This document shows positions 1 to 64,000 of a stretch of DNA of 64,000 nucleotides, in pieces. The position numbers were made by a program, and so were the translations under genes. Position 1 is the first letter of the stretch, and each line of letters opens with the position of its first letter. Where the stretch lies: positions 2,318,555-2,382,554 of the forward strand of contig NC_068991.1 in NCBI RefSeq assembly GCF_001194135.2, in the 5' to 3' direction. A model generated the notes under the pieces. It ran no database searches. It was given only the letters and a program-made list of their open reading frames with translations, and had not been told where the DNA came from. The stretch comes from Octopus bimaculoides. Its lineage: Eukaryota.

Positions 1-177
1 TTCATACATTTGTATGCATGCGTTCATACATGTGCGCACACACGAATATACACGCACGTAAGGTGTGTGTGAGCGTTTCATGTAGACGTTTTCTTGGGTA
101 AGAATCTAAAATTTTATGTATGAGTGTGCATGTATGTATATACATACATAATACATACATATACACACACAAATATA

Positions 178-223
<46 letters not shown>

Positions 224-798
224 NNNNNNNNNNNNNNNNNNNNNNNNNNNNNNNNNNNNNNNNNNNNNNNNNNNNNNNNNNNNNNNNNNNNNNNNNNNNN
301 NNNNNNNNNNNNNNNNNNNNNNNNNNNNNNNNNNNNNNNNNNNNNNNNNNNNNNNNNNNNNNNNNNNNNNNNNNNNNNNNNNNNNNNNNNNNNNNNNNNN
401 NNNNNNNNNNNNNNNNNNNNNNNNNNNNNNNNNNNNNNNNNNNNNNNNNNNNNNNNNNNNNNNNNNNNNNNNNNNNNNNNNNNNNNNNNNNNNNNNNNNN
501 NNNNNNNNNNNNNNNNNNNNNNNNNNNNNNNNNNNNNNNNNNNNNNNNNNNNACGCACTTGCACACAAACCGTATACAGATATACATGTGCATATACATA
601 CGTACAAGCACATATATATATTTTCACGTGGCTATATATGTGCATACATATGCACCAACACACACACACACACACATAAATATAGTCATGTGCCTATACA
701 TATACATGCGTGCATATGGATATGTATACACACACACATACACATATACACATATACGTAAATATATATATAGAGAGAGGCTTTCGGTGCGAATGGTA

Positions 799-868
<70 letters not shown>

Positions 869-1200
869 CACATGCATATATACACGTAAACATACGCGAA
901 TAAGCCTACCAAAAAATACGAAACTCAGACACAGAATTATCTTTTGCAATGAAACAGAATTCCAGGTCAAATTCTAAACATTGTTCCTAGGAAACTTTTC
1001 ACCTTTAGCACCTGGCTTTTACAAATTTAATTTACCAAAAATGGACAAACATTATTTCCATGGAACACATAAGAGACATGTTGCTTTATTCAAAAGTGAA
1101 GAGAAGAATTTAACGAAAAAAATGCTGAAAGTTCTTAGAATACTTTTAAAATTTCGAAGTTTTGTGGTTTTAGAATTGGTTGTTATCGATGTTGTTGCTG

Positions 1201-1625
1201 TTTAGCTGATCAACCACACTCAGGTAGGTCTATGGTCAAAAGTATTCCAACCGTGACCATACCGTCTCAATAAAGTGTGAAAGACAACAGTATTCAAAGT
1301 ACTATCTCTTTCTTATTCAAGATAGTGGAGCGTGGGAAGATTTAGCTGCTATTTCTAACAGACCAGGCGATCATTAAAGACCCCCCCTCTATTGGTTACT
1401 GTTGTCGTTGTTATTGTTGTTGTTGTTGTTATTATTTAACTTCAGATCAACCAGGATCAAGCAAATCAATGGTGAAAGATATTACCACCGTGGCCATCAC
1501 GTCTCATTAGGGTGTGTGTAGGACAACATAATCCAGCGAATCTTTTCATTAAGACAACTGGATGTGAGCCAGGAAGATTTGACTGCTATTTCTAACAGAA
1601 CAAGTAACCATGTAGAGAGCCTTAT
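1201..1625 (+). mobile_element. Two adjacent decayed copies of dispersed repeat family E (about 1201-1390 and 1432-1625)
   Basis: Shared motifs 'gatcaacca...ctatg(g/a)tcaaa...attcca(a/g)ccgtgaccat' and 'agattt(a/g)(g/a)ctgctatttctaacag' recur here and at 10583-10900, about 23240-23290 and 58300-58490. Confidence 0.65.
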
Positions 1626-1648
1626 ATTGGTTATTGTTGTTGTTTAAC

Positions 1649-1832
1649 GGCTCCATGGTTAGAGGGTCGGGCTCACAATCATGAGGTAGTGAGTTCGATT
1701 CTCGGACCGAGCTGTGTGTTGTGTTCTTGAGCAAGACTTTATTTCACGTTGCTCCAGTTCACTCTGCTGTAGAAATGAGTTGCGATGCCACTGGTGCCAA
1801 ACTGTATCGGCCCCTTTGCCTTTCCTTTGGAC
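1649..1832 (+). mobile_element. tRNA-derived SINE, family D
   Basis: Pol III A-box-like TGGTTAGAGGGTCGG (1656-1670) and B-box GAGTTCGATTC (1691-1701), followed by the central domain 'gtgttcttgagcaagac...ttgctccagttcactc'. Related heads occur on the minus strand at about 12320-12391 and 56110-56145. Confidence 0.8.
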
Positions 1833-2200
1833 GATCTCTTAGATAGCACTCGGCGACTGAGCGGGTCCGCCTATTGTCTGTGAAACCTGCGATATGTCTG
1901 GCCTAACGGAACTTGTGCTTTCGGTTCTCTGCGATTCCATCCTTCACTCCGCTCCGTTCCCGAATTCTCTTATTTCGAATATGCTCTCATAATTATATTC
2001 CTAGCATGGATCTTGCCATGGCCCTGTGCGTCGTCCTAGCAGCTAACTTGCGTAAGAGAGCTCAAGTAGGACGGAGCTACAACAGAATCTGGAAAATACA
2101 AAAACTACAGAATCAGGACTTACGGAATTATTTCTAGACAGACATAACGATTCTACCATTACGATTCTATGATTCATTGCCCCAAGCTTGACACGTAAAG
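1833..2200 (-). mobile_element. RTE-clade LINE fragment (degenerate post-RT C-terminal region)
   Basis: Minus-strand translation with stops: VLLELSYAS...RTTHRAMARSMLGI*L*EHIRNKRIRERSGVKDGIAENRKHKFR*AGHIAGFTDNRRTRSVAECYLRD. This matches the RTE pattern AMERxMLGIxLxDxIRNxxIRxRSGVxD...KxRWAGHxAR..DNRWT. Confidence 0.85.
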
Positions 2201-2372
2201 CTTCACTATTTAAATAGTGGCATTTTCAACAAATAAAAATATCACATTGATATTTCTTTTTTTCGCCGCATTTACGTATTTTCAGATATTACTTCACTCC
2301 GGATGTTATATGGTTTCGCTTTAGTCATCGAAGTTTCCTTTCTTTGTGCTTTTATTATTTTCAAGTTTACTA

Positions 2373-2424
<52 letters not shown>

Positions 2425-2545
2425 CATGCATACATACATATAGGCAATAAAGAAAGATCACAGATGCAAGTTATTTATATATAAATGTGTATACATGTTG
2501 ATGGGTGTATATGTATACATATACGTACCTATGTAACTCTATGTA

Positions 2546-2621
<76 letters not shown>

Positions 2622-2692
2622 TATACATACATGTGTACATGTATAAACAGTCCAATCTATACGTAATCATATGATTATATCTGACAGATCGG

Positions 2693-2965
2693 GCTCAGAC
2701 GTGTAGCGGAGTTGGTTTGGTTCTGCGGTTGAACGCCTTGTTTCGCAGTTATGTGTTTTCGCTTCAATCCTACAGCGCAACACCTTGGACAAGTACTTAT
2801 CTACTATAGCACCTGGCTAACTCATGCCTTGTGAATGAATGTAGTAGACGGAAACTGTATGGAAGCCCGTCGCTTATATTCGTGTGCGTGTGTATGCGTT
2901 TCTATTTATCCATCACACAACTTCATAACCGGCGTTGGTTTGCTTATGTTGCTGTGACTTAGTTT
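2693..2965 (+). mobile_element. Old SINE family A copy
   Basis: 'caccttggacaagtacttatctactatagc...gccttgtgaatgaatgtagtagacggaaactgtatggaagcccgtcg', then a short TG tract and the start of the tail. Confidence 0.7.
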
Positions 2966-3325
2966 ATGTTTTCGATCGTAGATGTTTGTAAAGTGAAGCT
3001 GACTTTAGTGAGATTTGAACTCGCAAAGTAAAGGTCTATAGCTAAAAACAACAAGGCACTTTATCCCTTGCACAAACAACCAGAACGCAGCCGAGACAAT
3101 GTGGCTTGACGATCATCACACTCCAGAATATTTATAAAGTCGACCTCGTTAGGGTTCGAACTCAGAAAGCACAAAGTTGGAATAAATACCGCAATAAATT
3201 CAATCCACCGTTCTTTAATTAATTAGTTTAACAACTAATTAGCCAGCCAGCCAAGCAACCAGCCAGCCAGCCGGCCAGTCGGTGAATCAATTCTGATGTA
3301 GTAAACTTAATAGGCAAATCTGTTG

Positions 3326-3536
3326 AATATTGGTTTGAAATTTTGACACAAGGCCAGCAGTTTCGGAGGAGGGGATGAGTCAATTGCATCGACCCCAGTG
3401 CTCAACTGGAACCTAGGTTATCGACCCCAAATGATGAAAGGCAAATTCGACCTTGGTGGTATTTGAACTCAGGACGGACGAAATACCGGCAGGTATTTTG
3501 CCTGGCGCTATAACGATTCTGCCAGCTCGCCGCCTT
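3326..3536 (-). mobile_element. tRNA-derived SINE, family B (full length)
   Basis: Reverse complement of 'ggcggcgagctggcagaatcgtta...gagttcaaat...gtcga(c/a)tttgcctttcatc...ggggtcgataa...ggggtcgatgcaat...gtgtcaaaatttcaaaccaatatt'. Partial copies at about 2990-3060 and 3130-3200. Confidence 0.9.
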
Positions 3537-3733
3537 CACTCCGCTTAATATTATCATCTGGCTCTTGTGTGTCTTCAATGGAGTCCAGTTTGTTGCAAGC
3601 CTTCGGGACTGCATTTCCGGTCAGGGAACAGCTTCCGCCGTTTACGTCAACAGCGATGGAAGCTGGAATGAGTCAGTAGTACTTCCCTTCGTCTTCTAAC
3701 TAAACCATTAAAAAATACTGAGTCAGTTCACTG

Positions 3734-3770
<37 letters not shown>

Positions 3771-3830
3771 CTCAATAAAGTATTAAACCAGTTACTCAGC
3801 CATTAAAATAATGAATGAATCAATACTTAC

Positions 3831-4026
3831 TCTCCATGTGTAAGAGATACTCGGTCCATTTCTTCGATAACCGTGTTCGATTCATTCTCAATGACCAATG
3901 TGATATTAACGTTTTGAATTAGACCGCCGTAGGAAAATTTACAGCTGGCCAACGAGTGAAGAAACAACGGACTTACAACGAGGACACTTTCATTAGGTTT
4001 TAGACGGTGAATAATGATGATGGGTT
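3831..4026 (-). CDS. Candidate internal coding exon of an unidentified host gene (196 nt, phase 1 to phase 2)
   Basis: Acceptor ttgttattttaatttattttccag| and donor GA|GTAAGT. Only one frame is open: xPIIIIHRLKPNESVLVVSPLFLHSLASCKFSYGGLIQNVNITLVIENESNTVIEEMDRVSLTHG. Non-repetitive, with a weak MAM-like pattern (VSPLF..S...C.F.Y). No partner exon was confirmed. Confidence 0.45.
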
Positions 4027-4136
4027 CTGGAAAATAAATTAAAATAACAAATGAATCAGGGAACCAAGACAAGGTTAATAGGATATTTTACTCTTCATGA
4101 ATAATAGAAAAGAAAGAAAAGAAAAAGAAAAGAATG

Positions 4137-4298
4137 CGTGGTCAATTTCATAGGGATGTTGAAGATGAGGTAGACAGAGAAAAAAGATGGCTGGGCATGA
4201 CTAAAAGTGATTTAAAACCGGAAGCGGAAGTTCTGATCTGTGCTGCCTAAGAGCAAGCACTAAGAACAAACTCCCAAAAAATACAGAATAGACAACAC
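4137..4298 (+). mobile_element. R4/Dong-like LINE fragment (region before the zinc knuckle)
   Basis: Translates RGQFHRDVEDEVDREKRWLGMTKSDLKPEAEVLICAA*EQALRTN, then after a frameshift KYRIDNT. This matches the RLE-LINE motif GQF...WL..G.LK.ETE..I.AAQEQAL.TN. Confidence 0.85.
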
Positions 4299-4358
4299 AT
4301 TGCGTTACCTGCTATCTTGGATCTTCTGGATACTATGTTCCTCATACCTTTGCATATA

Positions 4359-4396
<38 letters not shown>

Positions 4397-4514
4397 TATA
4401 TATATATAAAAATTAAGGTGCTCAGAAATCTGGATGTTTGTACATTTACAGATTTTTATTAATGTCACATATTAAATAAAGCGCTTTTCACCTAATCGTT
4501 TAGGATATATACAT

Positions 4515-4805
4515 CTGGAAATATAATATGTGACAATTATTCGGTAGCCATGATAAAACTCCGAGTTTCGGATGTCGGAGCGGAAACCCACGCCGGTATC
4601 TCTTTAGTTATCGGGCCAGTTTTGTGATATGGAAAGATGGCTCATCTGGAAAAGCAGCTTAGACCCCGCCACATGCCTAAATTCATGGCATTTTTTTCGA
4701 TGGCCCGATAACTGAAGAGATGCTGGCGTGAGTTTCCGCCCGCTACATCCGTAACTCGGAGTTTTATCATGGCTACCGAATAATTGTCAGATATTATATT
4801 TCCAG
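4515..4805. mobile_element. Foldback/MITE-like element with about 104-bp inverted arms
   Basis: 4515-4618 is the reverse complement of 4701-4805 (about 8 differences), with an 82-bp spacer and CTGG...CCAG termini. No clear target-site duplication. Confidence 0.75.
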
Positions 4806-4872
4806 TAAAATTCCTATATTTACATAATATCAAGGTCTCTTTCCTTCTTTTGTTGTCTTGCCATTTCTATCA

Positions 4873-4905
<33 letters not shown>

Positions 4906-4934
4906 TATACACATACATACATACATACATACAT

Positions 4935-5058
4935 GCTTTTGGTCGACCAGGGGCTATAACAGAAGACATTTGGCCTAGGTGGTGCAAGGTGGGACCGAAC
5001 CCAGAACATCACGTGGTTGGGATACAAGCTTCTTAACCTCACAGCCACGCCTGCGCCT
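4935..5058 (-). mobile_element. SINE family A head
   Basis: Reverse complement of 'ggcgcaggcgtggctgtgaggttaagaagcttgtatcccaaccacgtgatgttctgggttcggtcccacc...tcttctgttatagccctggtcgaccaaaagc'. Confidence 0.85.
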
Positions 5059-5420
5059 ATGACTCTCTATTTGCTAAGAGATCAAGCACCATGTCCCACT
5101 AGCGGTGGTACTGGTAGTAGTATTAGTAAAGGTGGTAGTTGGTGGTTGTAATTTCGCTTAGAGTGGTAGTGAAAGTAATTCTTAGTTTTTAATCTCAGAT
5201 GTAGTGCTGTCAGTAATGGCCTACAGTGGTAGTGGCAGTGGTGGAGGCAGTGTACTGGCGATGACGTCATCCTCATCAAAGTAATTATATATTTATTAAA
5301 TGAGTAACTCGGTCGTCATTACAATGTGGCTGGGACGTTTGCTTCATTCTCGTGTCAGACTCCTATGCTGAGGGTCGAATTACAGGGAGAGATGATTTAT
5401 ATATATATATATATATATAT

Positions 5421-6395
5421 NNNNNNNNNNNNNNNNNNNNNNNNNNNNNNNNNNNNNNNNNNNNNNNNNNNNNNNNNNNNNNNNNNNNNNNNNNNNNNNN
5501 NNNNNNNNNNNNNNNNNNNNNNNNNNNNNNNNNNNNNNNNNNNNNNNNNNNNNNNNNNNNNNNNNNNNNNNNNNNNNNNNNNNNNNNNNNNNNNNNNNNN
5601 NNNNNNNNNNNNNNNNNNNNNNNNNNNNNNNNNNNNNNNNNNNNNNNNNNNNNNNNNNNNNNNNNNNNNNNNNNNNNNNNNNNNNNNNNNNNNNNNNNNN
5701 NNNNNNNNNNNNNNNNNNNNNNNNNNNNNNNNNNNNNNNNNNNNNNNNNNNNNNNNNNNNNNNNNNNNNNNNNNNNNNNNNNNNNNNNNNNNNNNNNNNN
5801 NNNNNNNNNNNNNNNNNNNNNNNNNNNNNNNNNNNNNNNNNNNNNNNNNNNNNNNNNNNNNNNNNNNNNNNNNNNNNNNNNNNNNNNNNNNNNNNNNNNN
5901 NNNNNNNNNNNNNNNNNNNNNNNNNNNNNNNNNNNNNNNNNNNNNNNNNNNNNNNNNNNNNNNNNNNNNNNNNNNNNNNNNNNNNNNNNNNNNNNNNNNN
6001 NNNNNNNNNNNNNNNNNNNNNNNNNNNNNNNNNNNNNNNNNNNNNNNNNNNNNNNNNNNNNNNNNNNNNNNNNNNNNNNNNNNNNNNNNNNNNNNNNNNN
6101 NNNNNNNNNNNNNNNNNNNNNNNNNNNNNNNNNNNNNNNNNNNNNNNNNNNNNNNNNNNNNNNNNNNNNNNNNNNNNNNNNNNNNNNNNNNNNNNNNNNN
6201 NNNNNNNNNNNNNNNNNNNNNNNNNNNNNNNNNNNNNNNNNNNNNNNNNNNNNNNNNNNNNNNNNNNNNNNNNNNNNNNNNNNNNNNNNNNNNNNNNNNN
6301 NNNNNNNNNNNNNNNNNNNNNNNNNNNNNNNNNNNNNNNNNNNNNNNNNNNNNNNNNNNNNNNNNNNNNNNNNNNNNNNNNNNNNNNNNNNNNNN

Positions 6396-6396
<1 letters not shown>
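5421..6396. other. Largest scaffold gap (N-run), one of 18
   Basis: N-runs at about 224-552, 5421-6396, 9126-9179, 9935-10385, 15653-15987, 19477-19518, 24169-24709, 26039-26519, 33586-34076, 35077-35189, 41809-41855, 48355-48364, 49513-49960, 51663-52083, 58851-59393, 60508-61041, 61660-61759 and 62014-62803. Most abut (TA)n tracts. Confidence 0.97.
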
Positions 6397-6436
<40 letters not shown>

Positions 6437-8065
6437 CATGGCATAATGTATATAGTAATTTACAAGTAAATGTATATATATGAGCACGCACGTGCGTGCG
6501 TGTGTGTATGCCTATTTATGTATATTATATATTCGTACTTACATATACATGCATACATTTGCGCATACACGCACATGCACACACAAAGGCACATACATTC
6601 ACAAGCATACACACTTACATACACACACACATGCACACACAGACATATTTCGTCCTTCTATAAACCGAAACTATAAACCGAACTGTAGGTTCGAATTTCG
6701 TTTAGCAGCCAAGTGATTCCGGTTCGATTCCATTTCGAACCTCCTTCAGCTGGTGTCTGCTACCTAAGTGTCATGTTCGCTAAAGTCATGTGAGCGGAAG
6801 TGAGCAAAATAGTTGACATTAACACTGTTGCTAGCTATCCAACAGAATTTCTCTCCCTTTTTTTCAGCCCACTGGTGTCTCCCTTCACACTCTGCAACAA
6901 AAAGGAGACGCATCCATTATGTCGTTATGAAATTCAGATGTGCCAAAACTTTGAAACGATACAAGAATAGCAGACAAAAATTCCATCCACTATCTTCTCT
7001 TATCAAATATTTATTTAATTCCGGTTCAATCATCTTCAGTTTCTAAAGACAGTCCCTCGCGGCTGCTGAAGTTGAATTGACACCTCGCACGGTCAGCTCT
7101 GTGTTGAGCCAAGCAAACATCTTTTCGTCAAACAACCAAACTACAGAACAAGATATGTTTCCTTCCTCAGAGTTTTACTGAATAAACTATTATGATAGAA
7201 TCCCTTCTGTTTTATGTGTCACGTGTCAAATTAGAATTATACGAAAATACAACAGTAAAACTTAAAAACAGTATTTTATCGAAGTAACAGAATTAAAATT
7301 ACGGTTTCAATATTTTCACACATTCTAACACCCGGGAAAAAAATCCACATTAAGCACGTAACTATTTTTAAATAAATAATATTTGCAAGTGTATTTATGT
7401 ATAGTAATCTTTATATCCTACATAACGTGGATGTATTGTTATAAATCGGCGTTAGTACTGTGACATTCGACTTGAGAGAGTCTGTCATTGAAGCATTTAG
7501 TATTTAAAAGCATAGAAATATCGGTTGCAGACGAAAATTGTCCAGCACCGGCGGTGGAACTGATAAATCACTTAATTTCAGCGTGTTTGGGCTTCATCAG
7601 CAGCAATGGGCATCTGCTATCAGCGTATGTTGGCTAAACTTCGTTTCCACTGATATAAAGAAACGAAAACAGGTCATGGTCTCGCAAATAGCTGGCAGGT
7701 TGGGTAAATACTAAATATCAGCGACGGAAGCAGTATTATTACCGAATATATTCTGTACTTTTAAGTATAAAGTCTTTTAAGTATAAACGTCTCAAGACGA
7801 ATACCACTGTATTACGGCGTTCTTATAATATATCCACGTTCATAAGGCATACAGATTGTTATTCGATACTAACACTACATCCCTCGCTATTATCTAATAT
7901 TTATATATTTTTACGTTCCCGAAGTATTATATAAAACCTAGATATACATCAATTAAACTTCACACAAAAAAAAGCATATTTAGCACCCACGAAACGCAGT
8001 CTACCTCTGCTACTACGATTAACGGTGGGGCTCGGTTGGTGGTGATACCACTGCTGCTGCTGCTG

Positions 8066-8120
<55 letters not shown>

Positions 8121-8137
8121 AACATAAACTTGAAGTA

Positions 8138-8175
<38 letters not shown>

Positions 8176-8739
8176 CATATAATATGTATCGTATATATAA
8201 AACTATATATGCATGCACGGATACAACCACATATATGCACTTGTATATGTGTGCAGCATGTGCTGGCATAGTTGATGTGATAACCACAATAACCTTAATT
8301 AATGGAGACGAGACACTTATAAATCGTGAAGAGGTTGTTAAATTCTTCACTGAAGAGGATCGTTTATTTTTCACTCGAAATGGTCTTAAGTCTTCATTAA
8401 TTCGGATTTTCTAAATCAAAGTCTGCTTGGCATGCATTCATACATTATGTCGTTGCTACTATTACAGCTGCTACTGCTACTGCTGCTGCTGCTGCTGCTG
8501 TTGTAGAGGCCTCTAATTATTGATGCACCACTCAGAACCTTTGTCTCCTACCATACATTTGATACCCTCAAGTGTGTCTGTAAAATCATGTCACTCTTCA
8601 TATTTCTTCTTGGTAAATTCGTCAAGTTCGAATTCCCTTTCATCTTTTCAGAGTCGATAGAATAAAATACAAACCACAAGCACAAGTGAAGTACTGTACT
8701 TGACTTGTACTTGGTAATATCGACCAACGCCTTTCCCTC

Positions 8740-8776
<37 letters not shown>

Positions 8777-8782
8777 CACAAC

Positions 8783-8937
8783 AGGCTTCATTCAGTTTCC
8801 GTCTACCGAACCCGCTCACAAGGTCTATGTCGGTCTGAGGCTATAGTAGAAGACACTAGCTTAAGGTGCTACGTGGGACTGAACCTGGAACCATGTGGTC
8901 GGGAAGCAAACTTCTTATGACATAACCACGTCTGCAT
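8783..8937 (-). mobile_element. SINE family A head
   Basis: 'ttcagtttccgtctacc...gaggctatagtagaagacac...gtgggactgaacctggaaccatgtggtcgggaagcaaacttctt'. Confidence 0.9.
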
Positions 8938-9903
8938 ATGTATATATATATATACATGCAAATACATACACACATATACACACATGCATACACACACATA
9001 CACACGCACACACATACATATGAAATATTGTCATTTCCCATAGTCTGTACATTTTTTTACTTTCAAGAATGTCTTTGTGATCTGTTTTGTATTTTTCGTT
9101 AAATATAAAAAATCCATTTATTTATNNNNNNNNNNNNNNNNNNNNNNNNNNNNNNNNNNNNNNNNNNNNNNNNNNNNNNTATATATATATATATATAAAT
9201 ATATACATATGTATGTGTCCATACATACATACACACATACACACATACATACATGCAGGCATGCATGCATATATGCATACATACATACATGCATACAAAC
9301 ATTCATACACACATACATACATGCATAGATACATGCATGCATACATGCATACATACATACACACACACGTACATACATACACACATACATACACATACAT
9401 ACATACAAACATACATACATACATGCATACATATATACACACATACATCCTTACACATACATATATATACATATGTATATATATATATACATGCAAATAC
9501 ATACACACATATACACACATGCATACACACACATACACACGCACACACATACATATGAAATATTGTCATTTCCCATAGTCTGTACATTTTTTTACTTTCA
9601 AGAATGTCTTTGTGATCTGTTTTGTATTTTTCGTTAAATATAAAAAATCCATTTATTTATGGATGGCTACATACATCTAGGATGTTTGCACACATTCTTA
9701 CACTCACACACACACACATTTATATATGTATGTATGTATACATGCACACACACGGATGTATGGATATATATATATACTTACACATACACATATATATTGA
9801 CTATGTTGGCATGTTTTTATAAATGATTGTATGTATGTATGCACATATATATGTATATGTATATATATATATATTTATACATGCATATATATGTATATAT
9901 ATG

Positions 9904-9934
<31 letters not shown>

Positions 9935-10385
9935 NNNNNNNNNNNNNNNNNNNNNNNNNNNNNNNNNNNNNNNNNNNNNNNNNNNNNNNNNNNNNNNNNN
10001 NNNNNNNNNNNNNNNNNNNNNNNNNNNNNNNNNNNNNNNNNNNNNNNNNNNNNNNNNNNNNNNNNNNNNNNNNNNNNNNNNNNNNNNNNNNNNNNNNNNN
10101 NNNNNNNNNNNNNNNNNNNNNNNNNNNNNNNNNNNNNNNNNNNNNNNNNNNNNNNNNNNNNNNNNNNNNNNNNNNNNNNNNNNNNNNNNNNNNNNNNNNN
10201 NNNNNNNNNNNNNNNNNNNNNNNNNNNNNNNNNNNNNNNNNNNNNNNNNNNNNNNNNNNNNNNNNNNNNNNNNNNNNNNNNNNNNNNNNNNNNNNNNNNN
10301 NNNNNNNNNNNNNNNNNNNNNNNNNNNNNNNNNNNNNNNNNNNNNNNNNNNNNNNNNNNNNNNNNNNNNNNNNNNNNNNNNNNNN

Positions 10386-10470
10386 TTTTCCTTTGTTTCA
10401 GATATTAGACTGCGGCCATGCTGTTGCATCGCCTTGAAGAATTTGCTTTTTTAGACGAATGAATCGTCCA
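10386..10470 (-). mobile_element. SINE family A 3' tail fragment
   Basis: 'tgtttcagatattagactgcggccatgctg...cgccttgaagaa...gaatgaatcg', which begins at a gap edge. Confidence 0.75.
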
Positions 10471-10582
10471 CAACAAATAACAACAGCAACACCAACATCC
10501 ACAGCTTCAGTGAAAACAAAAAGGGCTTTTATAAAATATGAATCTTTTATGAATTGTTAATAATGTTGTTGTTGGCGTTATT

Positions 10583-10900
10583 GTTGTTAACCCCAGGTCA
10601 TTTCTGATAGAGCTAACCTATGATTAGAATTAATCCAACCGCGACCAACCCGCCTGTTTTTGGGGCACCTGGTATTACACAATCTTCAGTGGTCTCCTTT
10701 GTATTGAAAATGGGAGGGTGTGATTTGATTTAGATTTGACTGCACTTTCTAGCAGGTCTATACGCTGAGTATAAATTTCCTTTTTGCTCGTTGTGTCTAA
10801 TGGTTGTTATTGTAGCTTAGCTCCGGGTTAACCATGATCGAGCTAACTTTAAGGGAACGAGTATTCCAGCCGTGACAATCCCAACGGTTTGGAGGTATCT
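10583..10900 (+). mobile_element. Family E repeat copies (about 10583-10790 and 10815-10900)
   Basis: 'aaccccaggtca...ctgatagagctaacctatgatt...tccaaccgcgacca' and 'tttgactgcactttctagcaggtc', as at 1201-1625. Confidence 0.6.
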
Positions 10901-12184
10901 AGGAATACTTTAATGCCTTCTTTTTGCTTATCATGGTTTGAAGAAGATTTGTGGTTACAGTTACCGAGGTCGCTTCTGTGGGTTGTCGACCTTCTAAAAA
11001 TAGCAGCTAAATCTCTCTTAAAATCATGCCTTACGGACTTGGGAAAACATAAGGACGCATTGGCGCACAGAGTCCTAAACACGTCTTTCAAATAATGCAG
11101 GTTGGTCATATTTGGATTGCTTTTCATTAATAGGGTTGATCAGTCGGGACTGACAAGGCTCTCAAGAAGAACAACAGCATCGACAACCACAACAACGACA
11201 AAAACATATATCCATACACACATACACACAAACATACGTTCATATACACACACATATCTACAAACATACGTACGTACATTCGTTCATTAACTTATATATA
11301 CATACAATATATATGTGTGTGTGTATATATATATATAAGATATATATAACACCTATATTTATGTATATATATATGCCATACATATATGTGTGTATGTATA
11401 TATATATATATATATATACACACCAATATACACTTACATCCATTTATATTGGCATATTACACATACTTGTATACATAATATATATACTTACATATAAACT
11501 TATTCTCTCTCTCTCTCTTTCACACACATACATACACACGTACATTCATACATACATACATACATACATACACACATACATACATGCATACGTAGCAGAA
11601 GATCTTGTAAGCGTTTTCGTTAATTTCGTGACGTATCTGGAGATACTTGCAACTCTAAGTTGGTTCCTATGAGAATTGGCGGGAAGCGAATCAAAAGTGA
11701 ATCAAATGAAGAAATGATTCAACACCACTCGGCAGATGAGAAGCAATCGGAATACAACTGCCAACCTTTGTTAAATCAACCTTTGTCGTCAATCATGTTA
11801 ACAGGATTACTTCTTGCCATAGGTGAAGTACCAGACCTCTCGTAAAAAGATCGTTTCTTTGATTGGCGTTTGTATTGTTGTTAATTAGCATCTGTCAGTT
11901 GCCAAAACGTTCTGACTTTGTATCAAATGTATTGAAGAGAAAGAAATAATCAAATAATAAAAAAAATTAAATAAAACGGAGCGAAGTACGAGGAGTAGAA
12001 TAAAATATTTGGCTTCGATTGGGTTTAAACTTTCCTTGATATTGGGCTGGAGACTGGTCTGAAAATCGCTGCTGTCAGGTATGCATAGGATAACATTAGA
12101 AAAATACATTGCTGCCTTATTTAAGATGGTACGACGCGATCAGAGGTATTTGGTTGTTGTTTCTAGTATTTAGAGTGACCGCAA

Positions 12185-12391
12185 TAAGGTTTCTTCGGCC
12201 TCAGGACATAACTGTATCGAGTCCCAGAAGGGTTAGGTTTTCCATGGCGTATAACTGACCAAGACAACAGCATTCCCCTTGAACATGACAATCCGTCTCA
12301 GGGTTACTCTTTTACTGCGCCTCGTCCGGGAATCGAAACCACGATTTTGCGATTGAGTGTGCAACACCCTAACCACTAGGCCACGCTCCTT
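12185..12391 (-). mobile_element. tRNA-derived SINE with a family-D-like head
   Basis: 'ccgggaatcgaaaccacgattttgcgattgagtgtgcaacaccctaaccactaggccac' is the reverse complement of an A-box/B-box head. Confidence 0.7.
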
Positions 12392-12488
12392 CGCTGTAAT
12401 TATCCAGGGGTAAATTCCAACATTTCAGGCAGGGTTATTCGTGAAGGACTTTATCGCTCTTATTTATAATTACTTCATTATCTTGTAA

Positions 12489-24168: not shown

Positions 24169-24798
24169 NNNNNNNNNNNNNNNNNNNNNNNNNNNNNNNN
24201 NNNNNNNNNNNNNNNNNNNNNNNNNNNNNNNNNNNNNNNNNNNNNNNNNNNNNNNNNNNNNNNNNNNNNNNNNNNNNNNNNNNNNNNNNNNNNNNNNNNN
24301 NNNNNNNNNNNNNNNNNNNNNNNNNNNNNNNNNNNNNNNNNNNNNNNNNNNNNNNNNNNNNNNNNNNNNNNNNNNNNNNNNNNNNNNNNNNNNNNNNNNN
24401 NNNNNNNNNNNNNNNNNNNNNNNNNNNNNNNNNNNNNNNNNNNNNNNNNNNNNNNNNNNNNNNNNNNNNNNNNNNNNNNNNNNNNNNNNNNNNNNNNNNN
24501 NNNNNNNNNNNNNNNNNNNNNNNNNNNNNNNNNNNNNNNNNNNNNNNNNNNNNNNNNNNNNNNNNNNNNNNNNNNNNNNNNNNNNNNNNNNNNNNNNNNN
24601 NNNNNNNNNNNNNNNNNNNNNNNNNNNNNNNNNNNNNNNNNNNNNNNNNNNNNNNNNNNNNNNNNNNNNNNNNNNNNNNNNNNNNNNNNNNNNNNNNNNN
24701 NNNNNNNNNATATATGTATATGTATATGCATATACACATTTATATGCACATATACATGTTCTTATATCTTTTTCTCTTTCTTTGTCTCTCTATCCCTT

Positions 24799-24833
<35 letters not shown>

Positions 24834-25749
24834 GCGTGTGTGTGTGTGTGTGTGTGTGTGAATATGCGCAGACACACGGGTATAGCTTGAAGCGCGCGCA
24901 CGACCGTGTCTCTGCATAGTTTTCTCCTAATTCTCGCCACATTTAATCAAACAATAACATCGGACTTTGTGCAATCATTGAGACATAATAATAATTAAGA
25001 GAAATGAAAAATCTCACACACAATTTACTTCGTCCGAACTAACAAATATGAATGGAATTGAAATTACTTGAGAAAATTCTGCGCAGCACTTGCTTCTAAT
25101 GTCTTATCTTAATGGTCTGACAGTTTGGCGAATTGTTGACAGTTGTGGGAGGAAATGGTAATAATTTCTCAGTCGTTTCTATTGGAATCGAAACACCGAT
25201 TACCATTTTATCGATCTCTTATCCTGCTCTTTTTAACGACCAGTACCGTCGCCCCCCCCACCACCACATGAAACAGCAATTCTCTAAGTACCGCTAGCAC
25301 CACCACCGGCATCACTGTCATCATAATCATCATCACCATCATCATTACCACCACCACGACCACCACCATCAGCACCACGACGACCACGACCACGACCACG
25401 ACGACCACCACTACGACCACAAAAAATGTATATGCATAAAAACGTATATATATATATACATGTTTGTGTATTTGTAGAGTGCATATATATGTGTGTGTGT
25501 GAGTGTGTGTGAGTATACAAATAAAAACAAACGCGCACACACAAACATACATTCACTCTCATGTAAACATTTAACCCACGTGCACCAACGCAGACACAAC
25601 TCATATGCGCGCGCATGCATACGCAACTCTCACCACCAGCACGTGTGTGTACAAAGAGAGAGAGAGAGAGAGAGAGTGAGAGAGTGAGAGAGAGAGAGAG
25701 AGAGTGAGAGAGTGAGAGAGAGAGAGAGAGAGACAGAGAGAGACAGAGA

Positions 25750-25895
25750 GAGAGTGACAGTGAAATAGAATGACAAAGTGATAGAGATAGACGGAAAGAG
25801 AGAGAGAGAGAGAGACAGAGAGAGACAGAGAGAGACAGAGAGAGAGTGACAGTGAAATAGACTGACAAAGTGATAGAGATAGACGGAAAGAGAGA
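25750..25895 (+). repeat. Local tandem duplication (period about 94 bp) inside a (GA)n field
   Basis: 'gagagtgacagtgaaataga(a/c)tgacaaagtgatagagatagacggaaagag' occurs twice. Confidence 0.85.
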
Positions 25896-27285
25896 GAGAG
25901 AGAGAGTGAGAGAGAGAGAAAGAGCGAAGGAGAGAGAGAGTTAGAGAGAGACTATGAAATTCTAGCCAATCTTACTGAATAAATAATCTTCTTATCAAAT
26001 AAATCATTTTTGATTTCTGCCTGTTCAATCATATATATNNNNNNNNNNNNNNNNNNNNNNNNNNNNNNNNNNNNNNNNNNNNNNNNNNNNNNNNNNNNNN
26101 NNNNNNNNNNNNNNNNNNNNNNNNNNNNNNNNNNNNNNNNNNNNNNNNNNNNNNNNNNNNNNNNNNNNNNNNNNNNNNNNNNNNNNNNNNNNNNNNNNNN
26201 NNNNNNNNNNNNNNNNNNNNNNNNNNNNNNNNNNNNNNNNNNNNNNNNNNNNNNNNNNNNNNNNNNNNNNNNNNNNNNNNNNNNNNNNNNNNNNNNNNNN
26301 NNNNNNNNNNNNNNNNNNNNNNNNNNNNNNNNNNNNNNNNNNNNNNNNNNNNNNNNNNNNNNNNNNNNNNNNNNNNNNNNNNNNNNNNNNNNNNNNNNNN
26401 NNNNNNNNNNNNNNNNNNNNNNNNNNNNNNNNNNNNNNNNNNNNNNNNNNNNNNNNNNNNNNNNNNNNNNNNNNNNNNNNNNNNNNNNNNNNNNNNNNNN
26501 NNNNNNNNNNNNNNNNNNNACATACTGTATTATGTATTGCAATGAGAAATATATGCAATACGTCATGACACTGTGCTTCTGTAAAGTGTTGCCTTTAGGG
26601 AAGGGCAGTCGGCAGCCTTCATCAGCCGGAAAATAAATAAGCGATAATTTTCTCCTATCTCACTCACTTATAATAACGTTTCGGGTTATACTTCTAGAAA
26701 TATAGCGCATGCGCAGAAATACATGTCTCGGTACATTAGAAGTGTTTTCTATTTCAGTAAATAAGTTTCGAAGTAGTTTTTTTTTTTTTACTAACTAAAG
26801 GAAAATACCATGCTAGACTATATAGAATTAAACATAAGATTATCGAGCTCTCTCGTTAATTGCTCGCTGGAAAATCCATTGCTTTGTGTAGTTTTTAGAA
26901 CTCTCTTTCTAACCCCACCCACACACGCCAATACTCTGACACACGTACACACCTATCCACGTGAGTTTGTGCTATATAACGTGTGGATATATAACGTGTG
27001 TATATGACCGTGCGATTTGTGTTTGTGTGCGCGCTTGTATGCACGTCGTTTGACGCGAATCATAATCGCCATGAATCGTTAATGGCTGCAAAAGACTGTT
27101 TACCCTTGCATGCTGCACACACGATGTATACAAAGCGATCGCATGCATGCAGCGTTCGCCAAGACACACTCTCGTACCAGAACAACGTCGTAACAGTGAT
27201 AATGATGACGATGATGATGATGGTAATAGTAATAATAATAATAATAAAAATAATAATAATAATAATAGTAATAATAATAATAATA

Positions 27286-27345
<60 letters not shown>

Positions 27346-27539
27346 GTAATAGTAATAATAATAATAATGATAGCAACAGCGACAACAACAACAACAATAA
27401 TAATAATAATGATTTCACTTAGCAATAACCACGCCTCGGCTTTACATCATTGGCCATGTTACTGCCTTTGCGCAAAGCTGAGGCGGTACCATGGCAATAA
27501 CAGAAACAACAACAATAATGTATAGTCAGACATATATAC

Positions 27540-27649
<110 letters not shown>

Positions 27650-28145
27650 GCATACATGCACACACACGCGCGCGCTGTCCCGTTCAACGTTATTAGTTCT
27701 GTCAAACATAAAACTACTGCCATCTACATCACAAATGCAGCACAACCACCGCCACCACACCACCACCGAAAAACAACACCAACAACCACTACTACCACCG
27801 CCATTACAACCCCCCACGACACCCCCTACCCCATGATACCACTATCAATTACTTCCATTGCCATAATCTTTCTCCTTAATAGCTGCACCACATTTACAGA
27901 ACTGCAAATCCCCCATTAACTGAAATCCAAATCTCTAATTCTGGTACAGCTACCAACACCTCTATCCCTTTCACCACCTCTCATCTCTACTCCAACCGGC
28001 TCCTCTACCACTATTAATACTGCTCTTGAATACGAAACGAATTCCGTAAACACTGTGTCTCATGCTACAGCCCACACTTCAAGCAAGGACCGACGAGAAA
28101 ATCGGCCTCGATTTTTATGCTATTGCAGTCAAGACTTTCCTGGGA

Positions 28146-28300
28146 GGTGCAAGCATGACTGTGTGGTTAAGAAATTCGCTTCACAACCAGGTGTTACGGT
28201 TTCAGTCGCACAGTGCTGCATCTTGAGCAGATGACTTCTACTATAGCGCCGTAGCATGTGAGTGAATATGGTGAACAGAAACTATGAAGTAGCCTGTGGT
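28146..28300 (+). mobile_element. Decayed SINE family A head
   Basis: 'gcatgactgtgtggttaagaaattcgcttcacaacca...catcttgagcagatgacttctactatagc...gtgagtgaatatggtgaacagaaacta'. Confidence 0.7.
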
Positions 28301-28949
28301 GTGTGAGACGACGCTCGAGTATGACTGCAGTTCTACAACCGAAACCATTAAAAGAATTAGAGGATATAATACATATATATATATTGATTCGGCTGTATGC
28401 GACTTAAAGTTTCGAGGGTGTCTTAGATTACTGAATGGCAAAACACAGGAAGTCCGAGATGACTACCAAAAAATATGCTGCTAACGGTCAAGACGGGTCA
28501 CATGGTTTTGTCAGAACAAGGTCGATTGTTCAACGACAGGAGTTCCTTTAGAAGATGGAATTTCTTTGATCGCATGACTGAATAGGGAGCTTGTGGCGCC
28601 TAAATATCTTGTGTGTGCGTGTGTGTGCGTTTAAGTGTGTGCGTGTATGTGTGTGTATGTGTGTACGTGTATGTGTGTGTATGTGTGTGTGTGTGTGTAT
28701 AAACATGTACTAAACTGAAAGGAGATTAATGAATCCAACTGAGAGCTTTGAAAACCGGGCCCTAGCATGACAGCAGTCCAATGATTCGAACGTTTAAAAT
28801 CATTAACCTCATTACTATAATTTCTTATCGTGCCCTCAATATATCCGACCGTCTCAGGAAATCTGTAAATTTCAAACTGCACTCATTGCTAGGATCATTC
28901 TTTATGAAATGAGTTTCCAGATTTGTTGTTGTATGTATGTAGCCCACCA

Positions 28950-29711
28950 GTTATCATATTTTGTTGCAATCAGTGAGTTCAGTTCATCAACATCAAAAAG
29001 CGTCATTTCAAACTATGATGACCATGTCATCTAAATCTTCATTTAACTTCTGCTTCCTAAACAATTTCTTAATTACTTTGGCAACTAAATCATCCAATAT
29101 TTCATCTATTCAACAAGCGATAATTTTATCTGAGTTTAGAGATTTTCTTGTTTTAACGTCATAAACTTTCAGAAACAATCCAGACAAAACGGCCTTTCAA
29201 CAGGCATTTATAGTTTTGTTCTTAATTTCGTGAATTGCTTTTCCAATTATTTCCCCAATGAAGAATAATGATTATTTTCTTACTTCTTCTGTAACGTTAA
29301 CTTGGTTTTCTTTCATATCAACCAGATTTTTCTTTTTAAATACGAATTGTTAACACAATTTGTCTTAAAATTATTACTAATTACGCTTTGCTATAATGAC
29401 TGGATAAGTGGGGTAGTAGAGGGCGGTAAGAACCAAATTTTACCATTATGGTGTTCTAAATCACAGGTATGTGATGGAGCGTTATCAATTAGTAACAAAA
29501 CTTTGAAGTCAATATTATTTTCTTTTATAAAAATTTCAGCTTCAGCGACACAATCTTGATAAAACCAGTTTCCCAATATGGCGGCAGTCATCCATGATCT
29601 GTTGTTTACACACCAGTGAACCGGAAGGTTATTTTTTATTCAATCCCCTCCTTGCATGTGCATTGCCCTATTAATTAATAATGGATCCCTGGAACCATCA
29701 CTTATTGGTTT
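28950..29711 (-). mobile_element. pogo/Tigger-like transposase pseudogene, 3' part (DDE_1-like domain)
   Basis: Minus strand: CCKPISDGSRDPLLINRA...KNNLPVHWCVNNRSWMTAAILGNWFYQDCVAEAEIFIKENNIDFKVLLLIDNAPSHTCDLEHHNGKIWFLPPSTTPLIQSL. This carries the Tigger motifs LPV.W...AW.T, LLL.DNAPSH and FLPP.TT.LIQP. Confidence 0.9.
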
Positions 29712-29751
29712 ACAACAAGAACAACAACAAGAACAACAACAAGAACAACAA

Positions 29752-29783
<32 letters not shown>

Positions 29784-29784
<1 letters not shown>

Positions 29785-30223
29785 TCTGCTCAGATTTGCT
29801 TGTCAGTTGTTTGACCATAACCAGTTCAGTATGTCTCTTTAGTGCCTGACGATATGTGCATTTCTGTTTACGAGCAGAAGTAGTGGGGGAGCATCATAGC
29901 CATGTGTTGAGAGGAATTCTTTGGGGTTTGAATGATTCGCCTCTAGAAACATGGGTGTTTCGTTCAACATCCCGAAACAACTCATATTCAGCGACCTTTT
30001 GTGTGGGATGTGCTACTGGACCTGAAGAAAATTCTAACTGGGCCTCACCTGCAAAGTCATGCACTGTTTATCTTGATATGAGATCACCATGTCATGCAGA
30101 TATGGTTGTGATGCATGTGCCTGGTGTATCCTTTTCAGACGGGTAGTCACGATTGCTATATTGTGTTTCATATATTTTACTGCAGTGTCACTTTGATGGC
30201 ATGCATTGCTCTCTCACTCTATC
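29784..30223 (+). mobile_element. Unclassified retroelement 3' region, family F, ending in (AAT)n
   Basis: The last about 175 bp ('cacctgcaa(a/g)gtcatgc...tatcttgatatgagatcac...cagtgtcactttgatggcatgcattgctctctcactc') is repeated at 48405-48576. Both copies end in AAT repeats. No convincing ORF. Confidence 0.75.
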
Positions 30224-30238
30224 ATAATAATAATAATG

Positions 30239-30273
<35 letters not shown>

Positions 30274-30275
<2 letters not shown>

Positions 30276-30699
30276 GGCAAATAGACCAGATATAGTTGTC
30301 AAAGATCATGAAGGAAAAAAATGCTTTCTAATTGATGTATCAATACCAGCAGATGACAACGTTTCTCGAAAAGAAATGGAAAAACTTTCAAAATACAAAG
30401 ACCTGGAAATAGAGATAACTCGAATGTGGAGTCTAAAAACAGAAACAATTCCTATCATAGTAGGTGCCTTAGGTATAATTAAAAAATACTCAGACAAATA
30501 CATAACAAAAATACCAGGACTTACAAATATATGTAACATACAGAAAATTGCACTACTGGGTACTGCACACATTCTACGCAAAACACTTTCAATACAGTAA
30601 ACATAAAAGCACCACAGCAAACCACAGCACATACCCAAGGCGCACAGAGCTGCGCTCGGTAGTGAAGTGAAAGCACGTTATAAAAATAAAACTACTGAA
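30274..30699 (+). mobile_element. 5'-truncated R4/Dong-like LINE (RLE domain and 3' UTR) between two (AAT)n tracts
   Basis: Open frame KANRPDIVVKDHEGKKCFLIDVSIPADDNVSRKEMEKLSKYKDLEIEITRMWSLKTETIPIIVGALGIIKK...GTAHILRKTLSIQ*, a PD-(D/E)xK restriction-like endonuclease (RPDI...IDV.IP...EK..KY). Confidence 0.95.
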
Positions 30700-30700
30700 C

Positions 30701-30735
<35 letters not shown>

Positions 30736-30737
<2 letters not shown>

Positions 30738-31140
30738 TGGTTTGCGCCTTTGATGCTTTGTATCGATCACCCTTTCTATTTTTCTGCTCTTGATATAAAA
30801 ACTTTCTATGGTGTATCCTTTCAGAACAGACCAGTTTCCAACAGCATCACATGTTTAAAAGAATAGAAATGTTTTTCAATTATTTCAGGTATTTGTGACG
30901 CGAATTCTTCCGCATGTTCTTATCGGTTGATCCACTTCCGTCGTGCAATTTGTTATTATGTTGTAAACTTCGACTTCAAACATGTTGCAGCCATTTCTTG
31001 CTGCCCGAAAATTCGTTAAATGTTTCATTTGTAACGTTGGGTACATTGCTGATTTTTATCGTTTGGCAATGACGCCTGTCAGAGCATTCCATGACATTCA
31101 CCTACGATACACTTTTCTTGCATTTAATTTCGTTCTATGC
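30736..31140 (-). mobile_element. pogo/Tigger-like transposase pseudogene, 5' part (CENP-B-type HTH to DETG region)
   Basis: Minus strand with stops and frameshifts: NETFNEFSGSKKWLQHV (cf. F.AS.GWL.RF), HAEEFASQIPEIIEKHFYSFKHVMLLETGLF*KDTP*KVFISRAEK (cf. DETGLFWK..P..TFIS..EK), then ASKAQTTLLL. Confidence 0.8.
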
Positions 31141-31142
31141 AT

Positions 31143-31202
31143 TATTGATCTATGTAATATTGATCTATGTAATATTGATCTATGTAATATTGATCTATGT
31201 AA
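31143..31202 (+). repeat. 15-bp minisatellite (TATTGATCTATGTAA)x4
   Basis: Four exact units are visible. Confidence 0.95.
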
Positions 31203-31434
31203 TATCATTTAATATTGATTTGTGTAAGGCTGCGAATAGGTAGACCTGTTGATCAACTTGCCTTTTCATCATTTTGTGGCCGATAAATAAAGTACTAACC
31301 AACTACTGGAATCGACCCTTTCTCACTCACCCACTTTTTCTGCTCTCTCCATTGTCTCCCTCTTTCTACACTGTCTGTATGTCTATTTCTATCACTTCTT
31401 TTCTTTTTGTGTATCTATTTGTCTCTCTCTATAC

Positions 31435-31471
<37 letters not shown>

Positions 31472-31934
31472 GCGATTGTTTTCGTCAGTTACCCTCTTCC
31501 CATTGTCCTTCCTCTTCCTCTCCTCACCGCCGCCACCACCACCACAGTTATCATCATCAACATCATAATCTTCTTACTTACATTTAGACTGCTTTACCCA
31601 GGTCATATCCAAAATCAAAGAAAAGGTGGAGTAAATTTTTGAGTATAAACCATTTACTCTGTTATTTTATTGACATTGTTTCTCTAAGGACGTGTGCAGT
31701 TCTTAAAAACAGCCATATTTTGTATCTTACACATGGAATGATTATCTGAAAGTTCTTAGAATTACTACTTGATTTCACGCATCGCTTGTTCTCTAGATTC
31801 TGTGGAGACAATGGCAATTGTGATTTTCATTTTTCCGCATTTTATGGCATTTAGATTTTTACTTCTATGGAGAGTTTTCCAAATCACTTTCACATTCATC
31901 TTATTATTCAATATTTCATTACGAAAACAACGTC

Positions 31935-31986
<52 letters not shown>

Positions 31987-32318
31987 CAGGTGTTGGATAA
32001 AACAATAGAAGCACCGTTTTTGGTTTAACCATTTCTTTCTATTGGCAAATCGACAAATTCAGAACCGTTCTGGTTTGTATAGCTGTATTCGTATACATTA
32101 CGTACGCTTCGCCCTTTATGATATATTTTTCTGTTCTCCTTTCTTTGTAGATATTTATATTTAAATAAGTTAAAATGCGTAAAAGATCTTGGGACGCGGA
32201 TGGCTTGACCTTCAGTGACTAAAACTGTTGAAATGTGTAATGTTTGGAGATGTAGAATCAAGTCTGGCATCCATAAGTCAGACCAAGAGACGGAGAGTAT
32301 CTGAAGAATAGTAAAACA

Positions 32319-32490
32319 TACAGGGGTGCTGAAAAGTTCCTGGCTTTAAGGGTATCGTGAAAGGACTTGTTGGAGGCCCAACATTCCGAGTTCTTTTACA
32401 GGGTTTAGAAAAAACTGAAGGACCGTTGCAAAAAGTGTGTGAATATGTGAGGGGAATATGTTGAATAAAATCATAATTAACTGACCCAGT
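32319..32490 (+). mobile_element. Mariner-derived MITE, right end truncated
   Basis: TA, then the TIR-like 'caggggtgctgaaaagttcctggcttt', then a transposase C-terminal remnant FFYRV*KKLKDRCKKCVNM*GEYVE* (cf. mariner FY..GI..L..RW.KCV...GDYVE). Confidence 0.8.
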
Positions 32491-32530
32491 TAATTATGTA
32501 TCAGGAGGATCGCATCACCACCACCACCAC

Positions 32531-32660
32531 CAAATCGACTTTAAAGACTTTGGTCGGCCCGAGGCTATATTAGAAGACACTTGCCCAAGGTGCGACGCAG
32601 TGGGACTAAACCCAGAACCATATGGTTGGGAAGCAAGCTTTTTACCACTTAGCCATGACC
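32531..32660 (-). mobile_element. SINE family A head
   Basis: 'ctttggtcggcccgaggctatattagaagacacttgcccaaggtgcgacgcagtgggactaaacccagaaccatatggttgggaagcaagc'. Confidence 0.9.
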
Positions 32661-32665
32661 TCGTC

Positions 32666-32717
<52 letters not shown>

Positions 32718-32824
32718 CATGCATACACTCGCACATACACATGTATCAATGTAACCTATTCAGATAACTGTAACCCAATTAGTTACTAATTCTGATATAT
32801 TCACAAAAATGAAAAATAGAAGAG

Positions 32825-32927
<103 letters not shown>

Positions 32928-33278
32928 ACAGTATATAATAGAGAAGTGAGTGGAAAATAGCAGCATCTGGCAAGAACAGCACTACTTCCCAAAATAAATT
33001 AGTCCAATCTTCAAGTTGAACCAATAATCTAGCAGGAAGAATATTCTCAGAATTTCAATTGATTCCATCTCAACTAATGAAACCAATTCATCCAATTCTG
33101 TGTATATAATTAGTAGAAACCACCTTCTATTCTGCTTAGTATTTAGGTTTCTTATAATTTTCCTTTCTGGATCTTCTGTTATATATATATATATAACAAT
33201 TGCAGCGTGGAATGTGTTTATAAGCCATTTAAAATAACACACAAAAACCGTTAGATTCACTTCAACATTTAAATTTAA

Positions 33279-33329
33279 TTTGTCAAATTATTTTCGTCGC
33301 TTTGAGACCGCGACCTGTTCACTGACAAA
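33279..33329 (-). ncRNA. Candidate type I hammerhead with a variant core (G3:C8, extra G after A9)
   Basis: tttgtca-GTGAACA-g-gtcgc-ggtctcaaa-gcgac-GAAA-ataatt-tgacaaa: 7-bp stem I, 5-bp stem II, and a stem III region one substitution from the palindrome AAAATATTTT. It lies in a repeat-like segment at about 33196-33335. Confidence 0.5.
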
Positions 33330-34092
33330 ATTCTGTGCAGCACAGAAGAGAGATAACTCGAGTAGAGACTAAAGCCGTAGCTTTATCTTAAAATAGTCAA
33401 TACCAGTGACTGAGTTGCACTCGAGGACCGCCTGGTCAGAATATCTATAATGAAAACAGCGCTAAGCAGTGATGAGAAATTCACGAACTTTAGGTTATTT
33501 CAAATGCGTTTGTGAAATATTTGAACTTCTAAAGGCGAATTCCCTGCAGTTACAGCGGAGTAAAAAAAAAAAATCTTACTTATGGNNNNNNNNNNNNNNN
33601 NNNNNNNNNNNNNNNNNNNNNNNNNNNNNNNNNNNNNNNNNNNNNNNNNNNNNNNNNNNNNNNNNNNNNNNNNNNNNNNNNNNNNNNNNNNNNNNNNNNN
33701 NNNNNNNNNNNNNNNNNNNNNNNNNNNNNNNNNNNNNNNNNNNNNNNNNNNNNNNNNNNNNNNNNNNNNNNNNNNNNNNNNNNNNNNNNNNNNNNNNNNN
33801 NNNNNNNNNNNNNNNNNNNNNNNNNNNNNNNNNNNNNNNNNNNNNNNNNNNNNNNNNNNNNNNNNNNNNNNNNNNNNNNNNNNNNNNNNNNNNNNNNNNN
33901 NNNNNNNNNNNNNNNNNNNNNNNNNNNNNNNNNNNNNNNNNNNNNNNNNNNNNNNNNNNNNNNNNNNNNNNNNNNNNNNNNNNNNNNNNNNNNNNNNNNN
34001 NNNNNNNNNNNNNNNNNNNNNNNNNNNNNNNNNNNNNNNNNNNNNNNNNNNNNNNNNNNNNNNNNNNNNNNNNNNNTATATATATATACACA

Positions 34093-34151
<59 letters not shown>

Positions 34152-34226
34152 TTAATGAGAGAAAGAATACAGAATAGAAATACAGATATATATAGAAAAT
34201 AAATGATTAAACTATATCAATTGTAA

Positions 34227-34287
<61 letters not shown>

Positions 34288-34406
34288 GTTCTCATTATAT
34301 TTGCCATCTTATCCTGACAGTGTTCCTGACAACACGTCTATCGTAGCAGTAGGAGTTTAATTGAACTACTTGTTCTAAACGTGGAAATTAATTAACAAAT
34401 AACAAA

Positions 34407-34476
<70 letters not shown>

Positions 34477-34774
34477 AATATACATCTATATGCATGTATG
34501 TGCTATGTATGCATATGTCGGAAATATGTTGGAGAAAAACAGCGAAATCAGAATAAAATGGGCAAGACAAAAGCATCAGAAAAATAAATCCTGTCTGTTT
34601 GTTCGTCGTTGTTATTTGGATGGCTGCAGGTCAGGCATAACCTAATAAGAACCGGCTGATAACTGAATGATGTTACGAGTCGACCTGATCGCCATTGCTC
34701 AGTCAAGCATGAAGGCTTACGCACATAGAGGCACGCAACACACATAAATAACTCGCAAAGAATGAAGCCCCCCA

Positions 34775-34824
<50 letters not shown>

Positions 34825-35595
34825 GTTTCTGTGTGTGGGTGTATGTGTTTACACATGTATAGTACACGCACATATATGTAGGGATCCACTCACACACACA
34901 TACACATGTATGTGTATATAAATATATGTATGTGTGTGTGAGTGTTTTAATATTTCGGTTAGGCACACACATAGATTGATAGAGAAGAGAGAGAAAGAGA
35001 GAGAGAGGCTGCGTGAGAAAAAAGAAAGACAGGCATATAATTTACATACACACAAACACACACACATATATATATGNNNNNNNNNNNNNNNNNNNNNNNN
35101 NNNNNNNNNNNNNNNNNNNNNNNNNNNNNNNNNNNNNNNNNNNNNNNNNNNNNNNNNNNNNNNNNNNNNNNNNNNNNNNNNNNNNNNNNGAAAGACAGGC
35201 ATATAATTTACATACACACAAACACACACACATATATATATGTGCTCATACATTCACACAACTCACTCTCTCCTTTTCAGATACATACACACATACATTT
35301 GCATCATACGCCACTTGTAAGAGGGTTCTTGTGTGTATATGTGTCTATGTTGGTGTGTGTGTTCGATCTGATCGCCATTGCGTGTGTGTGTGTGCGTGTG
35401 TGTGTTCATTATTTAAGAACAACTCCTAAATGGAAATATGTTCGATGATGGTAAATGGCAGGAATGGCAGCAGAAAAAATTAAGGAAGCAGTTGCTGAAG
35501 GGCTCCTTCTTTTTCCAAACGACAAATACTACAGAGGGAAAACGGAACCGATGGATGTGCTGTAAATAGTAGCCAAACTCTCAAATCAGTCGCCT

Positions 35596-35790
35596 GTGTC
35601 TGTGTTTGTCTCCAATCACCGCTTGAGAACTGATGCTGGTGTGTTTACGTCGCTTAGCAGTTCGGCAAGAGGTATCGACAGAATAAGTTACACGATTTAA
35701 AAAAAAAATAATCATTGGGGTCGATTCGTTCGCCTGAAATTTTTCTAGGCGGTGCCCCAGTATAACCGTAGTCTAAAGGATAAAAGACCT
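35596..35790 (+). mobile_element. SINE family A tail
   Basis: 'tgtgtctgtgtttgtctccaatcaccgcttgagaac...cagttcggcaaga...ggggtcgattcgttcg...aggcggtgccccag'. Confidence 0.8.
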
Positions 35791-36291
35791 TATCTTGTAT
35801 ATTTTTCTTCTTTTTCTTTGATCTAAACCGCCATATTTATATATTACAAAACAGTGATTTTTGATATGATCAGATCTCTCTTTTTACTTATTCTTTCCTC
35901 CAAAATGTCAGTTCTAACCAGAGAGAGATTTTAAAGTGGTTCAGAATAAAGAAATTGTTGCAGACATTTCAATGACACTTTGCTTGTCTATTAAAGAAGC
36001 TTTGGCTGGAATTAAAATCATTTTTAAGGATGGGGGAACCTTTTGAAAAGATTTTTTCATTCAATCATTCGTCTATCCTTCCTTCCTTTCAATCATTATG
36101 CCTTTCCTCTCCGTGTCTATGAATCTGCGGATTCATCTATCTGTGTAGCTGTCAGTGCGTGTGTCGGCGTCCGTCTGTCCCCTCCCCACCCATACACACA
36201 CATACGCACTCTCATACACATATGCTGTGTTACACCTACAAATCACACTACTACTACTACTACTACTACTGATAATGATAATGATAATGAC

Positions 36292-36347
<56 letters not shown>

Positions 36348-36384
36348 TGATGATAATAATAATAATGATAATAATAGTAATAAA

Positions 36385-37065
36385 GCAAGAACAATAAGAG
36401 CAAAAGGGCGGTTAACAGACATGGAAATAGAAGAGGTAAAAAATGGAAAGTAGAAGATAGGAATAATGCTTCACCAACAGATAACGTGTCTGGTGAGAAG
36501 AGAGAAAAATGAATGGCGGCAGCGAAGACGTAGAGCAAAGTGTAAATGTAAATGCATTCTCAACAAACGAAGCAGAAGTAATGGGAAGAATACGATGATG
36601 GCCAACAAGACATAGTGAGGATGCTGTGCCGATATATTAGAGAAGACCAGGATCAAGCACCTCGCAACCTGAGGCACATTGACCGAAAAGATAGATTCGG
36701 TTCTTGGGCTATTCCAGATGAGAGATATAACTGAAGCTAACGAGATTATTTGGGCTGTAGCTATGGTTACTGCAGATAAAGTTGGATACAAAAGAAAGAA
36801 GAAACAGAACGTAAAGAACTATTCTGGCAGAGACGAATTTTTGAGAAACAAAGTTAAAAAGACGTTTTAGATAAGTTGATAGATTGAGAAGAGGGGAATT
36901 GCAGAAGGAAAGCATAAGAATAATGCTGGAAAGAACACATAGAATAAGAGATAAAGATTATGGTTATGTGATATTGGAAGAATTGAAACAAAGAGTAGTA
37001 ACAATGAAAGTAAAACTGGAAAGGTATGACTACGGAAAAAGACAGTTCAGGCAAAACAGATTGTT
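36385..37065 (+). mobile_element. R4/Dong-like LINE, degenerate N-terminal (pre-RT) region following (AAT)n
   Basis: IRAKGRLTDMEIEEVK; TEKIDSVLGLFQMRDITEANEIIWAVAMVTADKVGYK (cf. ITE.N.LIYA.A.V..E.LG.K); ILEELKQRVVTMKVKLERYDYGKRQFRQNRLF (cf. EELKQR..A...K..RY....Q..QN.LF). Confidence 0.75.
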
Positions 37066-37413
37066 TACGTATTTCATGTTATTTGCACCGTTGGTGATGT
37101 CCTATACTCACATATGCATGTATATATTTGTAATTAGAGTTAGCAGTTGGAATAACTGGTCAGGGTGAATGAATAATAAGAAAATAAAACTAATACTTAA
37201 GTATAACAGAATTCGCCAATAAGTTTAGAAAAAGAAATGGAACTTTTGATTTCGTAAATGGAGTTAATAAATATTAATCCCAAAAAACATATCCGTAAAG
37301 TTGCTACAATAGCATACTAGCTGAAATATTCTAAAGACCAACCCGCTGTCGTCCGTAATTGGGTTGATCAAAACTCCGTAATGGGATTGCTCATTTGATA
37401 CACACACACACAC

Positions 37414-37501
<88 letters not shown>

Positions 37502-37569
37502 TGCTATTTATTTCATTGAATGCGAGGCATTCATTTCCAAGTAAGTTTATATATATATGTACAACGGGT

Positions 37570-37722
37570 TTCTATACAATTTTCATCTACGAACTTTTCT
37601 CACTAATTATTGGTCGGCTTGAGACTACAGTGAAAGACAATGGCCCAAAGTGCCACGCTGTGGGACTGAAATCACGTGAATATAAAGCGAACTTCTTAAT
37701 CACACAGCCAGGCCTGCATGCA
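37570..37722 (-). mobile_element. Decayed SINE family A head
   Basis: 'ttggtcggcttgagactacagtgaaagacaatggcccaaagtgccacgctgtgggactgaa...acttcttaatcacacagcca'. Confidence 0.75.
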
Positions 37723-38526
37723 TCTGTCGCGCCTCCTTTGTCCCCAAAATAAATATAAAATTTATCATGTCTCTCACCCAGGTGCGATGGCATCCAATTT
37801 GAAAAAACAATGAGACACTACATGCTTTCAGCCGTCTCGGTTGCTTCAAACGTTTTAATCCTTATACAACAGTCGTGTGACTTGTCTTAATAGTTGCAAA
37901 ATATACATAGCAGAGTCTTATGACAAGTTTAAGCCATAATTCTTACACAACAAACTTCTAACAAAAAGGAGGGAAAAAAATAACGTCTGATACCTTTTGA
38001 TTCAGTAAAGAATGCAAGATCAAAACGTTCTAATGTAAGACACCCAGATCACTTTGACAGTGAAGTATATCCAGAACAAATCCATAAATCCATACAGCTG
38101 ACGTATATTGTATATTTAGTATATCTATCCTTTCTAGTAACCTCACCGTTTTCGGATATATTGCTAAATTTAGATCCATATAACGCAAACAAAAAGTATT
38201 TTTAGTCTCATACATGGAAAGTAGTTTAGACAGCTGTCCAAGTTCCGGCCAAAGACCACAAAAAAATACTAATTCAGCACCATTAATGACAGAATCGAAT
38301 CCTTTTAATCGATAGTGGCATATGTGAAAAAGACGTCAAGCTAAACCGCCGGCGGCCATTTTGTTTTCAGTTAGTAATCAATAAATACTGTAGCAGGATT
38401 TGGCGCTAAGACGCCTGTGTGGTTTTGTTTCGGTGGATGCCATGTGGCGAGAAATAGTAAAACGATTTATGAGATAGGGTTAGGTTAAAGTATGCCTATA
38501 CAATATCTACATACATATATATGCAC

Positions 38527-38595
<69 letters not shown>

Positions 38596-38597
38596 CC

Positions 38598-38637
<40 letters not shown>

Positions 38638-38656
38638 CATCTATCTACACATATAT

Positions 38657-38843
38657 GGGCGAAGGTGTGGTTGTGTGGTAAGAAGCTCGCTTCTAAATTA
38701 CATGGTTCCGGGTTCAGTCCCATTGCATGGTACCTTGGGCAAGTGTCTTCTACTATAGCCTCGGGCCCACCAAAGCCTTATGCGTGGATCTCTTAGGCGG
38801 AAACTAAAAATACCCTTCCGTTCTATGTATGTATGTGTGTATG

Positions 38844-38874
<31 letters not shown>

Positions 38875-39034
38875 GTATGTATGTATGTATGTATGTATGC
38901 ATGTATGTAGCTGTGTCTATATATATGTGTATGTGTCTTTGTGTCTGTGATGATCCCCCATCACTGCTTGACAACAGAGCTTTTCGGCAAAAGAGACCGA
39001 TAGAATGTTAACAGGCTTAAAATAAGTACAGGGG
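38657..39034 (+). mobile_element. SINE family A, 3'-truncated, with internal (TATG)n
   Basis: Head 38657-38820, microsatellite, then tail to 'aataagtacagggg'. Confidence 0.88.
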
Positions 39035-39353
39035 CACCGCCTTGCAGAGTCTTATTTTTTAAAGCCTGGTAATTTTCCTCTCTGTCCTTTTTTGTTGAAC
39101 CGCTATGTTATGGGGACGTAGATACGTCCTCACCGGTTGTAAAGCGGTGTTGGGCGACAAACAGACGCAAAAACACTAACACACACATGCTTCGTGTTCT
39201 GTTTTTCAGTTTCCGTCTACCAAATCCATTCACAAGGCTTTAGTCGGCTCATGGCTATAGTAGAAGTCTCTTGCCCAAGGTGCCACGCAGTATTATTGAA
39301 CGTGGAACCATGTGGTTGGGAAGCAAGCTTCCAGCCACACAGTCATGCCCGTG
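39031..39353 (-). mobile_element. SINE family A, 3'-truncated, fused tail-to-tail with the previous copy
   Basis: 'ggggcaccgccttg...aaagcctggta...gaaccgcta...ggggacgta...ttcagtttccgtctaccaaatccattcacaaggcttt...ttgcccaaggtgccacgcag...gggaagcaagctt'. Confidence 0.88.
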
Positions 39354-39882
39354 TGTTACATATCTTCATCAAACTTCACCTCTGCTTCTCCCATTATACT
39401 CTTATACAACAATATATTTTATTACATAGTTAGTATTTGTAAGCATTCATGGTAATATCACAAAGGAAATGGCTAAACATTCGTCTATTACTTTAAATGC
39501 TGTCACACAACCCAGCATTAATATGCAAACAATTGACGCAGGTCGCTAACCAGCAAAGAACATTAGCCTCCTACCAGGTATTTCTAGCATGACTCTTGTC
39601 CTAATGTATAATGGCTCGAAAACAGCTAAGGTAAACTGCACTTATTTACAACAATACACACTTGCATGTATTGATGTAAGCAAACGTTGGAAGTCGCACA
39701 ATGAGAACAGCTATGGGCAACTGCTTTGAAACCTCAGAAATAAAATCTGTTAGCGGAACAGTAAAAATATGCAAGAAACCATATTCCAACGATGGAGCTT
39801 TGTATCCTGGTCAGAAACCAGCTCCTTTATTGTAAGGAGAGTTGAAAAGCATAAAAAAAGAAGAGAACATACGCACGCACAC

Positions 39883-39937
<55 letters not shown>

Positions 39938-40164
39938 ATGTATATATCTTATGTATATATTTGGATGTCGTTGTTTTTAGATTCTCATACTGTTATACCA
40001 TCTAAATTTGCCTTATGTTTATCTTTTTACGATAGTTTTATCACGCATACATATTATCACACACGCATACTAACTTACACAAGCCTACATACAGTCATGT
40101 ACATACTTACATTCACATAAATAAATACATACGTACATTCATGCATACGCAGAAGCACATAAGT

Positions 40165-40247
40165 GCACCCAGAGGCAATCGAACGGCGAACTGCACCCAG
40201 AGGCAATCAAACGGCGAACTGCACCCAGAGGCAATCAAACGGCGAAC
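40165..40247 (+). repeat. 28-bp GC-rich tandem repeat x3 (GCACCCAGAGGCAATCAAACGGCGAACT)
   Basis: Units start at 40165, 40193 and 40221, with one substitution in unit 1. Confidence 0.95.
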
Positions 40248-40667
40248 GATCATTTTCCATACAACGAAAACAAGAAACTTTCCACTAAAAATGTCGACAT
40301 GTCATATAGAAATACCGAAATATCTAATTTTGTACTTTCTTGATTATGAACAACGATTTTATTTCGTTCTTTACCTCTCTGTCGTTCTGCCGGAAGTCAA
40401 ATGCTGTTTGTCGGAAGTGAAAACATTCCCAGCATTCCCCTTCTGCCTACCGCATTGGCGACATTTTACGTATCCTGAAATGCTGTAAGTGACGTTTCTT
40501 TCTGAAAAATATGGCTTCTGTCCTGTTGTAACTTTTGGAACAAGCAGGAACTACTCTGCACACACGCATACGTACATGTGCGTGTTTGTGTTAGCGTGTG
40601 TATATGAAAGTGTGTATGTGTGTGTGTGTTAGTGTGTGGTGAGTTTCTGTGAATGAGTGTGTGTGTT

Positions 40668-40700
<33 letters not shown>

Positions 40701-41096
40701 GTAGGCCTGTATGAGAGAAATGGAAATCGAAATAGTGACAAAGAGGATGGTTACGTTCATGATGATGATGGATCTAACGGCAATGACAGCTATGGCTATG
40801 ATGAATTGCATAATGATTATAGATGATGGCGGTGATGACGGTGGTGGTGGTGGTGGTAGTGTTGGTGACTTTGGTAGAACTATTTTTGTGATCATAACTC
40901 GTTAGGTGCGTTGTGGCATAGCATATACTTTGTCTTCAGCGCCATAGTAGAAAAAAAGAGATACTGGAATTATTCTCTCCTTCCTTCCCTCTCTCTATCC
41001 CTCTCTATCCCTCCCTCTCTCCCCCTCTCTCCCCCTTTCTCCCTCCCTCTCTCTCTCTCTCCCCCATCTCTCCCTCCCTCTCTCTCTCTCCCCCTA

Positions 41097-41375
41097 TAGA
41101 GAGGTTGCATCTAGCATCATTAATTTTGTACGATCTAGCATGACTAAATATTTTTCAATTTGTATAATTATGTTGTATAATTTCTTACTATCCTTCAATT
41201 TCCAAATTAGTTTACTTAAACTAGTACTGTTAAACCTGTCTCTATTTCTAAAGGTGTAATCATGGTTTGCAATCCGTTTTTTAATAAAATTTTCCGTTGA
41301 CCCTATGTAAAATAATTTTTTTCGTTTCGAATCCACACTACATCTATATACATTGTTGTTCTGTAAGGTTATAGT
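41097..41375 (-). mobile_element. Penelope-like GIY-YIG endonuclease remnant
   Basis: Minus strand: NNVYRCSVDSKRKKLFYIGSTENFIKKRIANHDYTFRNRDRFNSTSLSKLIWKLKD, matching the Penelope EN pattern VY.C.V...YIG.T...K.R...H...F......T.LS..IW.LK. Confidence 0.85.
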
Positions 41376-41600
41376 GTTTGTATATTATATTATATTATAT
41401 TCATACTATATTATGTTATATTATAATATAAATAAATTATTGAATTGTCAATTGTATTTCTAATTTATTGTTTGTAATTTGAATTATACCCATATTTATG
41501 TGGTATTCAACTGACGTACCAGTGAATTGGATGTTTTACACACCCCTTTGAAGGAATTCTTTTCCTCATTTTGTTACTTTATATATATATATATATATAT

Positions 41601-41685
41601 CCTTTATTAAAAGCAGCAGAAATATCACAAAAACTGTTACTCAGAGTTTCATGTTCCCGTTCGTCGGACAGTTTTATTAGAATGG
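41601..41685 (-). ncRNA. Penelope-type pseudo-LTR piece with a hammerhead fold (41630-41675)
   Basis: aaaactgt-CCGACGA-acgggaacat-GAAAC-tctga-GTA-acagtttt followed by AATAAA. Same family as 13292-13398. Confidence 0.65.
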
Positions 41686-41875
41686 TACATATATATGTAT
41701 ATGTTTGTATGTATGTATGTATGTATATATATATACATGTATATATGTATGTGTGTATATATGTATGTGTGTATATATGTATGTGTGTATATATGTATGT
41801 ATATATATNNNNNNNNNNNNNNNNNNNNNNNNNNNNNNNNNNNNNNNNNNNNNNNTATATATATATATATATATA

Positions 41876-42352
41876 TTCTTTTACTTGTTTCAGCCATTAG
41901 ATTGTGGCCATATTGGGGCACCGCCTTGAATTTGGATTCGAATGAATCGACCCCAGCACTTTTTTCTAAGTGCAGTACTTATTCTATCGGTCTTATTTGC
42001 CGAACCGCTAAGTTACGGGTACGCAAACACACCAACATCGGTTGTCAAGCAGGGGCGGTCGGACAAACGCAGACACACACACAGATATACATACATGCAT
42101 ACATACATGCATACATACATAGATACATACCCACACACATATATGTATATATATATATGTTTATTTATATATATATATATACATGTGTGTGTGTATGTAT
42201 ATATATACGACGGTCTTTCAGTTTCCATCTACCAAATCGATTCACAACATCTTGGTAGGCCCGAGGCTATAGTAGAAGACACTTGCCCAAAGTGCTACGC
42301 AGTGAGATTGAACCCAGAACCATAAGGTTGGGAAGCAAGCTTCTTACCATAC
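41876..42352 (-). mobile_element. Full-length SINE family A with an internal (TACA)/(TA) tract
   Basis: Tail 'ttttacttgtttcagccattag...ggggcaccgccttgaa...gccgaaccgctaagttacggg', microsatellite, then head 'ttcagtttccatctacc...ggttgggaagcaagcttcttacc'. Confidence 0.92.
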
Positions 42353-42729
42353 AATACAGAGCTGAGTAATCGCAGAATCCTACGATCTTTCGATTGACCC
42401 ACTTATCTCTCTTATATCTTTGTCATGTATCTATTTATCCGTTTGTTTCTCTCTCTCTTTCTCTCCCTCCCTCTCTTATCCTCTCTCTCCCTTTGTTGAT
42501 ACTTCCATCGTTAGCGTCTTTCTCTGCTGTTGTCCTCCACTCTAGTACACTTTTTTCCAATTCTCCTTCACGAGACTTAAGTGTAAATCGATCATGGCAT
42601 TTAGAAAACACCAAGGAAAGGTTACAAAACAAGAATAACGTCAACAACAACAATAATCAATAACAACAACTACAATAAAAAACAACAATAATAATAATGA
42701 CGATGATGATGATCATGATGATGATATTC

Positions 42730-42775
<46 letters not shown>

Positions 42776-42779
42776 TAAT

Positions 42780-42994
42780 AATCCTTTCTACTATAGACAC
42801 AAGGTCTGAAATTGTTGGGGAGGAGACTAATCGATTACATCGACCCCAGTGTTTTACTGGTACTTAATTTATCGACCTTGAAAGGATGAAAGGCGAAGTC
42901 TACCTCGGCGAAATTTGAACTCAGAACATAACGAGGGGCGAAATACCGCCAAGCGTTTTGCCCAGAATGATGAGGATGATGATGGTGATGGTGA

Positions 42995-43025
<31 letters not shown>

Positions 43026-43160
43026 GGTGATGGTGGTGGTGGTGTTGGTGGTGGTGATGATGATGATGATGATGATGGCCTTTTCTACTAAAGGCCTGAA
43101 ATTTTGGAGGAGGGGGCTAGTCGATGACATCAACCCCAGTGTTTCGCTGGTACTACTGTG
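42780..43160 (-). mobile_element. Two SINE family B pieces (42780-42965 and 43078-43160) separated by (GAT)n
   Basis: 'ctaatcgattacatcgaccccagtg...actggtacttaatttatcgacc...aaaggatgaaaggcgaagtc...gaactcagaac' and a second 3' piece. Confidence 0.8.
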
Positions 43161-43194
43161 TAAATCTCTCTGAGAGATTTAGAAATGTATTATT

Positions 43195-44060
43195 TCTAAA
43201 CTCAATATTAATTGTGGAATCCTTCAAGGAGACTCGTTATCCCAAGCAAAATCCTAAATAAAATAATTTATTGGTAGAAGATGTATGGAAAGACCATCAA
43301 TCATCTTTTCTGTATGAATGACTTGAAACTGTTTATGGAAAATGATGAACACCTATAAGCACTCATTCACACAGTCAAGGAATTTAGTGATGCCATCAAA
43401 ATGGAATATGGGCCTGAGAAGGTTACCAATGGAAAACTATCAAACGCGTGCAACGTCACTTGAGATAGAGATACCGAAATAAAGAATTAGGTCCTGAATG
43501 TAGTTAAGTATCTAAGAGTATGAGAAACAGAAGGGATTAAACATTCACAAATGAGAGAAAAGATTCGGAAGGATTAATGCCGAAGAGTTAGAGCCATTCT
43601 GAAAACAGAGTTGATTGCCAAAAACATCAGTCAAGCTATAAACACGCTCTCCGTGCCTGTCACCACATACAGCTTCAACGTTACAAACTGGTCTCTGTCT
43701 GAGACAAGAAAGTCGATGTAAGAAATCCGAAAACTGATGGCAACGCAACATATGCATCACCCAAAAGCAGCAGGCATAGACCAAATATACCTCCTGAGAA
43801 AAGAAGGCAATTAGGGGTTCATAGAATCTCAAGTCACATTGAAAATTTGCAACCATGGGACTTCCTGCTTACCTGCAAAAAACAAACGATTAGATACTAA
43901 AATTGGTTCTGAAAAAATGAAGACACCAAAATAGTTGCATTCAGTGACGAAAAACGAAAAGTATACCTTCAAAAAATGCAACTAGATGAACGAGTACCTA
44001 AAGAAATTGTGTACCCTACTGACATGGAGAAACAAATCTTGGCAAACAGACCAGCTGCCA
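43195..44060 (+). mobile_element. R4/Dong-like LINE reverse-transcriptase remnant
   Basis: INCGILQGDSLS (cf. GI.QGDSLSP); INHLFCMNDLKLF (cf. INHLLYMDDLKLY); IKMEYGPEK (cf. I.M.FG..KC); RVRAILKTELIAKNISQAINTLSVPVTTYSFNVTNWS; MHHPKA. Many stops and frameshifts. Confidence 0.88.
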
Positions 44061-44626
44061 AGTTAATTTTGTTTGACAAAAGTATGGGTAAAGAATTCAA
44101 CATTTTGGACAATAGTCTTTTCTCAATAACAACTGTGAGTGCAGAGAAGGGGAAAAAAAACAAAACAAAACAGAAAGGATATGAAATGAAAAGAATTGCA
44201 TGTTCTGGTAAGGTATTTTCGTGAATGACAGAACAACGGAAGGGTTAAATTTATTTTGTTCTTCGAGTTTTGAAAAATCCTTTTCATTCTTTTGAACTCA
44301 CCAATCTAGATATATTTGTAAGAGTTTGAAGTTTGTCTGAAGACGCAATCAAGCATAATTTTGAAAAATAGATAAATAGATAGATAAATAGATAGATAGA
44401 AAGATAGACAGATAGAAAGATAGATAGATACTGGGAGGGTGGAGAACTTGAAAGAAGAAAAAGAGCGAGGCGAATAGACGCACACATACATATATACATG
44501 CACGCATACATTCGCACACACACACACACACATACACATATGCAATACATAGGTACAAACATACATAGTTAGGCAGAGAGCTAGATACTAACCAGACAAG
44601 TGCACCTATAAAAGCAGTCTGTCTAA

Positions 44627-44676
<50 letters not shown>

Positions 44677-45552
44677 ATACATACATACATACATACATAC
44701 ATACACATGTATGTGCACATGCAAGCATCTATGAGCGTGTTGTTAATTTCATAGACAGGGATGCGTTCATATCGAATAAATCTGAAAATCTATTTATGGA
44801 AAACATTTTTTCTCAGTCTGTTTCTCTTGAGTTGATTTTCTTCATAACACGACCGAATCTTTCTTTCGCCAGAGAAGTGTTCCAGAAGTAGCCATCACAC
44901 CATACACTTCACATTTCAATACTCGAAGTTTCATTTACCTCTACAACGACTAACTCTCCACTTAATATTCCTCTGTGGCAGTCACACCAAAACTTATGTT
45001 ATATATTCTACGTACTTGTATAATAAGTTTAGATTACAATGCAGCTCGTATTTATTTTTCAAGAGTGCAGAAGGAAGAATCTTAGAATATTCGAGATGTT
45101 GTGGCTAACGTATCATACGCACGGTGTCTTGTTTCATTGTCAAAGCATTTATCTTTCAAAACAATTCATCCTTCTTCTGAAATACTTAGAGTGGAATTAG
45201 AAATTTGGATAAATTTGGAACAATGCGTCGTTGCAAAATTGACGAGTTGCCCGTTAGCTTGTAATTATGCGAGCTTTTCTTGTGAATATAGATTCAGTGT
45301 ACGAGATGTGTTAGCATAGCCGTTTTGCCGCCAATTGTTTGGCTTCACTCATAAGGCGCTGACTTATTTGACATCAGAAATTTTAATGTTTCTATCATTC
45401 TCCGGTCTGTTATGCTCTAGCACCTGATCTGTTTGGACTGGGAAATCCTAGAGGATTCTTCTTCTTCTTCTTCTTCTTCTTCTTCTTCTTCTTCTTCTTC
45501 TTCTTCTTCTTCTTCTTCTTCTTCTTCTTCTTCTTCTTCTTCTTCTTCTTCA

Positions 45553-46335
45553 CTTTTAATCTGCATGTTTGTTACAGTCACTTGCTGAGACACACCCAGC
45601 GTCCTAGGGCGAGTGAAGGATAAGACATGTTACAGTAGCTTGCGGAAGGCAAGTAGCAGGGGCAGTAGCAAAATATCTTCATGTAATACAACACAGACAT
45701 TTAAATTGATAAGGTCTTTCTAAGGATGTCGGCTGTACTTGTCAACACAATCTTTTGGATTTCTCTGAGACATGCTTCTCCTGAGATATTATCTAGATGT
45801 TTTTGACATTCTTTTCTTATCATACCTAGGGCTCCCACAATAACAGGAATAGGTTTCGCTTTAAGATGCCACATCTTTTGTAGTTCAATTTCTAGGTCCT
45901 TATATTTATTTAATTTGTCAAATTCCTTTACAGATATATTTTTTCTCAGTAGGAACACTTACATCTATTAGTCTACAAGTATTTTCTTCCCTGTCTTTAA
46001 TGACTATGCCTGGTCGATTAGTCTGGATCGTTCTGTCAGTGTTGACTGGAAAATCCCAGAGGATAGTGACATTTCTACCTTCAACGCCTGGCAAAGGATG
46101 ACGTTCATACCAGTAAGCAGGAATGATGATTTTGTAGCGTTTACATATTTTCCAATGTAAATACCGTCCTACCTTATCGTGGCGATTTCTGTATTCGTTC
46201 GGCGTCAGCACAAGAGTTCCCGAGACGGTCTATTGTCTCGTCAAATGTATCGCAAAATCTGCATTTAGGGTCAGAACCGTTTTGAAGAACATTAGCTAGG
46301 TAGCTTTTGGTAAGCAAACTTTGATCTTGTGCCGC
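45553..46335 (-). mobile_element. R4/Dong-like LINE 3' end (second subfamily) with a (GAA)n tail at 45456-45551
   Basis: Minus strand: SDPKCRFCDTFDETI (zinc knuckle), EYRNRHDKVGRYLHWKICK, ILWDFPVNTDRTIQTNRPGIVIKD...LIDVSVP, KYKDLEIELQKMWHLK...IVGALG...ILRKTLSI*. A distinct 3' UTR runs into (GAA)n. Confidence 0.92.
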
Positions 46336-46379
46336 TAATTATTATTATTATTGTCTCTTACTGCAAACATTGCTGAGGA

Positions 46380-46510
46380 AGGTGTTGTTGATGATGATGA
46401 TGTTGATGATGATGATGTTGATGATGATGATGATGATGAAGATGATGAAGATGATGGTGATGATGATGATGATGTTGATGATGATGATGATGATGAAGGT
46501 GATGGTGATG
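46380..46510. repeat. (GAT)n field; representative of dozens of (TA)n, (CA)n, (GA)n, (TATC)n, (TACA)n, (TAG)n and (AAT)n tracts window-wide
   Basis: Other examples: (ATCT)n at about 800-870, (AAT)n 27225-27410, (GA)n 32826-32922 and 54720-54832, (TAGG)n 14440-14540. Confidence 0.97.
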
Positions 46511-46774
46511 ATAAATGCAACGATGAGTATGAAGTGGAATGTAATGTCGCTGTTCGTTCCACTCCCAACCTACCAAACGCAGTCACCTATCCCCACCCCA
46601 TACCTCCTCCCCCAAGGAGAGAATCCAATATCATTTGCCAAACCCATTTAACATTTTACTAACCCTCACTCCGGTTCTATCGACTTCCGAAACACGCGTT
46701 GCAAATTTACAGTCATCACAAATCTATCTGCACGTTGCTGGTGGTGGTGGTGGTGGTGGTGGTTGTTGTGACAA

Positions 46775-46806
<32 letters not shown>

Positions 46807-47174
46807 ACGATGATGATGATGATGATGATGGTGGTGGTTGTTGTAGTGAGAGTTCCTATGGTGACGTTGGTGTTATTTTCAACATAGTTCAAGGTTAGAT
46901 TCACACGCAACAAACACACACACACGTATAGTGATATATATGTAGGTGTGTGTGTGTGTGTGTTTGTATATGTACACACATACACACATTCATACAGAAA
47001 TACATTTATATACACACACACACATATATGCATATATGTAAATATATATAAGATTATAAATAAATATATATATAAGCATACACATAAATATACACATATA
47101 CATTTACATTAATATGTATATACACATATATATATATATATACTTCCACACACACACACACATGCAAACACACA

Positions 47175-47228
<54 letters not shown>

Positions 47229-48215
47229 TATACACATATATATTTTTGTATATAAAAAGGATAAGACCATTATTTTGAATAATACACATATATACACATA
47301 TATACACACATATACACATACACATATACACATATATACCCATTAACACATATATTGACATATTTGTGTTTGTGTGTGTCTGTGTATGTACATAAATGTA
47401 TACACAGAGACATATGTATTTGCACGTATATATATTTCATACGATTTTATAATTATATACACGTTCATGAAATCGTTATGTGATGGAACGGTAATGATAA
47501 ATGAGGTATGGAGTCAGATAAACTAAATATAGAATCATGTTGTTTGTTGTTAGTGTTGTTTTTTCTTGCTATTATCGTCGTCGTCGCCTTCGTCATCATA
47601 CTGTTGTTCTTGTTCTTGTTGGTGGACATATCACTGTTCATGTTGTTGTTGTTGTTATTATCATTTACCCCCTCAGCACGCCCTCTGTTGTGCAAGTAAT
47701 GAAGCAAAATAATTCATTAACCCACAAATCTGGCGATTTCGATGCTTTTGGTCTCTACCCTATTCAAGAACTTACTACAAACTATGGAGCCTGTACATTA
47801 TGTGGCTGCTTAACCCAATAAAAACAGTAGCTAAATCTCCACCAGGTTATAAGCTATAGTTTCTTACTTTGTATATATTCATGATGAAACTTATTTAAAC
47901 AACAGTTTTACGATGTTTAATGAAACCCAGATATCGTAGTAAAATATTTCATGACTTTTCTCTGGAATTTCCGGGTATATTTTCAATCTAGAATTAAGTG
48001 CACTGGTCACCCTTGCACTATCGTAGAAAGAGCGGAAACGTGAAACTTAGAGTGATGTTGAGTGCAATTTGCAACTTCTCGTATGAATATATATTTAGTA
48101 GGGGTTGTGTATATAAATTATGTATTATCGACTGAATTCCGCCCAACCCAAGCGCTCTTGCATTTTTGATATAGACAGATGTAGGTGTGTCTCAATGTCT
48201 GGCTCTATACACAAG

Positions 48216-48274
<59 letters not shown>

Positions 48275-48316
48275 GATATATCTATAAATGTATGTGTGTA
48301 TACACTTACAGGTATG

Positions 48317-48354
<38 letters not shown>

Positions 48355-48364
48355 NNNNNNNNNN

Positions 48365-48402
<38 letters not shown>

Positions 48403-48404
48403 TT

Positions 48405-48576
48405 TTTACACCTGCAAGGTCATGCGCTATTTATCTTGATATGAGATCACTATATCGTGCACATGTGATGCATGTGTCTGGTGTAGCCTTATCAATCGGG
48501 TAGTCATGTTGGGTATACTGGGCGTCGTATATTTTATCCCAGTGTCACTTTGATGGCATGCATTGCTCTCTCACTC
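48405..48576 (+). mobile_element. Family F 3' end
   Basis: Similar to about 30047-30223; ends 'ctctctcactc' followed by AAT-like repeats. Confidence 0.8.
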
Positions 48577-48591
48577 AATAACAATGATAAT

Positions 48592-49068
48592 GGTTTCAAA
48601 TTTTTTCCACAAGGGCTGCTTGAGGGAGGTGGGGATAAGTCGATTACATCGACCCCAGTGGTCAAGTGGTACTTATTTTATCGACTCCGAAGGACGAAAG
48701 GCAAAGTCGACCTCGGCGGAATTTGAACTCAGAACGAAAAGACAAACGAAATGCCGCTAAGCATTTTTCCTGGCGTGTTAACGATTCCACCAGCTCGCCG
48801 CCTTAATAATAGTAATAATAATAACAATAATAATAATAATGATAATTATAATTATTATTTCAAATTTTTACCACAAAGTCAACTTGGATGAGGTGGGGAC
48901 GAGTCGATTAAATCGACTCCAATGTCAACTGGTACTTATGTTGTCGACTCCGCAAGGACGAAAAGTAAAATTGACCGCTGCAGAATTTGAACTCAGAACG
49001 TAGCGATGGGCTAAATACCGCTAGACATTTCGTCCAGTGCGCTAACGATTCTGCCAGCTCACCGCCTT
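48592..49068 (-). mobile_element. Two tandem SINE family B copies (48592-48804 and about 48858-49068) separated by (AAT)n
   Basis: Both read '...atcgac(c/t)cc...actggtactta...gtcgactccg...aggacgaaa...ggaatttgaactcagaacg...ccagctc(g/a)ccgcctt'. Confidence 0.92.
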
Positions 49069-49095
49069 GATAGTAATGACAACAACAACAACAAC

Positions 49096-49138
<43 letters not shown>

Positions 49139-49960
49139 GCAACAACAACAATAATAGTGCACACACGCTCTCCACTCACTATCTGACATAGACACTTCAC
49201 CGCAACTACGAAATATCTCATTTGATAATTAATCGGTGAATATTTTGCAAAGAATGCACTAATTTAATTTTTTTCCAACGATAACTAATTAATGAAAATT
49301 AAAATAAATAATACAAAAACAAATTAAATTGTTTATATCATCTTCATAAACCGTTTTAAAATTCTTCATATATTTCTGCAGTGAGTTAGTTTGTTTTGTT
49401 AAATTTAGTATTAATATTTTTATTATATGTATATGTATGTACACATATAGCTGCATTAATACAAATACATTCAGAAATATATACATGCGCATTTATATAT
49501 ATATATATATATNNNNNNNNNNNNNNNNNNNNNNNNNNNNNNNNNNNNNNNNNNNNNNNNNNNNNNNNNNNNNNNNNNNNNNNNNNNNNNNNNNNNNNNN
49601 NNNNNNNNNNNNNNNNNNNNNNNNNNNNNNNNNNNNNNNNNNNNNNNNNNNNNNNNNNNNNNNNNNNNNNNNNNNNNNNNNNNNNNNNNNNNNNNNNNNN
49701 NNNNNNNNNNNNNNNNNNNNNNNNNNNNNNNNNNNNNNNNNNNNNNNNNNNNNNNNNNNNNNNNNNNNNNNNNNNNNNNNNNNNNNNNNNNNNNNNNNNN
49801 NNNNNNNNNNNNNNNNNNNNNNNNNNNNNNNNNNNNNNNNNNNNNNNNNNNNNNNNNNNNNNNNNNNNNNNNNNNNNNNNNNNNNNNNNNNNNNNNNNNN
49901 NNNNNNNNNNNNNNNNNNNNNNNNNNNNNNNNNNNNNNNNNNNNNNNNNNNNNNNNNNNN

Positions 49961-50001
<41 letters not shown>

Positions 50002-50544
50002 TGGTTGTGTGTATGTATGTATGTATACTACGGGTTTCCATTCAGTCTCTACAAGCCAGATTTTCTTAAAAGTTATTGCTAATCCGAGTCTTTAGTAGAA
50101 GTCATGGTACCACGCAATAATATGAAATTCGGAACCAAATATTTCAAAAAATTCTCAAGTATACTGACATGTAACCACCAAGGACTATCACTTCTGATCA
50201 AAATACCTCCTTGTTTATTCCACTCACTGATTGGCTGTTAGCATCAACTTAATTATTACCGTGCAAGTTGATAATATAGGAGAGAACTTCAACGATCATT
50301 ATAAATGTGCGTCCCCAGGGTAACAGCTGGAACGCTGTGGCCGAAGAGATGCTTTTTATATGCTCTTTTGATTGTTTCTTGTCAACGTAAACAATTTATC
50401 CTCCGGGGACCGCGAACGCTCTACATACATCCGTGTCTCTTGGTGTATACAATAAAAATTACCAATATATGTGTATGTGTGCACGTATACGTGTGAGTGC
50501 GCTCGTGTGCGTGCGCGCATGCGCATATGTATATATATATACAT

Positions 50545-50581
<37 letters not shown>

Positions 50582-51616
50582 CATACATACATTCATGCAT
50601 ATATCTCTCTATATATCTATGTATGTATAATTCATATATACTCGCACATATATGTAAATAATGCACACACAAACACATATAGACAGGATATTATTGACAA
50701 AGACGCTTCAAAACTATTAATATTAATATCAATTTCTTTATGCTGGTATTGAGTCTTTTATTCAGTTAATATTTGCAGTTTTTAAGCTCATAAAAGCAGT
50801 TATTTTTAATTTTATATATGTATATATATATTCACTTTCGCGTTGATTATCGGAAAGAAGAGTACTCGGTGCTTTCGAAGAAATTAATATTTTTAATTTG
50901 GTGAAGTCAGTCAGTTGCCATTGTGAGTTTCGCTTGTGGTCGAAACTCACTGTACCAATAGTCTGATTCGACCAAAATAGTAATATGATGATGTGTGTGT
51001 GAGGAAGAAGGGAAAAAGTATTTAATACGGAGTATAGCATATCGTTATGCCGTAAATTTTCATTTTTAGTATACCATCCTCACGACAGTTTGGTTTAAGG
51101 AAGTGTCCATTTGGCCAATTTAGAATCGGAGCCTCAGCTTTTCTTTGAATAAGGTCAACAACATTTATGAGAATTTGTAACTCCGAGATGAAATGAAACA
51201 TTTGACATTAGGGAAACAGTTTTGTATCAGAAATATTGTTGCTAGTCGAGCAAAATTAGCTGAATTTCGCGTATTATTATGGCCTTTGCTTTTGTAACAA
51301 TGTTTCATTTTATCGTGAGGTCCTTGTTTTCCCCCATTTTCCTAAAATCAAATGTATTTCTCATTATAATTTCCTAATAGAGAAATAGGAGCTCTCAGTA
51401 ACATGAATGATATGAAAGCTGCATTTCTTTGACAAAATGTTTCTTCGAAAACATGACTTCAGAAGAAAATTTTGGCTTCAGTCCATTATTAATCTCGCCT
51501 ATAACATGTAGCTGAACAAATTGGATATGCATTTAACAAATAAAAATATTAAGATAACACGTCTGAACAACAAGAACATAAACACAAAATGACATGAAAG
51601 TTTGGTACTCTGATTC

Positions 51617-51662
<46 letters not shown>

Positions 51663-52964
51663 NNNNNNNNNNNNNNNNNNNNNNNNNNNNNNNNNNNNNN
51701 NNNNNNNNNNNNNNNNNNNNNNNNNNNNNNNNNNNNNNNNNNNNNNNNNNNNNNNNNNNNNNNNNNNNNNNNNNNNNNNNNNNNNNNNNNNNNNNNNNNN
51801 NNNNNNNNNNNNNNNNNNNNNNNNNNNNNNNNNNNNNNNNNNNNNNNNNNNNNNNNNNNNNNNNNNNNNNNNNNNNNNNNNNNNNNNNNNNNNNNNNNNN
51901 NNNNNNNNNNNNNNNNNNNNNNNNNNNNNNNNNNNNNNNNNNNNNNNNNNNNNNNNNNNNNNNNNNNNNNNNNNNNNNNNNNNNNNNNNNNNNNNNNNNN
52001 NNNNNNNNNNNNNNNNNNNNNNNNNNNNNNNNNNNNNNNNNNNNNNNNNNNNNNNNNNNNNNNNNNNNNNNNNNNNNNNNNNNATATTTATCATTATAAA
52101 TATACAGGGATTAGCAATTGAGTTGCTTCTCCAACATACTGAAAATTTAGAAATAGCAGTCAAAGAACTACTGATTCCAAACTACAAATTTTTCTCTAAA
52201 GTGGATGGCGATATTTATGGCACACATAGAACAAAAAACCGATAAAGTTTTACCGATAAAGGTTTTTTTCATACTGAACTACTTGGCAGAATTGTTAATT
52301 ATTAATTCTATTATTAATTGACGATTCTCTGCCCTTATTCTTGTATATTGTATATATATATATATATATATATATAAATTTGTAAACAAACCCGAGGGCA
52401 GTAAATTACGGAGAAGACCGACACACATAGGTCCTTTTTAATAATAACTATAATTATATATTGTTTAGGTTTAGTCGCATTTAGTGGAGCGTATATTATT
52501 AAATGATATATATATATATATAATAAATAATTTGTACGAATAAGTAAAAGTCGATTAGTGTGTTTAAATGTTGAGTAAGGCACCAGCACATTTTAGGCTA
52601 CCTGTTGTCATTTGCAATTGTGGTACACTTCCGTTGGAGCTACTTCAGGAATCTCCTCAGTGGCAGTTAGGGCATGTTATAACAAGAAAGTCGACACTAA
52701 AAATCTCTGATGAGACATCTTTATCAATGTACCCAGACTGATGGGTCGAAACATACGTTGTACTTAATAAAATTCTAATACGAAATCCATCTCATATTAG
52801 TTAATTAGTTAATTAATTAATTAATCAATTAATTAATATGTATGTATGTATGTTTGTATGTATGTATGTGTGTGTGTATGTATGTATCTATGTATCAAAA
52901 TGATTAAAACTCTCTCGAATTGTCACCTTATTAAACGGGATGTTTATCCTGTGTAAGCGATTTA

Positions 52965-53165
52965 GAAATACCTGAGTGCTCCTTGAATGGGACACCCGTC
53001 GGCCATGGAACCGCCTCTCGAAGCTACTGTTGATAATTAGTTGAGTGCGCTAAAGCTACGAGAAACGAAAGTACCTTGCTGAAGAACCCATCGTGCTACT
53101 CGATCTGGGATTCGAACTTAAAGCCGTTCGACTCTAGGCGCAATACACCAATCACTGGGTCACAT
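52965..53165 (-). mobile_element. Old tRNA-derived SINE
   Basis: 'gtaccttgctgaagaac...ctgggattcgaactta' is the reverse complement of a B-box and central domain; 'gaatgggacacccgtc' upstream. Heavily decayed. Confidence 0.5.
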
Positions 53166-53492
53166 GGTTTCATACACACAAACAACACACATACACACAA
53201 ACAAATATATAAGTATTTTCACTTTGAGCGTATATATGTGTACGTGTGTATAACCGTGCGTGCACAGTTATAAGTGTGTATATATGCACACTTACACACA
53301 CACACACACATATAAGCGTGTGTGTGTGTACGTGCGTATGTGTATGTGTATGTGTGTGTGTGTGTATATGTGTGTTCTGGGTGGGTTGGTGATATTAAGA
53401 AAACATTTTCAATATTTCAACAATTCCAAATGTCAGGATGATAAATAGTTTTCATGATTTATTCACTTCTATGGTATACACACATACATATA

Positions 53493-53537
<45 letters not shown>

Positions 53538-54007
53538 CAATATATGTATATGTGTATGCGTATGTGTGTATGCGTATGTGTGTGTGTGTGTGTATGCATG
53601 TATGTTTCAAACTCACACTCTACTCACGAGTATATAAGACTCAGTTTTACATGTAGCGAATTATTTGGAAATAATTTCTCAGCAATTTTCAGTTTTGATT
53701 TGATGACGTTAAACTTTAAATTACACACTTTAAATATTTGCTTTATTTAATTTTCCGTTCAATCTCAATCAAACAGTTTATTTACTCTCGGCTTCATCTA
53801 TTGGCCAGAAACACTTTTCCCGCCTGCAACATTCAGCCTCACACATTTGCGTAAATCTATTCGACGTCTTTTGCCACAGTTATTCCTTCTTCCCCCAGTA
53901 GTACATTGATAACCAATCACCCCTAGCCAAATTCCAAGTCACCGATCTCATTGATTCTGCCAACAATCAACCATAGTTTATCGCACAACCTATAAATTTT
54001 GCCCCAA

Positions 54008-54660
54008 GCGGCGAGCTGGCAGTACCTTTAGAACGTCGGCTATTTAGGTTTTGAGTTCGATTCCCATAGGGACCAGCTTTATCTTTCATTCGTTCGGGGT
54101 CGATCAAAATAAAGTACCCTCTAAGTACTGGGTCGATGTAGTCGACTTGCTCTTCCTTTACAATTGCTGGCCTCGAACCCTGCACCCTTAAATCGGAGAC
54201 TCGTTCAGAGGAGATGTTGTGATGTCTTATTCACCATGGAAACCGGGTATCTGTCCTTATGAATCGTAAGGTTCGAATGAACACTCCCACAGAGCTTTTC
54301 TAATCTTAAATTCTGATTTTAACTATTCTCATAATTTAAAACTCTTTTTACTTGTTTCAGTCACTAGGCTGCGGTCATACTGGGGCACCGCCTTGAAGAC
54401 TTTTCACTCAAATGAATCGCCACCAGTGCTCGTTTTTCTTTTTCTAAAGCATGTTATCTTTTTCTATCGGAATCTTTTGCCGAACCGCTAAGTTACGGGG
54501 ACGCAAACACACCTTTCAGTTTCCTTCTACCAAATCCACTCAAAAGGCTTTGGTTGGCCCGGGGCATAATAGGAAATATTAGCCCAAGGTGTCACGCAGT
54601 AAGACTGAACCGGGTATGTGCTTGGGACGCAAGCTTCTTTACCACATAGCCACATCTGCA
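54008..54660. mobile_element. SINE B (plus, 54008-54180) and SINE A (minus, 54342-54660, lacking the internal microsatellite)
   Basis: 'gcggcgagctggcag...gagttcgattc...ttcggggtcgatcaaaataaagtacc'. In the A copy the tail 'ggggacgcaaacacacc' joins the head 'tttcagtttcc' directly. Confidence 0.85.
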
Positions 54661-54751
54661 TTTTGAATTAAAATCAAGGACTTAAACAGTCTAGAGAAGA
54701 GAGAGAGAGAAAGGGGGTGGGAGAGAGAGAGAGGGCTGGGAGAGAGAGAGA

Positions 54752-54833
<82 letters not shown>

Positions 54834-55826
54834 CGGTGATATTGCTTTCTCTGTAGAGAAAGCAATGTATTATCAGTTTATCATAATCCATTTTACGAAA
54901 ACCTGCATCGAAATTCAGATTTGAGATGAAATCGTATTCCTGAATGTTAATCCCCGCTAGAAACAAATCTACATCGAAAATAAAATTTAGAAAAATAAAA
55001 TAATTATGTCATTAACAAGAAAGTAAATTCACGTCATCGTGAATTAAAGACATCACTCAGAAACTGTAAAACAAAATGTATTCCATATGCAAGCACACAC
55101 TTTCAATTGTTTTTGCTACGTACAAAAACACACACTCACAAACACACACACACACACACGCACACACACAAACACACACGTATATTATCTTTGAGTAAAT
55201 GAGTGTGCCTTCACACACATACATACAAATACATTATCACACAATTTATGAACGTCTCTTTCATTTAGACATCTACGCACACATCTCAACATCTGTTCTG
55301 AAACATATCTTAACCCTATACGGATACTACAATGAGAAATCTGGCGAAGTCAAGACACACCGGTGTCTTTATAGGATATACAACCACACCCCTGATATAA
55401 ATCTATTATCAACCTGCCTGATATGCAATATGACTATCGGATATCTCATGGCTCTTGTGAATATCCAGGAAAACTCCGTGTGGTCCTTGAAAAATATATA
55501 AAGCTAAGTATGAAATGATACTGACATGAAATAACCCCTCTGTTTCTGCTGTGTGGGATGTGAATGACACACGATTCGATGGCTTCTAGCATTGCAGACA
55601 ATATACGCATATATATATATGTGTGTGCGTGTGTGTGTGTGTGTGTAAATACATGTATGTGTGTGTGCATGTGTGAGTGTGTGAATGTAAATATGTATTC
55701 ATGTATGTGTGTGTGTATATATATACATTCATATATAAATATATATGTATACATATTATTATTATTAGTAGTAGTAATAGTAATAGTAGTAGTAGTAGCA
55801 GTAGTAGTAGCAGCGGAAGCAGCATC

Positions 55827-55878
<52 letters not shown>

Positions 55879-57721
55879 AGAATAATGATAATGATAATAA
55901 CACACACAAACACACAGAAATGCCATGGACTCTTCCGTCGTGAGACCCCGTACGAGGGCTCAGCGAATCCTTACCAAACAACCACGCAGTTGATTTGTTT
56001 ATAGGGATCAAATGTTTGTGTAGACATAAGCTCACTCCCTCCATCAAATCGACATTACCTGTACAGGTGCCCCGTGTGCCACATGTCCAGATGATCACAG
56101 AGCAACGGTGAAATGAAGTGCTGGGAATCGAACTCACGATCTCGCAATATATATATATATATACAAGTACCAGTTGAAGGCTGGAGTCGGTGTGTGTGTG
56201 TGAGTATGTGTGCATTTTTTTTTTACATAACTTTCGTCAGACGAGCGCGCTGTCACGTGAAACTGGAAAGGAATCCAGTTGAAATAAACTGTACACTCAT
56301 TAGCACAAGTATTCTGTACTGTCTTGCTCATTCCTCGGCAGGAAATAACGTTTGAATATACTGATATATATTAGTTCGTCCGTCGTTGACGACGATGATC
56401 AAGGATATCAGAAAGGAGAAGGAGACGGGACACAGTGTGTGCGGCTGTGACCAATCAGTTCGATGCATGCTCGGAAGGCTCTGCTTCAGGTTGGACACTT
56501 GTGGTGTCATGGGACTGAAGGCGAAGATTTGGCCCTAAACTTGCGCAGTTCGCATTTTGTCTGTGTCCTTGCATGTCTGTATGCATGTGTGTGTGTGTGT
56601 GTTTATGCGTTCAAGCGTGTGTCCTAGTTTAGTGATATTTATATAATTTAAAATACTATATAACAACATAGATATACAACATAATACGTACTACTGTTTC
56701 CAATAAATAGAAGAATTTTACAGAGTATATAATTTGAAATATTACCACCTGGTAATATTATCGACAGACATATGAAATGAAAAATTCAATAAACGTGAGA
56801 TTATGTTTGATATCCAATCATAAACTGGTAATTGACTTAGAAGCAAAATAAACACCGTCAGCAATAACAAATTCCAAGCACACAGTCTGTTAAATATAAA
56901 AATTTATAAGTTCAGATAGCAATAGGAAAATTATAAGTTTTATGACTTTTACCGTTATATTGGACATATAATTAGCACGCTTTCCCGTCGCTTGACTATG
57001 CATCTGCAACGTTGACATATTTTCCAGATTTGCTGTGATTCTTAGCCATTTTTCTATCTACAGACCCCTTTGATTACTATTCTGTTTCGTGGACCCCCGT
57101 AGCCATTTGATGTTTAAAAATTAGTTTTATAGACTTCTTTCAAGATTCCTATCTGATTTTTCACACATTAACTTGTGTAGGTTGAACTATGTAAAACATT
57201 CGACAGCCGTTTCTTGAAATAAATACATCTAAAGCACAACATTTTTTCATGGACCCTAAATAGACTGCTGTTGCATTTGATTTGAAACCACGTGATGGAA
57301 CTGACACGATTAAATCACGGAAGCACTAATTTTAGGACAATTAAAATCATCCAAAATCTGTATTCTTGCCTTTGCGGAGATTTTATTTTAGCAACTAGAT
57401 TGTGTGCTATGATTTCATTTAAACTTCCAGGACCACGTCACTGAAGCAATTTCACTGAAACGCAATGGAACTATGTCGAACACCAGGTCTGAGAAATGCA
57501 ATAAAAATGCTTGACACTTTGGTGCGGCAGGTAATAATATTTAGATATTTATCAAAAGTGAAGGAGTAAAATCCATTTTGCTCTGTGCAATTGTTTATCT
57601 TGGTGTGTGTTTATCGTGAAGCATCTCAACAGACTTAGATATTTGGTATCCTCATAATATTATTTATATTTGCTATCCTTTCTCCTTGAAGATTCCTCAT
57701 TCAATAGCTGTTACTCTCTCA

Positions 57722-57803
<82 letters not shown>

Positions 57804-59393
57804 CTATGTCTGTCTATCTATATATACATACATACAAACAAACTTACATATATACATACATACATACATACATACGTACGTACGTACGTACGTACATACA
57901 TGCATACATACATATATACATGCATACATACATACATACGTACGTACGTACATACATGCATACATACGAACAAAAATACCCTGTTGTTGATGTTGAAATT
58001 CCAATGAAGGAACCTTGGATCTAGGTTAGAAACCGGTTCTTTCTCTATTGGCAAGAAATCTTGAAATAAACTGAAATAATGACATACTTATATAATTTCT
58101 GATCGAAATTCAAATATTATTTTTATAGGGAGGCAAGAGTGGTTTAGATCTAACCTCCGTGTCACACTGCGTCTTATATAAACATTCTTGGAAGAATGAC
58201 ACACATCGTTACACGTGAGCACCTACTACACACACAGACACTTGCACACAGACTCATACACACATACACATAGGATATGAGCCAACATATATAATGGATT
58301 GCCTTGTTGTTGCTTAGCCCAAGTCAGATCTGATAGAGCAGATATGCAAACAACGACACTCCAGACATGACAATCCCGCCATTTTTCCCAGTTCATCTAG
58401 AACTACATATTCAATCTGCTTTTCTCCTCATTTAAGTTGTGGCTTGTAATCTGAGGACAACATGGACATTATTTCTAATAGGGTGAAGGACTATATGTAA
58501 ACTTCGTCGATGTCTTGCATATATTTTGCGATTACACATAGCGTCACAGGTGCTCTCGGGTGGAAATAAAGCACTACTTCATCTCTAAATATAAGTATAT
58601 AAATAATACAACAGGAATTCTTTAAAATTTGAATTATTGATAATGTTTTATACATGTGCTGTTAATATTTGCACAATATTGTTTACGTGAAACACTCCCA
58701 CCCACATATATATGTAACATGACCGCAGCCGCATGGATGACACGAATGAAAGAATGAAAGAAAACACACATGTATGTGTGTGTATATGTAAATATAAATA
58801 TGATATATATATTCATATTTATTTGATATATATATATATATATATATATANNNNNNNNNNNNNNNNNNNNNNNNNNNNNNNNNNNNNNNNNNNNNNNNNN
58901 NNNNNNNNNNNNNNNNNNNNNNNNNNNNNNNNNNNNNNNNNNNNNNNNNNNNNNNNNNNNNNNNNNNNNNNNNNNNNNNNNNNNNNNNNNNNNNNNNNNN
59001 NNNNNNNNNNNNNNNNNNNNNNNNNNNNNNNNNNNNNNNNNNNNNNNNNNNNNNNNNNNNNNNNNNNNNNNNNNNNNNNNNNNNNNNNNNNNNNNNNNNN
59101 NNNNNNNNNNNNNNNNNNNNNNNNNNNNNNNNNNNNNNNNNNNNNNNNNNNNNNNNNNNNNNNNNNNNNNNNNNNNNNNNNNNNNNNNNNNNNNNNNNNN
59201 NNNNNNNNNNNNNNNNNNNNNNNNNNNNNNNNNNNNNNNNNNNNNNNNNNNNNNNNNNNNNNNNNNNNNNNNNNNNNNNNNNNNNNNNNNNNNNNNNNNN
59301 NNNNNNNNNNNNNNNNNNNNNNNNNNNNNNNNNNNNNNNNNNNNNNNNNNNNNNNNNNNNNNNNNNNNNNNNNNNNNNNNNNNNNNNNNNNNN

Positions 59394-59424
<31 letters not shown>

Positions 59425-59905
59425 ACAGACATTTAGATCTATATATTTGTCCATGTATATCTACACACTCACACATACACACACATATATACATATATAC
59501 ATACAGTATAAAGTATGCAATTATAACATGCGTTTTCTCCATTCCTTAAATTCTTACATATATACATATATATGCATGCATCCCTTTCTCTAAGCGTGTA
59601 TACATAAATCTACCCACATATTTCTGCGAGAATGTCTCTCTCTCTTATTCTCCAAGTAGAAGAATTAAAAGGTATAAACATCAATTGCAGAACGTAGGCT
59701 TTTATTTAATTTTATTTCTACGTTCACTCCTTTATACACAACTTGCGTTTTATAGGCTTTCTAAGCAATGTTAACAACCCATCTCACAACACTTCACTTA
59801 AACTACACTAATATATACAAGTGGACATTACTCTATTGTACTTCAGTATTTATGTATAGAGAAATTATTCTATCGCAATACAAATGAAAGTGTTCTCCCG
59901 TCAGA

Positions 59906-59955
<50 letters not shown>

Positions 59956-60016
59956 GATCTATCTATCTACATTTTTACCTCTATATCTATATATATATGT
60001 ATACATACAAGCACAA

Positions 60017-60051
<35 letters not shown>

Positions 60052-60344
60052 TACACTTGATGTTATTTTGGTTCTCTCTACTAGAACGTTCTCCTCAAAA
60101 TATGAATGTTCTACTTAAAGGCTGCGACCATTATTACAAACCAATGAGATATTCTATTTGAAGTTTCCGTTCTTCCTTTTTGTCTCAAAGACTTTTGTCC
60201 GTAAAATATGATCACGTGACCACTTGGCTGCAGAACAACCGTATATTTATTGCACAAACAAAACTGTACTGTTTTTTTTTTGTTGTTGTTGTTCCTGGAA
60301 ATACCTTTTTGTCTATAAGTCTATGTCTATCAATTCTATTCTGG

Positions 60345-60407
<63 letters not shown>

Positions 60408-60480
60408 GTCTATCTATCTATCAGCCGGTCTGCCTGTTTGTCTGTCCACATATGTGTGTGTCTGTGTATGTGTATATATA

Positions 60481-61135
60481 TGCGCAGGAGTGGCTGTATG
60501 GTAAAGTNNNNNNNNNNNNNNNNNNNNNNNNNNNNNNNNNNNNNNNNNNNNNNNNNNNNNNNNNNNNNNNNNNNNNNNNNNNNNNNNNNNNNNNNNNNNN
60601 NNNNNNNNNNNNNNNNNNNNNNNNNNNNNNNNNNNNNNNNNNNNNNNNNNNNNNNNNNNNNNNNNNNNNNNNNNNNNNNNNNNNNNNNNNNNNNNNNNNN
60701 NNNNNNNNNNNNNNNNNNNNNNNNNNNNNNNNNNNNNNNNNNNNNNNNNNNNNNNNNNNNNNNNNNNNNNNNNNNNNNNNNNNNNNNNNNNNNNNNNNNN
60801 NNNNNNNNNNNNNNNNNNNNNNNNNNNNNNNNNNNNNNNNNNNNNNNNNNNNNNNNNNNNNNNNNNNNNNNNNNNNNNNNNNNNNNNNNNNNNNNNNNNN
60901 NNNNNNNNNNNNNNNNNNNNNNNNNNNNNNNNNNNNNNNNNNNNNNNNNNNNNNNNNNNNNNNNNNNNNNNNNNNNNNNNNNNNNNNNNNNNNNNNNNNN
61001 NNNNNNNNNNNNNNNNNNNNNNNNNNNNNNNNNNNNNNNNNAGTACTAGGCCTACAAAGAATAAGTCATGGGGTCGATTTGTTCGACTAAAAAGCGGTGT
61101 TCCAGCATGGCCGCACTCAAATGACTTACAAAAAA
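60481..61135 (+). mobile_element. SINE family A head start and tail on either side of a gap
   Basis: 'tgcgcaggagtggctgtatggtaaagt' N-run 'aagaataagtcatggggtcgatttgttcgactaa...ccagcatggccgcac'. Confidence 0.7.
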
Positions 61136-61240
61136 AAAATAAAAGAATATATATATATATTTGTAAAAGAAACATCCTTTTTCATGTCTTACTCTTTTCG
61201 AAACTTTCTCGATTCTAATTGATAATATGACACAATGTTA

Positions 61241-61450
61241 GAGGCGAGCTGGCAGAAACGTTAGCATGCTGGGCGAAATGCTTAGCGGTATTTCGTCTGC
61301 CGCTACGTTCTGAGTTCAAATTCTGCCGAGATCGACTTTGCATTTCATCCTTTTAGAGGTCGATAAATTAAGTACCAGTTGCGTACTGGTGTCAATCTAA
61401 TCGACTGGTCCCCTCCCCCCAAAATTGCGGGCCATGTGCCTAGAGTAGAA
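61241..61450 (+). mobile_element. SINE family B (variant tail ...gtgcctagagtagaaaagaata)
   Basis: Full head, B-box 'gagttcaaattc' and central 'gatcgactttgcatttcatcc...gtcgataaattaagtaccag'. Confidence 0.92.
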
Positions 61451-61759
61451 AAGAATATAACACGATGTTACTGAACTTTCAACCATGCATGACTGTTAAG
61501 AAATTCATCAAACAATTGAGCTTGCATTAAGGTCTATCTCTGTTTAGACTGTTGATTAACAGCCCAGTTAAGATGGTATTTTCTTCATCTCCTACTCTTG
61601 TATTTGCACACGACTTTCTGAAATGAACTTCCATTATGCAGCTGAGGAGTACATTTTCANNNNNNNNNNNNNNNNNNNNNNNNNNNNNNNNNNNNNNNNN
61701 NNNNNNNNNNNNNNNNNNNNNNNNNNNNNNNNNNNNNNNNNNNNNNNNNNNNNNNNNNN

Positions 61760-61792
<33 letters not shown>

Positions 61793-61865
61793 GTCTATCT
61801 ATCTATCAGCCGGTCTGCCTGTTTGTCTGTCCACATATGTGTGTGTCTGTGTATGTGTATATATA

Positions 61866-62865
61866 TGCGCAGGAGTGGCTGTATGGTAAAGTAGCTTGTT
61901 TACCAGCCACATGGTTCCGGGTTCAGACCCACTGCATAGCCGACCAAAGTATTGTAAGTGGATTTGGTAGATGGAAACTGAAAGAAGCCCGCCGTATATA
62001 TATATATATATATNNNNNNNNNNNNNNNNNNNNNNNNNNNNNNNNNNNNNNNNNNNNNNNNNNNNNNNNNNNNNNNNNNNNNNNNNNNNNNNNNNNNNNN
62101 NNNNNNNNNNNNNNNNNNNNNNNNNNNNNNNNNNNNNNNNNNNNNNNNNNNNNNNNNNNNNNNNNNNNNNNNNNNNNNNNNNNNNNNNNNNNNNNNNNNN
62201 NNNNNNNNNNNNNNNNNNNNNNNNNNNNNNNNNNNNNNNNNNNNNNNNNNNNNNNNNNNNNNNNNNNNNNNNNNNNNNNNNNNNNNNNNNNNNNNNNNNN
62301 NNNNNNNNNNNNNNNNNNNNNNNNNNNNNNNNNNNNNNNNNNNNNNNNNNNNNNNNNNNNNNNNNNNNNNNNNNNNNNNNNNNNNNNNNNNNNNNNNNNN
62401 NNNNNNNNNNNNNNNNNNNNNNNNNNNNNNNNNNNNNNNNNNNNNNNNNNNNNNNNNNNNNNNNNNNNNNNNNNNNNNNNNNNNNNNNNNNNNNNNNNNN
62501 NNNNNNNNNNNNNNNNNNNNNNNNNNNNNNNNNNNNNNNNNNNNNNNNNNNNNNNNNNNNNNNNNNNNNNNNNNNNNNNNNNNNNNNNNNNNNNNNNNNN
62601 NNNNNNNNNNNNNNNNNNNNNNNNNNNNNNNNNNNNNNNNNNNNNNNNNNNNNNNNNNNNNNNNNNNNNNNNNNNNNNNNNNNNNNNNNNNNNNNNNNNN
62701 NNNNNNNNNNNNNNNNNNNNNNNNNNNNNNNNNNNNNNNNNNNNNNNNNNNNNNNNNNNNNNNNNNNNNNNNNNNNNNNNNNNNNNNNNNNNNNNNNNNN
62801 NNNATAAATGAAGTTTGTACGAAACGTACGTACTGCTATAACCTAATACATTTTTGTTGCTTTTC

Positions 62866-62908
<43 letters not shown>

Positions 62909-63588
62909 ACATCTTTCATTTGTCGCCTACCAAATCCACTCAAATGGCTTTGATGGGCCCGAGGCTTTGGTAGAAGACACTTGCCCAAGGTGCCACGCAG
63001 TGGGAATGAACTCGGTACTATGTGGTTGGGAAGCAAACTTCTTACTACACAACCACACTCAAAGAATTATTGTATATAAGAGCCAAGGCTTAGAAAGTAG
63101 GAGGTGGGAGGGGTGTGAGTTGAAAGGATGAAACGAATCTGATAGAAAAATTAAATGACGGGATGAAAAGGTTTTTCCAGAATTAATAAACAAATGTGTC
63201 GAATCTAAGCTCTCGTTACCCAGAAATTGTTCAATAAACAATCTCCATCGCAAGGTTAATGTGACATAAATGACAGCGAATAAACCGAGTGTACCACGCT
63301 TCTTAATTAGAAATTGGTTCATCAAAGGATTAAACAAATAAAACAGCGTTGCTCAATATATGTACCCACCCAAACATTATTCATACCTATAGATTGTATA
63401 AAAGCGCGCATGCGTGTATACAAACAAAAGCGCGCGTGCACGAACACACACGCGCGTATGCACACAGTCCGATAAAGTAAGTACCAGGCTTACAAAAAAT
63501 AAGTCCTGGGGTGGAATTCGTTCGACTAAAGGCGGTGCCCCAGCATGGCCGCAGTTAAAATGACTGAAACAAAAGAGTGAAAGAATAA
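61866..63588. mobile_element. SINE family A pieces: head plus (61866-61995), head minus (62911-63058), tail plus (63466-63588)
   Basis: The same diagnostic head and tail motifs as the other family A copies. Confidence 0.85.
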
Positions 63589-63809
63589 TAGAATACACAC
63601 ACACACACACACACATGCACACATATAATGCTTAAATAAATACATACAAACACACACACATACATACATATATGAATACACAAATACACACACACGTACA
63701 TACATACACATATACATACAGACATTAATGCACACACACGCATACACACACACACATATGTACATTTATAGACACACGCAATCATACTAAATTGGATGTG
63801 TAGAATTAA

Positions 63810-63965
63810 AGAGCAGGTTTATTGCAGGCTGAACAGAATGAATGGTGAGATCCAGGTAGTTCAGCTGGGTGTGAGATTCTGTGGAAATGATGTGGATATA
63901 ATGTCGAAGATGTGACTCACATTATTGATAGCTGTCCGAGAATGACATCACAGTACAATTGGGGC
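63810..63965 (+). mobile_element. RLE-type LINE zinc-knuckle remnant
   Basis: LQAEQ...RFCGNDV [frameshift] VEDVTHIIDSCPRMTSQY, matching CR.C....ET..HI.S.CP. Confidence 0.65.
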
Positions 63966-64000
63966 TACAACCAATATATATATATATATATATATATATA

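What the first reader, a model, noticed from the sequence alone, without database searches (positions are those of the whole stretch)
28950..31140. Microsatellite apparently born from Leu/Cys codons of a dead Tigger transposase, then colonised by AAT-associated retroelements
Seen: a minus-strand pogo/Tigger transposase reads ...ASKAQTTLLL, is interrupted by about 1 kb (29712-30735), and resumes CCKPISDGSRDPLLINRA. The break falls exactly in the TTA TTA TT(G) TGT TGT codons, and the two edges are (TTA)n and (TTG/TTC)n expansions. Inside, separated by (AAT)n tracts, sit a family F element and a truncated R4/Dong-like LINE. Known: Tigger transposases have the motif KxRxTLLL(C/G)xNAxGDxKxKPLLI here, and Dong-type R4 elements target (TAA)n. 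Inference: the order was pseudogenisation, slippage of a codon run, then repeated targeted insertion. This is a layered record of one transposon creating the target site for others.
Basis: partly seen in the sequence, partly recalled or inferred. Interest (0 to 1): 0.7.

Follow-up and report, generated by a model that had tools for sequence, protein, structure and literature searches.

The report
Retroelement nest splitting a dead Tigger
A decayed pogo/Tigger transposon in an octopus-type genome is split exactly at a short run of Leu/Cys codons by AAT-repeat arrays that hold two retroelement fragments, one of them a Dong-type LINE of the kind known to home to such repeats; this is a tidy but ordinary case of nested mobile DNA.

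Summary
On the minus strand, 31056-30737 and 29717-~28852 are the two halves of one dead pogo/Tigger transposase. They align colinearly to one TIGD1-like protein (residues 111-221 and 222-513). The alignment is gap-free across the break if about 3 TTA and 2 TGT codons are kept. Both outer repeat arrays are in phase with the reading frame.

The 1,025-bp interruption reads (ACAACAAGAACA)3.3 | (AAT)11 | repeat F | (TAA)17 | LINE 3' end | (AAT)12. The LINE fragment is the C-terminal restriction-like endonuclease domain of an R2/R4-type element. Full-length relatives have RT plus a zinc knuckle plus this domain and no APE domain. Five of five copies examined (two in the window, three from other organisms) end in (TAA)n, so "Dong-like" holds. 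F is an unclassified octopus repeat.

The proposed order (slippage first, then targeted insertion) is plausible but not shown. Two inserts can supply at most two 3' tails, so at least one of the three arrays must derive from the target. Whether it expanded before or after insertion cannot be told without orthologous or paralogous copies, which the tools could not reach. (AAC)n edges also occur at other AAT arrays, so a Cys-codon origin is not required. All components are of known kinds; interest is low.

The parts
28852..29711 (-). C-terminal half of a dead pogo/Tigger transposase (DDE_1 core 29684-29316). It aligns to P0002 residues ~224-513; the alignment is weak below about 29100.
   Evidence: Pfam DDE_1 5.9e-15; tblastn 1e-22 to 1e-25; frameshift-aware alignment. 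LLLIDNAPSH is kept; the third catalytic Asp (PLDQG) is now a stop codon.
29712..29751 (.). Perfect 12-mer array (ACAACAAGAACA)3.3, which reads (TGT TGT TGT TCT)n in the transposase frame. The first 6 nt (29712-29717) are the two Cys codons expected from homologues.
   Evidence: TRF 100% matches; frame reading CCSCCCSCCCSCCKPISDG; best colinear score with 1-2 TGT kept.
29752..29784 (.). (AAT)11, pure. It reads TTA (Leu) in phase with the C-half frame. It lies upstream of F, so it cannot be the 3' tail of a plus-sense insert.
29785..30223 (+). Repeat 'F', 439 bp, unclassified and apparently octopus-specific. The plus orientation is inferred only, from a constant right end abutting (TAA)n in both copies, a left-truncated second copy, and a 96-98 codon open frame on the plus strand.
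   Evidence: Second copy 48409-48579, 82% identity; ORF; only protein hit is O. bimaculoides A0A0L8FNT1, 76% over a third of the query; no credible Rfam match.
30224..30275 (.). (TAA/ATA)17 with one G variant, lying between F and the LINE.
   Evidence: TRF
30274..30700 (+). 5'-truncated 3' end of a Dong/R4-like (RLE-type) LINE. It has an intact 108-codon ORF end (30274-30597, stop at 30598-30600) with RPD...IDVS...EKLSKYK, followed by a 100-bp 3' UTR.
   Evidence: 475 and 6,415 homologues; architecture of relatives; R2 match in PDB; (TAA)n after the 3' end in 5/5 copies.
30701..30736 (.). (AAT)12, pure. It lies 3' of the LINE and reads TTA in phase with the N-half frame (…ACC ACA TTA TTA…).
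30737..31056 (-). N-terminal part of the same transposase (P0002 residues 111-221: end of the HTH_Tnp_Tc5-like region, then ETGLF, up to KASKAQTT). It carries several frameshifts and stops. The first ~110 residues and the TIRs were not found.
   Evidence: Frameshift-aware alignment, score 85 against null 38.5 +/- 5.9; no TIRs.
19817..20700 (-). Second, longer and more decayed copy of the same LINE. Its 3' end is followed by ATAATAATAA, then a SINE-like repeat, then (AAT)16.
48409..48579 (+). Second copy of F (its 3' 177 bp). It ends at the same base and is followed by AATAACAATGATAA and a SINE-like repeat.

Best explanation
A pogo/Tigger DNA transposon copy, now only a decayed fragment, carried the family's conserved ...T-L-L-L-C-C/S-N... 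motif. In this AT-rich genome the motif was encoded as about ACA TTA TTA TTA TGT TGT, which on the other strand is a (TAA)3 proto-microsatellite next to (ACA)2. This short run became the site of an AAT/TAA array. Two plus-sense non-LTR retroelement copies that end in (TAA)n were integrated into it, presumably by target-primed reverse transcription with the (UAA)n RNA end pairing to the nicked (TTA)n strand. One is repeat F. The other is a 5'-truncated Dong/R4-like LINE with a C-terminal restriction-like endonuclease. Today's three AAT arrays (11, 17 and 12 units) are a mix of target-derived units, element-supplied tails and later slippage. The (ACAACAAGAACA)3.3 edge is a variant-unit expansion anchored on the Cys codons. 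Shown: one colinear transposase; the break inside the Leu/Cys run, in phase on both sides; the Dong-like nature and (TAA)n association of the LINE. Inferred: the seed sequence, the TPRT mechanism, F's orientation and the order of events.
For: Colinearity and the ancestral run of 4-5 codons come. Both outer arrays are in phase with the flanking reading frame, and no Tigger codon is lost. This is expected if the arrays grew from, or annealed to, the element's own TTA run. The LINE has RLE-type architecture in 8/8 long relatives, R2 homology at 4.8e-28 with the PD..D..EK..KY alignment, and (TAA)n at the 3' end of 5/5 copies. These include an Exaiptasia truncated copy flanked by (TAA)12 and (TAA)10. 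Published work reports Dong specificity for (TAA)n, including in molluscs (PMC3812793, PMC7998251), and a full-length Dong in the O. bimaculoides repeat library (PMC9115989). Counting argument: two inserts can supply at most two 3' tails, so one array of at least 11 units, against at most 3 ancestral units, must be target-derived and expanded by slippage. The Tigger is much older than the inserts. It shows 38% identity to its nearest relatives, with at least 5 stops and at least 5 frameshifts in ~280 codons, whereas the LINE ORF end is intact over 108 codons.
Against: No second copy of this Tigger family and no orthologous locus were available, so the ancestral codons (TTA rather than CTN/TTG) and array length are inferred only. 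The minimal (TAA)n length that a Dong-type element needs is unknown. F is unclassified and its orientation rests on weak evidence. Element RNAs transcribed from within arrays could carry repeats at both ends, which would weaken the counting argument. The arrays are pure, meaning they are still turning over, so present lengths say little about lengths at insertion.
Confidence: 0.72

Rival explanations
1. One reading: the TTA run first expanded by replication slippage into a sizeable (TAA)n array. Only then did site-specific elements insert into it, splitting one array into three.
For: Dong-type elements are described as specific for (TAA)n arrays (PMC3812793, PMC7998251). The Exaiptasia truncated copy sits between arrays of 12 and 10 units, just like the focal copy. 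The (AAT)11 upstream of F is not a 3' tail.
Against: No intermediate state was observed. The arrays are pure and so keep being remodelled. Nothing dates expansion relative to insertion.
Confidence: 0.45
2. Insertion first: a retroelement RNA ending in (UAA)n annealed to the unexpanded 9-10 bp TTA run. Its tail created the first long array, the second element landed in that tail, and the 5'-side array grew afterwards or came in with a read-through 5' end. The Tigger supplied only microhomology, not a microsatellite.
For: Both F and the LINE carry (TAA)n directly after a constant 3' end at independent loci. Microsatellite birth from retroelement tails is well documented (PMC3812793, PMC2887409). 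The in-phase junctions are equally expected under annealing.
Against: It leaves one array of at least 11 units without a tail to explain it. It also requires a site-specific RLE element to accept a very short target.
Confidence: 0.3
3. The (ACAACAAGAACA)n edge does not come from the Cys codons. It is the usual degenerate edge of an AAT array (AAT to AAC point changes that then expand).
For: (AAC)n of at least 3 units flanks three other AAT arrays in the window that have no Tigger (27374-27397, about 42670, 49080-49095 and 49138-49150).
Against: The array runs seamlessly and in frame into AAA CCA (K P). Homologues require 1-2 Cys/Ser codons exactly there, so at least the first ACAACA is Tigger sequence and is an adequate seed.
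Confidence: 0.35
4. The two flanks are unrelated or different Tigger fragments juxtaposed by chance or by misassembly.
For: The N-half is not detected by plain tblastn or by Pfam HTH_Tnp_Tc5. The window contains assembly gaps.
Against: The flanks share strand, order and frame phase. They match contiguous residues (221|222) of one protein, the N-half score lies about 8 SD above shuffles, and there are no Ns within 28950-31140.
Confidence: 0.03

Closest known systems
Dong (R4 clade) non-LTR retrotransposons, specific for (TAA)n (Bombyx Dong, DongAg, DongBg of the snail Biomphalaria; a Dong consensus exists in the O. bimaculoides repeat library)
   Same: C-terminal restriction-like endonuclease motif. 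Relatives have a central RT, a zinc knuckle and no APE domain. The sense strand is followed, and in truncated copies also preceded, by (TAA)n. The copy here is 5'-truncated.
   Different: Only the last 108 codons plus the 3' UTR are present. No phylogeny against reference R4, Dong or Rex6 sequences was possible, so clade membership is by architecture and target only.
pogo/Tigger (Tc1/mariner superfamily) DNA transposons; TIGD1-like proteins
   Same: DDE_1 domain, the KxRxTLLLCxNAxG...PLLI motif, and the order HTH region, then DE(T/S)GLF, then LLLIDNAPSH.
   Different: A dead fragment. About 110 N-terminal residues and the TIRs/TSD were not found. Two of the three catalytic acidic positions are lost. 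The nearest proteins are only 31-45% identical and come from a pseudoscorpion and from unnamed assemblies.
Microsatellite birth from proto-microsatellites and from retroelement tails (reviewed in PMC3812793; RTE-associated microsatellite families, PMC2887409)
   Same: A short cryptic repeat or an element tail is the seed, slippage lengthens it, and arrays and retroelements are physically linked.
   Different: Here the candidate seed is a conserved codon run of a DNA transposase. That makes a pleasing anecdote, but it is not a different mechanism.
R2 elements (solved structures 9nl3, 9dou, 9nl2, 8gh6)
   Same: RT region homologous at 4.8e-28; the RLE motif can be aligned.
   Different: R2 targets 28S rDNA, whereas this family sits in (TAA)n.

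Membership tests
pogo/Tigger transposon | DDE_1 (PF03184) catalytic domain | tested here: met
   5.9e-15, 55.7 bits against a cut-off of 22; tblastn to TIGD1-like proteins.
pogo/Tigger transposon | CENP-B/HTH_Tnp_Tc5 DNA-binding region upstream of DDE_1 | tested here: inconclusive
   No Pfam hit. The frameshift-aware alignment covers the FLASHGWFERFKIRHSL region of P0002 (FSGSKKWLQHV*SR-SL) within a significant block. The first ~110 residues are absent.
pogo/Tigger transposon | Terminal inverted repeats with TA target duplication | tested here: not met
   No credible inverted repeat brackets 28.3-32.5 kb. The copy is a decayed or truncated fragment, so this does not argue against its ancestry.
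pogo/Tigger transposon | Intact D,D,D/E triad (active enzyme) | tested here: not met
   The DE(S/T)G Asp is missing and the PLDQG Asp is a stop codon; only the LLLIDNAP Asp is kept. There are at least 5 stops and at least 5 frameshifts. The gene is dead.
Dong/R4-clade LINE | C-terminal restriction-like (PD-(D/E)xK) endonuclease, with no N-terminal APE | tested here: met
   The window peptide has RPD...IDVS...EKLSKYK. The C-terminus of P0134 aligns to the R2 RLE, though weakly. 8/8 long relatives lack Exo_endo_phos.
Dong/R4-clade LINE | Reverse transcriptase upstream in the same ORF | tested here: met
   Absent from the truncated window copy. RVT_1 at 1e-25 to 4e-33 in 8/8 full-length relatives that carry this domain at their extreme C-terminus.
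Dong/R4-clade LINE | Insertion in (TAA)n | tested here: met
   (TAA)n follows the 3' UTR in 5/5 copies. It lies on both sides of the focal and the Exaiptasia truncated copies. The sample is small and not genome-wide.
Dong/R4-clade LINE | Phylogenetic placement with reference Dong/R4/Rex6 RT sequences | not testable with these tools
   No Repbase/Dfam reference sequences were on hand.
Microsatellite born in situ from a codon run | Unexpanded run at the same position in orthologous or paralogous copies | not testable with these tools
   Only one copy in the window. No octopus DNA was reachable. The only indirect support is that homologues allow 4-5 codons there.

The most novel reading that the evidence does not exclude
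The conserved T-L-L-L-C motif of pogo/Tigger transposases, encoded by TTA runs in AT-rich cephalopod genomes, would act genome-wide as a recurrent seed for (TAA)n arrays. It would thereby create landing pads for Dong-like LINEs and their passengers. This would be a systematic 'one transposon family builds the niche of another' relationship rather than a one-off locus.
Probability: 0.08. Interest if true: 0.45.

Novelty: new member of a known kind. Interest (0 to 1): 0.2.

Why it matters
The locus illustrates how nested repeats build up, with a dead DNA transposon offering a cryptic repeat that becomes a microsatellite and retroelement nest. It also adds cephalopod evidence that Dong-type LINEs sit in (TAA)n. 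It does not change understanding of any mechanism. The practical value is for annotation. Repeat annotation of octopus genomes should treat AAT arrays as retroelement hubs, and ORFs such as 30115-30600, which spans F, the array and the LINE, are artefacts rather than genes.

Tried and rejected
- Plain tblastn and Pfam did not detect the N-half. I wrote a frameshift-aware aligner with shuffle controls to test it.
- My first excision joins were out of phase and produced an artefactual frameshift at the junction. This was corrected.
- The LINE peptile alone gave no Pfam family and no meaningful PDB match. It was classified through full-length relatives instead.
- ARAGORN found no tRNA. The Rfam hits inside the region (CrcZ, Thr leader) are low-complexity noise.
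- The inverted-repeat search found no Tigger TIRs.
- Look-ups of octopus proteins and of the window ORF on contigs failed. L001 has no 3' flank.
- Two metagenome scans, one for a degenerate Tigger pattern and one for the conserved end of F, found nothing.
- The 6-bp TGGTTT on both sides of the insert block (29706-29711 and 30738-30743) was considered as a target-site duplication. I rejected this because it would delete seven conserved residues and shift the frame; the score was 266 against 299.
- The Xiong and Eickbush 1993 Dong paper is not held.

Full report
**1. What is there**

On the plus strand the region reads as follows:
- the transposase C-half (minus sense), ending at 29711
- (ACAACAAGAACA)3.3 at 29712-29751
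- (AAT)11 at 29752-29784
- a 439-bp repeat, 'F', at 29785-30223
- (ATA/TAA)17 at 30224-30275
- a 425-bp LINE 3' end at 30274/6-30700
- (AAT)12 at 30701-30736
- the transposase N-half (minus sense), starting at 30737

No assembly gap lies inside 28950-31140, although the window has 6,705 Ns elsewhere.

**2. One Tigger, colinear across the break**

The concatenated translation hits Pfam DDE_1 at 5.9e-15. A protein search returns TIGD1-like proteins carrying DDE_1 plus HTH_Tnp_Tc5, at 31-45% identity.

Plain tblastn sees only the C-half, 29684-29316. The N-half carries several frameshifts, so I aligned it with a frameshift-tolerant dynamic programme:
- It matches P0002 residues 111-221 with a score of 85.
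- Forty shuffles give 38.5 +/- 5.9 (maximum 64).
- The opposite strand gives 37 and the reversed protein gives 34.

After excising the interruption, the two halves align to P0002 residues 111-513 as a single block with a score of 378. My first joins were one base out of phase. With in-phase joins, the score is highest when 3 TTA and 2 TGT codons are kept for P0002 (299, on a ridge at five codons). For P0005 it is highest with four codons kept. The junction then reads KAQTTLLLCCKPISDGSRDPLLINRA against KDRITILFCSNASGDYIMKPLVINKS, with no gap.

Both outer arrays are in phase with their flanking frame...ACC ACA TTA TTA... on the N side and ...TTA TTA TTT TGT TGT ... TGT TGT AAA CCA on the C side.

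The element is long dead:
- about 38% identity to its nearest relatives
- at least 5 stops and at least 5 frameshifts in about 280 codons
- two of the three catalytic acidic positions gone
- no TIRs found, and the first ~110 residues missing

**3. The LINE fragment**

The 108-codon ORF end is KANRPDIVVKDHEGKKCFLIDVSIPADDNVSRKEMEKLSKYKDLE...*. It has hundreds of short homologues across Metazoa, including O. bimaculoides A0A0L8I0U5 at 86% identity, and it has no Pfam family.

An exhaustive HMMER search finds 6,415 relatives. Eight long ones (1,021-1,204 aa) carry this domain at the extreme C-terminus, with a central RVT_1, a zf-RVT-like knuckle and no APE endonuclease.

One of them, P0134, matches solved R2 proteins at 4.8e-28. 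Its C-terminus aligns, weakly but motif for motif, with the R2 restriction-like endonuclease (PD...(I/V)DV...EK..KY). The fragment is therefore an RLE-type LINE.

Its target association is consistent in every copy examined:
- The focal copy lies between (TAA)17 and (AAT)12.
- The second window copy (20208-19817, 88% identity) is followed by ATAATAATAA, a SINE-like repeat and (AAT)16.
- An Exaiptasia truncated copy lies between (TAA)12 and (TAA)10.
- A full-length copy from a Logan assembly and one from a marine metagenome both end in (TAA)n, 100-250 bp after the stop codon.

That makes five of five copies. Published work states that Dong elements target (TAA)n in insects, molluscs and cnidarians (PMC3812793, PMC7998251). 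It also reports a full-length Dong in the O. bimaculoides repeat library (PMC9115989). 'Dong/R4-like' is therefore supported by architecture and target. A reference phylogeny could not be made.

**4. Repeat F**

F has one further partial copy in the window (48409-48579, 82% identity). That copy ends at the same base and is again followed by a degenerate TAA run. It is truncated on the left.

F has a 96-98 codon open frame on the plus strand. Its only database match is another octopus copy annotated as a 64-aa protein, and it has no credible Rfam match.

I read F as the 3' part of a plus-sense, TAA-tailed retroelement. This is inference from weak evidence.

**5. Context**

AAT/ATT arrays make up 1.9% of the non-N window, in 20 arrays. 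Several of them hold retroelement ends. (AAC)n edges occur at three other AAT arrays that have no Tigger.

**6. Mechanism and order of events**

Homologues allow only 4-5 codons at the junction. The ancestral sequence therefore had at most 3 TTA and at most 2 TGT units, against about 40 AAT-type and 13 ACA-type units today.

The in-phase boundaries, and the absence of any lost Tigger codon, show that the nest sits within the element's own TTA/TGT run. With two inserts there can be at most two 3' tails. One array of at least 11 units must therefore be target-derived and lengthened by slippage.

In the second case a tail would have annealed to the short run and later turnover would have done the rest. 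All arrays are pure and so are still being remodelled. An element RNA transcribed from within an array could also carry repeats at both ends.

The 12-mer edge is anchored on the Cys codons, but it equally resembles the ordinary degenerate AAC edges of other arrays.

**7. Verdict**

Every component belongs to a known kind: a pogo/Tigger fossil, a Dong-type (TAA)n-associated LINE, and microsatellite growth from a cryptic repeat or a retroelement tail. The locus is a neat teaching example, not a new mechanism.

Noticed in passing
window 27411-27479 (-), with arrays 27224-27410: The first ~68 nt of a U4 snRNA (Rfam RF00015, 53.9 bits) run directly into (ATT)5(GTT)5...(ATT)n on the same strand. This looks like a 3'-truncated U4 retropseudogene fused to, or tailed by, the trinucleotide array. 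The full-length Rfam coordinates (27347-27479) are padded by low-complexity sequence.
   Followed up: partly
window 19595-19810, 22237-22436, 48592-48804, 48895-49068: Four copies of a ~200-bp SINE-like repeat (AAGGCGGCGRGCTGGCAGAATCGTTAGCA...TTTGAAACCA) lie inside AAT arrays. They are always in the same orientation relative to the array. If my reading of pol III A/B-box-like motifs is right (no tool support; ARAGORN found nothing), they are opposite in sense to the Dong-like LINE. Other copies that share the head but have a different tail (3371, 12610, 17226, 42817, 61243) are not in AAT arrays.
   Followed up: partly
window 30115-30600 (+): A 161-codon ORF runs from the end of F through the (AAT)17 array (an Asn run) into the LINE ORF. 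It is a chimeric artefact that gene callers could mistake for a protein.
   Followed up: partly
window 31134-31205: A 15-mer tandem repeat, (TCTATGTAATATTGA)4.8, lies just beyond the detectable N-terminal end of the Tigger homology. It is followed by a 43-bp SINE fragment at 31253-31295. Together these may mark where the Tigger copy is truncated.
   Followed up: no
window 29706-29711 and 30738-30743: The hexamer TGGTTT lies directly outside both ends of the interruption. It also begins the SINE-like repeat where that repeat abuts TAA runs elsewhere. I judged it a coincidence rather than a target-site duplication.
   Followed up: yes
whole window: Of the 20 AAT/ATT arrays, 16 read AAT on the plus strand. 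The arrays cover 1.9% of the non-N sequence. The largest are 17933-18247 (315 bp) and 27231-27368. The window also holds 6,705 Ns (assembly gaps), several of them next to (AT)n tracts.
   Followed up: no
L002 (Exaiptasia GCA_001417965.1, LJWW01000057.1) 3942-4751: A sea-anemone copy of the same LINE family (72% amino-acid identity in the RLE domain) shows the same anatomy as the octopus copy: (TAA)12, then a truncated ORF end plus a ~90-bp UTR, then (TAA)10-11. For a LINE tail domain this is strikingly well conserved across phyla.
   Followed up: partly
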